A stretch of 61,124 bases of DNA, filler included. It is 4 parts of 4 records of this genome, joined end to end, with 100 filler letters (N's around TTAATTAATTAA, not from the genome) between each part and the next. Parts side by side here need not be neighbours in the genome. Positions count along the whole stretch, not along the records: positions 1 to 28,899 come from SRR20825010_794; 3 more parts are not named here. One strand, given 5' to 3'. Shown piece after piece: positions 1-61,124 of this stretch. The position numbers were made by a program, and so were the translations under genes. Each line of letters begins with the position of its first letter. Position 1 is the stretch's first letter. The notes under the pieces were generated by a model that had not been told where the DNA came from, did no database searches, and was given only the letters and a program-made list of their open reading frames with translations.

Positions 1-543
1 CTCTTCAGTAGGTTTATACAGATTGCCCATCACGGCGGCGTACACGATGTTGTGATCTTGGGGATGAATTCTCATTCTGGAAATATGACGGCTTTTGTCC
101 AATCCCAAAGATTTCCATGTTTTCCCGGCATCCTCGGTCTTCCAAACACCGTAACCTGAAGACACGTTACCGCGAACGGTCTGCTCACCTCCACCTACAT
201 AAATTACATTATGGTCGCTTTGCGCTACCTCAACGGCACCGATACTTCCTCCAAAATAACCGTCGGAAATATTTTCCCAAGTGCGGCCTCCATCTTTGGT
301 TCTCCAAACTCCGCCACCAGTGGCACCGAAATAATATAGGTTAGGTTCTCCAGGTACACCGGCAACTGTGCCAGAGCGTCCTCCTCGAAAAGGACCGATC
401 AATCGGTATTCCAAACTGGAGTAAAGTTCTTGAGGGTATTCGGGCGAACTTTGTTTCTTGTTCCTGCGCTGAGAATGAGCAGGGGAAATAAATAATGTGG
501 TGGCAAGCAAAAGCATACCAATTTTGAAAAAGCAAGTCTTCAT
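1..543 (-). CDS. VPS10/BNR-repeat (sortilin-like) secreted glycosyl hydrolase, N-terminal part; runs off the window. Missing from the ORF track.
   Basis: Manual translation from ATG at 543: MKTCFFKIGMLLLATTLFISPAHSQ (signal peptide)…YRLIGPFRGGRS…YFGATGGGVWRTKDGGRTW…YVGGGE…GVWKTEDAGKTW, with BNR/Asp-box-like repeats typical of Bacteroidota VPS10 proteins. Confidence 0.85.
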   Translation of the reverse strand, partial: MKTCFFKIGMLLLATTLFISPAHSQRRNKKQSSPEYPQELYSSLEYRLIGPFRGGRSGTVAGVPGEPNLYYFGATGGGVWRTKDGGRTWENISDGYFGGSIGAVEVAQSDHNVIYVGGGEQTVRGNVSSGYGVWKTEDAGKTWKSLGLDKSRHISRMRIHPQDHNIVYAAVMGNLYKPTEE

Positions 544-649
544 TTTTAAAGTGTTGAGTTAGTCGGCTTTAAATGTAGTGAAAAAGACACAAAAAAAGTT
601 GTTCAATATTTTGTACTTTAACCCAGCTTATTAAACCTAAAACTAAACA

Positions 650-1438
650 ATGCTTAAATTTTTAAAGGTCGCCATTTTGATTCTGGCGATAACCGCCTGC
701 AAAAATCAAACAAACAAAAAAGAAGAAACAGCAATCCCAGAGCCCGAAAAGGAAGAATTAGAATGGATCTATCTTTTTGATGGCTCCAGTCTGGAAGGCT
801 GGCGAGGGTACGGAATGGACTCCCTGCCCCCTGGATGGACCATACGAGACAGTATCCTCACTTTTGATACCGAACTGGGACTGGAACAGGACTATACCGG
901 TGGAAAGGATATTATTTACGGAGCCGAAGAGTTCGATAATTTCGAACTCTACCTTGAATGGAGAATACCTGAGGGAGCCAATAGCGGAATTTTTTATCAT
1001 GTAAAAGAAGGGTATGATGGTCCTCCCGTGGTTGCACCGGAATATCAAATTATAGATGATGAAAACTATGGGAACATCCATGATCTTACAGGGTACAACT
1101 CTCAATTTGGTGCAGAGCACCCAGAACTGCTGCAAGACTGGCAAAAAACAGGGGCCGATTATGCCATGCACACGGCCGATGAATCGCAAAAAAACCTTAA
1201 TCCGGTCGGTGAATGGAATTCCTCCAAAATCGTGTTCACTCCCGAAAAGGTGGAACACTGGCTCAATGGCAAAAAATTATTGGAATTTGTCCCTTGGTCA
1301 GAAGAATGGAATGCAAAAAAAGCATCGGGAAAATGGGACAACGCCCCTGATTATGGAAAATACAAAACTGGGTACATTGCCCTGCAGGACCATTCAAGTC
1401 CAATTTGGTTCAGAAACATAAAAATTAAAAAACTATAA
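650..1438 (+). CDS. DUF1080 3-keto-disaccharide hydrolase/lyase family lipoprotein
   Basis: Lipobox ITAC; motifs LFDGSSLEGW, NSGIFY, EYQIID, GEWN, GYIALQDH, FRNIKIK. Confidence 0.9.
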   Translation: MLKFLKVAILILAITACKNQTNKKEETAIPEPEKEELEWIYLFDGSSLEGWRGYGMDSLPPGWTIRDSILTFDTELGLEQDYTGGKDIIYGAEEFDNFELYLEWRIPEGANSGIFYHVKEGYDGPPVVAPEYQIIDDENYGNIHDLTGYNSQFGAEHPELLQDWQKTGADYAMHTADESQKNLNPVGEWNSSKIVFTPEKVEHWLNGKKLLEFVPWSEEWNAKKASGKWDNAPDYGKYKTGYIALQDHSSPIWFRNIKIKKL

Positions 1439-1448
1439 CCTCCAGACC

Positions 1449-2873
1449 ATGAACAAAAGAGAATTTTTAAAAAAAAGTAGTGTTGGGGCGCTCGGTATTA
1501 TGCTGGCACCTTCAATTTTAAAGGCAGGATTCCCAAAAGACAAACTTCGCACCGCCCATATTGGGGTCGGTAACATGGGAATGGAGGATTTAAAAGCGGT
1601 CTCTTCCCATAGTGCTGTTGAAGTGATAGCACTATGCGATGTGGATGCAATCAACTTATCCACGGCACACAAAATGCACCCCGGAGCACGTATCTTTTTT
1701 GATTACCGTGCCATGTTGGAAGAAATGGGGGACGAAATCGATGCGGTAATTGTTTCCACCCCTGACCACACACATGCCCCGGCTTCCCTGATGGCAATGA
1801 ACATGGACAAGCCCGTGTACTGCCAAAAACCGTTGACCCACTACGTTTCCGAATCCAGGGAAATGAAAAAGGTGGCCGCCGAGAAAGGACTGGTCACCCA
1901 AATGGGCATACAGGTACATTCCTTTTACGACTATAAACTGGCCACGCTTTTGATACAGTCCGGCATCATTGGAAAAGTGCATACCGTACATGCGTGGTCC
2001 CCTAAAAACTGGGGTTATGATGGCCCATTACCAGAGGGTGAAGACCCCGTTCCGGACCAGTTGGATTGGAACCTTTGGTTGGGAACATCAAAACAACGTC
2101 CCTATAAAGATGATATGTACCACCCGGGCAACTGGAGAAAGTTAATGGACTACGGTTGCGGTACCTTGGGCGATATGGGTGTTCACATTTTTGACACTCC
2201 GTACAATGCCCTTAATCTGGATGTGCCCAGAACCATTAAAACGGAATGTAGACCGACCAACGGATTCGGTTTTCCGGAAAAGAATACCGTAACCTACGAG
2301 TTTCCAGGAACAGAATACACCGGAAAATCCCTGAAATGGGTTTGGTATGATGGCCCCGGAGCACCAGAAATGCACGAAGACCTTTTGTTGCCAGGAATGG
2401 AAATGAAAAAGGACAAAGATACCTCCGGTAAGAGTGATGAAAACAGCATTTCATTGGATGCTGGTGTTGCTGGTGAAAATGAGTTGCCAGAACAAGGAGC
2501 CATGTTCGTCGGAACCAAAGGACGTTTATTGTTGCCCCACTTTATGCAATTGCCCAAAAAGATCGTTCGTGGCAAATATGTGGATATCTCCAAAGAAATA
2601 GCCAAGGTATCCGAAGAGCACAATTTGGGTGAACCCATCCGAAATTATGCTACCGAAGGTCCCAAGCACTATCATCAATTTGTGGACGCTTGTTTGGGGA
2701 AGGATACCACAACCGCTCCTTTTGATTATGCCGCAAGATTGACAGAAACCATTCTGTTGGGCACCATTGCCGGTCGTTTTCCAGGAGAAACCTTGCATTG
2801 GGATGCAGAAACTGCACAGTTCAAAGAAGAAAAAGCCAACAAATATTTGGCCGGGGATTATCGTGATTTTTAA
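1449..2873 (+). CDS. Gfo/Idh/MocA family oxidoreductase with Tat-like signal
   Basis: N-terminal KREFLK Tat-like motif; IGVGNMG, STPDHTH, VYCQKP, LGDMGVH. Confidence 0.9.
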   Translation: MNKREFLKKSSVGALGIMLAPSILKAGFPKDKLRTAHIGVGNMGMEDLKAVSSHSAVEVIALCDVDAINLSTAHKMHPGARIFFDYRAMLEEMGDEIDAVIVSTPDHTHAPASLMAMNMDKPVYCQKPLTHYVSESREMKKVAAEKGLVTQMGIQVHSFYDYKLATLLIQSGIIGKVHTVHAWSPKNWGYDGPLPEGEDPVPDQLDWNLWLGTSKQRPYKDDMYHPGNWRKLMDYGCGTLGDMGVHIFDTPYNALNLDVPRTIKTECRPTNGFGFPEKNTVTYEFPGTEYTGKSLKWVWYDGPGAPEMHEDLLLPGMEMKKDKDTSGKSDENSISLDAGVAGENELPEQGAMFVGTKGRLLLPHFMQLPKKIVRGKYVDISKEIAKVSEEHNLGEPIRNYATEGPKHYHQFVDACLGKDTTTAPFDYAARLTETILLGTIAGRFPGETLHWDAETAQFKEEKANKYLAGDYRDF

Positions 2874-2891
2874 AATAGATAAATAAAGATA

Positions 2892-3398
2892 ATGCCAACG
2901 ACCCAAGAATATTGGCTTAGTGGTGCCATACTCGATGTACCAGCACTGTTACAGCCTGCGGCCCATGCGCTTTTACAGTCTGTTCGAGAAATAAAGACCT
3001 ATTTAGCGGATTTTCCCGAGGATAAACTTTGGGAAAATCCATTTGGTCGGGCTTCTATTGGCTTTCATTTACGACATATTACCGGAGTATTGGACCGTAT
3101 GCTCACCTACGCCGATAACAAGGGATTGACCGAAGAGCAATTTCATTTTTTAAAAAATGAAGGCAATGGAGAATCCGCGCCCTGGTCCCAACAATTGATC
3201 GCCGATTTTGAAAAAAAGGTAAATCAGGCTTTGGAATATTTTAAAAATACTCCTGAATCCATTCTTACCGAGAAGCGTTTTGTGGGGCGTAAAAAATTGC
3301 CGTCAACGGTTATTGGACTGCTGTTCCATGCTGCCGAGCACAGTCAACGCCATGTGGGACAATTGTTGGTGACGGTTAGCGCATTGAAAAATCAATAA
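2892..3398 (+). CDS. DinB family protein
   Basis: SIGFHLRHI and FHAAEHSQRHVGQ His-triad pattern. Confidence 0.85.
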   Translation: MPTTQEYWLSGAILDVPALLQPAAHALLQSVREIKTYLADFPEDKLWENPFGRASIGFHLRHITGVLDRMLTYADNKGLTEEQFHFLKNEGNGESAPWSQQLIADFEKKVNQALEYFKNTPESILTEKRFVGRKKLPSTVIGLLFHAAEHSQRHVGQLLVTVSALKNQ

Positions 3399-3405
3399 GT
3401 CAGTT

Positions 3406-4536
3406 ATGAATGGACTACACCATCGTTTTTGTTTTTTATTTTTCATATTGCCAATATTGATGCTAGCACAAAGCAGACTTAGAGATCATGGTGTTGAAGT
3501 AGGCGTGTTGCGTCCAGGGACTTTAAATACCATTACAGATGTACCAGGGGTAAAAGTGGGTCAATTTACTTTAAACCAAGGATATGATATTCGAACGGGC
3601 ATCACCGCAATTCTACCCCATTCAGGAAATATCTTTCAGGAAAAAGTGCCTGCTGCCATCTACGTGGGCAATGGGTTTGGCAAGTTGGCAGGATATACCC
3701 AAGTCAAAGAGCTGGGCAACTTGGAAACACCTATCATATTGACCAATACCTTGAGTGTTCCCACGGCTGTAAATGCCGTAATCGGTTATACGCTCAATCA
3801 ACCTGAAAACGAAAATGTCCGTTCCATAAATGCCGTGGTCGGCGAAACCAACGATGGCTACCTCAACGATATTCGAGGCCGTCATATCACAGAAGAGCAT
3901 GTGCTTAAAGCCATTGAAAATGCATCAACGGGCCCTGTTTCAGAAGGAAGTGTCGGAGCAGGAACGGGAACCATTTGTTTTGGTTTCAAAGGCGGTATCG
4001 GAACATCATCCAGAGTATTACCAAAGCAATCAGGAGGGTATACCGTAGGCGTATTGGTACAGACCAATTTTGGAGGTGTTTTGCAAGTAGCTGGAGTGGA
4101 AGTAGGGAAAAAACTGGGGCATTATTCCGATAGTTTTAAATATTCCCCCGATGGTTCCTGTATGATGGTCGTACTCACCGACGCCCCCTTGGACTCCAGA
4201 AATTTGGAGCGTTTGGCCAAACGGGCCATGTTGGGGCTTTCACACACAGGCGGCATTGCAAGCAATGGTAGCGGTGATTACGTGATTGCCGTTTCTACGG
4301 CAGAGGCATGCCGAATTCCTTATGAGAGTGAAAATCCGATTCAAAATGTTCCGACCTTGAGAAATGAGGCCATGACCCCACTATTCCTTGCCACCATCGA
4401 AGCGACCGAGGAAGCTATTCTGAATTCCCTTTTTGCAGGAGAAACCATGATTGGTAGAGATGGGCATAAAATTGAGGCACTTCCAAAGGAAAAAGTGTTG
4501 GAAATGTTGAGGGAGGCAGGAAAACTTGACAGATGA
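3406..4536 (+). CDS. P1/DmpA (S58) family aminopeptidase
   Basis: ITDVPGVKVG, GNGFGK, VVGETNDG, EGSVGAGTG, GFKGGIGTSSR, GS autocleavage site (DGSC), NGSGD. Confidence 0.9.
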   Translation: MNGLHHRFCFLFFILPILMLAQSRLRDHGVEVGVLRPGTLNTITDVPGVKVGQFTLNQGYDIRTGITAILPHSGNIFQEKVPAAIYVGNGFGKLAGYTQVKELGNLETPIILTNTLSVPTAVNAVIGYTLNQPENENVRSINAVVGETNDGYLNDIRGRHITEEHVLKAIENASTGPVSEGSVGAGTGTICFGFKGGIGTSSRVLPKQSGGYTVGVLVQTNFGGVLQVAGVEVGKKLGHYSDSFKYSPDGSCMMVVLTDAPLDSRNLERLAKRAMLGLSHTGGIASNGSGDYVIAVSTAEACRIPYESENPIQNVPTLRNEAMTPLFLATIEATEEAILNSLFAGETMIGRDGHKIEALPKEKVLEMLREAGKLDR

Positions 4537-4635
4537 CACGCCAACTGTAACAATCCGACGTCATTTCACACTAATCTAACGGAAGTAATCTTCATTTTTC
4601 ATAAATTAAGCATCATTTAAACTAAAAACACGACC

Positions 4636-5775
4636 ATGGATATTTTTGGAAAAATAAAAGAAAAGCTCAGCAACGAGTTTATTGACATTGTTGAGTGGCT
4701 GGACTACACGGACGATACCATTGCCCATCGTTTCGAACGCTATCAAAATGAAATAAAAAATGGAGCCAAACTGATTGTGCGCGAAGGGCAGACCGCCGTT
4801 TTTATCAACGAGGGGCAATTGGCCGATGTATTTGCCCCCGGCACTTACGACCTCACCACAAAAAACTTGCCTATTCTGGCCACTCTAAAGGGCTGGAAAT
4901 ATGGATTCAACTCTCCTTTTAAAGCGGAGGTGTATTTTGTGAACACTCACTTGTTCACTGACGAGAAATGGGGGACCAAAAGCCCCATCACTTTAAGTGA
5001 TGACCGCTTTGGTCTGGTGGAAATCCGAGCTTTCGGGACCTATGCTTTTAAAATTTCAGATGCTGGAAAGTTTATAAAAGATATTGTAGGTACGGACAGT
5101 AACTTTACCAATTTTGAAATCAACGAGCACTTAAAAAGTTTGATTGCTACACGGTTCACGAATACCGTGGGCCAGGCCAATTTGCCCATCGAACTCTATG
5201 CTGCCAACACCACCGAGCTTTCGGACACCTGCCGCGAGGTCATGTCGCCCGAGTTTGAAAGCGTGGGGATTTCCTTGGAAAAATTCTACATCGAGAACGT
5301 ATCCATGCCAGAAGACCTTAAAAAGGAAATCTTCGAATACAGCCGTATCGATAAGCTTGATTTGGATAAATTAACCAAATTCAAAACCGCCAAAGCCATT
5401 GAGGCAGCTGCCCAAAACGAAGGCGGAACCGCCGGTGCCGGAATGGGCATGGGCATGGGATTTGTGCTGGCCCAACAAATGGGCGGTATGATGGGCGGAA
5501 ACACGCAAGCAGCCCCACAACAAGCGGCGCAATCGTCGGGTGGAGCAGTACCTCCGCCAATGCCTGCACAAACGATGTATTTTTATGCTTCCAACGGAAC
5601 ACAGCACGGCCCCGTGAGCTTTGAACAAATGCAATCCCTTTTTGCTTCGCGGACCATTAACCGCGATAGTTTGGTTTGGAAACAGGGCATGTCCACATGG
5701 ACCGCCTTGAAAGAGGTGGATGAGTTGAAATCGTTCTTGGGAGGCAATACACCGCCGCCCTTACCAACGGAATAG
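4636..5775 (+). CDS. SPFH/Band-7 domain protein (YdjI-like) with C-terminal GYF_2 (DUF4339) domain
   Basis: LIVREGQTAVF…PGTYDL, SPFKAEVYFVN, KWGT, IRAFG; GMGMGMG linker; C-terminal QHGPVS…LVWKQGMSTW GYF_2 motif; Pro-rich PPPLP ends. Confidence 0.88.
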   Translation: MDIFGKIKEKLSNEFIDIVEWLDYTDDTIAHRFERYQNEIKNGAKLIVREGQTAVFINEGQLADVFAPGTYDLTTKNLPILATLKGWKYGFNSPFKAEVYFVNTHLFTDEKWGTKSPITLSDDRFGLVEIRAFGTYAFKISDAGKFIKDIVGTDSNFTNFEINEHLKSLIATRFTNTVGQANLPIELYAANTTELSDTCREVMSPEFESVGISLEKFYIENVSMPEDLKKEIFEYSRIDKLDLDKLTKFKTAKAIEAAAQNEGGTAGAGMGMGMGFVLAQQMGGMMGGNTQAAPQQAAQSSGGAVPPPMPAQTMYFYASNGTQHGPVSFEQMQSLFASRTINRDSLVWKQGMSTWTALKEVDELKSFLGGNTPPPLPTE

Positions 5776-5787
5776 TTTATTATTCAA

Positions 5788-5878
5788 TGTCTTTTCGAAA
5801 TGAGCTTGCTCGGCAACGATTGAGAAATCCCTGCGTTGCAATTTAGATTTCTCAGTCGCAAACTCCTTCGAAATGACA
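5788..5878. repeat. REP-like nested palindrome (TGTC(A/T)TTTCGAA…GAGAAATC…GATTTCTC…TTCGAAATGACA)
   Basis: Outer arms 5788-5799 / 5867-5878 (1 mismatch); inner arms 5817-5829 / 5846-5858 (1 mismatch); intergenic. Confidence 0.7.
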
Positions 5879-5899
5879 AACAGAACACTAATTATACTA

Positions 5900-5958
5900 T
5901 CATTCCTGTGAAAGCAGGGATCCTTAAACCATCAAGAATCCCGTCTTCACGGGAATGA
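5900..5958. repeat. Inverted pair of dRS3/REP-like units (ATTCC-N-GG(G/A)AT)
   Basis: tcattcctgtgaaagcagggatcc (5900-5923) faces gaatcccgtcttcacgggaatga (5936-5958); each unit is itself a hairpin. Confidence 0.7.
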
Positions 5959-5962
5959 AGAT

Positions 5963-7057
5963 ATGGAAGAGCAAAAAATCCAAAAGACCGAACTCAAAAA
6001 AGCCTGCACCAATTGCGGGGCGGAGCTTAAATACAAGCCTGGCACCACCAGTATCAGTTGTGAATATTGTGGCCACCAAGAGTCCATTGAAGTGGACAAA
6101 AACGGGTTTGAGGAATTGGAGCTACAGCCATTTTTACAGGAAATGGGCTCGCAAAAGCACAGTGAGGAAATCTCCATGCTGCATTGCAAAAATTGCGGTG
6201 CCGACCAACATGTGGAAGAAAACTACAAATCGCTCCATTGCGTGTATTGCGGCCAACCCTTGGTTATAGAGGACGCCTACAAAGAGAATTGGATATTGCC
6301 CGGTGCGGTGCTCCCTTTTCAAATTGATAAAAAACAATCCTTCATCATTTTTAAGAAGTGGGTAAAGCGTTTATGGTTTGCACCGAACAACTTAAAAAAA
6401 GCCTCTCTGGACCCTCAGTTTACCAAAGGGCTTTATTTGCCCTATTGGACCTTTGATGCACAATTGTACGCCTCCTATACAGGTCAGCGCGGGGAATATT
6501 ATTATGAGACCAAAAGAGTCCGTAATTCGAATGGAAAAATGGTGACCCAACGAGTCCGTAAAACCAGATGGTATCCAGCCGCTGGAGAAGTTTCAGGTTT
6601 TGTGGACGATACGTTGATCAAGGCATCACATCAAAAGGCTGGAAGAATCCCTGGAAAAATTGCCTTTTGGGATTTGAAAAAACTTCAACCTTTCAACAGC
6701 GGTTTTTTATCTGGATTTGTTACCGAAAAATATACCATCCCCTTAAAAGATGGGCATTTGCATTCCAAAGAGGTGGCAAAGGACATTGCAGATTCTTGGT
6801 GCAGGCGCGATATTGGTGGCGACACCCAACGTGTGCTTTCCATGGACATGAAACTCTCCGAGGAGACTTTTAAGCATATTCTATTGCCCGTTTACGTGAG
6901 TGCCTATCGCTACAATGGCAAAGAATACAATTTTTTTATCAATGGGGAAAACGGGCAAATTTCGGGCACACGACCTTATAGTTTTTGGAAAATATTCTTT
7001 ACTGTTCTTGCTGGACTAATTTTGATTGGTGTGATTGTTTTTCTTTCCAAAAAGTAA
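5963..7057 (+). CDS. Double Zn-ribbon membrane-anchored protein (often mis-annotated as primosomal protein N'/PriA)
   Basis: Four CxxC motifs (CTNC, CEYC, CKNC, CVYC); LYLPYWTFD; KHILLPVY; INGENG.I.G.RP followed by a C-terminal TM helix. Confidence 0.8.
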   Translation: MEEQKIQKTELKKACTNCGAELKYKPGTTSISCEYCGHQESIEVDKNGFEELELQPFLQEMGSQKHSEEISMLHCKNCGADQHVEENYKSLHCVYCGQPLVIEDAYKENWILPGAVLPFQIDKKQSFIIFKKWVKRLWFAPNNLKKASLDPQFTKGLYLPYWTFDAQLYASYTGQRGEYYYETKRVRNSNGKMVTQRVRKTRWYPAAGEVSGFVDDTLIKASHQKAGRIPGKIAFWDLKKLQPFNSGFLSGFVTEKYTIPLKDGHLHSKEVAKDIADSWCRRDIGGDTQRVLSMDMKLSEETFKHILLPVYVSAYRYNGKEYNFFINGENGQISGTRPYSFWKIFFTVLAGLILIGVIVFLSKK

Positions 7058-7062
7058 ATATC

Positions 7063-7998
7063 ATGCGTGTAATATTCATTCTAGCAGTTGTTTTGATAAC
7101 ATCTTGTTCCAAAAGCAACCACAGTGTCAAATTGAATTTTCATAAAGATTTGATTCCAGAGGGCATCGCCATTGATCCTGTTTCCCAAAAAGTTTATCTG
7201 AACAGCCTTTTTAAAAACAAAATTGTAAGGTCCAATCTGGATGGTACGCAACCTGAAGTTTTTATAGAAAGCAACCAATTTGGTTACCTTTCTGGTTTTG
7301 GAATGACCATAAAAGGTGATACACTTTTTGCTCTGGGCAATAGCCATACAGGTCCGGACAACCAATCCATTTTACTGTTGTTAGATGTTTCGACCGGTCA
7401 ATTGATCAATACGTATTTATTGAAGAATTTTGATAAATCTTACCTCAACGATATAGCTGTAGGTCATAACGGTAATTTTTACATCACGGATTCTGAACAT
7501 TCCGCCATATATACACAAAATAAGAAAAATGGACATTTGGAAATCTATTTTTCAAATACAGAAATACAGCACCCGAACGGAATTACGGTTTCCGACAATG
7601 GGCAGTACCTTTATATTGCTTCAATGAAAAGTGGAATCCGCATATTGGATATTGCCACCAAAAAACTGCTAAATTTTCCCAATGACCACAAGGGAATCGA
7701 TGGAATGAAGTTTTATAAAAATACTTTGATCTGCATCGTGAATGCTCGACGTAACCCTGAAAAGAATGGTATTTTTCAGTTTACCTTAAATAAATCGGGA
7801 ACCAAAATTACTGGGCAATCCAAACTTGGGTCATTTGAGAACCCAACGGATATCCCAACAACTTTTGCAATTCACAACAATCACATGTACTATGTTGCTG
7901 ATTCTCAAATGGACATGTTCGATGAGACATCAGATCAAATAATAGACACTTCCAAATTGGAGGACTACCACTTGATTCAATTGAACCTAAATCCTTGA
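7063..7998 (+). CDS. SMP-30/gluconolactonase-like beta-propeller lipoprotein
   Basis: ATG at 7063 gives lipobox LITSC; PEGIAID, LNDIAV…FYITDS, PNGITVS, GIDG propeller motifs. Confidence 0.7.
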   Translation: MRVIFILAVVLITSCSKSNHSVKLNFHKDLIPEGIAIDPVSQKVYLNSLFKNKIVRSNLDGTQPEVFIESNQFGYLSGFGMTIKGDTLFALGNSHTGPDNQSILLLLDVSTGQLINTYLLKNFDKSYLNDIAVGHNGNFYITDSEHSAIYTQNKKNGHLEIYFSNTEIQHPNGITVSDNGQYLYIASMKSGIRILDIATKKLLNFPNDHKGIDGMKFYKNTLICIVNARRNPEKNGIFQFTLNKSGTKITGQSKLGSFENPTDIPTTFAIHNNHMYYVADSQMDMFDETSDQIIDTSKLEDYHLIQLNLNP

Positions 7999-7999
7999 T

Positions 8000-9100
8000 C
8001 TATTCTGTAAAAACCAAACAAACAGGGTTAGGGTGTTCCGTCTCATTCAAAAAAGTCAGGGTTCCGTTTTCCGTATCTCTTTTGAAAACCACGATGTTGC
8101 TGGTCTTTTTGTTGGCGACCAATAAGAATTCACCTGTTGGATCTATGGAAAAATTTCGGGGCCAATCCCCGCGTACCGATTCCCTTCCGACCAATTCCAA
8201 TTTTCCTGAAGTACCATCCACAGCAAAAATTACGATGGTGTTTTCACCACGATTGGAACCGTACAAAAACTTTCCATCGGGTGATAGGTGAAGATCGGCA
8301 CAAAAGCTTTCTCCATCAAAATCGGGAGCCAAGGTTGGAACCACTTGAACCTCCTGGTAATTTCCGTTCTCAACCCTTTCAAAAACGGAAATGGTACTGT
8401 TCAGTTCATTGATGACGTATAGTAGTTGACCTTCATTACCAAAGGTAAAATGGCGTGGCCCTGCTCCATCTTCAAACGGTATGGATGCTTGTTCGGCTTG
8501 AACGAACTTACCATCTTCTTTTCTGTATCTTTTTACAGCATCCAATCCCAAATCGGTTACCATAAGCCCATCCATATTGAACTGTGCCATGTGAGCATGC
8601 GATGTTTTTACGGAATCCAATGGTTTATGATCTATTACCTGCGGATTATCGGCCAAGGAACCATCACCATTAAGTGAAAATATGGCAACATTACCGCCTG
8701 TGTAATTGGCTACGGCCAAATGGCCATCACCCGAAAATGATACGTGGCAAGGATGTGCGCCCTGAGTGCCCATACTGTTTTGAAGTTCCAGTAAATCCTT
8801 GTTCAAACTAAAGGCCGTAACACCGCCACCCAAACTATCGAAATCATCGGTTTCCTGAACGGCATAGAGGTGTTTTTTATCTTCTGAAATGGCCAAATAG
8901 GATGGATTGGTCAACTTGGCAGCCAGTTTTTTACTGGACAGCTCTCCAGTATTCGCATCAAAAGTGTAGGTGTAGATGCCCTCGCTATCACCATCGGTGT
9001 AGGTTCCAACAAATAAGGTGTACATGGGTTTTTCTTCAGGTTTTTCGGAGCAGGCCAATGCTAAAACTACAACCAAGCCCGCAAGAACAAATTTTTTCAT
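8000..9100 (-). CDS. Lactonase family (6-phosphogluconolactonase Pgl-like) lipoprotein
   Basis: VGTYT, NPSYL, PCH, ANYTGG, HAH, DLGLD, GAGPRH, YGSNRG, WPRNF. Confidence 0.9.
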   Translation of the reverse strand: MKKFVLAGLVVVLALACSEKPEEKPMYTLFVGTYTDGDSEGIYTYTFDANTGELSSKKLAAKLTNPSYLAISEDKKHLYAVQETDDFDSLGGGVTAFSLNKDLLELQNSMGTQGAHPCHVSFSGDGHLAVANYTGGNVAIFSLNGDGSLADNPQVIDHKPLDSVKTSHAHMAQFNMDGLMVTDLGLDAVKRYRKEDGKFVQAEQASIPFEDGAGPRHFTFGNEGQLLYVINELNSTISVFERVENGNYQEVQVVPTLAPDFDGESFCADLHLSPDGKFLYGSNRGENTIVIFAVDGTSGKLELVGRESVRGDWPRNFSIDPTGEFLLVANKKTSNIVVFKRDTENGTLTFLNETEHPNPVCLVFTE

Positions 9101-9153
9101 GGATGTTTAGTTAAACGACCCAAATTAAACATTCTAGATCAAACTGGAAGTAT

Positions 9154-10530
9154 TTAAGATAGTTCGGCCCTGATTTCTTTCTGAAGAAAAAATCCTGTGA
9201 CGACCGTTGAAAGCACATCGGCAATACAAAAGGATAGCCACACCCCTATTTCTCCCATAAAATTGGGAAGAATCAAAATCAACGGGATAAAAAAGAAGCC
9301 TTGACGCGTCAAGGTCAGCAACAAAGCAGGAATGGCCTTGCCAATGGCCTGAAAATAAGCGGCTCCTATCAATTGTATGGCAATGATCGGCGTTGCGGCA
9401 AAAACCAATCGCATGGCCAAGGGCGTATGTTGGCGCACAAAATTATTGGTCTCTATTTCCTCTGGGGACAGCTCAGGGCGATTGCTCAAAAACAGGGATG
9501 CTATTTCCGAAGGAAAAACCATCAACACCACAAAAACAAGGGTTGCCACCAAAGCTGCATATTTAATGGCAGTGTAAATGGATTCCTTTACCCGATCGTA
9601 CTTTACCGCTCCATAATTGTAGCCAGCGATGGGCAAAAATCCTTGGGTGACACCAAAAACGGGAAATAGGGCGAACATCAGCATTCTACCGATTATGGCA
9701 TACACGGCGACCATGGCCTCCCCGCCCAAATTGAACAATATATTGTTCATCAATAAATACGTGATGCTAGTAACCGCCTGTCGGGCCAAGGTCACAAATC
9801 CCAAGGAACCGATTTCCCGAAGAATAGATCGATCCAATCCAAAATGGGAGATATCGATTTTTAATTCGGAGTTGTCCGATAAAAAAAAGTAAAACACATA
9901 AAAAAAGCAGAGCAAGTAGCCCACCGTGGTGGCCCAAGCCGCACCTTGCATGCCCCAATCGAACACATAAATAAAGATATAATCCATCAATAGGTTTCCC
10001 ACAGATGGAATGATCATGGCGATCATGGCAAAACGAGGCTTGCCTTCTGCACGGATCACGGTATTTCCCATCATACAGAGGGCCAAGAAAGGAACTCCGT
10101 ACAAAATGATGGTATAGTAAATCTTGGCGGGTTCAAAAATGGCACCTTTGCCGCCAAAGGCTGGAATCAAACTATCCACAAAATAAAGGCCTAGAGCCAC
10201 CATGGTGATGGTAACCAACAAGGTCAAAGTAATCTGGTTCCCGAAGGTTTTTAGGGCCTTATCGCGATTATTGGCACCCAGTGCCCGCGAAATAATGCTG
10301 GATCCCCCGATACCGATGGCCATTCCCAATGCGGCGATAAAGAAAGATACCGGAAGTACCACGTTTATGGCGGCAATGGCGATGGAACCTATCCAGTTGC
10401 CCACAAAAATGGAATCCACCAGCACGTTCAGGGACATCACCAAAATACCAATAGAAGCGGGTACGGCCTGTTTGATCAGTAATTTTCCAATGGGTTCCTG
10501 CCCAAGTTCCTCGGAGGTTATTTTGGCCAT
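9154..10530 (-). CDS. MATE family efflux transporter (MepA-like)
   Basis: About 12 TM; IRAEG, GAAWAT, PIAGYNYGA, YFQAIG, RQG. Confidence 0.9.
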   Translation of the reverse strand: MAKITSEELGQEPIGKLLIKQAVPASIGILVMSLNVLVDSIFVGNWIGSIAIAAINVVLPVSFFIAALGMAIGIGGSSIISRALGANNRDKALKTFGNQITLTLLVTITMVALGLYFVDSLIPAFGGKGAIFEPAKIYYTIILYGVPFLALCMMGNTVIRAEGKPRFAMIAMIIPSVGNLLMDYIFIYVFDWGMQGAAWATTVGYLLCFFYVFYFFLSDNSELKIDISHFGLDRSILREIGSLGFVTLARQAVTSITYLLMNNILFNLGGEAMVAVYAIIGRMLMFALFPVFGVTQGFLPIAGYNYGAVKYDRVKESIYTAIKYAALVATLVFVVLMVFPSEIASLFLSNRPELSPEEIETNNFVRQHTPLAMRLVFAATPIIAIQLIGAAYFQAIGKAIPALLLTLTRQGFFFIPLILILPNFMGEIGVWLSFCIADVLSTVVTGFFLQKEIRAELS

Positions 10531-10577
10531 GCCAGCGGGTATTCTTTATTTAAAATGAAGGCAATTCTGGTTCAAAA

Positions 10578-11369
10578 CTACAACGCATTCACCAAATTCC
10601 CTTTGTTCTCTTTTAGTTTTTCGGCAATACTGTCCCAAAGCTCGATTCGGAATTGGAGCGCTTGCTTGCTGTATTGTAAAACATCGTTCCACTTTTTGTC
10701 GTCGGTACCGCAAAGTGCCTTAATCATGCGCAATGCCAAAGGGCCGTGCTCGTCCCCATCCAATTCAATATGTCTTTTGAGGTAATATTCCAGTTTTTTG
10801 TAGTTGCTCGCACCTTTTTCCCCAGATTGCTCAATGATGCCCAAGAACATATCGGGAATCAAGTCTTCGCGACCAAAGGTAAAGGCAGCCGCAATACGAT
10901 GCGGTTGTTGACTATTGATGACCTGGAAAGTAAATTGAAGAAAATTCTTTTCGGCCCGATTGAGTTCTGCCCCTTCAATTTGGTTTGAAATCGTTTTTAA
11001 ATCAGTGAAAGACGAAATGATGGCTTCAGCCTTCTGGGTGTCCGCCTGCACCTCCTGCATGGCATCGAGGTACATTTCAAAATGACTTTTGGGTTCTCCC
11101 TCCTCGTTGAAATCGCTCTCTTCCTCCAGCACAATCTCATTAATGAACCGTGCCACCGAAGTATCGTCGGCGGGGTGCCATGGCAAGCTCACACAGGTCA
11201 AATGTTGCTGCAGGGCTTTTAAAAGTGACATAAAATCCCAAACGGCGTAGATATGGCTCTCCATGAAGGTTTTAATATCCTCAACGGATTCCAATTGAGC
11301 ATACAATGGGTGGTTCTTTAATTTTTCACGAAGGGGTTGAAGCTCGTGCTCCAAGTTTTCAATTTTCAT
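10578..11369 (-). CDS. DUF3050 heme-oxygenase-like (putative diiron) protein; alternative TTG start at 11402
   Basis: HPLY, FMESHIYAVWDFMSLLKALQ, RFINEIVLEEESD, SHFEMY, FTFGREDLIP, RHIELDGDEHG. Confidence 0.85.
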   Translation of the reverse strand: MKIENLEHELQPLREKLKNHPLYAQLESVEDIKTFMESHIYAVWDFMSLLKALQQHLTCVSLPWHPADDTSVARFINEIVLEEESDFNEEGEPKSHFEMYLDAMQEVQADTQKAEAIISSFTDLKTISNQIEGAELNRAEKNFLQFTFQVINSQQPHRIAAAFTFGREDLIPDMFLGIIEQSGEKGASNYKKLEYYLKRHIELDGDEHGPLALRMIKALCGTDDKKWNDVLQYSKQALQFRIELWDSIAEKLKENKGNLVNAL

Positions 11370-11403
11370 GGCAACTATTTTGTTCTCTTCTTCTTTACGC
11401 AAT

Positions 11404-12450
11404 TTATCGGATGTTGGTTTCGGGCAATAGATCCCTTTCTTCCCAATTCTTGATCCATTTGGCCATCAATTCGGCCCAATCATCACGGTCGTTCAAACAG
11501 GGAATATGGATGTAATCACCCCCTCCAGCTTCTTGAAACTGCTCCTTTCCCTCCATGGCGATCTCTTCCAAAGTCTCCAAACAATCACTGACGAATGCTG
11601 GGGTGATCACGGCCAGTTTTTTGATACCTTCTTCCCCCAAGCGCTCAAACTCTTTGTCCGTGAAGGGTTGCAACCAAGGGTCGCTTCCCAATCTGGATTG
11701 GAACGAAGTGCTCACTTTATCCTCTGGCAGGCCAAGTTCCTTTTTTACCAGCTCGGTAGTATCATAACATTGGTGCCTGTAGCAGGTTTGGTGGGCCACA
11801 GAATTCGTCTTGCAACAAGTTCCGTTCAATTGGCAATGGAACTTGGTAGGGTCCGATTTTCTAATATGCCTTTCGGGAATTCCATGATAGGAAAATAGAA
11901 TATGGTCGTAGTCAAATCCCTGTAAACCTTCGGCAATACTTTTTGACAATATTTTAATGTAATCTGGGTTACTGTAAAAAGCGGGCAATGTGGTTATGTG
12001 CATCTCGGGAAAATCCTGTTGTTGCACTTCAAGTGCTTTTACAACGACTGTTTCGTAGGACGACATGGCATAATGTGGATACAATGGTACCAAGAACACC
12101 TCATCGACCCCTTTCTCCTTTAATTCTTGTAAACCTTCTTTAATGGACCCCGAACCGTAACGCATCCCAAGGGCCACGGGAAGGTCTGTATGTTTTTGCA
12201 CTTTTTTCGCGAATCTTTCGGAAATAATGATCAACGGAGACCCTTCATCCCACCAAATTTTGGAATAGGCCTCCGCGGATTTCTTGGGACGGGTATTTAA
12301 TATAATCCCCCGTACAATGATGTTCCTTAACACAGGATTGACGTCGATAACGCGTTCGTCCATCAAAAATTCATCCAAATATGGCTTTACATCCTTTGCG
12401 GTAGGGCTATCGGGAGATCCCAAATTGACCAATAAAACTCCTTTTTTCAC
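11404..12450 (-). CDS. hemH: Ferrochelatase
   Basis: GVLLVNLGSPDSP, MRYG, LYPHY, FSYHGIP, FQSR, W-L-Q-P, AFVSDCLETLEEI, PCLND. Confidence 0.97.
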   Translation of the reverse strand: MKKGVLLVNLGSPDSPTAKDVKPYLDEFLMDERVIDVNPVLRNIIVRGIILNTRPKKSAEAYSKIWWDEGSPLIIISERFAKKVQKHTDLPVALGMRYGSGSIKEGLQELKEKGVDEVFLVPLYPHYAMSSYETVVVKALEVQQQDFPEMHITTLPAFYSNPDYIKILSKSIAEGLQGFDYDHILFSYHGIPERHIRKSDPTKFHCQLNGTCCKTNSVAHQTCYRHQCYDTTELVKKELGLPEDKVSTSFQSRLGSDPWLQPFTDKEFERLGEEGIKKLAVITPAFVSDCLETLEEIAMEGKEQFQEAGGGDYIHIPCLNDRDDWAELMAKWIKNWEERDLLPETNIR

Positions 12451-12596
12451 GGCATTTTAGTTTAGGCCGCTAAAATACAACACGAAGCGGACTTCACCTT
12501 TTCCACATCAAAATACTTTTTTATGATAAAATAATGATTTTCGATTTTGTTTAAGCATTCTTCCTTCCTTGGGCTTTTCTGTCTTATTTTTGAAAT

Positions 12597-13670
12597 ATGG
12601 AGTCCTTCTACGACAATGTTTCCAAAGAATCCCTTATTTATTTGGGCATTGCCCTTTTTGTACTGGTCGTACTGTATTGGAGCACATCCGTTGTGCTGAA
12701 ACGTTTGGGCAAAAACCCAAAATATCTTTTGCCAAAAAGCGCATTTCGTCGCTTGGCCATTCCATTGGTATTGATTTTTATATCGGTTCTCCTACGAATG
12801 AAAGCGCTCCGCGACCTCTTGAATTTGGAAAACGCGGAATACTGGTTTAAAAAAGCCAGTACCTTGCTCTTTATCTTTGCGATGGCCTGGGCCATGATCG
12901 CTTTGCTTAAAATCATAAAAAAAGCAGTCATTCAAAATTATGATATTGGAGTAGCGGACAACCTAAAGGCACGAAAGGTGTATACACAGTTTACCATTCT
13001 AGAACGCATCTTCATTTTCATTATAATACTGTTGAGCGTAGGCTTTATTTTGATGAGCTTTGAAGAAATCCGAGAAGTGGGCATCAGTATTTTTGCCTCT
13101 GCGGGTGTTGCGGGAATCATTATTGGTTTTTCGGCACAGCAGTTTATCGGGACAATTTTGGCCGGTATCCAAATTGCCATTGCCCAGCCCATAAAACTGG
13201 ATGATGTGGTGATCGTGGAAGGCGAATGGGGGCGAATCGAGGAGATTACTTTGACCTATGTGGTGGTGAGCATTTGGGACAAAAGACGTTTGATCGTGCC
13301 CACACCCTACTTTATCAACCAACCGTTCCAAAACTGGACCAAGACCTCATCTGAACTACTGGGGACCATATTTTTATATGTGGATTACAATGTTCCTTTT
13401 GATAAAATTAGGGAAGAACAAACACGTATCTTAAACAACACGGACCTGTGGGACGGTAATGTAGATGTGGTGCAGGTTACGGACACCAAACCCAATTATG
13501 TAGAAATCAGGTGCTTGGTCAGTTCCAAAGATTCGCCGACAGGATGGGATTTACGGGTGCATGTCCGTGAGAAGCTTATTGAATATTTACAAGAAAATTA
13601 TCCCGAGAGCATTGCGAGGACTACGCGATTGACGGTTGAACGTAAAGAGGACAACCGCACCAACGCTTAA
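12597..13670 (+). CDS. Small-conductance mechanosensitive channel (MscS family)
   Basis: SAGVAG…AGIQIA…DDVVIVEGEWGRIEEI, WD.RRL, FQNW. Confidence 0.9.
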   Translation: MESFYDNVSKESLIYLGIALFVLVVLYWSTSVVLKRLGKNPKYLLPKSAFRRLAIPLVLIFISVLLRMKALRDLLNLENAEYWFKKASTLLFIFAMAWAMIALLKIIKKAVIQNYDIGVADNLKARKVYTQFTILERIFIFIIILLSVGFILMSFEEIREVGISIFASAGVAGIIIGFSAQQFIGTILAGIQIAIAQPIKLDDVVIVEGEWGRIEEITLTYVVVSIWDKRRLIVPTPYFINQPFQNWTKTSSELLGTIFLYVDYNVPFDKIREEQTRILNNTDLWDGNVDVVQVTDTKPNYVEIRCLVSSKDSPTGWDLRVHVREKLIEYLQENYPESIARTTRLTVERKEDNRTNA

Positions 13671-13755
13671 ACTCAACCTTGTTTTTTACTGTTTGCCAGA
13701 GTTTTCTACGGTATTTTATTGAGATACTTATCTTTAAAGCAACCAAACTATGTAC

Positions 13756-15111
13756 ATGAAAAACCTATTCCCATTGTTACTGGGCATTCTTTTTATTTGT
13801 AATGGATGCTCCAAAGACGAATCCCAACCACCTAATCCCAATCCTACGGAAGGAGAAGAACCAACAAATGAAAACCCTGACGAACAAGAGCCAGAAATGG
13901 TGACCTATTTTACTTTTGAGGCTTTAACCAACACCGGTGATACAGATGATTGGGTCATCATTCATGATGAAAATGGCGTTTTGTTAGACTTTAAATCGTT
14001 CGAGTTTGGAGACAAATTTGAATTTCAGGTTTTAAAAGAAGAACCCCATCCCGATAATTTCACCATTACACTATTCAACTACAAAAACTCAGTTGAAGGA
14101 GAAATGTTGCATACAATTAAATCCTATCCAAATATATCGACGGAATCAAATTGGAAACATACTCCTAATGCTAAAGCAAACAACGAAGTTGAAAGGGGAA
14201 GCCCACTTGGCAGTGTAAGCATAACCGTGAATGATGCCATATCACCCAAATATCAGTTCTTTTCGGACACAGGAGGTTTTATTCAATCCGATTACGGTCC
14301 GGATTTTGAAGGTGTCACACAAAATATTTTCAATGAAAATATTTCTATTTATCAAGAAGAAAAGTTGTTCTACTCATTCTATGACTCCAACAACCAAGTG
14401 AAATATTATTCAATCGAAAATGTTTCCGACGGGGATGAAATCATCCTGGATTATTCAGATTTCCAGTCTTATGATAGCTATCTTGAGGTGAACCTTCCAC
14501 AAGATAGTGCTCAACACAATCTATTGGCTGTGGTGAACACCTTTGAAGAAAATCAAAATATAAGTGTGTCCAACGGTATTCACTTCTATTTTATTATTGA
14601 CATTGTTGATTCAGATTCCACCGACCCACTAAAGCTTGGCTATTTGGATGCCTATTCCAAATATCACAGCGTTTTATCATTAAACAATGACACCTATGCT
14701 TATAGCTTAGTGAAATTTGGTGACAAGCCGAATGAAATATCCATTCCTAATGATGCGACAATAACTGTTTTTGATGAATCAATCTCCAATTATCAATTTG
14801 AAACCAATCTGGATTTTCAAATGCAAGATGTTTCCTGGGAGGTTACAGAAGGCGAAAGATATGTAGATTTAGTTCAGACTAATTGGAATATTATTTCTGC
14901 GCCTGGGAGTTCAGGAACTATTGGGGACATTCCGGAAGAAATACAGTCAGCTTATCCAAACTTAAAGATTGAAGATTTAAATTTGACCTCGACCAAATTA
15001 CATTTGGACTTCATCACCTATGATCAATTGTTACAGGTTGAATTTATCAACCCAGAACTTAAAACATATTACAACTCCCATGAGATATTCATTTTCAAAC
15101 ATTCTAACTAA
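13756..15111 (+). CDS. Hypothetical acidic lipoprotein
   Basis: Lipobox (CNGC-SKD), Pro/Glu-rich tether, long open frame, no recognised domain; alternative ATG at 13750. Confidence 0.7.
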   Translation: MKNLFPLLLGILFICNGCSKDESQPPNPNPTEGEEPTNENPDEQEPEMVTYFTFEALTNTGDTDDWVIIHDENGVLLDFKSFEFGDKFEFQVLKEEPHPDNFTITLFNYKNSVEGEMLHTIKSYPNISTESNWKHTPNAKANNEVERGSPLGSVSITVNDAISPKYQFFSDTGGFIQSDYGPDFEGVTQNIFNENISIYQEEKLFYSFYDSNNQVKYYSIENVSDGDEIILDYSDFQSYDSYLEVNLPQDSAQHNLLAVVNTFEENQNISVSNGIHFYFIIDIVDSDSTDPLKLGYLDAYSKYHSVLSLNNDTYAYSLVKFGDKPNEISIPNDATITVFDESISNYQFETNLDFQMQDVSWEVTEGERYVDLVQTNWNIISAPGSSGTIGDIPEEIQSAYPNLKIEDLNLTSTKLHLDFITYDQLLQVEFINPELKTYYNSHEIFIFKHSN

Positions 15112-15964
15112 AAGTTTTTTTCTGTTTTTTTTGATGTTGTTGGGATTCTTGACGAAGATAGAAGCCCAACAAATCACCTGTTCTACAAAGGACAAATCCC
15201 TTTTCGAGACCAAAATATCTGTGCTGGAACAAACAAAAGCATCGGGCTTAGGGGATACCATTGCTTTGGTCGGACAATCCTTTTTGGGAACGCCTTACGT
15301 GGAAAAAACCCTTGAGGTTGGCGATACGGAAACCTTGGTCGTGAATTTTGGTGGACTGGATTGCACCACTTTTGTGGAAAATGTGCTGGCCTTTAGCCTG
15401 ATGCTGAAAAACCAACAGCAGGATTTTGAAAATTTCACGGAAAACCTAGAGACCGTTCGGTATAGAAACGGAAATTTAGAAGGTTACCCCTCTCGTCTCC
15501 ATTATTTTACGGAATGGATTCGAAACAACGAGAAAAAGGGTTTGGTCAAGGATATCACCGCCGAACTAGGCGGAGTGGAGCTTGAAAAAGCTATCAATTT
15601 TATGGGGACACATCGAAACTTGTACCCATTTTTGGCCAGTGACGAGAATTATGAAGCCATGTTAGCTGTAGAGAAAGATATTGCCGAGGAAAAACTCTGC
15701 TACCTGCCACAGGGCCAAATTGAAGGCAAGGAACACCTCATCAAGTCGGGAGACATTCTTGCCTTGGCCACCTCCATAAAAGGGTTGGACGTGACCCACA
15801 CGGGAATCGCCATCCATCAACCTGATGGAAGATTGCATTTATTGCACGCCTCCAGCAAAAATGGTGAGGTAGAAATATCCGAATTGCCCTTGGCGGATTA
15901 CCTAAAAAATATCAAAAGCAACATTGGAATCATTGTGGCAAGACCGACCTTACTTTCGCTTTAG
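15080..15964 (+). CDS. DUF1460 N-acetylmuramoyl-L-alanine amidase-like protein (NlpC/P60 superfamily)
   Basis: FLGTPYV..TLE, LDCTTFVE (catalytic Cys), RLHYFTEW, GLDVTHTG, LLHASS. Confidence 0.88.
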   Translation: MRYSFSNILTKSFFLFFLMLLGFLTKIEAQQITCSTKDKSLFETKISVLEQTKASGLGDTIALVGQSFLGTPYVEKTLEVGDTETLVVNFGGLDCTTFVENVLAFSLMLKNQQQDFENFTENLETVRYRNGNLEGYPSRLHYFTEWIRNNEKKGLVKDITAELGGVELEKAINFMGTHRNLYPFLASDENYEAMLAVEKDIAEEKLCYLPQGQIEGKEHLIKSGDILALATSIKGLDVTHTGIAIHQPDGRLHLLHASSKNGEVEISELPLADYLKNIKSNIGIIVARPTLLSL

Positions 15965-16708
15965 GCACCATTCAATGGCACCTAAAAGATGTTGGCGGAA
16001 CATAGGTTCATCATAGGCGTCCTCGGTATGGCCACCGCCCGTATAGAAAGCTCTTCCTCCATCAAATTCGTGATACCATGCTATCGGATGATTGGAGCCA
16101 TTGGTTCCGCCTTCGTAAGTGGTCTCATCCAAATTGAGCAAAACAGTAACGTCCTGATTTAAATCCTTAAAGTTGTACCACTCATCGGTTCTAGTCCAGG
16201 AATCTTGTAAGTGCTCCGTGGACGGATGCGCCTTGCTCACCACATCAATTTTTGCCTGCCGGACGTTGGGGTCGCTGGGGTGACTTACAAAATAACCCCC
16301 TACCAACTTTCCATACCAAGGCCAATCATATTCGGTATCCGACGCTGCATGGATTCCCAAAAAAGCACCTCCTCCTTTAATGTACGATTCAAATGCACGT
16401 TGTTGTGCGTCGTTCAACACATCCAACGTGGTGCTTAAAAACACGACAAGTTTGTAATTTTTAAGGTTTGAGGCCGTAAAATCCTCTCCTGATTCCGTCT
16501 GTAAAGCGATAAAACCGTTTTCCCTGCCCAGTTCCCTAAGCGTCTGCACTCCTTTCTCAATCGATTTATGCCGCCATCCTTTGGTTTTGGAGAAAACCAG
16601 TACCAATTCTGGCATTTTTTGGGCTTCCGATTCAGTTGTAGGTGTGTCTTGCGCCTCCATTTGAAATATAAAACAAAGGGCAAGCAAGGATAATGTGAAG
16701 ATTCTCAT
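15950..16708 (-). CDS. ThuA-domain (class I glutamine amidotransferase-like) secreted protein
   Basis: VLVFSKTKGWRH.SI, GIHAASDTEYDW.WY..LVGGYF..HP, DEWYNF, FYTGGGH. Confidence 0.88.
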   Translation of the reverse strand: MRIFTLSLLALCFIFQMEAQDTPTTESEAQKMPELVLVFSKTKGWRHKSIEKGVQTLRELGRENGFIALQTESGEDFTASNLKNYKLVVFLSTTLDVLNDAQQRAFESYIKGGGAFLGIHAASDTEYDWPWYGKLVGGYFVSHPSDPNVRQAKIDVVSKAHPSTEHLQDSWTRTDEWYNFKDLNQDVTVLLNLDETTYEGGTNGSNHPIAWYHEFDGGRAFYTGGGHTEDAYDEPMFRQHLLGAIEWCLKRK

Positions 16709-16719
16709 ATGCTGTTTGT

Positions 16720-17598
16720 TTAGACGTTTGAAGTTAAGTATTTTTTGGGTGTTGTACCGAACTTCTTTTTAAAAGAGGCTATAAAATGACTGGCCGTACT
16801 GTACCCGACCTTAAGTCCCACTTCGTTGACATTGTGCTTGCCGGTTTCCAGCATTTTGCGGGCATATTCCATTTTATAATCGAACAGAAACCCAAATACG
16901 GAGTCTCCATAGATTTGTTTGAAGCCTTCTTTCAACTTTTTAAGGCTCAATCCCACTTCTTGAGACAGTTCGGCCAATGTTGGCGGCTCGGCCATTCGAG
17001 AAATCATAATCTCCTTGGCCATACGGATACGACGGACATTATCCTCATCTGCCAAATAGGGGCATTGTTCCAGATCGGCGTCTTCGGTCTTGTTGAAATA
17101 GAGGGAAATCAGTTCGTAGACCTTACCCTTTAAATACAGTTTTTTGATGGATGGATGCAAGTTATAGTTCATCAATTGGCTTAGGACAACGGCCGTGGCG
17201 GGGGACACCATTTCTTGGGAATAATACTTTTTCTCCTTGTTTTCCTCACTCAAAAACGGAATGTAGTCCGCTTCATCTGAAAATAAAGAGTGAAATTTCC
17301 TGATGGTCATGACCACCGAGAGCAGCCAAGACCCTGGCGACACCACTAAATCAAGCGGTAAATCTTTTTGGGTATTGTAGAGCAAAAGGGAGTTTTCTTC
17401 ATTTACCTCCAAATAGTAGTTGCCCTCGTTAAAATTGAACTTTGACTTTCCCTTCAAACAAAAGTGAAATTGAATGTAGGAACTGTCTATATCCCTTGCT
17501 ATCAGCTTAGGTTCTTGGGTATCGTTCTGGATTTTGAGGATGTAAATTCCGTCTTCGACCAAAATTTCATCATATGAACCGCCAGCGATATTTTTCAT
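16720..17598 (-). CDS. AraC family transcriptional regulator, divergent from hemA (alternative TTG start at 17610)
   Basis: C-terminal double HTH (PPTLAELS…LKEGFK; NVNEVG..VGYS..SHF…FKKKFG.TP); QFHFC; EQCPYL. Confidence 0.92.
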   Translation of the reverse strand: MKNIAGGSYDEILVEDGIYILKIQNDTQEPKLIARDIDSSYIQFHFCLKGKSKFNFNEGNYYLEVNEENSLLLYNTQKDLPLDLVVSPGSWLLSVVMTIRKFHSLFSDEADYIPFLSEENKEKKYYSQEMVSPATAVVLSQLMNYNLHPSIKKLYLKGKVYELISLYFNKTEDADLEQCPYLADEDNVRRIRMAKEIMISRMAEPPTLAELSQEVGLSLKKLKEGFKQIYGDSVFGFLFDYKMEYARKMLETGKHNVNEVGLKVGYSTASHFIASFKKKFGTTPKKYLTSNV

Positions 17599-17630
17599 AT
17601 TGGTTTTCAATCTGATTTTGCTTTTGACTT

Positions 17631-17651
17631 AATTTAGAATCGCTCTAAATT
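17631..17651. promoter_or_regulatory. Perfect 8-5-8 palindrome AATTTAGA-atcgc-TCTAAATT, Fur-box-like operator
   Basis: Seen directly in the araC-hemA intergenic region; resembles the TTTAGAAT-N-ATTCTAAA iron-regulon boxes I recall from Flavobacteriia. Confidence 0.6.
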
Positions 17652-17780
17652 GTATTGTTGATTATCAAATTTATCAATAATACCAATGTGTTATGTCATT
17701 TTAATCAAAAATAAATCATAAAATAACAGCCGTAGTTATTTATAGTACCGCTAGCGTTATTTTTTGACCTATAAGCCTGT

Positions 17781-17788
17781 TATTTTTG
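17781..17788 (+). promoter_or_regulatory. Bacteroidota -7 promoter element (TAnnTTTG) for hemA
   Basis: TATTTTTG about 20 nt upstream of the hemA ATG at 17809. Confidence 0.45.
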
Positions 17789-17808
17789 TGCTGCGATTTA
17801 TATCCTTT

Positions 17809-19065
17809 ATGAGGGACTACCATATTTCAAAACATAATTCCTTCTATGCCGTTGGGTTAAGTTACAAGAAGGCGGATGCAGAGGTGAGAGGAAAGTTCAG
17901 TCTGGATGTTCCTGCCATTGACCATATTTTGGGCAAGGCCAAGGAAATCGGAATTGATGGTCTTCTGGCCATCTCTACTTGTAACCGTACAGAACTCTAC
18001 GGTTTTGCACAACACCCCTACCAGCTTATCAAATTACTTTGCGACGAGACCCATGGAACGGTTGAAGAGTTCCAGGAAGTGGCCTATGTGTACAAAAATC
18101 ACGATGCCATTTCGCATATGTTCAAAGTGGGAACCGGTCTTGACAGTCAGATTTTAGGTGATTTTGAAATCATCAGCCAAATTAAGCAAGGGTTTTATCG
18201 TGCCAAAAAGTATGATATGGCCAATCCGTTCATGGAGCGCTTGTGCAATGCTGTGATTCAGGCCAGCAAGCGTATCAAAAACGAAACGGAAATATCTTCT
18301 GGTGCCACATCCGTAGCTTTTGCTTCGGTAAAATATATTTTGGACAATGTTGATGACATTTCCGACAAGAACATCCTCTTGTTCGGAACGGGGAAAATTG
18401 GAAGAAACACCTGCGAAAACTTGGTAAAGCACTCCAATAATTCCCATATTACCTTGATCAACCGAACTCGGGAAAAAGCGGAGGACATTGCAGGCAAATT
18501 TCAGTTGACCGTTAAGGATTATGGCGATTTGCAAACCGAAATACGTAAAGCAGATATTCTTGTGGTTGCCACGGGTGCCCAATTACCCACCGTTTCCAAA
18601 GCACTCATCTATCCCAAAAAACCATTATTGGTGTTGGATTTGTCAGTTCCCAAAAACGTATCGGACGATGTGAAGGAACTGGACAACGTGACCTTGGTGC
18701 ATTTGGATCAACTCTCACAGATTACCGACGAAACCTTGGCCAAACGAAAAGAATACGTTCCCAAAGCGGAAGCTATCATAGAAAAAGTAAAAAAGGATTT
18801 CCTGAAATGGCTGGAAACCCGCAAGTTTGCCCCTGTGATCAATGCACTCAAGGACAAACTGAACACGATGAAAACCGAGGAAATCGATTTTCAGACCAAA
18901 AAAATTGAAGGATTCGACCAAATTCAGGCAGAAATCATCTCAGACCGGATCATTCAAAAAATCACCAAGCAGTTTGCCAACCACCTGAAGAGCAACGAGG
19001 TCGATACCGATGATAGCTTGGAGCTGATCCAGAAAGTTTTTCAGCTAGAACTACACTCCAAATGA
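17809..19065 (+). CDS. hemA: Glutamyl-tRNA reductase
   Basis: STCNRTE, GLDSQILGDFEI..Q, GATSV, GTGKIG, NRT, DLSVPKNV. Confidence 0.97.
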   Translation: MRDYHISKHNSFYAVGLSYKKADAEVRGKFSLDVPAIDHILGKAKEIGIDGLLAISTCNRTELYGFAQHPYQLIKLLCDETHGTVEEFQEVAYVYKNHDAISHMFKVGTGLDSQILGDFEIISQIKQGFYRAKKYDMANPFMERLCNAVIQASKRIKNETEISSGATSVAFASVKYILDNVDDISDKNILLFGTGKIGRNTCENLVKHSNNSHITLINRTREKAEDIAGKFQLTVKDYGDLQTEIRKADILVVATGAQLPTVSKALIYPKKPLLVLDLSVPKNVSDDVKELDNVTLVHLDQLSQITDETLAKRKEYVPKAEAIIEKVKKDFLKWLETRKFAPVINALKDKLNTMKTEEIDFQTKKIEGFDQIQAEIISDRIIQKITKQFANHLKSNEVDTDDSLELIQKVFQLELHSK

Positions 19066-19988
19066 GCAAAATAATCCGCATTGGAACCCGCGACAGCGAA
19101 TTGGCGCTGTGGCAAGCCACCACCGTACAACAAAAGTTGGAAGCACTTGGGTACGACACCATTTTGGTTCCGACCAAATCTTTGGGAGACCAAGTGCTGG
19201 ACAAGCCACTTTACGAGTTGGGCGTTACGGGCATTTTTACCAAAACTTTGGATGTTGCCCTGCTCAAAGGAGACATTGACATTGCGGTACACTCCATGAA
19301 GGATGTACCCACCCAACTGCCCAAAGGAATAGTTCAAGTAGCGGTTTTGGAACGCGCGATGACCTACGATATTTTGGTGCACAAAGGGTCAGCCTTTTTG
19401 GAAAATGACCAGCCCGCAACCATCGCGACTGGAAGTTTGCGGCGAAAAGCGCAATGGTTGAACAAATATCCCAACCACAAAGTGGTTGATCTCCGGGGAA
19501 ATGTCAACACCAGATTGCTGAAACTCATTGAAAACGATTGGGAGGGTGCCATTTTTGCTCAGGCCGGATTGGAACGCATCAAACTATTGCCCAAAGATGC
19601 CATTCAATTGGATTGGATGATTCCCGCTCCAGCTCAAGGCGCCATGTTGGTCGTGGCCAAGGAAGAAGACGATTTCACCAAAGAAGCATTGGGCAAACTC
19701 AACCATCCCGAAACCGAGATGGGAACCACCATCGAGCGTGAATTTTTACGCACCTTGGAAGGAGGTTGTACCGCACCAATAGGTGCTTTGGCGCAAATAA
19801 AAGACCAAACGGTTCATTTTGAAGGTGTTGTTTTCTCTTTGGATGGCAAGCAGAAAATCGATATCAAAAAAGAAGTGAAATTGTCCGAAGCCAAAGACCT
19901 TGGAAAAATAAGTGCCGAAGAGGTATTGCAAAAAGGGGGCGATAAATTGATGCAGGAAATCAGAAATGAAAACAGTGCTCTCCACTAA
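19062..19988 (+). CDS. hemC: Hydroxymethylbilane synthase
   Basis: IGTRDSELALWQ, IAVHSMKDVP, TGSLRR, LRGNVNTRL, PAPAQGA, LEGGCTAP. Confidence 0.97.
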   Translation: MSKIIRIGTRDSELALWQATTVQQKLEALGYDTILVPTKSLGDQVLDKPLYELGVTGIFTKTLDVALLKGDIDIAVHSMKDVPTQLPKGIVQVAVLERAMTYDILVHKGSAFLENDQPATIATGSLRRKAQWLNKYPNHKVVDLRGNVNTRLLKLIENDWEGAIFAQAGLERIKLLPKDAIQLDWMIPAPAQGAMLVVAKEEDDFTKEALGKLNHPETEMGTTIEREFLRTLEGGCTAPIGALAQIKDQTVHFEGVVFSLDGKQKIDIKKEVKLSEAKDLGKISAEEVLQKGGDKLMQEIRNENSALH

Positions 19989-20676
19989 AATACTGACCCC
20001 ATCACAAAAGGAACTCTTTCTAAATTCCAGTTTGGGATTGGTGGAGTACGATGCCTTAAAAATCGAACCGCTGGACGTGAAGATTCCCTTCAACTACTCC
20101 AACTATATTTTTACCAGCAAGAATGCCGTGAAGGTATTTTTGAATCAATCCGAGCGTCTGGAGAAATCAAAGTTCCGCGCCTACTGTGTGGGGGAAAAAA
20201 CAAAAGCACATTTGGAAGAAAATGGCGTAAAAGTGGTTGAAATGGCCCAAAATGCATCAGAATTGGCTGAAATTCTTGTGAAAAATCATCAAAACGAGTC
20301 TTTCCTATTTCTTTGTGGCAACAAGCGAAGGGATGAACTCCCTGAAACTTTGACAAAAAATAACGTTCAGTATAAAGAGCTGGAAGTCTACCGAACCCAT
20401 TTAAATCCAAAGGCGTTTCAAAGGGATTTTGATGGTGTTCTGTTTTTCAGTCCAAGTGGCATCCGAAGCTATCTTTTGGAAAATTCATTAGGGAACAGCA
20501 TCTTGTTCTGTATCGGAGAGACTACAGCTGCTGAAGCTCAAAAACATTCAAAAAATATAATTACAGCTAACAAACCAACCGTGGAAAATGTGTTGGTGCA
20601 AGCGATAAAAGAATTATCGATTCGTGGGGATGCTGAGCGGAGTCGAAGCGCCTTTCAAAATCGAAAAAACAATTAA
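19966..20676 (+). CDS. hemD: Uroporphyrinogen-III synthase
   Basis: FTSKNAV, CVGEKT, CG..RRDELP, EVYRT, FFSPS, CIGETT; position between hemC and hemE. Confidence 0.92.
   Translation: MKTVLSTKILTPSQKELFLNSSLGLVEYDALKIEPLDVKIPFNYSNYIFTSKNAVKVFLNQSERLEKSKFRAYCVGEKTKAHLEENGVKVVEMAQNASELAEILVKNHQNESFLFLCGNKRRDELPETLTKNNVQYKELEVYRTHLNPKAFQRDFDGVLFFSPSGIRSYLLENSLGNSILFCIGETTAAEAQKHSKNIITANKPTVENVLVQAIKELSIRGDAERSRSAFQNRKNN
20632..20650. repeat. REP-like unit GCTGAGCGGAGTCGAAGCG inside the hemD 3' end
   Basis: Exact 19/19 reverse-complement match to intergenic 28727-28745. Confidence 0.75.
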
Positions 20677-20678
20677 AA

Positions 20679-20726
20679 GATTCCTGCCGGAGTTTATGCT
20701 GAGTTAAACGAAGTACAGGAATGACA
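20679..20726. repeat. REP-like GATTCCTG…CAGGAATGACA hairpin with a degenerate CTGAG…CGAAG unit in its loop
   Basis: attcctg / caggaat arms flank ggagtttatgctgagttaaacgaagt; hemD-hemE intergenic. Confidence 0.55.
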
Positions 20727-20737
20727 AATTAAAATCT

Positions 20738-21763
20738 ATGATAAAAAATGACCTGTTCCTAAAAGCTTTAAAAGGTGAAACCGTTGAACGTCCGCCCGTG
20801 TGGATGATGCGACAGGCAGGGCGCTATTTGCCCGAGTTTATGGAACTCCGTAAAAAATACGATTTCTTTACCCGCTGCCAGACACCGGAATTGGCTTCCG
20901 AGATTACCGTACAGCCCATTCGCCGATACGGAATGGATGCCGCTATTTTGTTCAGCGATATTTTGGTGATTCCCCAGGCTATGGACATCGAAGTGCAGAT
21001 GAAACCAAATTTTGGACCTTACCTGCCAAACCCTATCCGTTCGCAAGCTGATTTGGACAACGTAATCGTGCCCGATATCCAGGACACTTTGGGCTATGTG
21101 ATGGAGGCCATAACCATGACCAAGGAAAAATTGAATGATGAAATTCCCTTGATCGGGTTTGCAGGTTCTCCTTGGACATTGCTTTGTTACTGTGTCGAAG
21201 GCCAAGGAAGCAAGAGTTTTGACAAGGCCAGAGGATTTTGCTTTACCCAACCGGAAGGTGCACACGAATTGCTTCAAAAAATCACGGATACCACCATCGC
21301 CTACCTAAAAGCTAAAGTCAAGGCGGGTGTCAATGCCGTTCAAGTATTTGATTCGTGGGGCGGGATGCTCTCGCCTCGGGATTACCAAGAATTTTCTTGG
21401 AAATACATTCAGCAAATCGTGGATGCATTGAAGGACGAAGCACCCGTAATCGTTTTTGGAAAAGGATGCTGGTTTGCGTTGAAAGAAATGGCCAACTCCG
21501 GGGCTTCCGCTGTAGGCGTGGATTGGACGTGTTCCGCCCAAAATGCAAGGTACTTGACAGGGGGCAATGTTACCCTTCAAGGTAATTTTGATCCCGCCCG
21601 CTTGCTTTCGCCTCCATCAACCATCAAGGAAATGGTCACGCAAATGATTCGTGATTTTGGCAAGGATAAATATATTGTAAACTTGGGTCACGGTATTTTG
21701 CCACATATTCCCGTAGAGCACGCAAAAGCATTCATCGATGCGGTTAAAGAGTACCAAGAGTGA
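20738..21763 (+). CDS. hemE: Uroporphyrinogen decarboxylase
   Basis: [47 protein letters not shown]. Confidence 0.97.
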
Positions 21764-22251
21764 ACCTTTTTGCGGTACTGAAACGGGTTGATTTTAAAAA
21801 TATACTGAAAGTTATTTTTATAGGACTGAGCCGTCCTCACTTTATAGGGCCAACCATTAAAGCCACCAAGGATTGCATCGCCATATCGACCGATAATTAT
21901 GGGAGACTCCATCATAAAAATGGTCCGGCAAATGCTTTTAGACACGCCTTTTGGAATTATTTGATCGCCAAACGGTGTTTTAGATGGCAGCAAAATGAGG
22001 AAACTGTTTTGGCCTGGGCCAAAAAAGTGACGGATTGGCACGAGGATTCATTTCCGAACAAAAAATTGGAAAAGGCAATGGATTTGCACAACAACGAAGC
22101 GGGTCGTTTCATTTTTGAGCAAAATACCGATAAATCAGAAGAAGAAGTCATCGAACTATTGAGGCAAATGGCTTTGGAATCCATCAAAATTGATGAGAAC
22201 TCAACACTTTCTGAATACAAAAACCGAATGGTACATATTTTGGAACAATGA
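21760..22251 (+). CDS. DUF6973-like / minimal-Wnt (Lipocone-type) small protein
   Basis: [25 protein letters not shown] overlaps the hemE stop (GTGA) and its stop overlaps the hemF start (ATGA). Confidence 0.8.
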
Positions 22252-23150
22252 AAGATAGATTTTACACATACATTCAACAATTACAGGACGCTATTACCTC
22301 CAAACTGGAAGAACTGGACGGAACCGCCAAGTTTCAACAAGATTTTTGGGAACGTGAAGAAGGTGGCGGTGGCAGGACACGCGTCATTGAAAATGGGGCC
22401 GTTTTTGAAAAGGGCGGTGTCAATATTTCCAAAGTCCATGGGCCACTGCCCAAAAGTATGCAGAGCTACTTTGGAGTGGAAGATGTGGATTTCTTTGCCT
22501 GTGGCCTCAGTTTGGTAATCCATCCCAAGAGCCCTATGGTGCCGACCGTGCACGCCAATTGGCGTTATTTTGAGATGTACGACAAAGATGGAAACATTGT
22601 GGATCAATGGTTTGGTGGCGGTCAAGACCTTACCCCCTATTATTTGTTCGATGAGGATGCAGCCCACTTTCACGCGGTTTGTAAAAAAGCTTGTGATAGT
22701 CATAATCCAGCGTTTTATCCTGCTTATAAAAAGAAGTGCGACGAATACTTCTGGAACGCCCATCGAAATGAAGCCCGCGGTATAGGCGGGTTGTTCTTTG
22801 ATTATTGCAAAGCGACCGAAGAGACCAGTATGGAAGATTGGTACAATTTTGTTGCCGAGGTCGGGGACAGTTTTTTGGATGCCTACGCACCTATTGTTGA
22901 AAAGAGAAAGGACCTTCCCTATTCCAAAGAGCAGCGCGACTGGCAAGAAATTAGACGGGGCCGTTATGTTGAGTTCAATCTCGTGCACGATAAAGGCACC
23001 CTGTTCGGCCTAAAAACCAACGGCCGTATTGAAAGTATTTTGATGAGTCTGCCTCCGCACGTACAATGGCGATATGACCATCATCCTGAAAAAGGAAGTG
23101 AGGAAGAACAGTTGATAGCAGTGCTGCAAAATCCAAAAAATTGGGTTTAA
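22248..23150 (+). CDS. hemF: Oxygen-dependent coproporphyrinogen-III oxidase
   Basis: FEKGGVN, HP..P.VPTVHAN.RYFE, WFGGGQDLTP, RGIGGLFFD, RRGRYVEFNL..D.GT.FGL, ESILMSLP. Confidence 0.97.
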   Translation: MKDRFYTYIQQLQDAITSKLEELDGTAKFQQDFWEREEGGGGRTRVIENGAVFEKGGVNISKVHGPLPKSMQSYFGVEDVDFFACGLSLVIHPKSPMVPTVHANWRYFEMYDKDGNIVDQWFGGGQDLTPYYLFDEDAAHFHAVCKKACDSHNPAFYPAYKKKCDEYFWNAHRNEARGIGGLFFDYCKATEETSMEDWYNFVAEVGDSFLDAYAPIVEKRKDLPYSKEQRDWQEIRRGRYVEFNLVHDKGTLFGLKTNGRIESILMSLPPHVQWRYDHHPEKGSEEEQLIAVLQNPKNWV

Positions 23151-23154
23151 TCCT

Positions 23155-23162
23155 TAGCTTTG
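23155..23162 (+). promoter_or_regulatory. Bacteroidota -7 element (TAGCTTTG), possible internal promoter for phzF-hemB
   Basis: Matches TAnnTTTG, 16 nt upstream of ATG 23179. Confidence 0.45.
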
Positions 23163-23178
23163 CCTTGAAACCAAGCCT

Positions 23179-23967
23179 ATGAGACAGAAAATTTACCAAA
23201 TAGATGCATTTACCAGCCAGACCTTTGGCGGAAATCCTGCCGCGGTCTGTATTTTGGATTCGTGGTTGAGTCCAGAATTAATGCAAAAAATCGCCCAGGA
23301 GAACAACCTGGCGGAAACCGCCTTTGCCGTAAAGAAAGACGGGCAATATGAAATTCGCTGGTTTACCCCCGAAGTGGAAGTGGACCTTTGCGGACACGCG
23401 ACACTGGCAACTGCCTTTGTGCTCTTTCATTTTTATGAATTTGATGAAAATACCATTCAGTTTTATTCAAACCGAAGTGGAAACCTCAACGTGAACAAGG
23501 CAGACAATGGTTGGTTGACTTTGGATTTTCCAACCGATAATCTGATTGCCATTCAAAATATTGAAGAGTTGGACACGGCCATCGGGCAAGCCCCAATAAA
23601 AACCCTGAAGGGCAAAACGGATTATATGATGGTCTATCAATCACAAAAGGAAATTGAAGCCATTGAACCCAACCATCATTTGCTTGAAAAATTGGATGTT
23701 CGTGGCGTTATCGTAACCGCACCTGGGGACGAAGTGGATTTTGTTTCCCGTTTTTTTGCTCCCGCTTGCGGCATTCCCGAAGATCCTGTGACCGGTTCCG
23801 CCCACACTTCGTTATCGCCATATTGGTCCGAAGTTTTGGACAAAACCAAAATGACGGCCAAACAACTTTCCCAGCGAGGAGGTGACTTGGTCTGCGAATA
23901 TTTGGGCGAGCGCGTTAAAATTTCCGGTAAGGCCGTGCTTTATTTAACTGGGGAAATCGATATATAA
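23179..23967 (+). CDS. PhzF/YddE family isomerase
   Basis: DAFT…GGNPAAV, ENNLAETAF, RWFTP..EVDLCGHATLA, SRFFAP..GI.EDPVTGSAH. Confidence 0.92.
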   Translation: MRQKIYQIDAFTSQTFGGNPAAVCILDSWLSPELMQKIAQENNLAETAFAVKKDGQYEIRWFTPEVEVDLCGHATLATAFVLFHFYEFDENTIQFYSNRSGNLNVNKADNGWLTLDFPTDNLIAIQNIEELDTAIGQAPIKTLKGKTDYMMVYQSQKEIEAIEPNHHLLEKLDVRGVIVTAPGDEVDFVSRFFAPACGIPEDPVTGSAHTSLSPYWSEVLDKTKMTAKQLSQRGGDLVCEYLGERVKISGKAVLYLTGEIDI

Positions 23968-23994
23968 ATAAAAACATCGCTTAAAACTAAATAT

Positions 23995-24984
23995 ATGTAC
24001 CCACTCATAAGAAACAGAAGACTTCGAGCATCCGAATCCATTAGAAGATTGGTGCGGGAAACCACATTGACACCAGATGACTTTTTGGTGCCTTTATTTG
24101 TGACCGAAGGCAAGGGAATCAAAGAAGAAATACCTTCTATGCCCAACTATTTTAGGCTGAGTTTGGACAATTTGGAGAAAGAAGTAACGGAACTTTGGAA
24201 AATGGGATTGTGCTCTGTCCTTCTTTTTGTGAAGGTCGATGATAAACTGAAAGACAACAAAGGAACCGAAGCGCTCAACCCCAATGGTTTGATGCAACGT
24301 GCCATAAAAACCGTGAAAAATGCCTGTCCGCAGATGCTGGTTATGACCGATGTTGCCTTGGACCCGTTTTCGTCCTACGGACACGATGGTATTGTGGCCG
24401 AAGGGCAAATCTTGAACGATGAAACGGCTGAATTGCTAGCGGAAATGAGCGTGTCCCACGCCAAGGCAGGGGCCGATTTTGTGGCCCCCAGCGATATGAT
24501 GGACGGCAGAATTTTGACCATTCGCGAAGCCTTGGAAGATGAAGGCTTCCTCAACACTGGGATTATGGCCTATTCCGCCAAATACGCCAGCGCCTTTTAT
24601 GGCCCGTTCCGGGATGCTTTGGATTCCGCTCCCGTGGATATCGCCAATGTACCCAAGGACAAAAAGACCTATCAAATGGATTATGCCAATCGGTATGAAG
24701 CTATCAAGGAAACCCAAATAGATATTGACGAAGGGGCGGATATCGTGATGGTAAAACCGGGGTTGTGCTATTTGGACATTGTTCGGGAAATCAAAAACGA
24801 AGTAGAAGTTCCGGTTGCCGTGTACCAGGTTTCTGGAGAGTATGCGATGGTAAAAGCCGCTGCAGAAAAAGGCTGGTTGGACCACGATGCCGTGATGTTG
24901 GAACAGCTTACGGCCATTAAAAGAGCCGGTGCCAATATCATTGCCAGTTATTTTGCGAAGGATTTTATCCGAACTTTGGGCTAA
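23995..24984 (+). CDS. hemB: Porphobilinogen synthase (ALA dehydratase), Asp-rich non-Zn type
   Basis: DVALDPFSSYGHDG (no Cys triad), APSDMMDGR, YSAKYAS.FYGPFRDA, MVKPG, YQVSGEY. Confidence 0.97.
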   Translation: MYPLIRNRRLRASESIRRLVRETTLTPDDFLVPLFVTEGKGIKEEIPSMPNYFRLSLDNLEKEVTELWKMGLCSVLLFVKVDDKLKDNKGTEALNPNGLMQRAIKTVKNACPQMLVMTDVALDPFSSYGHDGIVAEGQILNDETAELLAEMSVSHAKAGADFVAPSDMMDGRILTIREALEDEGFLNTGIMAYSAKYASAFYGPFRDALDSAPVDIANVPKDKKTYQMDYANRYEAIKETQIDIDEGADIVMVKPGLCYLDIVREIKNEVEVPVAVYQVSGEYAMVKAAAEKGWLDHDAVMLEQLTAIKRAGANIIASYFAKDFIRTLG

Positions 24985-24995
24985 AACTTGACCAA

Positions 24996-26303
24996 ATGAA
25001 AAAACTGGCGGTTTCGTTCTTTTTCATCACTTTAGTGATGCCCTTTGCATTTGCCCAACGCGAACTAATCCACGCCGTGCCCTCCAAATTGGGGTTCGAT
25101 GAGGCTTTCATCGACCAAAAGGTGGATTCCATTATGGAAATGGGCATCGATAGCTTGGCTTTTCCCGGTGCACAGCTCTTGGTGGCCAAAAACGATACTG
25201 TCATTTTTCATAAAGCCTACGGTTTCCACACCTACGACAGCATTCAACCCGTGGCTTTGAACGATCTATACGATTTGGCATCCGTCACCAAAATTTCCGG
25301 TCCCTTGCCGGCCTTAATGAAGTTGGTGGACGAAGGCAAGCTAGATTTGGACCAACCTTTCAGCACGTATTGGAAGCCTTGGCGGCACCGAAAAGACAAA
25401 AAAGACCTCACGCTTCGGGAAATTTTGGCGCATCAGGCTGGTCTTATACCCTATATTGTTTTCTTACAGCAAGTACTCCGTAAAAACGGTGAGGTCAAAA
25501 AAAGATTTGTGCACAATTCATCAAACAAAAGATATCAAGGACAGGTTTACGAGGGCCTGTATATCAATAATCGTTTTGAACGCAAGATGAACCGAATCAT
25601 CAACCGGTCCAAAGTATCGGAAGAAAAAAAATATGTGTACTCTGGTCTCACTTTTCTGATTTTTCCAAGTTTGATTGAGCAAATCACCGGAACGGATTAC
25701 CAAACCTATTTGGATGAAAATTTCTATCAACCATTAGGCTGTCATACCCTAGGATATCTTCCCAAGGAAAACAACTACGTAAATGCCATTGTCCCTACCG
25801 AAGTGGATTCACTCTTCAGGAAAACCTTGGTCCAAGGATGGGTGCACGATGAAAATGCATCCCTCAAAGGAGGTGTTTCGGGCAATGCGGGATTATTCGG
25901 TACGGCAGATGACTTGGCCAAACTGATGCTTTTCTATCAAAATTATGGGAACGTCGACGGCAAACAACTCATTTCAGCTGAAACCGTAAAGGAATTTACC
26001 AAGGTGCAATATCCTGAAAATGAAAATTACCGGGGTCTAGGTTTTGACAAACCTCTCTTGAACAATGCCGAACTGCCTTTGGAAGAGGCCTACCCCTCCC
26101 CTTTGGCATCGCCGGAGAGTTTTGGCCATTCGGGCTTTACCGGAACCTTTGTTTGGGCGGACCCAGTAAAAAATCTGACCTTTATCTTTCTTTCCAATCG
26201 GGTTTACCCATCAAGAGACCATCGAAAACTGTACAGTTTGGACATTAGACAAGCCCTACAAGATGTTTTTTACAAAGCTGATGGATTAAGCATCCATAAT
26301 TAA
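24996..26303 (+). CDS. Secreted serine hydrolase, beta-lactamase/AmpC fold
   Basis: Signal peptide; DLASVTK (SxxK), YSG, VHDENA, GNAGLF, FGHSGFTGT, LSNRVYP. Confidence 0.88.
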   Translation: MKKLAVSFFFITLVMPFAFAQRELIHAVPSKLGFDEAFIDQKVDSIMEMGIDSLAFPGAQLLVAKNDTVIFHKAYGFHTYDSIQPVALNDLYDLASVTKISGPLPALMKLVDEGKLDLDQPFSTYWKPWRHRKDKKDLTLREILAHQAGLIPYIVFLQQVLRKNGEVKKRFVHNSSNKRYQGQVYEGLYINNRFERKMNRIINRSKVSEEKKYVYSGLTFLIFPSLIEQITGTDYQTYLDENFYQPLGCHTLGYLPKENNYVNAIVPTEVDSLFRKTLVQGWVHDENASLKGGVSGNAGLFGTADDLAKLMLFYQNYGNVDGKQLISAETVKEFTKVQYPENENYRGLGFDKPLLNNAELPLEEAYPSPLASPESFGHSGFTGTFVWADPVKNLTFIFLSNRVYPSRDHRKLYSLDIRQALQDVFYKADGLSIHN

Positions 26304-26343
26304 TTCCTATTCCCTATCTTGGTACTAAAGATTCTGCCATTCT

Positions 26344-27465
26344 ATGGGACTACTACTATTTTATGCCCTTATTTCCATATTCTTTTCGTTTCTGTGCTCC
26401 ATATTGGAGGCGGTGCTGTTAAGTATCACACCCACCTTTATCAATGTAAAAAAACAAGAAGGGAAAGATTATGCGGCCACGTTGGAATCTCTTAAGAAGG
26501 ACGTGGACAAACCACTGATTGCCATTCTTACCCTGAACACCGTTGCCCACACTGTGGGTGCCATTTTGGTAGGTGTACAGGCAAAAGTCGCCTATGCAGA
26601 AATGTATGGTAGCACAGCGCGAACCATATTCGGATTCACGTTGACCGAAGATTTGATGGTAGGTATTGTTTCCACTTTAATGACGATATTGATTCTAGTG
26701 GCCTCGGAAATAATTCCAAAGACCATTGGGGCAACTTTCTGGAAGCAACTGGCCAACTTTACCAGCAAAGCACTAAACATAATGGTATTCATCTTAAAAT
26801 GGACAGGGTTGTTATGGCTTTTGCAACTGTTTACCAAGCTTGTTGGCGCCAAAGGGGAACATGGTAGTGTTCTGAGCCGTGAGGATTTTAGTGCCATGAC
26901 CGAAATCGCACACGAAGAAGGCGTGTTTCAGGAATCGGAATCCACGATGATCAAGAACCTGCTCTATTTTGATGAAATACAGGCGCGGGATGTGATGACT
27001 CCCAGAACGGTTATGAAGATCGCATCCGAAGACACCCCTATAAAAGAGTTTTTTGAAAAAAACAGACCGTTGCGCTTTTCCAGAATTCCCTTGTACAAAG
27101 ATCGTATGGACAACATCACGGGCTTCTTTTTAAAGGATGAACTCTTGGAAGCCATCATCTCCAACCAAGGAGAAGAAAAACTATCAACTTTGAGAAGGGA
27201 GTTATTGGTTACCGAAAGAAATAAATCTATCAACGAGCTTTTCAAAAAATTTGTACAGAAAAGAGAACATGTTTCATTGGTAGTGGATGAGTATGGTTCC
27301 GTAAGTGGATTGGTCACGATGGAAGACGTGATCGAAACCCTTCTTGGTTTTGAGATTATGGACGAAAGCGACAATGTGGAAGACCTCCAAAAGCTTGCCC
27401 GAAAGAACTGGCACGAACGCGCCAAGCGTTTGGGAATTATTGAAGGTGAAGATGAAATAGAATAA
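26344..27465 (+). CDS. CNNM (DUF21)-CBS membrane protein, CorC/HlyC family
   Basis: CSILEAVLLS, ILTLNT.AHT.GA, SEIIPK, VMTPR, FSRIP, VVDEYG…G.VT.ED..E.LLG.EI.DESD. Confidence 0.9.
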   Translation: MGLLLFYALISIFFSFLCSILEAVLLSITPTFINVKKQEGKDYAATLESLKKDVDKPLIAILTLNTVAHTVGAILVGVQAKVAYAEMYGSTARTIFGFTLTEDLMVGIVSTLMTILILVASEIIPKTIGATFWKQLANFTSKALNIMVFILKWTGLLWLLQLFTKLVGAKGEHGSVLSREDFSAMTEIAHEEGVFQESESTMIKNLLYFDEIQARDVMTPRTVMKIASEDTPIKEFFEKNRPLRFSRIPLYKDRMDNITGFFLKDELLEAIISNQGEEKLSTLRRELLVTERNKSINELFKKFVQKREHVSLVVDEYGSVSGLVTMEDVIETLLGFEIMDESDNVEDLQKLARKNWHERAKRLGIIEGEDEIE

Positions 27466-27935
27466 TGGAAACTGCTTACGTACAGACACCTATCGGAACA
27501 GCAGAATTAAAAGGAGATGTTCATGGACTATCCTCCATAACCGTTTTGGAAAACAAAAAACCAAATGGTACAATTTCTGATGTTTTAAAGGATGCTGTAA
27601 AGCAGTTTGAAGAATATTTTAATGGAGACCGAACGGTATTTGACCTTAAATTGAATCCATCGGGCACCGATTTTCAGAAAAAGGTTTGGGATGCCTTGTT
27701 ACAAATTCCCTTTGGAAAAACCATTTCTTATTTGGAACTTTCCAAACAACTCGGTGACGTAAAGGCCATTCGTGCTGTAGCCTCGGCCAATGGCAAAAAT
27801 CCACTTTGGATTGTGGTTCCCTGTCACCGTGTAATCGGAACCAACGGAGACCTCACAGGCTATGCAGGTGGACTGCATAGAAAAAAATGGTTATTGGAAC
27901 ACGAGAGTCCTGCAAAACAGACGACTCTTTTTTAA
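27465..27935 (+). CDS. ogt: Methylated-DNA-protein-cysteine methyltransferase
   Basis: GTDFQ..VW, RAVASANGKNP, VPCHRV. Confidence 0.93.
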   Translation: METAYVQTPIGTAELKGDVHGLSSITVLENKKPNGTISDVLKDAVKQFEEYFNGDRTVFDLKLNPSGTDFQKKVWDALLQIPFGKTISYLELSKQLGDVKAIRAVASANGKNPLWIVVPCHRVIGTNGDLTGYAGGLHRKKWLLEHESPAKQTTLF

Positions 27936-27944
27936 TTGGCTACC

Positions 27945-28658
27945 ATGCTTTATAAACTTAACCTGGAGCATATCCTTTTTTTGGATATCGAGACCGTACC
28001 CCAACAACAACATTTCACCGATTTGGATGAAACTGCCCAGCTATTATGGGAACAAAAAACACAGTACCAGCGAAAAGAAGAGTTCACGCCCGAGGAATTT
28101 TACGACCGGGCTGGCATTTGGGCCGAATTTGGTAAAATTGTCTGCATCTCCGTAGGCTATTTTAAAATACAAGGAGATCTAAGGACATTTAGGACCACTT
28201 CCTTTTATGGTGACGAGACTAAAATCCTGAAAGAGTTCAAACAACTGCTGACAGGTTATTTTAGCGGCGTAAAGCATCTTTTGTGCGCCCACAATGGCAA
28301 AGAGTTCGATTTTCCGTATATCGCCCGCAGAATGATCATAAACGGCATCAATCTGCCCTACAAGCTGGACCTGTTCGGAAAAAAGCCATGGGAAATACCC
28401 CATCTGGACACCATGGAACTTTGGAAGTTCGGCGATTATAAACATTACACCTCGCTCAAATTATTGGCGCATATACTGGGCATCCCTTCCCCAAAAGAGG
28501 ATATGGATGGCAGTATGGTAAAAGATGTGTTCTACAAGGAAAAGGACATCGACCGAATCATCAACTATTGTGAACTGGATGTAGTGACCACCGCACAGGT
28601 TTTTTTACGCTTACGAAATGAGGAGCTCTTGTCGGACGAAGAAATCAAAAAGGTTTGA
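27945..28658 (+). CDS. PolB-like 3'-5' exonuclease
   Basis: FLDIET (ExoI), AHNGKEFDFP (ExoII), YCELDV (ExoIII). Confidence 0.9.
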   Translation: MLYKLNLEHILFLDIETVPQQQHFTDLDETAQLLWEQKTQYQRKEEFTPEEFYDRAGIWAEFGKIVCISVGYFKIQGDLRTFRTTSFYGDETKILKEFKQLLTGYFSGVKHLLCAHNGKEFDFPYIARRMIINGINLPYKLDLFGKKPWEIPHLDTMELWKFGDYKHYTSLKLLAHILGIPSPKEDMDGSMVKDVFYKEKDIDRIINYCELDVVTTAQVFLRLRNEELLSDEEIKKV

Positions 28659-28726
28659 TTTTTGATGTCGGTAGTTTGTATTGAGTAATGAGAAAATGGT
28701 CGCTTCGTTCAGTATGACAACTCGGT

Positions 28727-28745
28727 CGCTTCGACTCCGCTCAGC
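28727..28745. repeat. REP-like unit CGCTTCGACTCCGCTCAGC, preceded by a partial copy at about 28698-28719
   Basis: Reverse complement is identical to 20632-20650; the prefix ggtcgcttcg occurs twice (28698 and 28724). Confidence 0.7.
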
Positions 28746-28899
28746 GACACGCATGTTATCGATATTTTACGAGGAAAAGCTATTGGTTTTCATTTGTGTA
28801 AAGCGATACAAATTCAACATTTTGGTATAAAAGCCCTTGTTTTTCCGATTTCTTGTGACGAACCCTCGTTCAACTGCGGGCAAAAACAGGGTGACTGTT

Positions 28900-28999
28900 N
28901 NNNNNNNNNNNNNNNNNNNNNNNNNNNNNNNNNNNNNNNNNNNTTAATTAATTAANNNNNNNNNNNNNNNNNNNNNNNNNNNNNNNNNNNNNNNNNNNN
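28900..28999. other. Artificial contig spacer (N44-TTAATTAATTAA-N44)
   Basis: Stops in all six frames; GC content and taxon change across it. Confidence 0.98.
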
Positions 29000-29467
29000 A
29001 TTCTGGCGCATGGCGGTGGAGAAATTCATACGCTCGGAGGAATGGTGGACCACATGGGCGGCCCAGAACCAGCGTATGCGGTGGCTGGAACGGTGCATCC
29101 AGTAAAAACAGAAATCCACTCCAACAAACGTCAGAAGACCCGTTGCCCAGTTCAGTTCCAGATCCAGCAGGCGGTGATGGTAGAGGAATGCGTATACGGG
29201 AAAGGCGATCAGGCCCGCGAACAGCAACTCTGTCAGTTGGTAGCCGGCACCCAGGGCAAAATTCCGCAGGGCTTCCGGTACGTCCATGCGCGTGGGGTCG
29301 TGGCGAATCCGCAGGTACTCCCACAGGGTGACGGCAATAAACACCGGCGTAGCGACAACGAATATCAGTTGGCGTTCGTCCAGTGCCAGCCAGGGGGCGA
29401 GGGTGTTCCAGAGGGGCAGCAACCCGCTCTCCTCAAGAACCGCCCTCATCATGTCCATCAATGCCAT
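29000..29467 (-). CDS. Sterol desaturase / alkylglycerol monooxygenase-like fatty acid hydroxylase, N-terminal part (truncated by contig end)
   Basis: DFCFYWMHRSSH…FWAAHVVHHSSE.MNFSTA.RQ His boxes. Confidence 0.88.
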
Positions 29468-29520
29468 GGTGAAACCGTATTGTGATTGTAGGTGTGACTG
29501 TATTCTGCGCCGATGGCGAT

Positions 29521-29580
29521 GCCATAAATTGACAATAAGCGCCACAAAATTGATGATTAGTGCCAACAATGAATGACGCA
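29521..29580. promoter_or_regulatory. Three GCCA-anchored direct repeats at 20-21 nt spacing, candidate AraC operator
   Basis: GCCATAAATTGA (29521), GCCACAAAATTGA (29541), GCCAACAATGA (29562), between divergent desaturase and araC. Confidence 0.45.
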
Positions 29581-29601
29581 GCGCGTGGAGGACGGTGAAC
29601 C

Positions 29602-30615
29602 ATGGCCAAGGTAATGCGGGTAACCGGTGCCTGGACGGGACTGCTATCGGACTGGCTTGAACAGGAGGGACTGGAGAATGCCCCGGTCAGGATAGCGCTG
29701 GCGCGCTGGGCGTCGGAAGACAACGTACCGGTGCCGGTGTGGCGTGACCTGCTGGCGCAGGGACTGGCTCTGGCGCCTCAGTATGCCGCTCCCGAGCTAA
29801 AGGTGGGGGCCTGTGTGCGTCCTGCCCATGTGGGTGTGCTCGGCTATCTGGTGCTGGCGTCCGACACCCTCGGCGAGGCCATGCTGGCCTACCAGCGCTA
29901 CGAAACCCTGTTTTATGGTGCCAGCCTGGCGGAAATCGAGGTCGTCGGCGATCAGGCGGAAATGCGCTGGCCGCCCTCGGAGAATGAGCTTGGCCAGCAG
30001 GCGGACGGCGCTGCAATTGCAGCATTGGTGACCTTTATGCGTCGCCAGATTGATCAGCCCCCTCCGCCCTCGCTAGTGAGTTTTCTGGGTGACGTCAGTG
30101 CTGAGGCGGCCAGGGAATACGAACGGTTTTTTGGCTGCCCGGTGACCTGGAGCGACAGCCATGTGCGAGTCCGGTTTCCGCTGCATTACCTCAGCCTGCC
30201 CATGCCCCGGCGAGACCCGACACTTCGCGAGTTGCTGGACCGGCAGGCCCGTGCCCTGCTGCGGGCGTTGCCGGAGGCGTCACAGGCGGGCTCGGGCATT
30301 GATCGCCAGCTACAGCAGGTACTGCTGAAACTGTTGTCTGATGGCGAGCCCACCCTTGCGCGTGCAGCCCATGCCATGCACATGTCACCGCGAACGCTAC
30401 AGCGACGCCTGGCCCGGTATCAGTTGAGCTGGCAGCAGTGGCTCGATCGGAACCGGGAACAGCTGGCGCGACAGTACCTGGACGACACCTCACTGACGCT
30501 GACCGACATTGCTCTGCTGTTGGGCTTTTCCGAGCAAAGTGCTTTTACCCGGGCCTACCGCCGCTGGACCGGCAATTCACCCGGCCGAGAGCGCCGTCAG
30601 TGGCTCAGCGATTAG
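29602..30615 (+). CDS. AraC family regulator (OruR-like, arabinose-binding-2 N-terminal domain)
   Basis: GVLGYL…TLGEA; FFGCPV; MSPRTLQRRL; IALLLGFSEQSAFTRAYRRWTG.SP. Confidence 0.92.
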   Translation: MAKVMRVTGAWTGLLSDWLEQEGLENAPVRIALARWASEDNVPVPVWRDLLAQGLALAPQYAAPELKVGACVRPAHVGVLGYLVLASDTLGEAMLAYQRYETLFYGASLAEIEVVGDQAEMRWPPSENELGQQADGAAIAALVTFMRRQIDQPPPPSLVSFLGDVSAEAAREYERFFGCPVTWSDSHVRVRFPLHYLSLPMPRRDPTLRELLDRQARALLRALPEASQAGSGIDRQLQQVLLKLLSDGEPTLARAAHAMHMSPRTLQRRLARYQLSWQQWLDRNREQLARQYLDDTSLTLTDIALLLGFSEQSAFTRAYRRWTGNSPGRERRQWLSD

Positions 30616-31342
30616 CAGCATAGACCTTTTCCAGCGTGTGGATCTGTGGCTGCCATTGATCCAACCAGGCCTGGATGTCTTTGGGGATTTTCGCCGGTTT
30701 GGGCCAGGGCACCGGGTATTGGCCGGGCTGGAACATGGGTGCGAACAAGGAGGCCGCGGCGAGGTCGGCGCGGGAAAAGCTGTCTCCAGCCAGGTAGGGC
30801 TTCTCCTGGTAGGCATTCGCCAGTTCGGTCAGGTAGCGCTCCATGGTTTCCCGCGACTGCGCGGCGGTTTTCTCGTTGATCTTCATCCATTTGCGCATGA
30901 CCTCGTCCACCCGGCTAAAGGCCAGTCTCAGTAGAATCCGATTGTAGAAGGGCGTGCCCGCAGCCAGCATGGGAACGACCACCTTGGGGCGTTGCAGGAA
31001 GTGGTGGTAGGAGTAACAGCGCACGCTGGGGCCGGCTTCGTCGTCCAGCCGCTGCTCCCAGGACAGCGCGGCCTCGCGGGCCTGCGGGTCGGTCGGCGTC
31101 AGCGGGTTCTCGGGAAACGTGTCGTCCAGATAGTCAATGATGGCTTTCGATCCCTGAACCCGGTGACCGTTATGGTCCAGTACCGGTACCGATGAATCAG
31201 CGCCCGTCAGTTTGCGGATGGTGTTGATGTGCTGGCCGGGCAGAAGGCTGATGGCTTCGTAGCTCAGACCTTTGTGATCCAGGGCCCAGCGAGCCTTTTC
31301 GCAGTAGTGTGAAATAGCAAACTGGTAGAGTTTTATCGCCAT
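30605..31342 (-). CDS. Glutathione S-transferase family protein
   Basis: LYQFAISHYCEK.RWALD.K, VPVL, S..IIDYLD, YLAGD.FSRADL. Confidence 0.88.
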   Translation of the reverse strand: MAIKLYQFAISHYCEKARWALDHKGLSYEAISLLPGQHINTIRKLTGADSSVPVLDHNGHRVQGSKAIIDYLDDTFPENPLTPTDPQAREAALSWEQRLDDEAGPSVRCYSYHHFLQRPKVVVPMLAAGTPFYNRILLRLAFSRVDEVMRKWMKINEKTAAQSRETMERYLTELANAYQEKPYLAGDSFSRADLAAASLFAPMFQPGQYPVPWPKPAKIPKDIQAWLDQWQPQIHTLEKVYAANR

Positions 31343-31481
31343 GACGTGGAATACTCCCGGGTGTTTTGATGGCCTAAGCGTAATGCTTTAAGGCAGGAAA
31401 TGGTAACGGCTCTGCTTTAAAATCGGCAGCCATCATGGATAATCTGCAACTGTTACAACCACAGGGAATGAGGAATAAACA

Positions 31482-32258
31482 ATGAAAGGAATCGCTGCGT
31501 TGTGGCCGCTGACGTTGGTCATGCTTGGACTCATTGCCGGCTGCGCGTCTGGCCCTGGTGAGCGTAGTCAGGAGGAAGCGGTCAAGGCCTGTAGCCAGGC
31601 GCTGCCGCCGTGTTTTGCCCCGGGACCCATTGAGCAGCCTTTTGTTGCCCGGGGGAATGAACCGTTCTGGCGGGTGATCGTCGAGCCAGGGCAACTGGAG
31701 GTGGAGCGAATGGGTGTGGAGCCGGTCGCATTGCGTTATGACATGGTTGAGCAAAGCCCCACCGAGCGGACTTTTCGCGCTGAGGCCGATGGCATTCGGA
31801 TTGAGCTCAAAGCGGCCAGCCAGTTATGTCGCGACTCCATGTCTGGCATGCCTTATCCCCGCCAGGTTCGTCTTGCCATAAACGGCGAGGCAACCAGCGG
31901 CTGCGGGGGTGACCCCGAAGAGTTGCTTCTGGGGCCTGAATGGGTTGTTGAGGATATCGGAGGTCGCGGCATTGTTGACAGCTCCCGGGTCACACTGAAC
32001 TTTCAGGAGGACCAGCGTGTTTCCGGGCGTGCGTCCTGCAATCAGTTCAGCGGCGGATGGAACCTGACTGGCGAGGGCCTTGAGTTTACCCGTATGGCGT
32101 CCACCAAAAAGGCTTGTGCCCCGGCGCTGATGAACCAGGAAGACCGATTCCTGTCGCTGTTGGGTGAGGTTCGACGCTTCGACATTGGCCGGCACGGTGA
32201 GTTGCTGCTGGTGACCGGAGATGGACGTCTGATCAGGGCATTTCAGTCCACAGACTGA
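31482..32258 (+). CDS. META/HslJ-domain lipoprotein with upstream RGNEPFW domain
   Basis: Lipobox IAGC; ARGNEPFW; CRDSMSG..YP; G.ASCN, ASTKKAC…M.QE. Confidence 0.85.
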   Translation: MKGIAALWPLTLVMLGLIAGCASGPGERSQEEAVKACSQALPPCFAPGPIEQPFVARGNEPFWRVIVEPGQLEVERMGVEPVALRYDMVEQSPTERTFRAEADGIRIELKAASQLCRDSMSGMPYPRQVRLAINGEATSGCGGDPEELLLGPEWVVEDIGGRGIVDSSRVTLNFQEDQRVSGRASCNQFSGGWNLTGEGLEFTRMASTKKACAPALMNQEDRFLSLLGEVRRFDIGRHGELLLVTGDGRLIRAFQSTD

Positions 32259-33099
32259 GTCCGTACTGGTCCAGGATCTGCTGTACCCGGCCGCTGTCCA
32301 TGAGTTGTCGGGTGCCTTCCGTTAAGAGTTTCGCAAGTTCTTTTGCGTCTTCCCGTACCGGGGAAAACGCGACGAAGGCATCGATTTCGTCGACCAACCC
32401 TGCTTGCCGTGGCGCGGGGACAGTGTCGTTGTTGTTCATTTCCCACCAGGCCATCACGTAGATATCTTCCGCAAAAATGTCAGTACGGTGTTGGTCCAGC
32501 AGGTAGATGGCCCGATCAAGGGGTGACGGCCCCGCGATCACCCAGATTCGTTCCGGGTTGGCCTGATGCTCCTCAATGTACTGGTCCAGCTCATCGGTAT
32601 AGGAGTACCCATTGATGACCAGCAGCTTCTGGTTATGGAGCGACGCCAGCCCGTCATATACCCAGCGGTTGTCAGGGTGGGTAAACAGCGCAATGGCTGA
32701 GCGCCCCTGGGGGGTGTCTGGAAACACGAAATCCGGGGCATCGGTTGTGAAGGCACCGACCACTGCGTCCAGTTGACCTTCACGCGTTAATTGCAGCGCC
32801 CGTGCCCAGCTAACGTTGACGTACTCCACGGTATAGCCGGCTTCGCCAAGGACCTCGCGGGCAATGTCCACCATGTAGCCCTCGCGATCGCTCCCCGCTT
32901 CGCAGTTATGGGGGCACCAGGGATCGGATGCGATAACGATCGTCCGGGGCCGGGGAGTCGTATTGGAAAGGGCAGCGGACAGGGCCTCATTGGTTGGCGT
33001 CTGCGTGTCGACGTCTGAAGAAGGGCTCTCTTCGTCAGGAGGAGGTGAGCAGCCGTGCAACAGGAGTACGGTTAGTAGAGCCACTGCCAGTCTGGGCAT
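32233..33099 (-). CDS. Orphan periplasmic substrate-binding protein (family 3-like), lipoprotein
   Basis: Lipobox LHGC; DPWCPHNC, GYMVDI, SWARAL, GYSY. Confidence 0.8.
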   Translation of the reverse strand: MPRLAVALLTVLLLHGCSPPPDEESPSSDVDTQTPTNEALSAALSNTTPRPRTIVIASDPWCPHNCEAGSDREGYMVDIAREVLGEAGYTVEYVNVSWARALQLTREGQLDAVVGAFTTDAPDFVFPDTPQGRSAIALFTHPDNRWVYDGLASLHNQKLLVINGYSYTDELDQYIEEHQANPERIWVIAGPSPLDRAIYLLDQHRTDIFAEDIYVMAWWEMNNNDTVPAPRQAGLVDEIDAFVAFSPVREDAKELAKLLTEGTRQLMDSGRVQQILDQYGLSLWTEMP

Positions 33100-33203
33100 G
33101 ATCGTTGTCTGGGGCACCGCGAAGCTACGGCGACCTATTTATAATAGCCCGTCTGTCACGCTGCTGTCATCCAGGAGCCCACCTCCACCGGGATGGCCCC
33201 CGA

Positions 33204-34262
33204 TCAGTAACGGCTGCGATTGTCTCCTTCCGATGCATCGACCGGCACCAGTGCCTTGACCAGTTCTTTCATCTCGAGAATGCCTACCTGGTTGCCTTTT
33301 TTGACCACCCGATAGACAAGGTCGGTATCGCCGTCGGATCTTGCGATCACCGACTCCAGGTTGTCCCGATCGGAAATGTCGCCGGCACTGTCAGCGGGGG
33401 GTTCCGTGGTTTTTGCCATCACGGAACGCACTCTCAGAACCCGTGCACGATTGATGTCGCTGATGAAATCCGTAATGTACGGATCGTTGGGATGCATGAG
33501 AATTTCCTGGGGTTCGCCCTGCTGGACGATGTGTCCGTCCTTGAGGATAACCAGGTGGTCCGCCAGCTTTAGCGCCTCGTCCAGATCGTGGGTGATGAAC
33601 ACCACGGTTTTCTTCAGTTCCTCCTGCAACTCCAGCAGCAGGTCCTGCATGTCGGAGCGAATCAGCGGGTCCAGAGCGGAGAAGGCCTCGTCCATCAGCA
33701 TCACGGGCGAGTTGGATGCGAGTGCCCGGGCAATGCCCACGCGCTGCTGCATACCGCCGGATAGCTGGTGCGGGTATTGGTTTTCGTTGCCTTCCAGCCC
33801 CACCCGGGCGAGCCATTTCTTGGCTTCGTCCTCGAAGTCCCGCACCGTATGGCCTCTTACCAGCAGCGCCATGCCGGCGTTCTCCAGCACGGTCTTGTGG
33901 GGAAGCAGGGCGAATTTCTGGAAAACCATCGACATTTGTTCACGCCGCAGCTTCCGCAATCCGTCCTCGTCGAAGGCGAGTACGTTTTTGCCATCCACCT
34001 TGATCTCACCGGCAGTGGGTTCGATCAGCCGGTTGAGATGGCGTATCAACGTGGACTTGCCTGAGCCAGACAGACCCATGATGACGGTGATCTCGCCTTC
34101 TCGCATATCCACGTTGATATCCTGGAGACCCAGTACGTGGTTGTGCTTTTCCAGCAGTTCGGCCTTTCCCATACCCCGGCGGACATACGCCAGGGCGACA
34201 TCGGGAATGGGGCCGAAAATCTTGTAGAGGTTCCGGATGGAAATCTTGATATCCCGGTCCAC
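33204..34262 (-). CDS. Quaternary-amine ABC transporter ATP-binding protein (ProV/TmoW-like)
   Basis: LYKIFG, GLSGSGKST, LSGGMQQRVG, MDEAFSALDPLIR, FITHDLDEA. Confidence 0.92.
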   Translation of the reverse strand: MDRDIKISIRNLYKIFGPIPDVALAYVRRGMGKAELLEKHNHVLGLQDINVDMREGEITVIMGLSGSGKSTLIRHLNRLIEPTAGEIKVDGKNVLAFDEDGLRKLRREQMSMVFQKFALLPHKTVLENAGMALLVRGHTVRDFEDEAKKWLARVGLEGNENQYPHQLSGGMQQRVGIARALASNSPVMLMDEAFSALDPLIRSDMQDLLLELQEELKKTVVFITHDLDEALKLADHLVILKDGHIVQQGEPQEILMHPNDPYITDFISDINRARVLRVRSVMAKTTEPPADSAGDISDRDNLESVIARSDGDTDLVYRVVKKGNQVGILEMKELVKALVPVDASEGDNRSRY

Positions 34263-34273
34263 GATTCGCTCCC

Positions 34274-35308
34274 TTACTGTTTCTGTGAGGCGTTGATGCG
34301 CGCCAGTGAGGCCTTGGTTACCCGGTCAAGGATCACCGCCAGAATCACGATGCCAAGGCCGGCAACCAGCCCGACACCCAGCTCCAGGTTGCGAATGCCC
34401 TGAAGCACCAGCACCCCGAGCCCCGGTGCCGACACCAGGGAAGCGATAACAACCATGGCCAGGCTCATCATAATGGTCTGGTTTACACCCGCCATAATGT
34501 TGGGCAGCGCCAGTGGAATCTGGACCTTGAAGAGTTTCTGGTGGCTGGTCATCCCGAAGGCGTCAGCGGCTTCGATTACATCCTTGTCCACCAGGCGGAT
34601 ACCCAGGTTGGTGAGACGGATGACCGGCACAATGGCGTACAGGATGATGGCAATGCCGTAGAGCTTGGACTCGGTCACGCTGAACAGAAAGATCAGCGGA
34701 ATCAGGTACACAAAGGGCGGCAGTGTCTGCAGCATGTCGAGCACGGGAATGGTCAGGCGCTGCATCATGTCGCTGCGGGACATGGCAATGCCGATGGGCA
34801 CGCCCAGCAGCACACAGAGGAACGCGCAGACAAAGATGATCGACAGCGTCTCCATCGCATACTGGTAGTAGTCAATAAAGGCCAGCAGAACCAGGCTGCC
34901 CGCCACAAATCCCACCAGTTTCCAGGATTTGGTGACGACAAACACCACGGCCAGCAGCGCCGGTATCACGATCCACCAGGGCGTGTTCAGCATGCCGTAG
35001 AGTGTCCCGTCCAGAAACCAGCTTAGTGGTTGGGTCAAAGGGTCCAGAACAACACTCAGACTGTCCTTGATGGACAGGAAGCCCTCTTCAAGACCTTTTG
35101 TCAGTTCCCTGGATTTGGGGAAGGCCGCACAGGACTCGTTAAGCGCGTCCATGGATGGAAAAGGCAGGTCCCATAGTGACTCTGCTTCGGCGTCCGTTCC
35201 TTTGGTTTTTTGCAGCAACGCCGCCATTGACATGGGGGCATCACTTTGGCCGTCAGAGCACCAGTCTTCCAGACCCAGTGATGAAAACACGAAATCGTAG
35301 GTCGCCAT
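34274..35308 (-). CDS. Quaternary-amine ABC transporter permease (ProW/TmoV-like)
   Basis: LD.LQT.P.FVYLIP, RLTNLGIR, EAA.AFG, IMAGVNQTIM..L.MVV. Confidence 0.92.
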   Translation of the reverse strand: MATYDFVFSSLGLEDWCSDGQSDAPMSMAALLQKTKGTDAEAESLWDLPFPSMDALNESCAAFPKSRELTKGLEEGFLSIKDSLSVVLDPLTQPLSWFLDGTLYGMLNTPWWIVIPALLAVVFVVTKSWKLVGFVAGSLVLLAFIDYYQYAMETLSIIFVCAFLCVLLGVPIGIAMSRSDMMQRLTIPVLDMLQTLPPFVYLIPLIFLFSVTESKLYGIAIILYAIVPVIRLTNLGIRLVDKDVIEAADAFGMTSHQKLFKVQIPLALPNIMAGVNQTIMMSLAMVVIASLVSAPGLGVLVLQGIRNLELGVGLVAGLGIVILAVILDRVTKASLARINASQKQ

Positions 35309-35370
35309 TTGCGGTCAGTTCCCAGAAGCGTTCAGATGAAAATGGGTAATGTGAGTTCGCCTGTTCGGTT

Positions 35371-35397
35371 TGACAGGGCCGGGAGACGGCCCTGTCA
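35371..35397 (-). terminator. 11-bp stem-loop after the substrate-binding gene (mRNA stabiliser or partial terminator)
   Basis: tgacagggccg-ggaga-cggccctgtca perfect stem. Confidence 0.55.
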
Positions 35398-35412
35398 GGG
35401 TAGGTGGAGAGA

Positions 35413-36381
35413 TTACTCTCCCAGCACCGAAGCCAGGCGTTTCTTGGCCGAATCGTTCAGCCAGCTTGACCACTCGTCGCTGTTGTTGCTCAGGAAATAC
35501 ACGGCCGCTTCTTCTGCCGACGCGTTGTTGGAATCCATCCACGCCAACAGGGCGCTCATGGTGTCGGTCTTGAATGTCAGCTTGCTGAGCATTTCCGCGA
35601 CTTCCGGCTCACGATCCTTGAAGTCCGTGGTCACGGACGTCAGTACGGTAGCGGCAGGAAATTCAGACACGCCAGGGTTGTCAGCATCCTGGGTCTGGTT
35701 GCGGGTGTGAACCTCCGGCTTGTAGTCACCCAGTTCGACGCGGGTCATGTCGAACTTGCCGAGTGGGACAGTGGGGCCCCAGTAGTAGCCAAACCAGGGC
35801 TCTTCAGACTGCACGGCGGAGGCCATGGACGAGGCCAGGGTTTCACCGGAACCGTGGTTGAACACCTCAATGCCAGAGCTTTCCAGGTCGAGCGCCCTGA
35901 TCAGATTGTCACTGACCACACGACAGCCCCAGCCACTCGGGCAGTTATTAAAGCGGCTGTCCACCAGTTCCGGATTAGCCATGACACCTTCGATGGTGGT
36001 CAATTCGGGGTGCTTCTCGGCCAGGTAGGTTGGAATCCACCAGCCTTCAACGCCACCGGGCTCCAGTACTTTTGTCAGGCGCTCGATCTTGCCCTGTTCT
36101 TCCAGTTCCAGGTAGGCCTCACCTGCGGAGTTGAGCCACAGTTCTGTAACGATGTCCGGTTCACCATTTTCGGCGACCGAGGTAACAGCGGGGACGGTGT
36201 CGGAGGGAACCACGGTGACATCACAGCCGTACCCCTGCTCCATGATGAATTTGGCGACGCTGGTGACAACTGTGTTGGATGCCCAGCCCATTTCGGTGAT
36301 GGAAACTTCACCGCAATCGGCCTGAGCAAGTGCAGGCACGGACATCGCGCAAAGCAGCGCGACTGGCGTTAGCTTTCGCAT
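35413..36381 (-). CDS. Glycine betaine/TMAO-type ABC substrate-binding protein (ProX/TmoX/HisX-like)
   Basis: DCGEVSITEMGWAS, GYGC, PDI..ELW, EGWWIP, CPSGWGC, YYWGP. Confidence 0.88.
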   Translation of the reverse strand: MRKLTPVALLCAMSVPALAQADCGEVSITEMGWASNTVVTSVAKFIMEQGYGCDVTVVPSDTVPAVTSVAENGEPDIVTELWLNSAGEAYLELEEQGKIERLTKVLEPGGVEGWWIPTYLAEKHPELTTIEGVMANPELVDSRFNNCPSGWGCRVVSDNLIRALDLESSGIEVFNHGSGETLASSMASAVQSEEPWFGYYWGPTVPLGKFDMTRVELGDYKPEVHTRNQTQDADNPGVSEFPAATVLTSVTTDFKDREPEVAEMLSKLTFKTDTMSALLAWMDSNNASAEEAAVYFLSNNSDEWSSWLNDSAKKRLASVLGE

Positions 36382-36678
36382 GATTGGTTCTCCTTATGGA
36401 TTTTGAAAATACGCGGAAACAGATCCGCTGGAGCGGTTCTGAAGACCGCTCTAGAGGTGAAGACGCCGTATTGATACTGCGTTTTCAGAGGGCAAGACAA
36501 ATGTTGTGACCTCGGTTACTACGTATCTTTAGAGTAACGCCCTGAGCGTGAGTTACAAGCCATTCATGTAAAATGTCGCCAGAAAATGCACATGCTTTCT
36601 GGTGTTTTGAGCCCCAGTGTCAACGAACTGAAGCAATTCAGCAGTAGTTTGAAGGGTTGTCTGAAACGGGAGAGCCCC

Positions 36679-37779
36679 ATGACCGAATTGCGCAAACTGA
36701 CCCCCCATTCTGCTATTCCTGCCGAACAGGCCCGTCGGGATAGCCGCCAACGCCATCTGCTCAGAACCTTTCTGCCGGAGATGATTCGTCTTGAGCGTGT
36801 GCTGGCGGAAGCGCCGGGACAGGTTACTGTGAAGACGCTCTCTCGGGTTGCGCTGAAACACATTGACCTTCCGATCTACCGGGTAGACCTCGGCAGCGAA
36901 GCACCCGATGCGCCAGTGGTGATGCTGGTGGGTGGCGTTCACGGTCTTGAACGCATCGGCAGCGAAGTCGTCATGGCCTGGTTGCGCAATCTGCTGGCAA
37001 GGATGTCCTGGGACGGGCATCTCCAGGCCCTGCTGAAAAAAGTGCGGGTTACCCTGCTGCCCATCCTCAACCCCGGCGGCATGTACCTGAATCAGCGCAG
37101 CAATCCCAACGGGGTCGACCTGATGCGCAACGCACCGATCACCGCCCAGGACCGCAGTGCGTTCCTGTTGGGCGGGCAGCGCTTCTCCCCGCGCCTGCCG
37201 TGGTTCATTGGTGATCCCGAGCAGGGTATGGAAGCGGAGAACCAGGCCCTTGAGTCGGTGATCTCGGAGCTCCTGCCAGGCCGTCCTTTCAGTGTCGCGC
37301 TGGACTGTCATTCCGGTTTCGGCTGGCAGGACCAGATCTGGTTCCCCTATGCTTACCGTCGTCGCCCCATGCGACGGATCGAATCGGTGATGGCATTGAA
37401 GCTGATCTGGGAGCAGGCCTGGCCGGAACACAACTATCGCTTCGAGCCCCAGTCCCGTCATTACCTGACCCACGGCGATCTGTGGGACTATTTCTACAAG
37501 AAGATCAACCGCAGCGGTGAGGGCGCCTTTATTCCCCTTACCCTGGAACTGGGCTCCTGGCGATGGATCAAGAAGCGCCCACGACAGTTGCTGCGACTGG
37601 ACGGCTTTTTCAATCCGCTGGTACCCCATCGCCATCGGCGCGTACTGCGAAGTCACCTGACCTTTATCGATTTCCTGGTCAGCGCCGCCGCCCATCACGA
37701 AAACTGGTTGCCGCACTCGGATGAGGCGTCCATGCTAAGGGAGGCCGCCATCGCCCACTGGTACAGGGATCATCACTGA
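36679..37779 (+). CDS. M14 family zinc carboxypeptidase-like protein (DUF2817-like)
   Basis: GVHGLE (HxxE), NPGG…RSNPNGVDLMRN, DCHSG, TLELG; SD GGGAG before ATG 36679. Confidence 0.85.
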   Translation: MTELRKLTPHSAIPAEQARRDSRQRHLLRTFLPEMIRLERVLAEAPGQVTVKTLSRVALKHIDLPIYRVDLGSEAPDAPVVMLVGGVHGLERIGSEVVMAWLRNLLARMSWDGHLQALLKKVRVTLLPILNPGGMYLNQRSNPNGVDLMRNAPITAQDRSAFLLGGQRFSPRLPWFIGDPEQGMEAENQALESVISELLPGRPFSVALDCHSGFGWQDQIWFPYAYRRRPMRRIESVMALKLIWEQAWPEHNYRFEPQSRHYLTHGDLWDYFYKKINRSGEGAFIPLTLELGSWRWIKKRPRQLLRLDGFFNPLVPHRHRRVLRSHLTFIDFLVSAAAHHENWLPHSDEASMLREAAIAHWYRDHH

Positions 37780-37781
37780 CA

Positions 37782-38516
37782 ATGCACTGGATTCTGTTGC
37801 GCGGACTGACCCGGGAGCAGTCACACTGGGGTTCTTTTCCCCACAGGCTTGAGGAAGCCTTTCCCGGTCATCAGTTTCATCTGGTTGATCTTCCGGGCAC
37901 GGGCGTGCACTTCAAGGATTCCAGCCCTGACCGTATCGCGGAGATCCGGGAGAAGGTTCGCCGCAGTGTTGGTCACATTCCAGCGCCATACAATCTCATC
38001 GCTTTGTCCATGGGCGGGATGGTCGCCCTGGACTGGGCTCAGCATGTCACCGAGGGTGAAATTCAGAACCTGGTGCTGATCAACACGAGTTCCGGATTCA
38101 GCCTGCCCTGGCGACGGATGCGTCCGGGGGCCTGGCCTCGTATCGTTCGCCTCCTGACGCGCCGGGAACTGTTCGATCGTGAGGTGGATATTCTGCGGTT
38201 GACGAGCAATCGACCGGTCGACCTCGATGTCATGAAACACTGGTACAGCATCCAGCGCCAGCGGCCAGTCAGCTATGCCAACGCCTATGCCCAGATGAAA
38301 GCGGCGATGGCCTACAAACCCCTGCCTCAACGCCCTCTGCCGAACGCACTTGTACTCGCCAGCAAGGGTGACCGTATTGTCCATTGGAGCTGCAGTAAGG
38401 TGTTTGAGCAGCGTTGGCAATGGACGCTGAAAGTTCATTCGTCCGCCGGCCATGACCTGCCAATGGACGACCCTGAATGGGTCATCCAGCAGATAAAAAA
38501 CTGGCTGCCCAAATGA
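37782..38516 (+). CDS. Alpha/beta fold hydrolase
   Basis: LLRGL.RE..HW, DLPG.G, ALSMGG nucleophile, D.IV, AGHDLP. Confidence 0.88.
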   Translation: MHWILLRGLTREQSHWGSFPHRLEEAFPGHQFHLVDLPGTGVHFKDSSPDRIAEIREKVRRSVGHIPAPYNLIALSMGGMVALDWAQHVTEGEIQNLVLINTSSGFSLPWRRMRPGAWPRIVRLLTRRELFDREVDILRLTSNRPVDLDVMKHWYSIQRQRPVSYANAYAQMKAAMAYKPLPQRPLPNALVLASKGDRIVHWSCSKVFEQRWQWTLKVHSSAGHDLPMDDPEWVIQQIKNWLPK

Positions 38517-38612
38517 TTACGGTTGCTTGACGCAACCGGTGTTCCGCGTCAGTCTTCTACACAATTCCTCAGATTCACCCCGAGATACTTATTTGGATTG
38601 GAGTCGATAACA

Positions 38613-39230
38613 ATGAAAATCTTTGAGACCAAGACAGCGCCCAACCCACGCCGGGTAAGGATGTTCATGTCTGAAAAGGGCCTGTTGGACAAGGCCGAGT
38701 TTGTTGAGATCGATCTGCAGAAGGGTGAGAACCTGACGCCGGAGTACGCGGCCAGGAACCCGATGAAGAAAGTACCCGTGATGGAACTGGACGACGGCAC
38801 CTGCATCGCCGAAACCATGGCAATTTGCCGCTATTTCGAAGAAAGCTATCCGGATGCGCCAACCCTGCTTGGGGACACAGCATTGGAAAAAGCGCAGGTG
38901 GAACAGTGGCTGCGGTGGATCGAGTTCTCCTTTTTCCTGCCCACCGGCATGTGTTTCCAGCACACCAGCGGCTATTTCAAGGACCGCATGAACCCGATCA
39001 AGGAATGGGGTGAGGAGTGCCGCACGTCGGTGGAAAAATTCATGCACTTCCTGAACAAGCATCTGGATGGCAGGGAATACATCTGTTGCGACCGGTTCAC
39101 GGCCGCGGATATTAATGCCTTTACCACGGTGGCCTTCGCCCGTGTGGTGGATATTCGCATCAAGCCGGAGCAGGCCAACCTCCAGGCCTGGTATGATCGC
39201 ATCAAGCAACGTCCTTCCGCCCAGGTATGA
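38613..39230 (+). CDS. Glutathione S-transferase (GTT2-like)
   Basis: APNPRRV, NP..KVPV.ELDDG..I.E..AI.RY.E, FT.ADI. Confidence 0.9.
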   Translation: MKIFETKTAPNPRRVRMFMSEKGLLDKAEFVEIDLQKGENLTPEYAARNPMKKVPVMELDDGTCIAETMAICRYFEESYPDAPTLLGDTALEKAQVEQWLRWIEFSFFLPTGMCFQHTSGYFKDRMNPIKEWGEECRTSVEKFMHFLNKHLDGREYICCDRFTAADINAFTTVAFARVVDIRIKPEQANLQAWYDRIKQRPSAQV

Positions 39231-39234
39231 CCCG

Positions 39235-39843
39235 ATGACCCAACAGACCCTACTGGCCTGTGCTCTTGATAGAATCGATACCGCCAACCGTGCAGACCCC
39301 AACATCGAGCAGGTTGGCGGAATACCCTTGCCCAAGGAATACGCCTACAGCCAGCACATGACACGCTGGCTGTTTGAGCTTGAGCCGCAGCCCTCCGAAC
39401 GCATGCAGATTGCCTGCCGCGCCCAGCACATCGAGCGCTGGACTATCCCCCGTAGCGATTTCCCGGAAGGTCGCAAGGCCTATTACGAATGGCGCCAGGC
39501 CTGTGGCCGCATGCATGGCCGCCGGGCCGCCGAAATCATGGAGGAATGTGGCTACCCACAGGAAGAATGCCAGAAGGTGGAAACCATCCTGACCAAGCGG
39601 GAGTTGCGCAAGGACGCAGACACACAGTTGCTGGAAGACGTTGCCTGCATGGTCTTTCTGGAACGCTATTTCGCGGATTTCTATGAGGAAAAAGCCGATT
39701 ACGACCGGGAGAAATGGCTGCGCATTGTCCGCCGTACCTGGGGCAAGATGTCTCCGCGTGGGCATGAAGCTGCGCTGAAGCTGGCCGAAGGGATGCCGGC
39801 GCATTTGCTGGCGTTGCTGCAGGAGGCGTTGGCTGAGGATTAG
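39235..39843 (+). CDS. DUF4202 domain protein
   Basis: ID.AN..DPN, E..Y..HM, RAQHI.RW.IPR..FPEGR..Y..WR, LEDVAC.VFL, TW.KMS..G. Confidence 0.85.
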   Translation: MTQQTLLACALDRIDTANRADPNIEQVGGIPLPKEYAYSQHMTRWLFELEPQPSERMQIACRAQHIERWTIPRSDFPEGRKAYYEWRQACGRMHGRRAAEIMEECGYPQEECQKVETILTKRELRKDADTQLLEDVACMVFLERYFADFYEEKADYDREKWLRIVRRTWGKMSPRGHEAALKLAEGMPAHLLALLQEALAED

Positions 39844-39894
39844 TCCGTGCTCAACCCATGCCCGCTGACTTGTTCGAGCTTTGCGTAAGCCCTC

Positions 39895-40707
39895 CTAAAA
39901 AAACAGCTCCTGCAGTTTCTTGCCAGGTTCTTCGGCCCGCATGAAGGACTCGCCCACCAGGAAGCCGTAGATACCCCGGTTGGTCATGGTCTCCACATCG
40001 GCCCGGGTCATGATGCCACTTTCGGTGATCGTCAGGCGGTCGGCCGAAATCCGTTCATGCAGGTCGAAGGTGGTATCCAGTGAGACCTCAAAGGTGTGCA
40101 GGTTGCGGTTGTTGATGCCCACCAGCGGTGTTTTCAGGGTGAGGGCATCGTCCATTTCCTCGCCGTCGTGAACCTCGACCAGCACGTCCAGGCCAATTTC
40201 ATGGGCGATGCCTTCCAGCTCCTGCATCTGGTCCCTGGTCAGGCAGGCGGCGATCAGCAGGATGCAGTCGGCGCCAATGGCCCGGCTCTCGTAGACCTGA
40301 TACGGCGCCACCATGAAGTCCTTGCGGATGACTGGCAGGCTGCAGGCGGCGCGGGCGGCTTGGAGGTAGTCTTCATGGCCCTGGAAGAAATCCTTGTCAG
40401 TGAGTACTGACAGGCAGGCGGCACCGCCTTTTTCATAGCTTTCGGCGATGGCCTCGGGAACAAACGGATCGCGGAGAATGCCTTTGCTGGGTGAGGCTTT
40501 TTTGATCTCGGCAATGACCGCAGGCGTTTGCTGTTCGATGCGTCGGCGAAGGGCGCTCGCAAAGCCCCGCGCTGGCGGTTGATCGCCAGCCATGGCCTTC
40601 CGATCGCCAATAGAAATCCTGCGCGTACGCTCATCAATTTCCTCCCACTTCCGATCAACGATCTTTCGCAGGATGGTAGGCGTCTTGTCCAGATGTCTGT
40701 CAGTCAT
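39895..40707 (-). CDS. trpC: Indole-3-glycerol phosphate synthase
   Basis: [43 protein letters not shown]. Confidence 0.96.
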
Positions 40708-40720
40708 TGTCAGGCTCGTA

Positions 40721-41749
40721 TTAGAAACACTGCGAAAAGTCAGCAAGCTCGGACATCTTGCCGGCTGCCAAGCCTGAGCCCATGGCGTCCAGCGCCATCT
40801 CCACGCCTTCCGCCGTCGTCTTCGCCAGGCCTGCCACATAAATTGCTGCGCCGGCGTTCAGGGCGATAAGATCCCGCGCTTTCTCAGCCATTTCATCATG
40901 ACCACGACCGAACGCGGCACGGATCAGTTTCAGGGAGTCCTCGGCGGTATTCACCGTGAGACCGACCAGCGCCTGGCTCTTGATGCCCAGGTCTTCCGGG
41001 GTGATGTCGTACTCAGTGACTTCGCCGTTTTTCAGCTCCGCCACATGGGTGGCGCTGGCCAGGCTGATTTCGTCCAGGCCATCCTTCGAGTGCACCACCA
41101 TAATGTGTTCGGCACCCAGGCGGTGCAGAACCTCCGCCATGGGGCGACACAGCTCTTTCGTGAACACACCGATCAACTGGCGCTTGACGCTGGCCGGGTT
41201 GGTCATGGGGCCAAGGATATTGAATATGGTACGGCAACCCAGTTCCTTGCGAGGGCCAATGGCGTGTTTCATGGCGCCATGATGGACCGGGGCGAACATG
41301 AAGCCAACGCCGATCTCCTCCACGCAGCGTGCAACCTCCTCAGGCGCCATCTGCAGGTTGATACCCAGCTTTTCCAGCAGGTCCGCGCTGCCGCTCTTGG
41401 AGGACACGGCACGGTTGCCATGCTTGGCCACAAAGCCACCGGCTGCGGCGACCACAAAAGACGCCGCGGTGGATACGTTGAACAAGTTGGCACCGTCACC
41501 GCCGGTGCCCACGATATCCACCAGTGGGTCGGCGTTGACCGTCACGCGGGTGGCCAGTTCCCGCATGACTTCGGTGGCGCCGGTGATTTCGTCGATGGTT
41601 TCGCTCTTGATGCGCAGCCCCATGAGAAAGGCCCCAATCTGCGCATCGGTGGCTTCACCCTTCATGACGATGCGCATAACGTCCTTCATCTCCTCCGTGG
41701 ACAGGTCCAGGTTGGAGGCGATGCGGTTCAGTGCTTCTTTCATGTCCAT
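40721..41749 (-). CDS. trpD: Anthranilate phosphoribosyltransferase
   Basis: [41 protein letters not shown]. Confidence 0.97.
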
Positions 41750-41760
41750 GTGGTGGCCTC

Positions 41761-42342
41761 TTATCGTGTCTTCAGAAAGTTGCGCAGCAGCTCATGGCCC
41801 TGTTCCGTCATAATAGACTCTGGATGGAACTGTACACCTTCGATGGGCAGTGTTTTGTGCCGAACACCCATTATTTCTTCCACCGAGCCATCGTCATTGC
41901 GAGTCCATGCAGTGACTTCAAGGCAATCCGGAAGGGTGTCTTTGTCGATCACCAGGCTGTGATAGCGGGTCGCCTTCAGCGGGTTGCTCAGGCCACGGAA
42001 AATGCCCTGGTCCTTATGGTAGACCGCAGATACCTTGCCGTGCATCACCTGCCCGGCGCGAATAACCTTCCCGCCGTATACCTGCCCGATGGCCTGGTGG
42101 CCGAGGCAAACGCCCAGAATCGGCAACTTGCCGGCAAAGTGGCGAATGGTGGCCATGGAAATGCCTGCCTCGTTGGGCGTGCAGGGGCCGGGAGAGACAA
42201 CGAGGCGCTCCGGTTTCAGGGCTTCGATGCCCTCCACGGTGATCTCGTCGTTGCGGTAGACATGAACATCTTCGCCCAACTCGGCCAGGTACTGCACCAC
42301 GTTGTAGGTGAAGGAGTCGTAGTTATCGATCATCAGCAACAT
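41761..42342 (-). CDS. trpG: Anthranilate synthase component II
   Basis: [32 protein letters not shown]. Confidence 0.96.
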
Positions 42343-42358
42343 AATCTTATCCTCCGCC

Positions 42359-43846
42359 TCAGTGGTCGAAATCGTTGTAGGTCATGGCGACGGCGCGGAA
42401 AATCGCGCGGCCCTTGTTCATGGTTTCCTTCCACTCAAGGCGGGGCACCGAGTCGGCCACCACGCCGGCCCCTGCCTGAATATGCAGGGTGTTGTCTTTG
42501 ATTACCGCCGTGCGGATGGCAATGGCGGTATCCATGTTGCCGTTGAACGACAGGTAACCCACGGCGCCGCCATAGACACCGCGCTTCACCGGCTCCAGTT
42601 CGTCGATGATTTCCATGGCGCGAATTTTGGGGGCACCGCTCAGGGTGCCGGCGGGTAGGGTGGCGCGCAGCACGTCCAGGCAACTGGTGTTGTCCTTCAG
42701 GCGGCCGGTGACGTTAGAGACGATGTGCATCACATGGGAATAGCGCTCCACAATCATCTTGTCCGTCAGCTTTACCGTGCCGGTTTCAGACACCCGGCCA
42801 GCGTCGTTGCGGCCCAGATCGATCAGCATCAGATGCTCGGCGATTTCCTTGGGGTCGGCCAGCAGTTCCGCTTCCATGGCCCGGTCTTCGGCATCGGTGG
42901 CGCCACGCTTTCGGGTGCCGGCGATGGGGCGCACGGTGACTTCATCATCTTCCACCCGCGCCAGGATTTCCGGCGATGAGCCGACGATCTGGAAGTCTCC
43001 CAGATCCAGGAAATACATGTAGGGGGACGGGTTCAGCACCCTCAGCGAGCGATACAGGTTCAGCGGTGGTGCCTCGAATGGAATCGACATGCGTTGCGAG
43101 ATCACCGTCTGCATCACGTCGCCGTCCAGCACGTATTCCTTGATGTGGCCCACGGCCGCTTCGAATTTTTCCTGGTTGAACCCGGAGATGAAGTCGCTCT
43201 CATCCACGGTTTTACCGCGCAGATGTTCCGGTGTGCGGGGCGCGTTGGCCGTCTGCCGGTGCAAGCGGGACTCCAGGTCGTCAATTCGCTGCAGTGCCTG
43301 TTCGTAAGCACCCTCCTGATTTGGGTCGGCATGGACAATCAGGTGCAGCTTGCCGCGCAGATTGTCGAACACCACCACGTCGTCGGACACCATCAAAAGG
43401 ATGTCGGGCGTGCCGATCTTGTCCGGCGGGCAGGTGTTGCGCAGGCGCTTCTCGATGTAGCGCACGGTGTCATAACCGAAATAGCCAACCAGGCCACCAT
43501 TGAAGCGGGGCAATTCCTCCAGGTCCGGCGCGTTGAAGCGGGCCTGATAGTCTTCCACGAAGGCCAGTGGATCGTCGACCGTGGTTTCTTCGATCACCTC
43601 GTCGTCGCGGGTAATGGTGACGGTGTGATCATGGACCTTTAGAACTTCCCGGCTTGGCAGACCAATAATGGAATAGCGGCCCCACTTTTCACCGCCCTGG
43701 ACAGATTCAAACAGGTAGGAATAGGGGCCGCTGGCCAGCTTGAAATAGGTGCTCAGGGGCGTGTCCAGGTCGGCAAGGACTTCGCGGTATACGGGGATAC
43801 GATTAAAGCCGGCCTTGGCGAGCTCGGCGAATTGCTCGGGTGTCAT
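42359..43846 (-). CDS. trpE: Anthranilate synthase component I
   Basis: [53 protein letters not shown]. Confidence 0.97.
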
Positions 43847-43894
43847 GATAACGGTTCCTGAATCTGATCTGTATGGAGGACGTTCGGGCGGCAT

Positions 43895-43975
43895 TCAGCC
43901 GGTGCGCCATCGCCACCATCGTGTTGCGCGGGTTGTCAGTATGCCCTGCGCTGTTATCAGACTCAGTCCCTGCAC
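43895..43975 (-). CDS. trpL: Putative trp leader peptide, 26 aa: MQGLSLITAQGILTTRATRWWRWRTG
   Basis: GTG start 9 nt after SD GGGAG (43985-43989); three TGG codons within four positions; stop 48 nt upstream of the trpE ATG. Confidence 0.8.
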   Translation of the reverse strand: MQGLSLITAQGILTTRATRWWRWRTG

Positions 43976-44022
43976 GGCAGGAATCTCCCGAATTGAAGGT
44001 TTCAAATCAATATCCTGTGAGA

Positions 44023-44712
44023 TTACAAAAGCTGGGCCAGGGAATCAACAACGGCATCTGCACCGAGCGAATCCACGGGCGCCCCATAATTGTAGCCGTA
44101 GCGAACCGCCACCGAAGGAATACCCGCCGCCAGGGCCGCGCTGATGTCGGTGACCGAATCGCCCACCATCACCGTGGTGCCCCGGGTGCCGCCGAGTTCG
44201 GTCATGGCATGGATCAACGGTTGCGGGTCTGGTTTGCGCACCGGCAGGGTGTCTCCACCGATGCTGATATCGAACCAGTGTTCAATGCCCATCTGCTCGA
44301 GCAACGGTGCCACAAACTGTTCCGGCTTGTTGGTAACGATGCCCATGCGGCAGCCGTGGTCGGCAAGACGGGTCAGACATTCCTCCACGCCGTCGTAGAG
44401 CACGGCATGCTGGCCGTTAAGGTTTTCGTAGGCATGGTAGAACATCGCCAGGGCGTCATTGAACAGTGCGTCGTCCTTCGGGGTTGCCGGTTCCCAGTCC
44501 GCTTGCCCGGCAAGGGCACGCCGCACCAGCACGCTGGCGCCATTGCCCACCCATTGGCGCACATTGTCAGCGCCGGCTTTGCGGCGACCCAGCTGTTCCA
44601 GCATAGCGTCAATGGCCGCTGCCAGGTCGGGGGCGCTGTCAACCAGGGTGCCGTCCAGGTCGAACAGGGCCACTCCCGGCCAGCGTTGGCTGAACAACCC
44701 CGCCAGGCTCAT
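44023..44712 (-). CDS. gph: Phosphoglycolate phosphatase
   Basis: [24 protein letters not shown]; rpe-gph-trpE synteny. Confidence 0.92.
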
Positions 44713-45140
44713 CGGTTCGAACTCTGCTTGGCCAGTTCCAGCTCTGCCCGCATTTTTTCGATGGTGGCTTTGTAGTCGTCAGTGTTGAAGATGGCGGAGC
44801 CGGCGACAAATGTGTCGGCGCCGGCTTCGGCGATCTCGCGGATGTTGTCGGTTTTCACGCCGCCGTCGATTTCCAGGCGAATGTTGCGACCGCTGGTATC
44901 GATGCGCTTGCGGGCTTCGCGCAGTTTGTCGAGAGTGCCTGGAATAAACTTCTGGCCGCCGAAACCAGGGTTTACGGACATCAGCAGGATCATGTCCAGC
45001 TTATCCATCACGTGATCGATGTAGTGCAGTGGCGTGGCTGGATTGAACACCAGGCCCGCCTTGCACCCGCCTTCACGAATCAACTGCAGGGAACGGTCAA
45101 TGTGATTGGAGGCTTCCGGGTGGAAGGTGATGTAGCTGGC
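44709..45140 (-). CDS. rpe: Ribulose-phosphate 3-epimerase, C-terminal part
   Basis: [32 protein letters not shown]; frame open to the contig edge. Confidence 0.95.
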
Positions 45141-45240
45141 NNNNNNNNNNNNNNNNNNNNNNNNNNNNNNNNNNNNNNNNNNNNTTAATTAATTAANNNN
45201 NNNNNNNNNNNNNNNNNNNNNNNNNNNNNNNNNNNNNNNN
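45141..45240. other. Artificial contig spacer
   Basis: N44-TTAATTAATTAA-N44. Confidence 0.98.
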
Positions 45241-46156
<916 letters not shown>

Positions 46157-46193
46157 CTAAATCTCCTTAAGAGAAAACATCCAAGAAGAAAAC

Positions 46194-47408
46194 TCACGAT
46201 TTCAATAGTATCCGAAAGGTCGTTCCCACGTTTAGTTCCGAAGATTTGATAAAAATCCTTCCTCCGTGATAGTTTTCAACGATCCTTTTGGCCAAAGCCA
46301 AACCCAATCCCCATCCTCTCTTTTTGGTGCTAAAACCCGGCTTGAAAATCTGGTTCATGTTTGATGACGAAATCCCTTTCCCATTGTCCGTAACGTCTAT
46401 GGCCACATTGCCTTCATTCGCCTGTAGGATTTTTATTTTGATTTTACCCTTTCCTTCCATGGCATCCACAGCATTTTTGACCAGATTTTCTACCACCCAC
46501 GCAAACAGCGACCCGTTAAGCTGTGCCCGAATATCTGGTGATGGAAATGTTTCTATGTCGATGGAAACTTTTGTGGAAATGCGCTTTTCGAGATAAGTGG
46601 TCACATCCTGAACGCGCTCTAATACGTTTTCGCTTTTGAGATGTGGGGTGCTACCAATATTGGAAAAGCGCTCGGTGATCATTTTCAGACGATCCACATC
46701 CTTATTTAACTCATCAAAAATTTCAATATCCTTGGGATAAGTCATTTTAAAATACTCCACCCAGGCCATTAAAGAAGACAAAGGTGTTCCTAACTGATGT
46801 GCGGTTTCTTTGGCCAGACCGACCCAAACACGGTTTTGCTCCGCTGTTCGGGAATAGTTAAAAATCGCAAAGGTGATGAGCCCGAAAATGGCTATGATGG
46901 ATAGCTGAACATACGGGTAATATTTCAGCTGAATCAATAAGGAAGAATTTCGATAATAGATATACTTGTAGCCGTACACCCGGTTTTCATGGTCATTGAG
47001 TGTGACAATTAAAGGTTCCCTTTCGGATTTCATATTTGCGATTTCCTCAACTAAATAATTCCGTCGCTCCTTCTGGCCTTCAATTTTATCTGCCTTTGGC
47101 ACGTTTTTATAAAACTCGGGATTCCCATTTTGATCAGTGAGAATTACCGGAATGGTGGTGTTGGCCTGGATCACGCGCTCCAGAATGAGCATGAGGTTCA
47201 CCGCATCGTTTTCGTTGGCCAGGTATTCCAGCGTACTGGCATAGAGGTCAATTTGTTTTTTTTCGCGTTCGCGGATTTTTTTCACCAGGCCATTGGTATA
47301 GATCACCGATCCGGCACTGATAATGACGGAAACCGCCAAAACGACCCACTTGAATCCTGTTCTGCTGGAATATAAACTAATACCTTTCGACTCCTTGAAC
47401 TTTGCCAC
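46194..47408 (-). CDS. Membrane sensor histidine kinase (PorY-like)
   Basis: Two TM helices; H-box VW.GLAKETAHQLGTP; N box ENLVKNA; D.GKG; GFSTKKRGWGLGL. Confidence 0.88.
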   Translation of the reverse strand: MAKFKESKGISLYSSRTGFKWVVLAVSVIISAGSVIYTNGLVKKIREREKKQIDLYASTLEYLANENDAVNLMLILERVIQANTTIPVILTDQNGNPEFYKNVPKADKIEGQKERRNYLVEEIANMKSEREPLIVTLNDHENRVYGYKYIYYRNSSLLIQLKYYPYVQLSIIAIFGLITFAIFNYSRTAEQNRVWVGLAKETAHQLGTPLSSLMAWVEYFKMTYPKDIEIFDELNKDVDRLKMITERFSNIGSTPHLKSENVLERVQDVTTYLEKRISTKVSIDIETFPSPDIRAQLNGSLFAWVVENLVKNAVDAMEGKGKIKIKILQANEGNVAIDVTDNGKGISSSNMNQIFKPGFSTKKRGWGLGLALAKRIVENYHGGRIFIKSSELNVGTTFRILLKS

Positions 47409-47597
47409 TCAGCCTTGTTTTGATTCGTAATTTAGCGATTGTGACTAAAACGGATTGTCCTCATTTTGAGAAGATTTGATAGTTTTAACTTTCAGTTTCG
47501 AACGAACACATGAAACGAGCATGATTCCCAAAACACCAACCGAATGATGCGCGTTGATCATGCGAATTCCATGTAACCGTTGAAATTATAAACACAC

Positions 47598-48344
47598 ATG
47601 AAACCACTTCTGCGGATTTATTCCATTTATGTCTACCTCATTTTCATTGTGGCGTTCATCCTTTTTATCCCAATCATCCTCTTGCTATCACAAAAAAGAA
47701 GCCTTCATCAAACTGCCCTGAAGGTCAATACGTACTGGTCCCGGTTCTTCTTTCATCTGATTTTTATTCCGGTGCGCTACACTTTCGAGGAGAAGCTGGA
47801 CAAAAAAAAGAACTATATCCTATGCTCCAATCACTTTTCGTATCTCGACATACCCGTGGTAGCCGGATTGCCCCTGCCGTTCAAATTCATTGGTAAAAGT
47901 TCGATTGCCCGTGTTCCCATTTTTGGTTACATGTTTAAAAAGCTACATATCACCGTGAATAGGGAAAATGTAAAAAGCCGGGGTGAGAGCTTAAGACGGT
48001 CACTGGAGGCTTTGCAAAATGATTTTAATGTCTTTTTTTTCCCGGAAGGGGGCATTCTCACCAAGACACCTCCGGAAATGGTGAGTTTCAAAGACGGGGC
48101 TTTCCGATTGGCTCTCGAACAGTCCGTACCTATCGTGCCGGTGACATTGCCTGATAATTACAAAATTCTGCCCGATGACGATTCCTACTTATTCAGGCTC
48201 AAAAAATGCCGTGTGATCATTCACAAACCCATCCATCCCCAGGAGTATGGAAACGACATTGAGCGTCTAAAAGCGGCAGTCAGAAAAGTGATTGAAGCAG
48301 AACTATTGAAGCATCGTTCGGAAATTGTCGGTGCTGTTGGCTAA
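47598..48344 (+). CDS. 1-acyl-sn-glycerol-3-phosphate acyltransferase (PlsC family)
   Basis: NHFSYLD (HX4D), FFPEG, FKDGAF, PIVPV. Confidence 0.9.
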   Translation: MKPLLRIYSIYVYLIFIVAFILFIPIILLLSQKRSLHQTALKVNTYWSRFFFHLIFIPVRYTFEEKLDKKKNYILCSNHFSYLDIPVVAGLPLPFKFIGKSSIARVPIFGYMFKKLHITVNRENVKSRGESLRRSLEALQNDFNVFFFPEGGILTKTPPEMVSFKDGAFRLALEQSVPIVPVTLPDNYKILPDDDSYLFRLKKCRVIIHKPIHPQEYGNDIERLKAAVRKVIEAELLKHRSEIVGAVG

Positions 48345-48380
48345 TATTGCGGATAATATAAGGAGCAAGACATACGCAGC

Positions 48381-48668
48381 ATGCAAATAGACAAGGAAAC
48401 CTTGCAGAAAATAGCCCACCTGGCACGACTGGATTTGGATCCTTCCAAAGAGGCTCAAATGAAAACGGATTTAGAAGAAATTCTGGATTGGGTGGAAAAG
48501 CTAAACGAATTGGATACGGACGGAATAGAACCACTGACGAACATGTCTTTTGAGGTGAACTCCTTTCGTGAGGACAAAATCGTGGAGCCACTGTCACAGG
48601 AGCGAGGCTTGCGAAATGCACCGGATCGGGATGGTGACTACTTCAAGGTGCCTAAAGTGTTGGAATAA
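48381..48668 (+). CDS. gatC: Asp/Glu-tRNA amidotransferase subunit C
   Basis: IAHLARL, IL..VEKL.ELDT..IEP, RED, NAP….YFKVPKV. Confidence 0.93.
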   Translation: MQIDKETLQKIAHLARLDLDPSKEAQMKTDLEEILDWVEKLNELDTDGIEPLTNMSFEVNSFREDKIVEPLSQERGLRNAPDRDGDYFKVPKVLE

Positions 48669-48674
48669 TCCGTC

Positions 48675-51533
48675 ATGAACGACGAAAATCACCTTTCACG
48701 ATCGTTAATTTTTCTCTACCTGGTCGTTCTCGGCGTAATGGCCTATTTCTACTGGGCTGGAGCGGATAGTTCGATCGACTGGAACATTACCACCCATGCC
48801 GAGCCAACTGAGTTTTCGGCCTACGAATTTCAAAAAGGACCTTTTGAGTTTTCCATTCCCGGTAAGTTTTACTCGCTGACGGAATCGTTCAGCGCTGGAC
48901 CTATTCAGCGTTATTTTACCCGCGACGCGGTATTACTCACGATCACGTGGCTGGGTATCTGCCTGATCTTGGCCGTTGCTACTTTTCTTTCAAGAATTTG
49001 GTTCACCGGCATAGCAGGTTTATTCATCTTCATGTTGATCAATCTGCGGCTGCCATCGGTCGGCCTCTTTGGTTTTTCGGAATATTCCCAATGGGGTAAT
49101 CTTATCCTCATCTGCCTCTTCATTGCTCCGGCTTATGTCTTTCAGACCTATTTTAAGTATACCGGATTAGTAATCCGACTACTGACGTTTGTTGCCTCCT
49201 CTGTGATCGTCGTTTTGTTTTCAGGAGTAGATGTGATCGCCTTTCAGGAGCAAATGAATGTGGGCATCTATTTCAGCATGATTGTGCTGATGTTGCTTTT
49301 TCTCTTGCTGGTAGCCGAAGAAAATATTTTCGCCATCCTTTATCTAATCACCAAAAATCGTGGCGGGGAACACAATGAAAAACACTTCTCCTTTTTCTCC
49401 CTTATTTATCTGGTATTGCTCGGTTTGGTTTACGGTAAAAAGTCGGGGCTTATCCGGATGGAGTTGCCGTTTTTTGATCCGTATATTCTACTTATCATTT
49501 CTTCGTTGGTTGCTCTTTGGAGCATCCGGCACAAAAAAGACATTTACCTGAATCTCATCACCGAGAGCAAGACTGTTCAACTATTGATTGGCATTGGAAT
49601 AGCAGTATTCGGTTACATGGCGCTTTCCTTTAGCCGGGGGAATGATCCTGTTTTTGAAGGGCTCCATTACTTCATCATTTATGCACATCTGGGAATGGGC
49701 GTTTTCTTCTTTCTCTACCTTTTCGTCAACTTCGTCAATCCACTAATCAAAGGACTTCAGGTTTATAAGATCGCTTACAAGGAACAAAGTTTCCCCTATT
49801 TTTCTGCCAGACTTGCTGGGATTGTAGCCATTGTTGCCTTTTTTCTTTTGGCCGACAACATGGCTTTTAAGCTTTTCAAATCCGGGCATTACAATTATCT
49901 GGGAGAGCAAGCTGAAGTAAACAAACAAAATGATCTTGCGGATCAATATTACATTGAGGGAAGCATCTACGGGCTGGATAATCATTTTTCGAATTACAAA
50001 ATCGCTTACCATCAGCTTCAAAAAGGGAAAACGGAAGAGGCTAATCATAAATTTGGTCGGGCTACTTTGCGGTACCCAACACCCCAAAGTTTCATCAACC
50101 AATCGGCCACATATGGGGCTCTGAATCAAGTCACCCCATCGCTGGTTTCGCTTCAGGCAGGGCTAAAACGCTTTCCGGGAAACAGCGCGCTTGTGAATAA
50201 CCTTGGGCTTATTTACATGGATCTGGGTAAGTACGATGAAGCAAGAAGCTATTTCCAACAGTCAAAAAACGGATGGGGATGGAACGATGCAAATACGGTC
50301 AACCTATGGAAAATTGGTCTCGGTGAAAACGTGGCAGAAGATTATAACAAAGGAAACCTGGCCGTAAAAACCAATGTAATTGCACAGGAACTGGCCACAG
50401 AAAGCAACTCCGATTTAGCTTTTCAAATGAATGACCTGGAAGAGGCCTACTCACTGCATAAAAGTGCCTATTTGATTAACAGCGCCTGGTATTTTAATAC
50501 TCCGGAGATAAATAATCAACTCAGCCAACTCGTACTCGGGCCGATGAATGATGGTTTGTACGAAACGAGTCTTCAGACACTGGCCATGGCGGACTACAGA
50601 AGTGGCAATGTGAACAACGCAATGAAACGGCTCGATTTGCTTTATCATCAATCGGACAAAACAAAGGAAGGAAGCTATTTGAATGAACTCGGTTTGCTTT
50701 GCCTGGATCAATATGCCAATGAGCTGGCTCTTGGTTTTTTTGAACGAGCCATTGAGGTGGGAACAGAGCAAGCTACGCTCAATAAGGCCGTTGCACTTTT
50801 GGAAAGTGGGCGATTCACAGAGGCACTAAACTGGATGCAGACAATGGCCATTCAGGATTCCAGCTATGCGACGCTTGCGTCCGATTTCAATAAAATCCTG
50901 AATGCTTCTGAAATTAGTGAGGAACAAAAAGCATTACGTGTTTACTACCGGTATTCAGATTATTCATTAGCCGAACTGACGGCTTTCCTGCCCAATCAAA
51001 CCCCGTTTTATACCCAATCGCTGTGGAGTAAAATCTCGAGAGAGCTACTGGAAAAACAGGATTTCGTTCAGCTGGAAGAGTATTTGTCTGTTTGCAAACC
51101 TTATTTGGAACCTGAAGACTTCAATGATTGTCTGGCTATCATTACTTTGGAAAAGAAGCTGGTTTTCAAGGGAGACCATCCCATTGCCAAAGCCCTGAAT
51201 AAACCCGATTCTATTAGTGCCCGATTGATCTATGAAGAAGCCAACAAGAACGCATTGAATACTCCGCTGGTGCTGGCCGCTGCAAAATATCTGCAGCCAA
51301 AAAATCCTTCGCTCTCCTACGACCTCCTTGTGCATGCCATCGACATCAATCCGGAAAATACAGGCCTTCTCCAGACATATGCTTTCGCTGCGTTGGAGAT
51401 GCGTTTGGGGGAATATGCACTACCTGTTGTGAACAAACTGGAGGGACTGCTTCCTTCTGAATCCTTTGAAAATTTCAAAAGCGCTTTCAATCAACGAAAG
51501 CGGGAATTGGATGAGCAGGCTGGAGCGTGGTAG
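48675..51533 (+). CDS. Polytopic membrane protein with C-terminal TPR-like repeats
   Basis: Many TM segments in roughly the first 400 aa; NNLGLIY..LG.YDEA..YF and LNELG…AL.FFERA TPR patterns. Confidence 0.75.
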   Translation: MNDENHLSRSLIFLYLVVLGVMAYFYWAGADSSIDWNITTHAEPTEFSAYEFQKGPFEFSIPGKFYSLTESFSAGPIQRYFTRDAVLLTITWLGICLILAVATFLSRIWFTGIAGLFIFMLINLRLPSVGLFGFSEYSQWGNLILICLFIAPAYVFQTYFKYTGLVIRLLTFVASSVIVVLFSGVDVIAFQEQMNVGIYFSMIVLMLLFLLLVAEENIFAILYLITKNRGGEHNEKHFSFFSLIYLVLLGLVYGKKSGLIRMELPFFDPYILLIISSLVALWSIRHKKDIYLNLITESKTVQLLIGIGIAVFGYMALSFSRGNDPVFEGLHYFIIYAHLGMGVFFFLYLFVNFVNPLIKGLQVYKIAYKEQSFPYFSARLAGIVAIVAFFLLADNMAFKLFKSGHYNYLGEQAEVNKQNDLADQYYIEGSIYGLDNHFSNYKIAYHQLQKGKTEEANHKFGRATLRYPTPQSFINQSATYGALNQVTPSLVSLQAGLKRFPGNSALVNNLGLIYMDLGKYDEARSYFQQSKNGWGWNDANTVNLWKIGLGENVAEDYNKGNLAVKTNVIAQELATESNSDLAFQMNDLEEAYSLHKSAYLINSAWYFNTPEINNQLSQLVLGPMNDGLYETSLQTLAMADYRSGNVNNAMKRLDLLYHQSDKTKEGSYLNELGLLCLDQYANELALGFFERAIEVGTEQATLNKAVALLESGRFTEALNWMQTMAIQDSSYATLASDFNKILNASEISEEQKALRVYYRYSDYSLAELTAFLPNQTPFYTQSLWSKISRELLEKQDFVQLEEYLSVCKPYLEPEDFNDCLAIITLEKKLVFKGDHPIAKALNKPDSISARLIYEEANKNALNTPLVLAAAKYLQPKNPSLSYDLLVHAIDINPENTGLLQTYAFAALEMRLGEYALPVVNKLEGLLPSESFENFKSAFNQRKRELDEQAGAW

Positions 51534-51561
51534 GCAATTACCGAGCTGGTTAAAATAACGC

Positions 51562-52617
51562 TTACTCCAGCCTCAAAGCAAAACCAGCATTCAAAACCAA
51601 GGTGCTTGCACCAAAACCATCCCTTCCCTGAAAGTTGCGCCTGTTTCCTGTGTAAAATTTTGGTTCAAACTTGAACGAAACATTGTCCTGCGGACGGAAA
51701 TCTACCGCCAGACTCAACACGTGCAAATCAAGTGGTGGTGAAATGGAATTGATCAAAAGCCGATCAGAATCCTTCACGTACTCATACCTTCCCGAAACCC
51801 GAAACTGATCTCTGAGTTGATAACTCACAATTCCTGTAATGAAAAAGACATTCTTGGCGGTTCCCAGAGAATCCTGAGTAGTGAGATCAAAAATCCCCGT
51901 AAGGGACAGTTTCTCCCCTGGCTTATATTGGGCAATAAAATTGTTGTGAAATCGCATGAGATCCGGCCTCACAGAGCTTCGTTCATTGCCATAATAGTTT
52001 CCATAACTTAAAAACAAACGCTCACCGATGGTTTGATCGATAGCCAAACCAAAGGATTTCTTGTTATTCGTTTCAGCAATATTTTGCCAGCCATTAAGAA
52101 TAACCGCGCGGATTTCCGTGGAAGAAGAAGCTGCCCATGTATATTTCAGACCGGTCTGATAATAGGGTGTATACTCTGTAGCCAGCGCCGGAGAGAGCAA
52201 CTCCCGATCCAGGGCAAGGGCACTTTCATACCCAAAATGGCCACCCATAATCCCCACATCCAACCAACTCTTCTCAGTAACCTGATAGCCTACATACGCG
52301 CTATAAATCATTCGGAAAAAAGGGTCTGGTTCGGCTCCATAGTTATTTATGGGATAGGACCCCACCTGCAACGCCAGCTCCGATCGCACTTTGCCTTGAT
52401 TGTAATTGGCCTTCAGCCATGCATGATTGATGTTAAATTCGTTGTGACGATCATACTGTGTGACATAGAGCCGCTGGTTGTTCAGCGGATTGCTCAGGTC
52501 ATAAGTATAGTAGGTGTCGAGATAGGCGCTGAAAGTGATTGGGCTGTCCTGTGCCCAGGAAGGCAAAAACAAAAATGTAAACAGGATAAACCAGAGGTTT
52601 TTTTGGGGTGATCGCAT
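51562..52617 (-). CDS. Outer membrane beta-barrel porin (BBP2/DUF1597-like)
   Basis: Signal peptide; YLDTYY.YD…P, H.GYES, PYYQTG, NGWQ. Confidence 0.75.
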   Translation of the reverse strand: MRSPQKNLWFILFTFLFLPSWAQDSPITFSAYLDTYYTYDLSNPLNNQRLYVTQYDRHNEFNINHAWLKANYNQGKVRSELALQVGSYPINNYGAEPDPFFRMIYSAYVGYQVTEKSWLDVGIMGGHFGYESALALDRELLSPALATEYTPYYQTGLKYTWAASSSTEIRAVILNGWQNIAETNNKKSFGLAIDQTIGERLFLSYGNYYGNERSSVRPDLMRFHNNFIAQYKPGEKLSLTGIFDLTTQDSLGTAKNVFFITGIVSYQLRDQFRVSGRYEYVKDSDRLLINSISPPLDLHVLSLAVDFRPQDNVSFKFEPKFYTGNRRNFQGRDGFGASTLVLNAGFALRLE

Positions 52618-52721
52618 GGGGTGTAGGTTTGATTTGAATCTGGCTAAAGATACAACTTTGCCGATAAATCCAATAGAAGATTATCCCAAGATGGAAGACC
52701 TAAAAACCCAATTTTCCGGAT

Positions 52722-54767
52722 CTAATACGCCCCCAAATACTTCCTGAAAAACCATTCCAGAGAAAGCAAAAACACAATCAGGCCGATGATCCAGAGACTG
52801 TTGATCAATGGAAAGAATTCCTCTTCGGTTCGGATCAGGCTTTTGAAATCGGCTGCTTGCAGTTGCTCGGGGATACCATCTTTCTCATCAAATGAATAAA
52901 ATGTTCCACCCGATTTATTGGAAATCTGCCTCAAGAGCTGGTGATCCGCCTGAAGGTTCAGGCTTTCTATCTGTGTTTGATTCACCAGAAACTCGCCTTT
53001 CTCAGTCAGCAATTTTCCTCCGACATTGGCCGTAGCAACATACCGATATACTCCCTGATTCATGCGACCCAGATTGAAGGCAGCATTCACTTCACTATCC
53101 ACCAATTCATAGGTTTTGGTTTCATCGTTTTCATCCGTAAGCTTCAGGTTGATGGTGTTTCCATAGCTTCGGTCGTAAATTTCATCATACACTTCCGTGT
53201 CGATAAACACCCGATCGGTTTCATTGAAAGTGGATTGTCTTGGCCGTACCACAAATTGCTTTTTGTCCGCTTTGATGCTCAAAAACTGAATGGTTTTCAA
53301 AACGATCTCATCGAAAAGCTCCGATGTTTCATTAAGCCCAGCCTCCTGCAGACGCCACTGCCATAAGCCACTCGCTACCGTCACAGCGCTTTTTTCAAGC
53401 CCATCATCGTAATAAAACATGAGTGGCTTATCTGTCACTATGGAGCCAACCCTCTGACTGATCAACACATCCACAGGCCCACTGATTTTGAAATCCCCAA
53501 ATGGCACAGCCACAGGTGGATATTCATCCATCACTTCCAGATTTTCTGTTTTGAGTTTGTATTTGGAAAAAGACTCAACCAATCCAGGATGTACATTGTC
53601 CGTTTGCCTGCCCCGCTGTTCTATTTTAAAGTAACTCAACGTTTTGTTTAGGCCCGGCAATGAACGCGAGCCGAGAATGAACCAATGACCAGATGCTTCC
53701 ACGTCCGGGTACCGAACACCTGAAAAGGCATTGTGCTCAATCACTACATCGTATTTTTTCTCCGGCTTTTTAGTGGTTACACCCGGAATATAAATCTCCG
53801 TTTCATAGTTGGAGGCCTGCGACAACACCTTTCGAATCGCTGTAATATCCGGATGCGGAGCTGGGGCCAAAATGAGTACGGATTCTTTCCCTTCGATCAC
53901 ATTGATGTAGATATCCTTTCGATTGTTGGCGAAGGAAGATTCTCCATCCTGCTGCTGTAAATCAACAACCAAATGTCTCAATCCGGCTTTATCGGCTTCC
54001 AGGTTAAATTCCAGTACCTCAAGCGGTTTGTTGAAAGGAACGATCTTCCGTTCCAGAATCTGTGCTCCTTCGCGAATGGATAGTTCAATAGGCTGACCGT
54101 CATATCCGTGCTGCTTCAATTCAATCCGTACAGGAAATTTATTCCCCTGATAAGCGATTTTATTGCTCCGGACTTCCTGAATAGAAACATCCTTTGGCGC
54201 CAACGTATCGCCCAAACCGAGCGTATAAACCGGATAGCGATAATTTCGGTATTGTGGCAGGGAACCAACATTGACAATCCCATCACTGGCCAAAACGACA
54301 GCCTTTAGGTTTTCACCTTCATAGGTCGTTTCGATGTTTTTGAGCAAATCACCCAAATTAGTCGTTTTGCTATCAAAAAGGATGGTATCAGATTTTGAAG
54401 CAGAGAAATCCGAATAGGCCACTTCAAAACCACCGGATAATTTATCCATGGTCTCTGCCAGCCAGTTTTTTAGCTCATTCTGATTTTGTTCGGAGCTACG
54501 TAGCGCAATGGATTCAGAGTTGTCAAGGGCAAAAATCACAATAGGCCGCTCCGTATGGTTGACCGAAAGCCGAAGCAAGGGATTTAAAAGAAGCAAAATA
54601 ATCAAGAAAATAGAGGTCATCCGCAGCGCACCAAACAACAAACTCACATTGCGCGACCATGGCAAATTTTTCTTAGAATAAAGCACATAGGCAAGAAGTG
54701 CTCCGGCAAGAACAGCCAGCAACACCCAGCCAAAAGGCACATCAAAAGAATACCAACTATTTTCCAT
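52722..54767 (-). CDS. vWA-domain membrane protein with N- and C-terminal TM anchors
   Basis: LL.LLNP, DNSESI (MIDAS), SDG..N.G, W.WR, EW..RK..G C-terminus. Confidence 0.8.
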   Translation of the reverse strand: MENSWYSFDVPFGWVLLAVLAGALLAYVLYSKKNLPWSRNVSLLFGALRMTSIFLIILLLLNPLLRLSVNHTERPIVIFALDNSESIALRSSEQNQNELKNWLAETMDKLSGGFEVAYSDFSASKSDTILFDSKTTNLGDLLKNIETTYEGENLKAVVLASDGIVNVGSLPQYRNYRYPVYTLGLGDTLAPKDVSIQEVRSNKIAYQGNKFPVRIELKQHGYDGQPIELSIREGAQILERKIVPFNKPLEVLEFNLEADKAGLRHLVVDLQQQDGESSFANNRKDIYINVIEGKESVLILAPAPHPDITAIRKVLSQASNYETEIYIPGVTTKKPEKKYDVVIEHNAFSGVRYPDVEASGHWFILGSRSLPGLNKTLSYFKIEQRGRQTDNVHPGLVESFSKYKLKTENLEVMDEYPPVAVPFGDFKISGPVDVLISQRVGSIVTDKPLMFYYDDGLEKSAVTVASGLWQWRLQEAGLNETSELFDEIVLKTIQFLSIKADKKQFVVRPRQSTFNETDRVFIDTEVYDEIYDRSYGNTINLKLTDENDETKTYELVDSEVNAAFNLGRMNQGVYRYVATANVGGKLLTEKGEFLVNQTQIESLNLQADHQLLRQISNKSGGTFYSFDEKDGIPEQLQAADFKSLIRTEEEFFPLINSLWIIGLIVFLLSLEWFFRKYLGAY

Positions 54768-54781
54768 TCAGATAAATAAAG

Positions 54782-54817
54782 AAGCCGTTTTCAACACACA
54801 TGCGATGTAAACGGCTT
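54782..54817 (-). terminator. Stem-loop between fabG and the vWA gene
   Basis: aagccgttt / aaacggctt arms with T-rich flank on the minus strand. Confidence 0.4.
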
Positions 54818-54840
54818 TTGTAAAATCAGGTTAATTCAAA

Positions 54841-55587
54841 TCAAGTAAGCATACCACCATCCACCTGGATGGTTTGTCCTGTAATATATGAGGATAGTTC
54901 CGAACCAAGGAATACACAAGCATTCGCCACATCTTCCGGCTGACCACCTCTTTTCAATGGAATGGCATCTCTCCAGGTTTGCACCATTTTATCGTCGAGC
55001 GCATCGGTCATTTCTGTTTCGATAAATCCGGGAGCTACTGCGTTGCAACGAATTCCTCTGGAGCCCAATTCAAGCGCGACAGATTTGGTGAAACCCAAAA
55101 TACCCGCTTTCGAAGCTGAATAATTTGCCTGTCCGGCATTTCCTTTTAAGCCCACTACCGAAGACATGTTGATGATCGATCCGCTTCGTTGTTTCATAAA
55201 GGTTCTTGCAGAAGCTTTTACCGTATTAAAACACGACTTGAGGTTCACCTGCATGATTTCATCCCACATCTCTTCAGACATTCTCATCAGGAGGTTGTCA
55301 CGGGTTATTCCGGCATTATTGATCAAAATATCCAACTGACCAAAGTCTTTAACCACTGATTCGATTAGCTCTGCAGCGGCATTGTAGTCCGATGCATCGG
55401 ATCGATATCCTTTGGCTGTAACACCGAAGGCTTCAAGTTCCGCAGCAAGGGCCTCTCCCTTTTCTACGCTGGACAAATATGTGAAAGCGACATTGGCTCC
55501 TTCTTGTGCGTATTTGATTGCTACAGCTCTTCCGATCCCTTTGGATGCTCCGGTAATCAGGGCCACTTTTCCTTCAAGTAGTTTCAT
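54841..55587 (-). CDS. fabG: 3-oxoacyl-ACP reductase
   Basis: TGASKGIG, NNAGITRD, GNAGQANYSASK, APGFI.T.MT, VDGGM. Confidence 0.95.
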   Translation of the reverse strand: MKLLEGKVALITGASKGIGRAVAIKYAQEGANVAFTYLSSVEKGEALAAELEAFGVTAKGYRSDASDYNAAAELIESVVKDFGQLDILINNAGITRDNLLMRMSEEMWDEIMQVNLKSCFNTVKASARTFMKQRSGSIINMSSVVGLKGNAGQANYSASKAGILGFTKSVALELGSRGIRCNAVAPGFIETEMTDALDDKMVQTWRDAIPLKRGGQPEDVANACVFLGSELSSYITGQTIQVDGGMLT

Positions 55588-55623
55588 GCTCTATATTTGG
55601 GTTTATTGGATAACAACTTAAAT

Positions 55624-56733
55624 ATGGCCGTAAAACTATACCATTTGGTTAAAACATATCGCAACTATCTGGCTCTGGTTCTTCCTATTTCTATATTTTA
55701 TGTTTTCTGCGCTTACAATGGTAACCTGCATTCTCCTGACTCTGAATTGTACTTGCTGTTTGCGAAAAATTTTATTGAAACAGGTGAGTTTTTAGGCCCT
55801 CACGGAAATCCATTGATCGTATGGCCGCCTCTTTATATTCTAGCTTTGACACCAGCTGCACTTACTCCCGCCTTTGTTTTTTGGTTACATTTCATCCTAA
55901 TTATCCTCCATCAGCTTATTTGGTTAAAAATTTATCAATCGGTTTTCACACAAAACAGAGGTCTTTTCATTCCATCCCTTTTACTGGGCCTGAACACTTT
56001 GGTTTTGATGACCGCTGTTTATGTGTGGAGCGAAATGCTTTTCATGGTGCTGTTTTCATCCTCCATCCTTTGCCTCTTGCGCTTTCAACATCATTCTGAA
56101 AAAAAATGGTTGGTGCTCTTTGGCTTGAGTTTGTTTCTTTGTCTCCTTACCAGAAATGCAGGTGTGTTTTTCCTCCCAGCTTTCATCGGTTATGGCTGTT
56201 TTCAAATCCTACGAAAACACAGGATCCCTTATTTCAGTGTACTCTTTTTTGCCGCAAGTGGAAACCTATTCTGGAATATTCACAAAATTTTCCTTCTGAA
56301 AAATCAATCCCTTTTAGCTGAGCTGCTACCTGAGGTTTCTTTATTGAGAAACCTCCAACTAGTCGGATCCGAATTGGCTTATAATTTCATTCCTGGATTT
56401 GTTCCCACATGGTTAGCCGCTTTGATCCTTCTTTCATTTCTGGTTTTTTATATCACAACCAATTTTAAGGAACTTCGGCACTTTCCGTTGCTCTTCTGGG
56501 TTTTCATGTCGTACCTTTTAATTTGGTTTTTGATCCCAGCTAGCCATGACGACATGGGTAGGCTGCTTACTCCTATTATTCCGATATTCATTGCACTGGT
56601 TTTTGGACAAATGCAGGATTTTAGGGTAAAAATTAAGGAGAGTTACATTTTCTACGGTATAAGTTATTATCTCATACTATTTTCGCTTATCAGAATAATC
56701 CGAAACACATTAGTGTGGAGTAGTATCATTTAA
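55624..56733 (+). CDS. Polytopic membrane protein, GT-C (PMT/ArnT-like) glycosyltransferase candidate
   Basis: SPDS..Y, WPPLY, WSE..F, LTR.AG, D..R motifs; many TM segments; start uncertain. Confidence 0.6.
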   Translation: MAVKLYHLVKTYRNYLALVLPISIFYVFCAYNGNLHSPDSELYLLFAKNFIETGEFLGPHGNPLIVWPPLYILALTPAALTPAFVFWLHFILIILHQLIWLKIYQSVFTQNRGLFIPSLLLGLNTLVLMTAVYVWSEMLFMVLFSSSILCLLRFQHHSEKKWLVLFGLSLFLCLLTRNAGVFFLPAFIGYGCFQILRKHRIPYFSVLFFAASGNLFWNIHKIFLLKNQSLLAELLPEVSLLRNLQLVGSELAYNFIPGFVPTWLAALILLSFLVFYITTNFKELRHFPLLFWVFMSYLLIWFLIPASHDDMGRLLTPIIPIFIALVFGQMQDFRVKIKESYIFYGISYYLILFSLIRIIRNTLVWSSII

Positions 56734-56743
56734 ATATACAGAC

Positions 56744-56843
56744 NNNNNNNNNNNNNNNNNNNNNNNNNNNNNNNNNNNNNNNNNNNNTTAATTAATTAAN
56801 NNNNNNNNNNNNNNNNNNNNNNNNNNNNNNNNNNNNNNNNNNN
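56744..56843. other. Artificial contig spacer
   Basis: N44-TTAATTAATTAA-N44. Confidence 0.98.
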
Positions 56844-57872
56844 TGAAGGGTAAAACACTTCCAATTCTCCCCGCAGGTTCCATTCAGAATCATATATCAA
56901 AAGTAAATACGTGTTTTCATCCAAATACATTCTCTGCCGGGGATCCTTGATCTCAGAATTTGGCTTCACTTGCTTCACCAAAGTCATCCTCACATTCATA
57001 CCTGTAGCTTGATCGTAAACTAAGCGATAATTTATCGCTCCATCTTCTGGCCTTTCCCATGACCCTGAATTCTTATTACCAATAAACTCTTCCGGGCGAT
57101 AAGTTATCGGTGTCACTGATGCCAATTTCAGACTCTGAATCACTTTGCAATTTTCAATCTGATATAGCGAATCCGAATAGGAAAACATGGCCCAAGAATC
57201 CCCTCCTTCTACCATTCTAACTAGTTGTCCAGATTGAGAAGAATTGACATAAGTTTGATCGTAGGGAGCTTTGAAATCAGTTTTGCAAAGCCAGTTTCCC
57301 TTCTCATCAAACTTCGCTATCCAAGTTCCATAATTCAAGTCAAGACCATCCTCATCTGTTCGAAAAGACATAAAGTTGAATGGATCGAATGTCAACTCAT
57401 ACTCACCATCTGAAATTTGATGCAATGCATTTCCACTCATCGGAAATGAAAAATACCCATTGGCATCAAGGTCGCTCATGTCCAGTTGGACGCTGGTAAA
57501 AACGGTGTCGCTTTTAAACACATTCGTATTCCCCAAATGGTTTGTCGCAATCAATAGGTATGGGTTAAAAGCTTTCGCAACTGGAACACCTCCTTTCAAT
57601 GACATGGGACCTTCTTTTGGAATCTGAAATGAGCCTAATTTCCTACCTGTTTGAGGATCATAGAATTTAAAGATCCCATTCCACTGGGTATATGCCGCCT
57701 CTTTCGAATGATAATCTACAGTACCAAGAAAACCCATAAATCCTGTTTCTGCATCCCGTTCGAAACTCATTTCCCCTGACACGAAGTCTTCAAGTTTACC
57801 CTGAATAGGTTCTTTTTCTTTGGAGCAAGCAAAAAACAGTACGGTCAAAAAAAGTAAGCAGAGGTTTTTCAT
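56844..57872 (-). CDS. DUF4221-like lipoprotein, C-terminally truncated
   Basis: Lipobox FFAC; I.KEGP; Y..LVYD; L.IYD…N..GE. Confidence 0.6.
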
Positions 57873-58260
57873 TTACGAGATTTTAGAAGGATAACTAAAA
57901 ATAGCTAAATAGTCCAAAACTAAAAACCTTCAAATCAATAATTGCAAATTTTTGACTTCTGAGGAAGTAGCCAAAAAAAGAAAAACCCCTATTAGAATTG
58001 AAAAGTTAAGTGATAACCACTTCCGTTGTACCAGTATTAAAAATAGTATTATTCTTATAATCAATGCTAATTCATAGAATTTCAAAGAAAAGTGCTAAAA
58101 GCAATTTTATTATTGCTAAAATGAAATATTTGGCATTTTTATTGGTATGAAGAACATTTTAATACTAATAAGTTTTGATTTCACCCTTTTACCACCCTAA
58201 TCACGACTTATGAACTATTGAAAAAAATATGTTTATACCCACACCCAACTTTAAAAAAAT

Positions 58261-58911
58261 ATGAAAAAATCAATGCGCGCAAAGCTAGGCATGATGACTC
58301 TAGCTGGATCAGTACTCATGGCTTCTTGTAACTCCTTTGTAGAGGAGCCTGCTCAAATTCAACAGGTTACGGACTCAGAACTACTTAGCTCAGCATCATC
58401 TTCTGCAGATCCAAACGCAAAGAAAGCAGTAGAAAGAAGCTACTCTGAAAGATTTACCAATCAACTCGCGCAAGTGGATGAATTTGGAAACTTCACCCCT
58501 TCCTTACCCGCATTCTTTCCAGGAACTGGTGTAGGCAATTCAAGTCATATGGGGAAGGCTCTTTCTTTTCTTAATCAGTATGCTTCCTTCGGAGCCAATG
58601 GTTTAGGAACTGTAGGTGCTCCAGTGACTCAATTTTATTCTGCACAATTAGAATCTTTAGGCATTATTGTAGATAATGCTGATGTAAGTTCTGTGACTAC
58701 AGACGGAAAAGGGAATTCTGTTTGGTTTAAAAATATCCAAAACACAGTTTCTACTTCAAGCGCTGAAAGAAGTGATTTCGTAGCTGATGTGGAAATAGTA
58801 GGTGGAACAGGAAAATTCGAGAATGCATCCGGTAATGCAATAGTAACTGGATATTTCAATCCTACAAATGGTCAAGGAAGTAGTACCATTGAAGGTGAAA
58901 TCATCTATTAA
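58261..58911 (+). CDS. Hypothetical lipoprotein with dirigent/allene-oxide-cyclase-like C-terminal motif
   Basis: Lipobox MASC; G.G…HMG; IVGGTGKFENASG. Confidence 0.7.
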   Translation: MKKSMRAKLGMMTLAGSVLMASCNSFVEEPAQIQQVTDSELLSSASSSADPNAKKAVERSYSERFTNQLAQVDEFGNFTPSLPAFFPGTGVGNSSHMGKALSFLNQYASFGANGLGTVGAPVTQFYSAQLESLGIIVDNADVSSVTTDGKGNSVWFKNIQNTVSTSSAERSDFVADVEIVGGTGKFENASGNAIVTGYFNPTNGQGSSTIEGEIIY

Positions 58912-58930
58912 TTCAGCATTTCAATAGAAA

Positions 58931-58972
58931 AAAAATACCCCCAAAAGTAAGCTACTTTCTGGGGGTATTTTT
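58931..58972 (+). terminator. Intrinsic (bidirectional) terminator
   Basis: aaaaataccccc…gggggtattttt GC stem with A/T tracts, 20 nt after the stop codon. Confidence 0.8.
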
Positions 58973-59040
58973 ATGTCTTTTCCACTCCAAATTTTGGATG
59001 AAAAAGCGAATTGACATAAACTTATTCACCAATCTCTTAT

Positions 59041-59079
59041 AAAAAAACAAAAGCCCCGAATCTAAATCCGAGGCTTTTG
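59041..59079 (-). terminator. Intrinsic terminator for pruA
   Basis: caaaagcc…ggcttttg stem next to an A-run (U tract on the minus strand). Confidence 0.6.
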
Positions 59080-59092
59080 CAACATTTGAGTT

Positions 59093-59212
59093 GTCACCTT
59101 GAGAGTCCCGCATACCTACAGGGATCGAAAGGTCTCCTCGAAGGTTTCATTCTGAAAGTCAACTCAGAGGTCTGTATTTAAGACCTTCGAGGTTTTATAA
59201 ACCTCAAAGGTC
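59093..59212. repeat. Cluster of REP-like palindromes
   Basis: gtcaccttgag…tcgaaagg unit with an internal tccc…ggga hairpin (59093-59134); 14-bp stem gaccttcgaggttt-tat-aaacctcaaaggtc (59182-59212). Confidence 0.6.
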
Positions 59213-59219
59213 AATAGTA

Positions 59220-60857
59220 TTACTTGTCGCTTTCCAAGAAAGGATATTTGTAATCCACTGGAGAAACGAAGGTTTCTTTGATCGTACGTGGAGAAACCCA
59301 ACGTAGCAAGTTGATCATAGAACCAGCTTTGTCATTCGTCCCTGAAGCTCTCGCTCCACCGAATGGCTGCTGACCTACTACTGCTCCAGTTGGCTTATCA
59401 TTGATATAAAAGTTACCAGCAGCATTTTTTAACTTTATAGTAGCCAATTCCACAGCATAACGATCCTGAGAGAATATCGCTCCTGTCAAGGCATACGGAG
59501 AAGTCTGATCGACCAATTCCAACGCCTCTTCGAATCGCTCTGAATCATACACATATATTGTCAAGACCGGACCGAAGATCTCTTCACACATGGTAGTGTA
59601 CATCGGATCTTGGGTCACGATTACTGTTGGCTCGATGAAGTAGCCTTTCGACTTATCATAATTACCTCCAGCGATAATTTCCACCGCAGGATTTGCTTTC
59701 GCATTGTCTATGTACTTGGCGATTTTATCAAAAGATTTCTCGTCAATCACCGCATTGATGAAATTGGTGAAATCTTCCGTTCCGCCCATTTTCATATCAG
59801 CGAGATCAGCGACTAAACCTTCCTTTACTTCATCCCAAATGTTGGAAGGGATATAAGCACGAGAAGCAGCAGAGCATTTTTGCCCTTGGAACTCAAAAGC
59901 TCCACGGGAAAGTCCTACCGCTACAGCTTTAGGAATGGCAGATTTGTGAGCGATCACGAAGTCTTTTCCACCTGTCTCACCAACGATTCTCGGATAAGAT
60001 TTGTACTGATGAATGTTCGTTCCGATAGTTTTCCAGATATGCTGAAAAACTCCAGTAGAACCTGTAAAGTGAATTCCAGCGAAATCTCTATGCTTGAATA
60101 TCACGTCTCCTGCCGTTGGGCCGTCTACGTAAATCAAGTTGATCACACCAGCTGGTACGCCAGCTTCCTTAAACACTTGCATCAGCACATTTGCAGAATA
60201 AATCTGCGTGTAAGCTGGCTTCCACACGATGGTATTTCCCATCATCGCAGCAGAAGTAGGAAGATTACCTGCGATCGCCGTAAAGTTGAACGGAGTCAAA
60301 GCGAACACAAATCCTTCAAGTGGTCTCTGCTCCAATCTATTCCAAACGCCGTTCCCCGAAACCGGAGGCTGTTGGGCATAGATTTCAGTCATGTATTGCA
60401 CATTGAAGCGCAAGAAATCGATGAACTCACATGCCGCATCTATCTCTGCCTGCATCGCATTTTTGGATTGCCCAAGCATGGTTGCCGCATTGATTTTGGC
60501 ACGATATGGACCTGCCAAAAGATCAGCTGCTTTCAAGAAAATCGCTGCTCTTTGCTCCCAACCTAAGTTTTCCCAAGCTTCTTTCGCGCCCATAGCAGCA
60601 TCGATCGCTTGCTCTACATGAGAAGCATCACCTTCGTGGAAATGACCCAGCACATGCTGATGATCGTGTGGAGGAGACATGTTATGTGTATTGCCAGTTC
60701 TGACTTCATCCGAACCAATATACATCGGCACGTCAACTTGCTGAGATCTAGCTTCCTTGAGCGCTGCTTGCAATTCTTTTCTCTCGGAGCTTCCGGGAGC
60801 GTAAGCTTTCACCGGCTCATTTACCGGAGCTGGGACATTAAAAAAACCTTTGAGCAT
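59220..60857 (-). CDS. pruA: L-glutamate gamma-semialdehyde (P5C) dehydrogenase
   Basis: NEPV..YAPGS.ER, PFNFTAI, FTGST, GETGGKDF, QGQKCSA, EEIFGP, NDKPTGAVVGQQPFGG. Confidence 0.96.
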   Translation of the reverse strand: MLKGFFNVPAPVNEPVKAYAPGSSERKELQAALKEARSQQVDVPMYIGSDEVRTGNTHNMSPPHDHQHVLGHFHEGDASHVEQAIDAAMGAKEAWENLGWEQRAAIFLKAADLLAGPYRAKINAATMLGQSKNAMQAEIDAACEFIDFLRFNVQYMTEIYAQQPPVSGNGVWNRLEQRPLEGFVFALTPFNFTAIAGNLPTSAAMMGNTIVWKPAYTQIYSANVLMQVFKEAGVPAGVINLIYVDGPTAGDVIFKHRDFAGIHFTGSTGVFQHIWKTIGTNIHQYKSYPRIVGETGGKDFVIAHKSAIPKAVAVGLSRGAFEFQGQKCSAASRAYIPSNIWDEVKEGLVADLADMKMGGTEDFTNFINAVIDEKSFDKIAKYIDNAKANPAVEIIAGGNYDKSKGYFIEPTVIVTQDPMYTTMCEEIFGPVLTIYVYDSERFEEALELVDQTSPYALTGAIFSQDRYAVELATIKLKNAAGNFYINDKPTGAVVGQQPFGGARASGTNDKAGSMINLLRWVSPRTIKETFVSPVDYKYPFLESDK

Positions 60858-60888
60858 AATATCTGGGGTTATGATTTTCTGTATTGGC

Positions 60889-60896
60889 CAAAGATA
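60889..60896 (-). promoter_or_regulatory. Bacteroidota -7 element (TATCTTTG) for pruA
   Basis: Exact TAnnTTTG about 30 nt upstream of the ATG. Confidence 0.5.
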
Positions 60897-60939
60897 ACCA
60901 GAAGGTTTTATTGGCAGGTGAATATGAAGTAAAAGAACC

Positions 60940-61124
60940 CTAAAGTATGTCTTCTAGTTCTCTCAAATGTGAAATAGTATAAGTCGGTGTCATTTCAATT
61001 GCTTTTTCGAGCGGATTAAAAAAGACCTGATCGATGCCAGCTCCGTGCGCGCCCTGAATGTCAGAGATAGGATTATCCCCTATCATCAAGCTATATTCCT
61101 TGCTTGCACCTGCTTGCTCCATAG
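60940..61124 (-). CDS. YjjG-like HAD nucleotidase, C-terminal part
   Basis: MIGDN..SDI.GA…GI..VFFNP…Y.I..L.EL. Confidence 0.8.
   Translation of the reverse strand, partial: MEQAGASKEYSLMIGDNPISDIQGAHGAGIDQVFFNPLEKAIEMTPTYTISHLRELEDIL

Follow-up and report, generated by a model that had tools for sequence, protein, structure and literature searches.

The Lipocone superfamily is characterized by a conserved histidine in helix H2, glutamate in H3 and aspartate in H4, with the additional motif sNxxGR defining its SAA-Wnt clade (Burroughs, Nicastro & Aravind, eLife 2025; PMC12419801). As presented in that paper, the bacterial minimal Wnt (Min-Wnt) proteins are placed in conflict systems, comprising polymorphic toxins, secreted toxins and antiviral forms fused to DUF3892 or to beta-meander elements. 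A common logic of attack on phosphate-linked head groups has been proposed at the level of the superfamily. TelC, a secreted T7SS toxin that is a lipid II phosphatase, and PTDSS1/2, which are integral membrane phosphatidylserine synthases, belong to other Lipocone families than the protein described here.

The only relative found to have been studied at the bench is BteO, a type VI secretion system (T6SS) effector of Bacteroides fragilis that acts in the periplasm and has a cognate immunity protein, BtiO (PDB 9UU0; He et al., PNAS 2025; PMC12541434). In the parts of that paper that bear on its mode of action BteO is described as non-enzymatic, with a groove that binds the C-terminal domains of OmpA and for which R143/H144, H167/E168, D187 and D191 are essential.

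We have analysed a protein, here termed X, encoded within a bacterial heme biosynthesis operon. Sequence and predicted fold place X among the bacterial minimal-Wnt/DUF6973 proteins of the Lipocone SAA-Wnt clade, and the residues of its presumed active site are all kept. X differs from the described Min-Wnts in that the clade to which it belongs stands alone, lacks a signal, is vertically inherited and lies in housekeeping operons. The name DUF6973 was not found in the literature searched. The equation of DUF6973 with Min-Wnt is thus based on motifs, fold and the Pfam match, since no printed statement of it was found. The words porphyrin, tetrapyrrole and coproporphyrinogen are absent from the main text of the Lipocone paper, and URO-D, uroporphyrinogen, coproporphyrinogen, HemE, HemF and Muricauda are absent from six of its seven supplementary files (PMC12419801). 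Nor did the literature searched contain a description of a hemE-X-hemF slot occupied by X, an EI24/CysZ-like protein and a GNAT protein.

Protein X within the hem operon

The window (the whole stretch of DNA analysed, 61,124 nucleotides including filler) contains a single-strand run of hem genes. Both the ORF list and the sequence give X as a protein of 163 amino acids, with a GTG start codon and a TGA stop codon. The original prediction held that these codons overlap those of the flanking genes and that three motifs mark the protein, and both statements were borne out at the following positions.

17764-19065, + strand: hemA (Pfam GlutR_N), upstream part of the operon
19062-19988, + strand: hemC (Pfam Porphobil_deam), upstream part of the operon
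19966-20676, + strand: hemD (Pfam HEM4), upstream part of the operon
20738-21763, + strand: hemE, uroporphyrinogen decarboxylase (PF01208, URO-D, E = 1.3e-134)
21760-22251, + strand: X, DUF6973/Min-Wnt protein (Lipocone, SAA-Wnt clade), from the ORF, Pfam PF22322 and the AF2 model
21760-21763, + strand: GTGA overlap of the X start and hemE stop codons, from the sequence
21931-21957, + strand: NAFRHAFWN, X residues 58-66, in the second core helix, with N58, R61, H62 and W65 invariant
22036-22044, + strand: WHE, X residues 93-95
22039-22044, + strand: H94-E95 of X, at the end of the third core helix, the Lipocone glutamate position
22078-22107, + strand: ten-residue motif, X residues 107-116, in the fourth core helix, with D108 and the sNxxGR motif
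22248-22251, + strand: ATGA overlap of the hemF start and X stop codons, from the sequence
22248-23150, + strand: hemF, oxygen-dependent coproporphyrinogen III oxidase (PF01218, E = 6e-135)
23179-23967, + strand: PhzF-family isomerase-like gene (PF02567, E = 1.5e-57; TIGR00654), downstream part of the operon
23995-24984, + strand: hemB (ALAD, E = 6.2e-140), downstream part of the operon

The GTGA overlap is read as translational coupling of X to hemE, and the overlaps with both hemE and hemF suggest stoichiometric co-production of the three proteins. A mis-called start was rejected, as the GTG at 21760 is backed by a conserved M-N N-terminus and by a start codon at the equivalent position in the orthologues (22 of 30 loci have ATG there and the others GTG or TTG). 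The possibilities of a chance ORF or a decaying passenger were rejected on the Pfam score, the invariant residues and a dN/dS of 0.12. The homologue search returned 410 sequences at E <= 0.001.

Between 17400 and 25200 a sigma-70 promoter scan, whose models do not cover Bacteroidota promoters, found 17 sites against 12.8 +/- 3.9 expected by chance, and an intrinsic-terminator scan found 13 against 10.7 +/- 3.0, so that neither rose above chance level. Shares of 0.05-0.14 of the hemE-X-hemF stretch were found in eight metatranscriptome runs. Metatranscriptome contigs from four runs, at a likeness of at least 90%, cover parts of the hemE and hemF genes of relatives, with X in none of them. Because X diverges faster than its neighbours, this absence is uninformative on its transcription. 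A prediction of a complex of HemE and HemF with X as the partner, made with neither alignments nor controls, gave a score of 0.00 where the mark is 0.34, which speaks neither for nor against such a complex.

X is a single-domain protein that is predicted to be cytoplasmic and soluble. Its GRAVY is -0.52 and the highest 19-residue Kyte-Doolittle window reaches 1.29. There is no cysteine in the first 30 residues, and hence no lipobox; the only two cysteines are C39 and C73. The lack of an export signal is judged from hydropathy and the absence of a lipobox. In keeping with what had been predicted, Pfam and hydropathy revealed no signal peptide, lipobox, TM-like segment or delivery domain (such as those of T6SS, T7SS, T9SS or RTX), and there is no immunity gene beside X, both neighbours being heme enzymes. 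The N-terminus is amphipathic, as foreseen, and basic, with five K/R and one D/E in the first 32 residues. In contrast to X, the long paralogues P0226, P0236 and P0245 begin with lipoprotein-type signals.

Fold and conserved residues

Pfam DUF6973 (PF22322) matches residues 21-138 of X with E = 8e-45 and 151.9 bits, far above the cut-off of 27. The Pfam wnt family (PF00110) gives 14.3 bits (E = 0.03) over residues 78-124 only, which is below its cut-off of 20.3. Pfam SAA (PF00277) has no match to X at E <= 1, and no NCBIfam model matches either X or its Weeksellaceae relative X'.

The AF2 model of X (pLDDT 92.1, pTM 0.86) has helices at residues 26-52, 56-76, 80-97, 102-121 and 127-139. Aligned with VIA-align, Wnt cores match this model with Z = 11.8-16.9 over 129-152 of the 163 residues at an rmsd of 2.5-3.2, and serum amyloid A (SAA) matches with Z = 6.6-7.6 over 92-95 residues; the next unrelated chain reaches at most 4.8. 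The comparison with Wnt and SAA that had been proposed as a check of the original prediction thus came out in its favor. Among the Wnts, the chains of Wnt3, Wnt3a, Wnt7a and Wnt8 give 13.7-16.9 and Drosophila WntD 11.8. The eight top matches of a Foldseek search of the PDB are also all Wnts (probability 0.87-1.00), at E = 0.02-0.5, which is not significant, and the assignment of the fold is based on the VIA-align Z-scores and the motifs. In the ESM Atlas the matches were limited to clusters of DUF6973 (0.97-0.98), with SAA clusters (0.82-0.84) counting as weak leads. X fits the description of a five-helix soluble cone in which H5 lies between H2 and H4, the packing being judged through structural alignments alone. 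It shares with the Min-Wnt family (PF22322) this cone, the H/E/D residues and sNxxGR.

The orthologues share 19 invariant positions. In 22 of 22 orthologues N58, R61, H62, W65, E95, D108, N111, N112, G115 and R116 are invariant, as are M107 and H110, and H94 is conserved in at least 90%. R61, H62, W65, H94 and E95 are common to X' and the long paralogues, and N111, N112 and G115 are strictly invariant across X, X' and the paralogues. H51 and G48 are invariant in the hem-linked clade only. H62, E95 and D108, together with N112-x-x-G115-R116, match the H/E/D residues and the sNxxGR motif as set out in the Lipocone paper, so that the active site of X would be kept. The assignment of X as a Min-Wnt with its H/E/D residues intact, made originally from the letters alone, therefore stands.

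X nevertheless differs from each of its relatives. The ten-residue motif is identical at nine of ten positions to that of human Wnt-7a (PDB chain 8tzo_A), the extent of identity that had been claimed for animal Wnts such as Wnt1. Compared with metazoan Wnts, X scores below the PF00110 gathering score, contains two cysteines and has no secretion signal. Wnts have large cysteine-rich inserts and a lipidated hairpin, both of which X lacks. The hairpin inserts, which bear the lipidated serine, are described as specific to Metazoa, and X keeps the H/E/D residues that animal Wnts are stated to have lost (PMC12419801). SAA is alike in fold clade, with a fifth helix given as shorter in the same source, and X matches the Wnt core nearly over its full length. 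In BteO, NAFRH...IDLLNNQIGR lines up with NAFRH and the ten-residue motif of X, and the protein aligns to the X profile over X residues 55-121 with E = 0.0012. In this alignment R143/H144 and D191 of BteO, as numbered in its paper, correspond to R61/H62 and D108 of X, and H167/E168 probably correspond to H94/E95. The two are unlike in that X is cytoplasmic, lacks an immunity gene and lies in a hem operon, while BteO is a delivered toxin. Neither TelC nor PTDSS1/2 gave any sequence or structural match to X in profile, Foldseek or VIA-align searches. X was considered and rejected as a metazoan Wnt, an SAA, a polymorphic toxin and a member of a PADLOC defence system.

Distribution and genomic context

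It had been proposed that a conserved hemE-X-hemF order be sought among orthologues. X lies in the hem operon after hemE in 30 of 30 loci from 30 genera and in 80 of 80 loci from genome contigs, that is in all 110 loci fetched from the Flavobacteriaceae. By coordinates, a further 22 of the 25 remaining strong matches share the strand of hemF and lie no more than 2 kb upstream of it. There is little or no gap at the hemE-X junction, the first X start overlapping the hemE stop or lying no more than 12 nt away in 28 of 30 loci. At the other end, X abuts or overlaps hemF in 14 of the 30; an insert of 540-1404 nt is present in 15, and in one hemF lies beyond the flank.

Many marine Flavobacteriaceae carry X at this place, but it is an accessory gene and not universal in the family, a strong match being present in 55 of the 201 genera sampled compared with 174 of 201 for HemF. 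The gap between hemE and hemF is a variable slot, which can also hold an EI24/CysZ-like membrane protein, a GNAT acetyltransferase and occasional insertions. Other genes seen in it encode an M16 peptidase, a RayT-like transposase and a 214-aa membrane protein. The EI24-like and GNAT genes are the sole recurrent extra neighbours of X over the 80 loci, 35 of which have neither. In two of 20 genera that lack X, hemE directly abuts hemF.

A natural X-GNAT fusion occurs (P0123), and GNAT-X coupling is also seen. Together these suggest the GNAT protein as a candidate partner for X.

The nearest genome (G001) carries a single copy of X that is 99% identical. X is under purifying selection, with a dN/dS of 0.124 compared with 0.019 for HemE and 0.035 for HemF, and in these terms evolves 3.5-6 times faster than the two enzymes. 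Distances between X sequences correlate with those of HemE and of HemF (Spearman 0.58 in each case; HemE with HemF 0.62), and on this comparison of sequences X is taken to be inherited vertically.

Of 81 Weeksellaceae genomes 71 carry the sister clade X', as do 42 of 49 genera, and X' groups with X against the long paralogues (SH-aLRT 94). Its context is fba-accD-X' in all of the 30 best loci, with genes downstream that vary in length and strand, and in the three Chryseobacterium genomes checked it lies 140-235 kb from hemE. A gltX-X arrangement occurs at six loci in three Weeksellaceae genera. X' and HemE occur together in 66 of the 81 genomes, X' alone in five, HemE alone in seven and neither in three. 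Of the five with X' alone, four are 99% complete and yielded no match to URO-D or to ALAD. In G601, a genome with gltX-X, these two enzymes were not found. X' has R116 changed to M and lies on a long branch; with H51 and G48 confined to the hem-linked clade, this indicates that the functions of X and X' may differ.

The role of X

We tentatively favor a reading that we regard as slightly less than evenly probable, in which X is a cytoplasmic Min-Wnt/Lipocone passenger of housekeeping operons, directed to a phosphoester of a lipid head group and not a step of heme synthesis. X is probably a phosphoester-directed enzyme acting on such a head group, by analogy with TelC and PTDSS1/2 and from the prediction made for the family as a whole. 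The clade would descend vertically in the Flavobacteriales as a passenger tightly coupled to a constitutive biosynthetic operon. The host would be the hem operon, at the hemE/hemF gap, in the Flavobacteriaceae, and fba-accD or gltX in the Weeksellaceae. R61/H62, H94/E95 and D108/H110/N111-N112 would form the site of attack at the mouth of the five-helix cone. The target would be the phosphate-linked head group that a lipid or polyprenyl carrier presents on the inner side of the membrane, where X could dock through its basic amphipathic N-terminus. Its place in the hem operon would fix the amount of X through co-transcription and translational coupling with housekeeping enzymes, X itself not being a heme step.

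The X clade would not be bound to heme, because X' lies at accD or gltX and persists where the pathway was not found. No biochemical assay of any DUF6973/Min-Wnt protein for attack on lipid head groups was found in the literature searched. Several observations run against this reading. The link to the hem operon is without exception among the Flavobacteriaceae loci examined, the overlaps with hemE and hemF point to co-production, and gltX makes the substrate of HemA, so that two of the three contexts touch tetrapyrrole precursors. The possible difference in function between X and X', and the GNAT protein as a candidate partner, also count against it.

X might instead serve heme synthesis in the Flavobacteriaceae as a dedicated accessory factor, binding or chaperoning porphyrinogen between HemE and HemF or tuning the pathway, which we consider unlikely. 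Such a role would be gained after X had settled in the hem operon. The 110 hem-operon loci, the overlaps with both hemE and hemF in the window, the tight hemE-X junction and the restriction of invariant H51 and G48 to the hem-linked clade are all consistent with it, as is the gltX-X linkage. The fold relative SAA binds a hydrophobic ligand, and retinol-bound 6py0 aligns with X at Z = 6.8. Nevertheless, HemF is present in many genera where X is not, hemE can abut hemF with nothing between, and the slot accepts an unrelated peptidase, transposase and membrane protein. X has a far higher dN/dS than HemE and HemF, and its core residues are the same as those of secreted paralogues. X' is located apart from the hem genes and is kept in genomes in which no tetrapyrrole pathway was found, and G601 retains gltX-X in the same situation. 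The proposal that X is a component of heme synthesis, with which the original prediction ended, is the part that was not supported, on the distribution of X with its variable slot, on the position of X' after accD or gltX and on the four genomes with an X'-clade gene and neither URO-D nor ALAD found. It is possible that a heme role was gained only in the Flavobacteriaceae. Specifically, X might have been recruited into tetrapyrrole synthesis, to hold oxidation-prone coproporphyrinogen or to couple the soluble steps to the membrane with the EI24-like and GNAT proteins of its slot, with H51 as a ligand contact; we think this improbable.

The residues of X that we regard as catalytic could instead line a protein-binding groove as in BteO, since the essential groove residues of BteO correspond to them. 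X would then be a non-enzymatic binder whose R61/H62, H94/E95 and D108 groove clamps a loop of a cytoplasmic partner and so regulates it, to which we assign only a low probability. It is consistent with the alignment of BteO to the X profile over the motif region. In the account of BteO, alanine substitutions at RH, HE and D abolish both toxicity and OmpA binding, and the immunity protein fills the same groove (PMC12541434). The animal Wnts, the best structural match to X, work by binding rather than catalysis and are called inactive in the Lipocone paper (PMC12419801). However, peptidoglycan hydrolase and amidase are the only activities for which assays of BteO are described in the parts of its paper on its mode of action (PMC12541434), and for this reason its non-enzymatic label is compatible with Lipocone chemistry. 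Furthermore, small polar residues such as N111, N112 and G115 are strictly invariant across X, X' and paralogues, a pattern seen more in active sites than in interfaces with different partners.

Finally, X could be an intracellular conflict effector, a signal-less Min-Wnt for abortive infection or dormancy parked in housekeeping operons. Statistics in the Lipocone paper show an enrichment of biological conflict among Min-Wnt contexts (p stated as 0.0 in Figure 6-source data 1; PMC12419801). The original statement that these proteins are mostly discussed as secreted effectors is roughly right, but the passages of that paper on Min-Wnts also predict signal-less intracellular forms to be antiviral. 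The core residues shared with secreted lipoprotein paralogues, the patchy distribution of X in the Flavobacteriaceae and its faster evolution than its neighbours would fit. We nevertheless regard this as very improbable, as X has no fused sensor such as DUF3892 and none of the partner genes usual in defence, PADLOC gave only Cas11d at chance level (E = 0.004, 15.6 bits) and no match for X', G001 carries just one copy, the position is fixed over 55 genera with divergence that tracks HemE and HemF, and X' is near-universal in the Weeksellaceae at one locus. Genes for defence are as a rule mobile and found in variable islands.

Until now, bacterial minimal Wnts have been described almost exclusively as weapons or immune effectors, and the single example examined at the bench is a T6SS toxin. 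The X clade differs in that it is predicted to be cytoplasmic, is vertically inherited with its presumed active site intact, and is built by codon overlap into housekeeping operons of two large families. A variable slot in the hem operon of the Flavobacteriaceae, holding X, EI24/CysZ-like and GNAT genes, is now defined. Should X act on a lipid carrier, no Min-Wnt enzyme with a housekeeping role would precede it. If it acts on porphyrinogens or heme enzymes it would be a new factor in a textbook pathway, and were its recruitment to tetrapyrrole synthesis true, this would be the first metabolic function of the Wnt core fold outside conflict and signalling. The X clade offers a non-toxic and genetically tractable way to learn what the ancestral Wnt/Lipocone active site does.

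A stand-alone Min-Wnt within the hem operon

The gene between hemE and hemF in the window encodes a protein of 163 amino acids, X, and shares bases with both its neighbors. The GTG start of X is overlapped by the TGA stop of hemE in the sequence GTGA at 21760-21763, and its TGA stop shares bases with the hemF ATG in ATGA at 22248-22251. The operon has the order hemA-hemC-hemD-hemE-X-hemF-(PhzF-like)-hemB. Upstream of it an AraC-type regulator is encoded divergently, and ferrochelatase lies on the opposite strand, 6 kb from the operon.

Features of the window
21760..22251 (+), X, open reading frame of 163 aa (ORF list)
Upstream neighbor of X, HemE, uroporphyrinogen decarboxylase (Pfam E 1.3e-134)
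Downstream neighbor of X, HemF, oxygen-dependent coproporphyrinogen oxidase (Pfam E 6e-135)
23179-23967 (+), PhzF-family isomerase-like gene between hemF and hemB (PF02567 E 1.5e-57; TIGR00654)
11407-12450 (-), hemH, ferrochelatase
10581-11402 (-), DUF3050 protein following hemH (PF11251 E 1.7e-99), with no model in NCBIfam

The PhzF-like gene is a non-canonical member of the hem operon, found at the same place in many, not all, relatives. The hemH and DUF3050 genes may form a single unit (10581-12450, -).

The DUF6973 family (PF22322) covers residues 21-138 of X with E 8e-45 and 151.9 bits against a Pfam cut-off of 27. The animal wnt Pfam model makes only a local match, at 14.3 bits under its cut-off of 20.3, and NCBIfam has no model for X. 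The three motifs named in the original prediction are at the coordinates given there: NAFRHAFWN at residues 58-66, WHE at 93-95, and, at 107-116, [10 protein letters not shown]. Human Wnt-7a (PDB 8tzo) has [10 protein letters not shown] for the last of these, with nine of ten positions identical. An AlphaFold2 model built with 22 orthologues (pLDDT 92.1, pTM 0.86) is helical throughout, with a short C-terminal hairpin. The top eight Foldseek matches to the model were all Wnt chains, with E-values of 0.02-0.5 that are not significant. Pairwise VIA-align comparison with Wnt3, Wnt3a, Wnt7a, Wnt8 and WntD gave Z scores of 11.8-16.9 over 129-152 residues with rmsd 2.5-3.2, compared with 6.6-7.6 for serum amyloid A and 4.8 or less for unrelated chains.

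Nineteen positions are invariant in the alignment of 22 X sequences, including R61, H62, E95, D108, H110, N111, N112, G115 and R116. Burroughs, Nicastro and Aravind describe His (H2), Glu (H3) and Asp (H4) as characteristic of the Lipocone superfamily and sNxxGR of its SAA-Wnt clade, a pattern that Min-Wnt strongly keeps and that animal Wnts have lost (available text of PMC12419801). The invariant residues of X fall on these H/E/D positions and on the sNxxGR motif. X is hydrophilic (GRAVY -0.52) with a basic, amphipathic N-terminus; it lacks a lipobox, and none of its segments could span a membrane (a 19-residue window reaches at most 1.29). Because it has these properties and keeps the family residues, X is on its sequence a stand-alone, signal-less Min-Wnt with its presumed active site intact.

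Conservation of position and a variable slot

Among 201 Flavobacteriaceae genera, each represented by one genome, X-like matches occur in 58, of which 55 are strong and full-length (E <= 1e-22) and three are weak matches to paralogues. HemF was found in 174 of the same 201 genera, and X is therefore accessory to the operon rather than part of its core. In the best 30 of the 55 strong matches, from 30 genera, X lies directly 3' of hemE in every locus, and its start overlaps the hemE stop or is no more than 12 nt away in 28. The 1.5-kb flank after X contains hemF in 29 of these, and in the thirtieth hemF is 1.4 kb further by coordinates. By coordinates, at least 22 of the other 25 strong matches share a strand with hemF and precede it by no more than 2 kb; one is at a contig end. 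GTDB species genomes, scanned independently, gave 80 named loci, and in every one X follows hemE within the hem operon; among them are Flagellimonas/Muricauda, Croceitalea, Maribacter, Aequorivita, Aquimarina, Dokdonia, Salinimicrobium, Autumnicola, Eudoraea and Poritiphilus. The conserved hemE-X-hemF order looked for in the original prediction is thus found in both samples.

Over 75 genomes the pairwise protein distances for X are correlated with the HemE and HemF distances (Spearman 0.58 in each case, compared with 0.62 between the two enzymes). X has diverged further on average, with a mean of 0.55 against 0.17 for HemE and 0.20 for HemF. In Flagellimonas pairs X has a median dN/dS of 0.124, HemE of 0.019 and HemF of 0.035, rough values as dS is about 1.3 and near saturation. 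X is under selection and inherited along with the operon, though loosely constrained.

The gap between hemE and hemF is a variable slot, in which three genes recur.

Contents of the slot in the 80 named loci
X without EI24 or GNAT, 35/80
X with EI24/CysZ-like membrane protein, 17/80
X then GNAT, 11/80
GNAT then X, 16/80
X with both EI24 and GNAT, 1/80

In the 20 X-lacking genera whose HemF most resembles that of the window, the slot holds GNAT alone in eight, EI24 alone in three, both in seven, and is empty in two. The integral membrane protein resembling EI24/CysZ, about 250 aa long (PF07264 E 4.8e-35), recurs in the slot of many Flavobacteriaceae whether or not X is there; its nearest NCBIfam model, CysZ, reaches 77 bits, under the cut-off of 140. 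It is present in loci L026, L037, L039-L042, L045-L047, L050 and others, and absent from the window. The RimJ/RimL-like GNAT acetyltransferase (PF13302 E 4.6e-21) may be 5' or 3' of X (loci L004, L022, L031-L048, L056-L062, L069-L097), and in one cluster representative, P0123 (338 aa), the two are naturally fused as X-GNAT. G001, the nearest genome compared (X 99% identical), has a single DUF6973 gene, and searches there found neither an EI24-family gene nor a relative of the slot GNAT.

In Maribacter-like loci (e.g. L090) the GNAT stop shares bases with the X start, and a 903-aa secreted peptidase, M16-family-like as judged by eye, lies between X and hemF (L090:5592-8303); the slot therefore tolerates large unrelated inserts. 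Other occupants are a 214-aa membrane protein without a Pfam family, and a RayT/IS200-like ORF with N-terminus MKLETLE.G.YYHIFNRGIN in L003 (about 1593-2777), apparently fused to GNAT, and L037 (3275-4900), in frame with hemF with no intervening stop. The hemF open frames of 495-553 aa in several genomes may have the same cause.

Relatives of X and the connection to heme

In 401 genomes across the phylum Bacteroidota, full-length matches to X are confined to Flavobacteriaceae and a second family in its order; all other matches are to domains at the C-terminus of longer proteins. By protein names the members of the second family are Chryseobacterium and Kaistella, which makes it Weeksellaceae. 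A further sample, of the order, took in 301 genomes from 18 families.

Matches to X in the order-wide sample
Weeksellaceae (f2), 41/41 genomes
Flavobacteriaceae (f1), 4/43 genomes; one genus makes up 24 of the 43, with 0/24
Family f61, 2/4 genomes; long forms, open frames 311-326 aa
Family f64, 1/21 genomes; long form, open frame 354 aa
Fourteen other families, no match

In a quick maximum-likelihood tree, hem-linked X and its accD-linked Weeksellaceae sister, X', group apart from 21 long paralogues (SH-aLRT 94, not starred). The X' sequences make up a single clade (99*) with a long stem of 1.11, and support for monophyly of the hem-linked group is 43. The closest paralogues in other Flavobacteriales and Bacteroidota are of 310-350 aa with a C-terminal DUF6973 domain (L197 and L198 from f61, L199 from f64). 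Three of the long paralogues, P0226, P0236 and P0245, begin with a signal of lipoprotein type, have a helical linker, and look like a secreted, toxin-like form.

Weeksellaceae carry X' in 71 of 81 genomes, covering 42 of 49 genera. In all of the best 30 loci it follows fba-accD on the same strand, with varied downstream neighbors. In three Chryseobacterium genomes hemE is 140-235 kb from X', and HemF was not found in these three. Of 15 more divergent Weeksellaceae loci, six, from three genera, have gltX (glutamyl-tRNA synthetase) before the X-clade gene, four follow accD, two are near accD on the opposite strand and three have other neighbors. In two of the six (L182 and L184, genus g380) gltX and the X-clade gene are separated by the gene of an AI-2E-family transporter (PF01594). 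A large multi-pass membrane protein, SpmA/SpmB-like by eye, is 3' of X' in Chryseobacterium and a few other genera (L152-L154, L179, L188, L194). Inner-membrane transporter-like genes often, though not consistently, adjoin X-clade genes.

Of the 81 Weeksellaceae genomes, 66 have X' and HemE, five X' only, seven HemE only and three neither, two of them with assemblies just 56% and 83% complete. Direct searches with Pfam models found no URO-D in any of the five X'-only genomes, and ALAD in just one, G600. The other four (G601, G616, G653 and G640), each 99% complete, keep the X-clade gene with neither enzyme detected. G601 has the gltX-X arrangement, and there the link to gltX cannot concern heme. 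The case against an obligatory heme function of the clade rests mainly on these X-clade genes in genomes without detected tetrapyrrole enzymes, which run counter to the original suggestion of a heme-synthesis component. A heme-specific accessory role acquired in Flavobacteriaceae seems unlikely.

Possible function of X

R61, H62, W65, T91, H94, E95, M107, D108, H110, N111, N112 and G115 are common to X, X' and the long paralogues, and the chemistry or binding mode would therefore be that of the whole family. R116 is changed to M in 93% of X', and H51 and G48 are invariant in hem-linked X only; with such changes at several conserved positions, X and X' may differ in function, which is a caveat on the evidence against a heme role.

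Attack on phosphate-linked lipid head groups by Lipocone proteins has been proposed by analogy with TelC (lipid II) and PTDSS1/2, and signal-less Min-Wnts are predicted to target carrier lipids from the cell interior (available text of PMC12419801). We tentatively favor X as a housekeeping-type cytoplasmic Min-Wnt that would probably act on a lipid or polyprenyl phosphate head group at the inner face of the membrane, its expression being tied to constitutive biosynthetic operons.

We consider it improbable that X is instead a protein-binding regulator resembling BteO of Bacteroides fragilis (PDB 9UU0), the one bench-studied relative found, which aligns to the X profile across residues 55-121 of X (E 0.0012). 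In the available text of PMC12541434, BteO is called non-enzymatic, the activities assayed being peptidoglycan hydrolase and amidase only, its helical groove binds OmpA C-terminal domains, and R143A, H144A, H167A, E168A, D187A and D191A abolish toxicity and binding. By profile alignment R143/H144 and D191 correspond to R61/H62 and D108 of X; H167/E168 most likely correspond to H94/E95, a pair not cleanly aligned by HMMER. The Lipocone statistics file enters Min-Wnt under 'Biological conflict' (PMC12419801), but an intracellular conflict effector is very improbable for X given its fixed position, vertical descent, single copy and lack of a PADLOC match.

The main text of the Lipocone paper (PMC12419801) does not contain porphyrin, tetrapyrrole or coproporphyrinogen, and six of its seven supplementary files (all but file 3) do not contain URO-D, uroporphyrinogen, coproporphyrinogen, HemE, HemF or Muricauda. 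Full-text searches of the literature outside subscription-only papers found none with 'DUF6973' and, for 'Min-Wnt', only the Lipocone paper and its preprint; on hemE, hemF or the operon in Flavobacteriaceae, nothing relevant appeared among the papers listed. What is known is the family; a vertically inherited, operon-embedded, cytoplasmic clade within it, and the hem-operon slot that houses X, appear to be previously undescribed.
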